This document shows, piece after piece, positions 1-11,338 of a DNA stretch of 11,338 nt. The stretch lies in IMG/VR virus record IMGVR_UViG_2671180395_000017; one strand, 5' to 3'. The translations under genes and the position numbers were made by a program. The notes under the pieces were generated by a model. It did not search any database. It worked only from the letters and a program-made list of their open reading frames with translations, and was not told the origin of the DNA. Position 1 is the stretch's first letter. Every line of letters starts with the position of its first letter. This stretch comes from a virus (taxonomy: Duplodnaviria; Heunggongvirae; Uroviricota; Caudoviricetes).

Positions 1-252
1 GCGCAGTTCACGATTTTCACGTTCCAGCTCTTTCAGACGCTGACGTTCAGCGGTGGTGAGTCCACCATCACCACTCCCGGTATCCCGCTCATGCTGACGA
101 ACCCACACACGCAGAGTCTCTGGTGTACAGCCAATCTTTGGGGCAATGGAACAAATTGCCGCCCATTGTGAGTCATATTCGCCCTGACTTTCCAGAACCA
201 TACGGACTGCCCGTTGACGGACCTCGGGGGAAAAACGTGTATTTTTAGTCAT
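1..252 (-). CDS. IS3-family transposase OrfA (helix-turn-helix N-terminal protein), 5' complete, 3' end beyond window start
   Basis: Minus-strand ATG at 252; the 84 codons translate to [84 protein letters not shown] with no stop before the window edge. HTH and leucine-zipper-like pattern typical of IS3-family OrfA. Confidence 0.85.
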
Positions 253-306
253 CCTGTTTACCTCTTTCTCAGGGAGTTTAGTCTCCAGGATTCCCGGGGC
301 GGTTCA
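1..306 (-). mobile_element. IS3-family insertion sequence, left end (IS629/IS1203-like); the rest lies beyond the window start
   Basis: Reverse complement of 253-306 reads TGAACCGCCCCGGGAATCCTGGAGACTAAACTCCCTGAGAAAGAGGTAAACAGG followed by ATGACTAAAAATACACG. From memory this matches the terminal inverted repeat and orfA start of IS629/IS1203-type elements (TG... terminus typical of the IS3 family). Element is oriented on the minus strand. Exact IS name not verified by search. Confidence 0.8.
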
Positions 307-839
307 ATCTGCTGGCCGGAACTAATGAATTTATTGGTGAAGGTGACGCATACATTCCGCCTCATACAGGTCTGCCAGCAAACAGTACCGATATTGCACC
401 GCCAGATATTCCGGCTGGCTTCGTGGCTGTTTTCAACAGTAATGAGGCATCGTGGCATCTCGTTGAAGATCATCGGGGTAAAACGGTTTATGACGTGGCT
501 TCCGGCGACGCGTTATTTATTTCTGAACTCGGTCCGTTACCGGAAAATGTTACCTGGTTGTCGCCGGATGGAGAGTGTCAGAAGTGGAACGGCACATCCT
601 GGGCGAAAGATGCAGAAGCAGAAAAACTGTTTCGGGTACGGGAGGCAGAAGAAACAAAAAACAGCCTGATGCAGGTAGCCAGTGAGCATATTGCGCCACT
701 TCAGGATGCCGTAGATTTGGATATTGCGACGGAGGAAGAGGCATCGTTACTGGCTGCATGGAAGACATATCGGGTATTGTTGAATCGTGTTGATACAACA
801 GTAGCAGCGGATGTTGAGTGGCCAGTCGCCCCACAATAA
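307..839 (+). pseudogene. tfa: Tail fiber assembly protein (Tfa family), 5'-truncated by the IS insertion; the first usable start in frame is GTG at 423 (ORF 423-839)
   Basis: Frame 0 translation from 303 reads [178 protein letters not shown]. This is recognisable as the lambdoid/e14 TfaE/TfaQ-type family, with a C-terminal pattern shared with P2 gpG. The reading frame runs straight into the IS terminus at 306, so about 15 N-terminal codons are missing. Confidence 0.8.
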
Positions 840-875
840 AAAGAAAAAGCCATCGACAGAAATATCGATGGCTTT
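836..875. terminator. Intergenic hairpin between convergent genes; likely rho-independent terminator, better for the minus-strand acetyltransferase transcript
   Basis: Inverted repeat AAAGCCATCGA (846-856) / TCGATGGCTTT (865-875) with an 8-nt loop. On the minus strand the stem is followed by TTTTTCTTTTT (complement of 836-846). On the plus strand it is followed only by TTTAT, so it is weaker for tfa. Confidence 0.55.
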
Positions 876-882
876 ATGTACT

Positions 883-1455
883 CTATTTATACAATACAAC
901 ACCACTCTTTTTAGTTATATATGTGCAGTTTGATGGTATATCTTTATTTATAAAAGACATTGCACCTATTTTTACATTATCCCCAATTTTACGTGATAAT
1001 CCAATGATGCAACAATTAGCTCCGATATCAACGTTACTACCAATTTTTACTCTTGAACTAGGCATATCACCATCTATCTGTCCAATGGTAGTATTCTGTC
1101 GTAATACCAGATTTTCACCCGCATCAACAGCAAAATGAACAACAATTCCAGCATGATGGGGAATTGTCAACCCTTTTCCAATATTTGCGCCCAATCCTAT
1201 TTCACAACCAAACTTGTTAATTATTTTACTGTTTAACTTTTTGGCTGCTTTCTTATGTAATTTATTACCATTAATATACATTTCGTTAGCCAACCGCCAC
1301 CAGAAAAGGAAATTCCGGTTACGCTGCTTTTTCTCTCTTAAAAGCCTCCAGATATCCATACGTTTCCGCCGAATTACTTCATGTTTCCAGAAGTTTTTTA
1401 AATTAGTAGAGTTTCCAAATAAAACAAAGTGAATTGCCATTAAGTAAGATAGCAC
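883..1455 (-). CDS. Hexapeptide-repeat O-acetyltransferase, serine acetyltransferase-like (CysE/WcaB family); cargo (moron) gene
   Basis: ORF track 883-1488. C-terminal half carries left-handed beta-helix hexapeptide repeats (GCEIGLGANIGKGLTIPHHAGIVVHFAVDAGENLVLRQNTTIGQ...IGSNVDIGANCCIIG...IGDNVKIGAMSFI). N-terminal helical region has the SAT-like pattern (FLFWWRLANEMYINGNKLHKKAAKKLNSKIINKFG). Preferred start is GTG at 1455, preceded by AAGGAG (complement of 1462-1467) with 6-nt spacing; alternative starts are GTG 1488 (longest) and ATG 1440. Region is visibly AT-rich compared with its neighbours. Confidence 0.75.
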   Translation of the reverse strand: MLSYLMAIHFVLFGNSTNLKNFWKHEVIRRKRMDIWRLLREKKQRNRNFLFWWRLANEMYINGNKLHKKAAKKLNSKIINKFGCEIGLGANIGKGLTIPHHAGIVVHFAVDAGENLVLRQNTTIGQIDGDMPSSRVKIGSNVDIGANCCIIGLSRKIGDNVKIGAMSFINKDIPSNCTYITKKSGVVLYK

Positions 1456-1506
1456 GATAATCTCCTTAATTATTATTTCAGACCACACATGTTATAAGGT
1501 TAAGAG

Positions 1507-1535
1507 ATTATAAAATCCTGTTATTTGTTATTCAA
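1507..1535 (-). promoter_or_regulatory. Candidate sigma70 promoter for the acetyltransferase gene
   Basis: Minus strand reads TTGAAT (complement of 1530-1535), a 17-nt spacer, then TATAAT (complement of 1507-1512). The -10 is perfect consensus and the -35 matches 4 of 6. It sits about 50 nt upstream of the proposed GTG start at 1455. Not experimentally supported. Confidence 0.5.
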
Positions 1536-1611
1536 AAACAATTTTCTGAGAAGGACATACAACAGCAAGTCGCCAGTCACCTTCATCAGGAAATTGGCGA
1601 CATACGTTAAA

Positions 1612-2106
1612 TCAGAGCAGCCCCTTAACTGAGCTGGCCGCGCTATTAAGGGATGATGTCACCTTATCTTTGAAGCCGGACAGCATATCGCTGAACGATG
1701 AGGATTGCAGGCGCTCCCGCAAATCCTCATCACAGCGTTCAAGAGTCAGTGAAAATTCTATCTTTTTCGCCTTACCGTAGCGATCAAACTCGGAGCGGGT
1801 CGTATTCGTTCCGGTCAGGACATACATGCCGTAAATCTGCCCGACGCCATCAATCAAAGGCCAAGGACGTCCTGTATATGCCTGCGTGGTCAACAACGAC
1901 AGCGACACTTCGCCACCAGTAATCTCAGGATAAAGAACACCAGAAAGAACGATGCGATCATCACCTGCACCGATATACTGCCAGCTTGCTGAACGGTTAA
2001 CGCGTTCATTTTTCACATGTCGCCAGCTTTTGTTTTGCTGTAACTGCTGATGCGGCAACGTGCGCAGCTCAAAAACAAACATGCCGTAGATCATCATCAT
2101 GGCCAT
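1612..2106 (-). CDS. P2 gpU-like tail protein
   Basis: 164-aa ORF immediately downstream of the tape measure gene (T stop at 2113-2115, U ATG at 2106, GGAG in the 6-nt spacer). Size and position match P2 gene U; N-terminus MAMMMIYGMFVFEL... resembles the gpU start. Alternative start at the internal ATG run. Confidence 0.75.
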   Translation of the reverse strand: MAMMMIYGMFVFELRTLPHQQLQQNKSWRHVKNERVNRSASWQYIGAGDDRIVLSGVLYPEITGGEVSLSLLTTQAYTGRPWPLIDGVGQIYGMYVLTGTNTTRSEFDRYGKAKKIEFSLTLERCDEDLRERLQSSSFSDMLSGFKDKVTSSLNSAASSVKGLL

Positions 2107-2112
2107 GACTCC

Positions 2113-2949
2113 TCAATCTTTATCGTAAAAACTGCCACGCCTGGCACGGGCGCGCCGTTCCATTTCTGCCCTGACCATTTCGCCGACCAGTTTCGCCAGT
2201 TCGCGGGGATTCTGCGTAACAACGTTATGCAGATGAACATGAATTTCACCGCCAAATCCGGAGGCAACAGGCTCCCGGTTACGGGAAGTTGCAGGAACTG
2301 ATGCCACTGGCGATCGTATGGCCTCCACCACCGGGCGGGAGCTGGCCGCAACAACAGGGACCAGCGCCGGAGGCAGCGGAGCCGGGACCACGGGTGTGAT
2401 ATTAATTGCGGGGGCAGGCTTACTGACCTGCGCAATCTTCCGCTCCTGCCACTCCCCACGAACAGCAAGTGCGCGGGGCAGGTTCTTAAAGACAATATCG
2501 CCGGGGCCAATGCGTTTTTTTGTCTCATCAACCAGCTTACCTGTGTTATCAGCAATTTTGCTGAGTCTGCGTAGCGTGCCGGTATTGCTGTCTGTGAGAG
2601 GTTTGTTGTCTTTGGGTTTATCATCTCCGGTGCCATTGCTATTTCCCGCAGACTTCGGCGGATTGATTTTCGCAATGTCTCCCTGAAACAGAGCAACCTT
2701 GTCCTGAAGAATGGCCGCACGTTGTGCGTCTTCGATTTTCTTGCGCGCCCTTTCCGCTTCATCCGGAAGCACACCGAGTTTTTCAAGTATCCACGCCAGC
2801 GTATCCAGCAACATTTTTGCAGGCGTCAGAACAAGCTGTAACGCACCACCAAGAACGTTACCGAATACCTCGCCAGCACTGGTACATTTATCCAGCGTTT
2901 CCTTGCTGGACTCCATCGGTGACAGCAGCGATTTAAACCAGTTAAACAC
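2113..2949 (-). CDS. Tail tape measure protein (P2 gpT-like), C-terminal fragment; same gene as 2826-4952, separated by a frameshift
   Basis: 278-aa ORF in the -1 frame relative to the upstream tape measure ORF, overlapping it by about 120 nt with no intergenic space or convincing start signal. Natural-looking sequence (Pro/Ala-rich linker, C-terminal ...EMERRARARRGSFYDKD). The ORF-track start at 2949 is a GTG. Confidence 0.8.
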   Translation of the reverse strand: MFNWFKSLLSPMESSKETLDKCTSAGEVFGNVLGGALQLVLTPAKMLLDTLAWILEKLGVLPDEAERARKKIEDAQRAAILQDKVALFQGDIAKINPPKSAGNSNGTGDDKPKDNKPLTDSNTGTLRRLSKIADNTGKLVDETKKRIGPGDIVFKNLPRALAVRGEWQERKIAQVSKPAPAINITPVVPAPLPPALVPVVAASSRPVVEAIRSPVASVPATSRNREPVASGFGGEIHVHLHNVVTQNPRELAKLVGEMVRAEMERRARARRGSFYDKD

Positions 2950-4952
2950 CTGGCTGAACCGCTTCCGATTACGTCAAAAACAGGGCCAAACCGTTCAAAG
3001 GTGTCGCGCAACGGGGTCAGCCTTTCCATAATCCCGCTGAACACCCCGGCAAAGAAAGCCCTGATAGGATCCCAGTATTTCCAGATAAGAACGGCAGCTC
3101 CGGCAAGCGCAGCCACGATAAGACCAACCGGACTGAACAACGCCCCGATAACGCCTCCCAGTAAAGAAACGGAACCCGTCACCATTCCCCATAGCGCAGG
3201 TAACACCCTGACGACATTCATTGACCGGGTAAGAATGTCAAAACCAAGACGCAGGGTGGCCAGCTTCCCGTAAAGCACCCCAATAACCAGCGACAACGAG
3301 CCAATCGTTGCAGTCATTGCCAGCAACGCACCGCCTGCTATCAGTAGCTGGCGCGTCAGTACCGGATGAGCCTGCGCCAGCGAGGTGATTTTTTCAAGCA
3401 CCCGCGTGAGCCACTGCGTGACAGAACGCAGCGGACCGTCAACCAGATCACTGATGCGAATACGAAGACCTTCCCATGCGCTGTCGAGATTTTTCAGGTC
3501 CCCATCAAGATTATCAGCCATTACTTTTGCGACGCGATCGGCCTCTCCCCTTGCCCCCTGCAATTCTCTGGTCAGTTTTTGCAGCTCTCCTGAACCAGCC
3601 GCCGCAACAAGCGTCTGCAAACCAACGAACGCCTCTTCTCCGGCGATGTCCTTGAAGAAGGAGACCTGGTCCACCTGTCCGTATTTTTGTGTCGCCTTAT
3701 AGAGATCAAGCAGCACATCCTCCATCGGGCGCATTTTGCCTCTGGCGTCAGCAACTGACACCCCCAGCTCTTTCAGTGCATCAGCCGCAGCTTTTGGCGG
3801 TGATGCAAGGCGGGACAGACTTGCGCGCATGGCCGTGCCAGCATCGCTTCCGCGAAGACCATTATTGGCAAGCATCCCGGCCATGGCCGCCGCTTCTTCA
3901 AGACTGATACCAAGTTTTGCGGCAACCGGACCGGTATACTTCATGGTTTCGCCCAGCGCGCGTAAATCAGTATTGGTCCGGGTAAATGCTGCTGTCAGCG
4001 TATCGCCCACCCGGTCCATTTGATCGGCTGTCAGGTTGAACTGTGTGAGGATATTGGAGCCTATATCAGCCGTCTCGCCGAGTTCGACGCCACCTGCCAG
4101 CGCCATATTAAGAACACCGGGCAATGCGGCCTGAATGGCCTGCGGAGTAAAACCAGCCATTGCCAGAAAGCTCTGCCCACTGGCGGCATCACTCGCAGTA
4201 AACTGTGTTTCAGCAAGTTTTAACGCCTGCTCACGCAGCGCCTTAAACTGCGGGCTGTTTTTGTCGATTCGCGTCAGTGCCTGAACGCGGGACATCTCTT
4301 TGCCGAACCCGATCGCAGGCTGCAAAAAACGCCCGGCAGCATAGCCGCCCGCCGCTGCCGCACCAATTGCCAGCGCACCACCTGTTTTCAGTTTTCCCGC
4401 GGTTTCCTGCGCGTGCGAATACCGCTCACGCGCCTGCGTTACACGCGCAAGCGCCTGCCGTTCGCGTTCAAGCTGGTTGTTGTATTGTTCGGTGCGTCTG
4501 ATGGCCTGCTGAATGGTGTTATCGCTGCCTGTCAGGGAAATGCCGTGGCGTTTCAGCTCTCCGCCAAGTTCCCTCATTTTCTGAATTTCCCGTGTGCGCG
4601 ATTCATTCAGGCGTTCAAGCCGGGTGCTTAACTGCTGCATCAGCTTTTGTTGTTTTTCGCTGAGCACTGTACCCGTGCGTTGTAACTGATTAAGGGCGTT
4701 AAGCTGGCGTCGTGCTTTCACGATGCCAGCATCCGCTTTACTGACAGCGTCGCGGGCGCGCTCAAATGATCGCGCCTGACGCTCGAGATTTTTGATCGCC
4801 CCCTGCGTTCGCTGGATGGAGTCACCAAACTGCCCCATCAGGCGGCGTGCGTTTTCGGCAGGTCGGGTCAGCCTGTCAACGGCGCTGAAAGCGACCCGGA
4901 TATCAAGAGTCTTCATTGTCTGCATTCCCGCTGCGAAGTGCCGCCCGCTCAC
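2826..4952 (-). CDS. Tail tape measure protein (P2 gpT-like), N-terminal fragment; last 40-50 codons are out-of-frame read-through
   Basis: 708-aa ORF. Long coiled-coil-like Q/R/E/L-rich N-terminal region, Ala/Gly-rich repeats, and C-terminal hydrophobic segments typical of tape measure proteins. Sits between E+E' and U as in P2. True start is probably ATG at 4916 (MKTLDIRV...) or 4925 rather than GTG at 4952. The tail (...SARCLTGLNRCCHRWSPARKRW...) looks like frame noise. Confidence 0.85.
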   Translation of the reverse strand: MSGRHFAAGMQTMKTLDIRVAFSAVDRLTRPAENARRLMGQFGDSIQRTQGAIKNLERQARSFERARDAVSKADAGIVKARRQLNALNQLQRTGTVLSEKQQKLMQQLSTRLERLNESRTREIQKMRELGGELKRHGISLTGSDNTIQQAIRRTEQYNNQLERERQALARVTQARERYSHAQETAGKLKTGGALAIGAAAAGGYAAGRFLQPAIGFGKEMSRVQALTRIDKNSPQFKALREQALKLAETQFTASDAASGQSFLAMAGFTPQAIQAALPGVLNMALAGGVELGETADIGSNILTQFNLTADQMDRVGDTLTAAFTRTNTDLRALGETMKYTGPVAAKLGISLEEAAAMAGMLANNGLRGSDAGTAMRASLSRLASPPKAAADALKELGVSVADARGKMRPMEDVLLDLYKATQKYGQVDQVSFFKDIAGEEAFVGLQTLVAAAGSGELQKLTRELQGARGEADRVAKVMADNLDGDLKNLDSAWEGLRIRISDLVDGPLRSVTQWLTRVLEKITSLAQAHPVLTRQLLIAGGALLAMTATIGSLSLVIGVLYGKLATLRLGFDILTRSMNVVRVLPALWGMVTGSVSLLGGVIGALFSPVGLIVAALAGAAVLIWKYWDPIRAFFAGVFSGIMERLTPLRDTFERFGPVFDVIGSGSARCLTGLNRCCHRWSPARKRWINVPVLARYSVTFLVVRYSLF

Positions 4953-5432
4953 GCCAGCTAACCACTTCGCCGGGCGTCATCATGAAGATTTCGGCGGGCG
5001 ACCAGTTAAAAATAACGGCAATATCTGCCACAAAGTCTTCTATGTGCTCAAAGCACACAACCGTGATCAGGCTTCCGTCGCCTGTTCGTTCTTCCCGCCA
5101 GAGTCCGCACCGCTCAAAAAATTTACGGCAACCACACATAACTGAATAAAGTCACGGGATGCCATTTTTTTGATCGTCACTTCATCCAGTCGCGGTGATG
5201 TCACGCGTGACAGCAGCGTAAACATGGATTCCGCTTTCAGATTCAGCACATCAGACAGCGACAAATCTCGCAGAGATCCAGCCTGCTCAATAGCCCCGGT
5301 GATCTCCACATACGTGATTTTTTCGCCGCCTCGCTCAATTGGTTGGGTAAGTTTTACACCACGCTCACTGGTTTCTTTCACAGTGTCAGTAACTACCGTG
5401 TTTTCGGTATCGATGTTTTTCGTCTCTTTCAT
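4903..5432 (-). CDS. E+E' fusion product made by programmed -1 ribosomal frameshift (P2 E/E' equivalent)
   Basis: The -1 frame is open from the slippery site to 4903 (ORF-track 4903-5139, ...KFFERCGLWREERTGDGSLITVVCFEHIEDFVADIAVIFNWSPAEIFMMTPGEVVSWRERAALRSGNADNEDS). Its end overlaps the tape measure start, the arrangement seen in P2 and in lambda G/GT. Confidence 0.7.
5067..5432 (-). CDS. P2 gpE-like tail assembly chaperone (short product)
   Basis: 121-aa ORF with ATG at 5432 preceded by AGGAG at 7-nt spacing. Lies between the tube gene and the tape measure gene and contains the T_TTT_TTG slippery site near its 3' end. Confidence 0.8.
   Translation of the reverse strand: MKETKNIDTENTVVTDTVKETSERGVKLTQPIERGGEKITYVEITGAIEQAGSLRDLSLSDVLNLKAESMFTLLSRVTSPRLDEVTIKKMASRDFIQLCVVAVNFLSGADSGGKNEQATEA
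5115..5121 (-). other. Programmed -1 frameshift slippery heptamer T_TTT_TTG
   Basis: Minus-strand sequence GTA AAT TTT TTG AGC in the E frame; the heptamer T TTT TTG (complement of 5115-5121) is in the X_XXY_YYZ register and the -1 frame downstream is open. Confidence 0.7.
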
Positions 5433-5486
5433 CAGGAAACTCCTTTCAGTCAGAGGCGACGCACTGCGCCGCCTGCATATTACTTA

Positions 5487-5999
5487 TCAGCCAAGCCCAA
5501 GCGCGGAACGGATGCGATCGGGCACAATGTCCTTGCCGTCCTTCCGGTAAATGAAGTTCAGCAGGTCAATCTCCCACAACGGGCGATCGTTAACACTCAG
5601 CTTGTAGTAGGTGTTTTTAATGGCGTAAGTGTGTGATGTGGCTTCGCCCTGTTTGGCTTCCCCCATATCAATTTCCGTCACACGTCCGCGCATTTCGACT
5701 TCATACAGGTCGCTTTCATCATCGGTGTAGTATTCCCCCGCAAAACGCAGTAGCGTGCCGTCAATCGTGCCGCCATACTTCAGGAACAGCTCACGAACTG
5801 CGCCCCCCATGACAAAGCTCGCATCAAGCGCGGAGTCGTCCAGGCCGAGGTCAATACTTACCGCACCCATCATGCCACCACCCCGGTAGCTGTCGGTTTT
5901 GCGCGTCAGTTTAGGCAGGGTGACGGACGTCACCTTACCCACTTCGTTTTCACCATCCACAAACAGCGTAAAAAAGCGAAGATGTTTTGGTACAGCCAT
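5487..5999 (-). CDS. Tail tube protein (P2 FII-like)
   Basis: 170-aa ORF immediately after the sheath gene; the sheath stop TGA and the tube start ATG share one nucleotide at 5999 (TGATG). Size and position match P2 FII. Confidence 0.9.
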   Translation of the reverse strand: MAVPKHLRFFTLFVDGENEVGKVTSVTLPKLTRKTDSYRGGGMMGAVSIDLGLDDSALDASFVMGGAVRELFLKYGGTIDGTLLRFAGEYYTDDESDLYEVEMRGRVTEIDMGEAKQGEATSHTYAIKNTYYKLSVNDRPLWEIDLLNFIYRKDGKDIVPDRIRSALGLG

Positions 6000-7183
6000 C
6001 AGGCACCTCCCAGCACCGCAAATGCGGGACCAAAGAATTCATCAGTAAACGACTGGTAAAGCTCCATGTCTTCCAGCGGAGGAACGGGCGTATATTTGTA
6101 GCGAATACGCACACGCCCCTGACGTAAATTCGTGGTGCTGTTATCCTCGATGTCATACCAGCACTCCGCGCCAATCAGTTTCCCGGCAGTAACCAGTGAA
6201 TCCAGTTTTGCCCTGATGGCACTGATAACATCCTTCACGTTCGCAGGTGTCAGTGGACTGTCGATGGTTTCAAACTGCGCTTCCGCAATTGAATCAGCCA
6301 GCACCTGTGCGGTTCGGGTATACACCTCAAAGATGTAGGCGTTCGTTTCCGGTGTGCGGTTGCCCCAGAAGCGGAACCCGTTGCGACGAATAATGGTCGT
6401 GATTTCTTTGTTGTTGAGGCTGTTGGCATCACTGTCTTCGGCCTGCAACGACCAGAACACATGCCTCGACATCCCAAGCACATTTTTAACCGGAACGTTG
6501 GACAGCGATTTGTGCCAGCCCTGCTCATGGTCAATGTACGCACGAAGGCCGCACGCATAAGCAGGCGCGGGGAACGTTTCGTTTTTGCCACTTTTCAGGT
6601 TGTAGGCGATGAAGTCAGGCCATAAGAGCATCACCTCACGTTCGTTGAATTTCTGGCGGTAGGTAATCGCCTCAGCCATCGTGTTACAACCATGACATGT
6701 GGCATACACAAACGCGCGCAGTTTACCCGCAATCACGCACAGGGATTTTGTTACCGCCTCCGTGTCCAGCTCCGGCGCGGCCAGAATACGCGGACGGTAT
6801 CCGATGCTTTCATCCTGCTCTGCAACAAGCAGCGCATACATCCCCGTATAGCTGCCGTCAGATTCAGAACCACCGATAACCAGTTGATCCTGCGTCTTAC
6901 CGCCTTCTTCTTTGTGTTCAGCCACGCGAACGACGATCACTTTTGTGCTCACCTGGTCTGCGATAGCCTTAAGCGCACGATAAAGCGTCCCCGTAGTCCC
7001 GCATTTTCCCAGCACGTCATTGACGCGGGTCAGCAGTGTGGGCTTGTTCAGCGGGAACAGCTCCGCGTCCGCATCATCTGCCGTTGCCACGATACCGATA
7101 ACACTGGAATCAACATCATTAATCGCTGTTACCAGGTCGGTACTTTCCGTAACACGGGCACCATGAAAACGAGTTTCACTCAT
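5999..7183 (-). CDS. Contractile tail sheath protein (P2 FI-like)
   Basis: 394-aa ORF with ATG at 7183 preceded by AAGGGG at about 8-nt spacing. Size and order (sheath, tube, E/E', T, U) are those of the P2 FI gene. Confidence 0.9.
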   Translation of the reverse strand: MSETRFHGARVTESTDLVTAINDVDSSVIGIVATADDADAELFPLNKPTLLTRVNDVLGKCGTTGTLYRALKAIADQVSTKVIVVRVAEHKEEGGKTQDQLVIGGSESDGSYTGMYALLVAEQDESIGYRPRILAAPELDTEAVTKSLCVIAGKLRAFVYATCHGCNTMAEAITYRQKFNEREVMLLWPDFIAYNLKSGKNETFPAPAYACGLRAYIDHEQGWHKSLSNVPVKNVLGMSRHVFWSLQAEDSDANSLNNKEITTIIRRNGFRFWGNRTPETNAYIFEVYTRTAQVLADSIAEAQFETIDSPLTPANVKDVISAIRAKLDSLVTAGKLIGAECWYDIEDNSTTNLRQGRVRIRYKYTPVPPLEDMELYQSFTDEFFGPAFAVLGGA

Positions 7184-7340
7184 AGCTTCAGCCCCTTGTA
7201 TCCGTTAAATGATTCGGCAACAATCATCACCCACCACGCGCGTAATCTCACCCCTGCGCCGTTCTCCCGCCACGGCGACAACAAAAAGCAGTAACCCCCT
7301 CCGCACGCACATGCGACCATGCCGCACAGGGAGGGAACAG

Positions 7341-7607
7341 ATGACCGACACCACCATGCAATTGCTCAGTCAGGGCACAGACCACGTGAAAGTGCCGGAT
7401 TTTGATATTCTCGCGGAGGGTAAAACGCTGTCAGGCGTGGCAGAGCGCCTGATGAGCCTGTCACTGACCGACAACCGGGGATTTGAGGCGGACCAGCTCA
7501 CCATCACGCTGGATGATGCAGATGGTCAGTTGCAGCTACCGCCACGGGGCGCGCGCCTGACGGTTCTCATTGGCTGGAAAGGAGAACCGCTGACAGAAAA
7601 AGGCACT
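7341..7607 (+). pseudogene. P2 gene D-like tail protein, 5' fragment (89 codons) truncated by IS30
   Basis: ATG at 7341 preceded by GGGAGGGAA. Translation MTDTTMQLLSQGTDHVKVPDFDILAEGKTLSGVAERLMSLSLTDNRGFEADQLTITLDDADGQLQLPPRGARLTVLIGWKGEPLTEKGT carries the gpD N-terminal motif LTDNRGFEADQL...LDDADGQ...LP.RGA.L. The frame runs directly into the IS30 inverted repeat at 7608. Confidence 0.8.
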
Positions 7608-7614
7608 TGTAGAT

Positions 7615-11338: not shown

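Follow-up and report, generated by a model that had tools for sequence, protein, structure and literature searches.

The window analyzed here has 11,338 nucleotides, and up to position 8787 its sequence matches exactly that of a defective P2-like prophage of E. coli O157:H7. The tail fibre assembly gene tfa (306..839, plus strand; phrog_105) has lost its first 45 bp to an IS3-family element that truncates its 5′ end at position 306. Facing it in convergent orientation is a single cargo gene (883..1455, minus strand; GTG start 1455–1453, stop codon 883–885) that encodes a protein of 190 residues; its open reading frame (886–1455, minus strand) specifies the same 190-aa protein as RefSeq WP_000954203.1. 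Some RefSeq annotations already use the name ‘LbetaH domain-containing protein’ instead of serine acetyltransferase. On its upstream side, the cargo slot is bounded by a gene for a tail protein like P2 gpU (1612..2100, minus strand; phrog_76), the last gene of an FI-FII-E-T-U block. Compared with P2, these tail genes run in the inverted orientation, which places the cargo gene between tfa and gpU and not between tfa and FI.

The cargo gene differs from its neighbors in composition. Its open reading frame has a GC content of 0.340 and a GC3 of 0.284, compared with 0.496 for tfa, 0.499 for gpU, and 0.540 for the tail block at 1612–7183. The first-pass annotation had described an AT-rich, compositionally foreign gene transcribed opposite to tfa, and both statements hold: 34% GC stands against about 50–54% for the neighbors, and the gene is on the minus strand with tfa on the plus strand. 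Compared with five homologues, dN/dS is 0.11–0.16 (the comparison with L002 was out of register and was left out); the gene is under purifying selection and functional.

The same annotation had also credited the gene with a near-consensus promoter, a ribosome-binding site, and a hairpin terminator of its own; a promoter-like site and the other two elements are present. The Shine-Dalgarno motif AAGGAG, as read from the sequence (1462..1467, minus strand), lies 6 nt 5′ of the GTG and is kept in loci L072, L080, L081, and L082. A sigma-70 promoter-like site, TTGAAT-17 nt-TATAAT (1507..1535, minus strand), agrees with the consensus at 10 of 12 positions, and 51 nt separate the end of its −10 element from the start codon. 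The AT-rich stretch holds four promoter-like matches, not higher than the 3.5 ± 1.8 found in shuffles, and the promoter call therefore rests on position and conservation. L082, whose protein is just 71% identical, retains exactly this site with its spacing and the 5′ UTR; the P1-like copies do not share the promoter-like site of the window gene. From these signals we infer that the gene is transcribed from the predicted promoter.

Downstream of the gene lies a two-way intrinsic terminator (836..875, both strands), built from a strong 13-bp stem-loop at 846–875 and, for the minus-strand transcript, a U-run at 836–845; on that strand the stem is followed by UUUUUCUUUUU. Its folding energy is −18.8 kcal/mol on the minus strand (z = −4.8) and −16.1 kcal/mol on the plus strand (z = −4.9), and on either strand 0 of 200 shuffles folded as well. 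Flanked by the stop codons of tfa (839) and the acetyltransferase (883), the terminator is shared by the two convergent genes. A second stable hairpin (1560..1609, minus strand; −22.3 kcal/mol, z = −3.8, 0/200 shuffles as good) begins 3 nt past the gpU stop, and L082 carries a different GC-rich hairpin at the matching place after gpU. The 1560..1609 hairpin may terminate the late tail operon and keep late transcription out of the cargo gene. The only Rfam match here was IS009, inside tfa, and the idea of a known RNA element in this region was rejected.

Comparison with P2 places the slot at the Z/fun position, and in P2-like prophages the slot after the tail-fibre assembly gene has been named ‘moron position 2’ (PMC3573123). 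The window gene lies directly after tfa, on the opposite strand, outside the late operons, and has an atypical composition. The earlier assignment to the P2 Z/fun slot thus stands as to position, but not as to the neighbor, since the P2 slot is bounded by FI and the window slot by gpU. Sibling prophages that share the tfa and gpU flanks differ in what lies between them: AR_0128 has a GT9 glycosyltransferase, strain S9 an alternative tfa′ and fibre′ with an invertase, forming an invertible fibre segment, and O157-type prophages the acetyltransferase gene. This bears out the proposal of a variable cargo position; the content varies between otherwise syntenic prophages and is therefore dispensable.

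Two characterized occupants of this position allow direct comparison. P2 fun(Z) likewise follows G and a terminator on the opposite strand and is non-essential lysogenic-conversion cargo, but it is unrelated to the window gene, much larger (1587 bp), and blocks phage T5. The neaT gene of CFT073 occupies ‘moron position 2’, where it immediately follows the gene for tail-fibre assembly and lies on the strand opposite to tfa; it has 29.8% GC and its own promoter in the lysogen, and it encodes a predicted acyl/acetyltransferase that is thought to be envelope-modifying and has a demonstrated virulence phenotype (PMC3573123). The window gene shares with neaT the slot, the orientation, and the organization as a single AT-rich gene (34% GC). 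The two proteins differ: NeaT is an integral-membrane Acyl_transf_3 protein (PF01757) related to Oac of phage Sf6, whereas the window protein has no PF01757 match in Pfam and is modeled as a soluble helical and beta-helix protein.

The AlphaFold model of the monomer (pLDDT 96) consists of five helices (residues 2–82) followed by a left-handed beta-helix (residues 83–180) with regularly spaced short strands throughout. Foldseek matched it with probability 1.0 to left-handed beta-helix acetyltransferases, the top matches being serine acetyltransferases with a TM score of about 0.73, and NCBIfam and PDB sequence matches also back the fold. The search of the BFVD viral structures returned generic beta-helix matches only (TM ≤ 0.4). 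The expected profile matches did not materialize, as Hexapep stayed under its Pfam gathering score (24.4 versus 27 bits) and the Pfam search of the 190-aa protein gave no match to SATase_N; the expected beta-helix was recovered by structure prediction. The best PHROG match is to phrog_2154, of unknown function (E = 2.9e-87, 291.9 bits; residues 13–190 on positions 3–181 of the 185-position profile). Judged by its predicted structure, the protein is a member of the hexapeptide, or left-handed beta-helix, acyltransferase superfamily. Its putative catalytic His100 aligns with CysE H158 and with the WcaB histidine and is nearly invariant (at least 90% of 101 homologues), and putative catalytic Glu85 aligns with CysE D143. 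AlphaFold, Foldseek, and alignment thus agree with the first-pass description of a CysE/WcaB-type enzyme with a catalytic histidine. The N-terminal helical domain is very basic, with a pI of 11.4.

By sequence comparison, the window protein is closer to WcaB than to CysE, the identity being 35% with K-12 WcaB (E = 6e-16) and 29% with CysE (E = 1e-9). WcaB, the colanic acid O-acetyltransferase of K-12, is its closest characterized E. coli relative, the 35% identity extending over the beta-helix. Both proteins are small, have a short helical N-domain and an active-site His-His motif, and end with the beta-helix at the same C-terminal point. The product names of neighboring K-12 genes indicate that WcaB acts on an undecaprenyl-diphosphate-linked sugar intermediate. 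Unlike the window gene, K-12 wcaB is not mobile and resides in the chromosomal colanic acid operon between wcaA and wcaC; the N-terminal domains cannot be aligned by BLAST, and the WcaB models TIGR04016 and PRK10191 score the window protein at 54.4 and 55.8 bits, far under their cut-offs of 194.65 and 196.

Full-length members of the family score 125–137 bits to the window protein, compared with 58 for WcaB and 42 for CysE, and several have surroundings linked to LPS. On the Leminorella chromosome, the homologue closes the series GT8-WaaY-WaaZ and is convergent with WaaL; in Halopseudomonas it follows HldE, MsbA, and a WaaP-family kinase; in Pseudomonas it lies between a WaaP-like kinase with a GT2 on one side and UDP-glucose dehydrogenase on the other; and in Intestinirhabdus it adjoins ugd and arn-like genes. 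In the slot beside the tail fibre, the homologue is followed by a GT25 in a Xenorhabdus prophage and by a GT9 in a Morganella prophage, the latter homologous to the GT9 in the AR_0128 slot (E = 1e-24). In the same slot of a further phage member (L088), it adjoins a YibB/HtrL equivalog. Thus, chromosomal relatives are located in LPS-core clusters and phage relatives are paired with LPS-type glycosyltransferases, which is new here. The LPS-cluster relatives belong to another subfamily, only 43–48% identical to the window protein, and acceptor specificity can shift across that range of identity. Many relatives lie at uninformative sites: after hok at a prophage end, beside integrases, alone in chromosomes, or near colicin and toxin-antitoxin genes carried by virulence and conjugative plasmids. 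A scan of genome contigs returned at least about 14 true family members among the matches listed, the others being mostly generic beta-helix or serine acetyltransferase genes that offer no basis for frequencies. At these genome-contig loci, the only phage marker gene among the tblastn matches listed was a tfa next to a Gilliamella pseudogene.

Our preferred reading, in which we place about even confidence, is that the gene is a prophage ‘moron’ encoding a lysogen-expressed O-acetyltransferase of the WcaB/CysE branch that modifies an envelope glycan, probably LPS; the acceptor and the effect on phages are what we infer. The first-pass proposal of surface-polysaccharide modification is better supported now, by the gene neighborhoods of the relatives. 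A single horizontally acquired gene would be expressed alone in the lysogen to yield a soluble, probably trimeric, acetyl-CoA-dependent enzyme in which His100 would act as the general base with Glu85 in support. The very basic N-terminal helical domain may keep the enzyme at the membrane, where it would acetylate a hydroxyl on a sugar in an envelope glycan during assembly of that glycan on its lipid carrier, on the cytoplasmic side of the inner membrane. The likeliest target would be lipopolysaccharide, either the core or a unit added to the core. The acetylated glycan would alter the cell surface and thereby change or block the adsorption of phages that use that structure, possibly including carriers of the linked fibre tip, and host fitness may change too. 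Literature searches on the gene and its family found nothing on function, neither experiment nor transcript data, and the protein is absent from the main text of an O157 proteome paper.

The mechanism proposed is that of NeuO, to which the window gene is likened by description and not by sequence. NeuO is reportedly the K1 capsule O-acetyltransferase of prophage CUS-3, a hexapeptide-family enzyme described by Deszo et al. in 2005. It is said to be encoded beside the phage receptor-binding protein gene, as the window gene lies beside a receptor-binding module, and to modify the glycan that the phage recognizes. The host phage is reportedly P22-like, and heptanucleotide repeats are said to turn NeuO expression on and off. 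In the window, positions 1–2172, which cover 883–1535, yielded no tandem repeat, and NeuO-like phase variation is accordingly rejected.

A different role for the enzyme would be intracellular, as an anti-phage defence protein or another small-molecule acetyltransferase acting on a metabolite of phage or cellular origin, a xenobiotic, or an antibiotic; any protection of the lysogen or plasmid host would then act after phage DNA entry. We regard this as unlikely. The distribution of the gene is compatible with it: the gene is single-gene cargo on many mobile elements, in defence-rich places and in both P2 cargo hotspots, and old, tin, and Z/fun, the cargo genes of P2 itself, each act to exclude other phages. 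The copy in ESSI2_ev040 adjoins an ‘abortive infection family protein’ and an integrase, a Pantoea copy lies beside Wadjet JetD and IS21, and copies on conjugative plasmids lie beside toxin-antitoxin and colicin genes. The hexapeptide superfamily, moreover, takes in xenobiotic acetyltransferases. However, none of the 5027 PADLOC models (PADLOC-DB 2.0) matched at E ≤ 1, no literature tying the family to defence was found, and the nearest sequence relatives are sugar and serine O-acetyltransferases and not the xenobiotic branch. The recurrent association with LPS glycosyltransferases and LPS-core operons also finds no explanation in an intracellular role.

It is far less probable that the protein is a genuine serine O-acetyltransferase, an auxiliary metabolic gene that would raise cysteine synthesis or trigger the CysB regulon in the lysogen. 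This reading draws on the RefSeq name ‘serine O-acetyltransferase’, on the solved structures and folds that match best, which are CysE enzymes, and on the NCBIfam search, in which the cysE and EpsC models score highest. Those scores nevertheless fall well short of the curated cut-offs, which the protein failed in every case: 62.4 bits against 210.65 for cysE model TIGR01172, 36.6 against 397 for PRK11132, and 76 against 150 for EpsC. The window protein resembles CysE in its helical N-domain, left-handed beta-helix, and catalytic His/acid pair, but it differs at each of the other CysE hallmarks. Its N-domain has 82 residues in place of about 140, a loss of about 60, and contains no SATase_N domain. 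CysE serine-binding D157 is replaced by Pro99, and R192/H193 by Ser/Arg at positions that vary across the family. The protein ends with the beta-helix and has no C-terminal regulatory, CysK-binding tail. The greater similarity to WcaB also argues against this reading, as do the RefSeq entries that have dropped the name. The PDB matches include no WcaB structure, so the CysE fold matches may reflect only what has been solved. A true CysE was thus rejected, and the ‘SAT-like’ label of the first pass fails if it is taken to mean a true serine acetyltransferase; on these sequence criteria, the database name “serine acetyltransferase” is almost certainly wrong.

The association of the gene with tfa extends well beyond the window. 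Of 13 testable phage clusters in IMG/VR (de-replicated at 90% identity), 10 have a convergent tfa within 150 bp of the gene, and one more (L094-L098) has the order fibre-tfa-gene on the same strand. Hafnia phage yong2 has the convergent arrangement too, with a protein 35% identical, and intact O157-type prophages also have the cargo gene converging on tfa and the fibre gene. A single block made up of the fibre tip, tfa, and the acetyltransferase gene is common to the P2-like and P1-like copies, whose homology stops at the acetyltransferase start codon. The convergence with tfa spans P2-like, P1-like, and other phages and is not confined to P2-like phages, which is new here. A lambdoid prophage, in turn, carries a SAM methyltransferase in the place after tfa, and thousands of genomes carry the same type of tfa without the acetyltransferase gene. 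The place after tfa is thus a general cargo site, and the linkage may reflect hitch-hiking and not functional matching.

A tentative extension of the preferred reading, which we think doubtful but worth stating, is that the fibre tip, tfa, and the acetyltransferase form one exchangeable ‘recognise-and-mask’ cassette whose enzyme acetylates the LPS bound by the linked fibre. Such a cassette would move between P2-like, P1-like, and other phages; LPS would be acetylated at its cytoplasmic assembly stage, and a new lysogen would at once become blind to phages equipped with that fibre. Within-gene recombination can exchange the middle, acceptor-facing portion of the enzyme, as in the P0007/L082 mosaic allele, and such swaps would let the mask diversify along with the fibre.

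Least probable of all is a role in the phage particle, in which the enzyme would, during morphogenesis, modify the tail fibre, the fibre chaperone, or a glycan bound to the fibre; such a role would account for the persistence of the gene next to tfa. In its favor are the tight and repeated tfa/fibre adjacency over wide divergence, the place of the gene after fibre and tfa on the same strand in the L094-L098 cluster, and its co-direction with the late FI-to-U genes in the window. Against it stand the usually opposite strand to tfa, the promoter-like site that the gene has for itself, the stable hairpin between the gene and gpU, sibling phages without the gene, the intact gene where the fibre gene is deleted, and the gene or its relatives at sites remote from any fibre, on plasmids and in LPS operons of chromosomes; no left-handed beta-helix acetyltransferase is known to act on virion proteins.

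An envelope-sugar acetyltransferase is an ordinary kind of prophage cargo, yet this one bears the label “serine acetyltransferase” everywhere. It is present in about 9% of complete E. coli genomes (510/5426), including essentially all of the O157:H7 lineage, and in P1-like phage-plasmids, with relatives on many conjugative plasmids. If the enzyme acetylates LPS, the gene would be a widespread and unnoticed source of LPS heterogeneity affecting phage host range, with relevance to phage therapy and to phage typing of STEC, and immune recognition could be affected. It would also add a cytoplasmic beta-helix class to the prophage seroconversion toolkit, which so far consists mostly of membrane Oac/Gtr enzymes, and the tfa linkage would offer a simple rule, open to testing, by which receptor-modifying genes can be located beside receptor-binding genes.

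The cargo region holds one open reading frame, on the minus strand, which runs for 190 codons from a GTG start (886-1455, stop at 883-885) and encodes exactly the RefSeq protein WP_000954203.1. Its GC content is 0.34 (GC3 0.28), versus 0.50 in the tail fibre assembly gene tfa, 0.50 in the gpU gene and 0.54 in the tail block. An AAGGAG motif can be read six bases upstream of the start codon, and a 13-bp hairpin at 846-875 lies between the convergent stop codons of tfa and the acetyltransferase gene. This hairpin folds on both strands far above shuffled sequences (z = -4.8 and -4.9), and on the acetyltransferase side it is followed by a clean run of U. Another stable hairpin is present just past the gpU stop (1560-1609; z = -3.8 versus shuffles), where it might keep the cargo gene apart from the late tail operon. 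Composition, reading frame, promoter-like site and hairpins thus confirm the first-pass annotation in its description of an AT-rich foreign gene, opposed to tfa, with a ribosome-binding site and a hairpin terminator. The proposed sigma70 promoter stays putative: TTGAAT-17-TATAAT is present at 1535-1507 (minus strand), and site, spacing and leader are all retained in L082, a locus with a protein of only 71% identity, but promoter-like sites in the AT-rich cargo DNA are no more numerous than chance predicts. Compared with five homologues, the gene has a dN/dS of 0.11-0.16 and is therefore under purifying selection.

The genomic contexts of relatives offer a candidate acceptor. Non-phage family members match the window protein over their full length at 125-137 bits, versus 58 for WcaB and 42 for CysE. 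In Leminorella grimontii, the LPS outer-core operon ends with the homologue, after GT8, WaaY and WaaZ genes, and WaaL is convergent with it. In Halopseudomonas, HldE, MsbA and a WaaP-family kinase precede the homologue; in Pseudomonas, it lies between a GT2 gene and UDP-glucose dehydrogenase, with a WaaP-like kinase upstream; and in Intestinirhabdus, it adjoins ugd and arn-like genes. Prophages repeat the association: homologues are paired with GT25 in Xenorhabdus and with GT9 in Morganella, each in a slot beside the tail fibre, and with a YibB/HtrL equivalog in the prophage locus L088. In E. coli AR_0128, the place of the acetyltransferase gene is taken by a GT9 gene homologous to that of Morganella. 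WcaB-type enzymes act in the cytoplasm on lipid-linked sugar intermediates, as reflected in the K-12 annotation of neighbouring genes. The LPS-cluster relatives, the pairing with LPS-type enzymes and the substrates of WcaB-type enzymes together suggest LPS O-acetylation, which would modify the core or an added unit during cytoplasmic assembly. This reading has two weak points. The LPS-cluster members belong to another subfamily, only 43-48% identical, and many other homologues have uninformative surroundings: prophage ends next to hok, sites adjoining integrases, virulence plasmids, the vicinity of colicin or toxin-antitoxin genes on conjugative plasmids, and stand-alone positions. The surface-polysaccharide role suggested at first reading thus gains support from the LPS-core and glycosyltransferase neighbourhoods, and we give even chances to a lysogen-expressed O-acetyltransferase of envelope glycan, probably LPS. 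An intracellular defence role is possible, as the family occupies defence-rich cargo sites, but neither the PADLOC defence models nor the literature supports it, and it leaves the LPS associations unexplained.

The assignment as a CysE/WcaB-type acetyltransferase is borne out by alignment, fold matches and the catalytic histidine. The Pfam Hexapep score (24.4) is below its threshold of 27, and so are the NCBIfam scores for EpsC (76, cut-off 150), cysE (62, cut-off 211) and WcaB (55, cut-off 195), while phrog_2154, a PHROG family of 'unknown function', is matched at 292 bits. The AlphaFold model, built with 100 homologues as input, reaches a pLDDT of 96 and comprises five helices (residues 2-82) followed by a left-handed beta-helix (83-180). 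The N-domain is strongly basic (pI 11.4). The top solved-structure folds are serine acetyltransferases (TM about 0.73), but a true serine acetyltransferase is contradicted by residues and architecture. In an alignment with K-12 WcaB and CysE, the nearly invariant His100 aligns to the catalytic histidine and Glu85 to CysE Asp143, whereas the serine-binding Asp157 of CysE is replaced by proline and Arg192/His193 are not retained. Compared with CysE, the protein lacks about 60 N-domain residues and the C-terminal tail, and its end coincides exactly with that of WcaB, to which it is 35% identical (E = 6e-16) versus 29% for CysE (E = 1e-9). We conclude that the protein belongs to the WcaB/CysE branch and is predicted to be active as an O-acetyltransferase; these comparisons do not bear out the database name 'serine O-acetyltransferase', a misannotation. 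Some RefSeq records carry only the name 'LbetaH domain-containing protein'.

The gene occupies a real cargo slot. Between the same tfa and gpU flanks, sibling prophages carry other contents, as had been anticipated: the GT9 glycosyltransferase in AR_0128 and an alternative fibre/tfa pair with an invertase in strain S9. Of 5426 complete E. coli genomes, 510 have the gene itself. Phage P2 (L018) carries fun(Z) after G and its terminator, on the opposite strand, and the suggested equivalence with this position is borne out: the gene follows tfa on the opposite strand, with gpU, not FI, at the far boundary. Whereas tfa and gpD are oriented as in P2, the FI-FII-E-T-U block (1612-7183) runs the other way round, so that FI and D diverge from a common 170-bp region and the slot, limited by G and FI in P2, here has tfa and gpU as its flanks. 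The inverted layout recurs in several independent E. coli prophages (including L015 and L016) and is therefore a trait of the lineage rather than a rearrangement at one locus. The intact O157-type prophage L001 carries, between its tail-fibre gene and tfa (12511-13413), a gene for a 300-aa Macro-domain protein (PF01661, 68 bits), which some of the acetyltransferase-bearing prophages share and the P1-like copy lacks. Known ligands or substrates of Macro domains are ADP-ribose derivatives, O-acetyl-ADP-ribose included.

Positions 1-8787 match E. coli O157:H7 genomes, ATCC 43894 among them, at 100% identity; there they belong to a decayed P2-like prophage adjoining the leuZ-cysT-glyW tRNA genes and uvrC. 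The end of an IS3-family element (1-306; 94% identical to IS1203) cuts 45 bp off the start of tfa and marks in O157:H7 a deletion from the replication/ParM genes into tfa, with loss of the head, lysis, baseplate and fibre genes; strain PV15-279 has a more complete version. The tape-measure gene (2113-4952) is split into two overlapping frames, 'frameshifted' in RefSeq for ATCC 43894, which is further evidence of a defective prophage. An IS30 insertion (7341-8787) cuts gpD after about 90 codons, and runs of N break up this region and later reading frames. A role in virion assembly is contradicted, since the acetyltransferase gene is opposed to tfa and has signals of its own, is absent from sibling phages, survives where the fibre gene is deleted, and has family members on plasmids and in LPS operons. 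Within tfa, 604-802 (plus strand) is a full-length match to Rfam IS009 (RF02111, 191 bits, E = 8e-47), a family that may simply be conserved tfa coding DNA. Contiguity with the O157 genomes ends at 8788, and a perfect TATTTC repeat (17.8 copies) occupies 8802-8908. Two adjacent reading frames at 9584-10619 share a near-identical Zn-ribbon/lysine-rich segment and the same 9-bp repeats (9770-9797 and 10134-10161), which suggests that a NinG-like lambdoid gene was partly duplicated; the gene after them (10616-11281) encodes a lambda-type Ser/Thr phosphatase.

Linkage to tfa extends across phage types. The P1-like phage JL22 carries a 91% identical copy between two convergent tfa genes of its cin-invertible fibre segment. 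Homology between the P2-like and P1-like copies takes in the acetyltransferase frame, tfa and about 1 kb at the 3' end of the fibre gene; it ends at the acetyltransferase start codon, so the promoter lies outside the common block. In IMG/VR, 80 loci formed 15 clusters at 90% protein identity, and in 10 of the 13 evaluable clusters the acetyltransferase stop codon lies no more than 150 bp from a convergent tfa, even where identity falls to 45% for the acetyltransferase and 40% for tfa. In one further cluster, fibre, tfa and the gene share a strand, and in another a YibB gene is interposed. Hafnia phage yong2 (35% identity) has the same convergent layout. The converse fails: window-type tfa occurs in thousands of genomes without the gene, and the site after tfa also takes unrelated cargo, such as a SAM methyltransferase in a lambdoid prophage. 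The linkage may therefore reflect either functional matching or hitch-hiking on a recombination-prone neighbour. That fibre tip, chaperone and receptor mask travel as one mobile cassette we consider rather unlikely.

In the same tfa-gpU slot, L082 carries a mosaic allele (5001-5570; protein P0007) with promoter and leader unchanged. Its two ends agree with the window allele (22/25 over residues 1-25 and 32/32 over 159-190), whereas residues 61-158 agree at 84 of 98 positions with P0030, an allele found after hok at prophage ends, and at only about 54% with the window protein; the catalytic, acceptor-facing core has therefore been swapped by intragenic recombination. Plasmids carry the family too: 222 have relatives with 60-80% nucleotide identity, and 146 of these plasmids are conjugative (IncFII, IncK2/Z and others). 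Plasmid relatives such as L197 (6934-7521) and L198 (5966-6556) are located in accessory DNA, close to genes for colicins and toxin-antitoxin systems. The family is therefore cargo of mobile elements in general, phages being only one kind of carrier.

In proposed mechanism, NeuO of prophage CUS-3 comes closest among known cases, but the window gene lacks repeats of the NeuO type; in enzyme class, WcaB does. In position and logic, the nearest is neaT of CFT073, an AT-rich, opposite-strand acyltransferase gene that was shown to be expressed under its own promoter in the same slot, named 'moron position 2' (Wiles et al. 2013, PMC3573123). A 2026 survey found acetyltransferases in 5-30% of Klebsiella prophages and proposed the same kind of surface remodelling. 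Prophage acetyltransferase cargo is a kind already known, within which the window gene is uncharacterised; new are the misannotation, the family-wide linkage to tfa across phage types and the relatives in LPS clusters.
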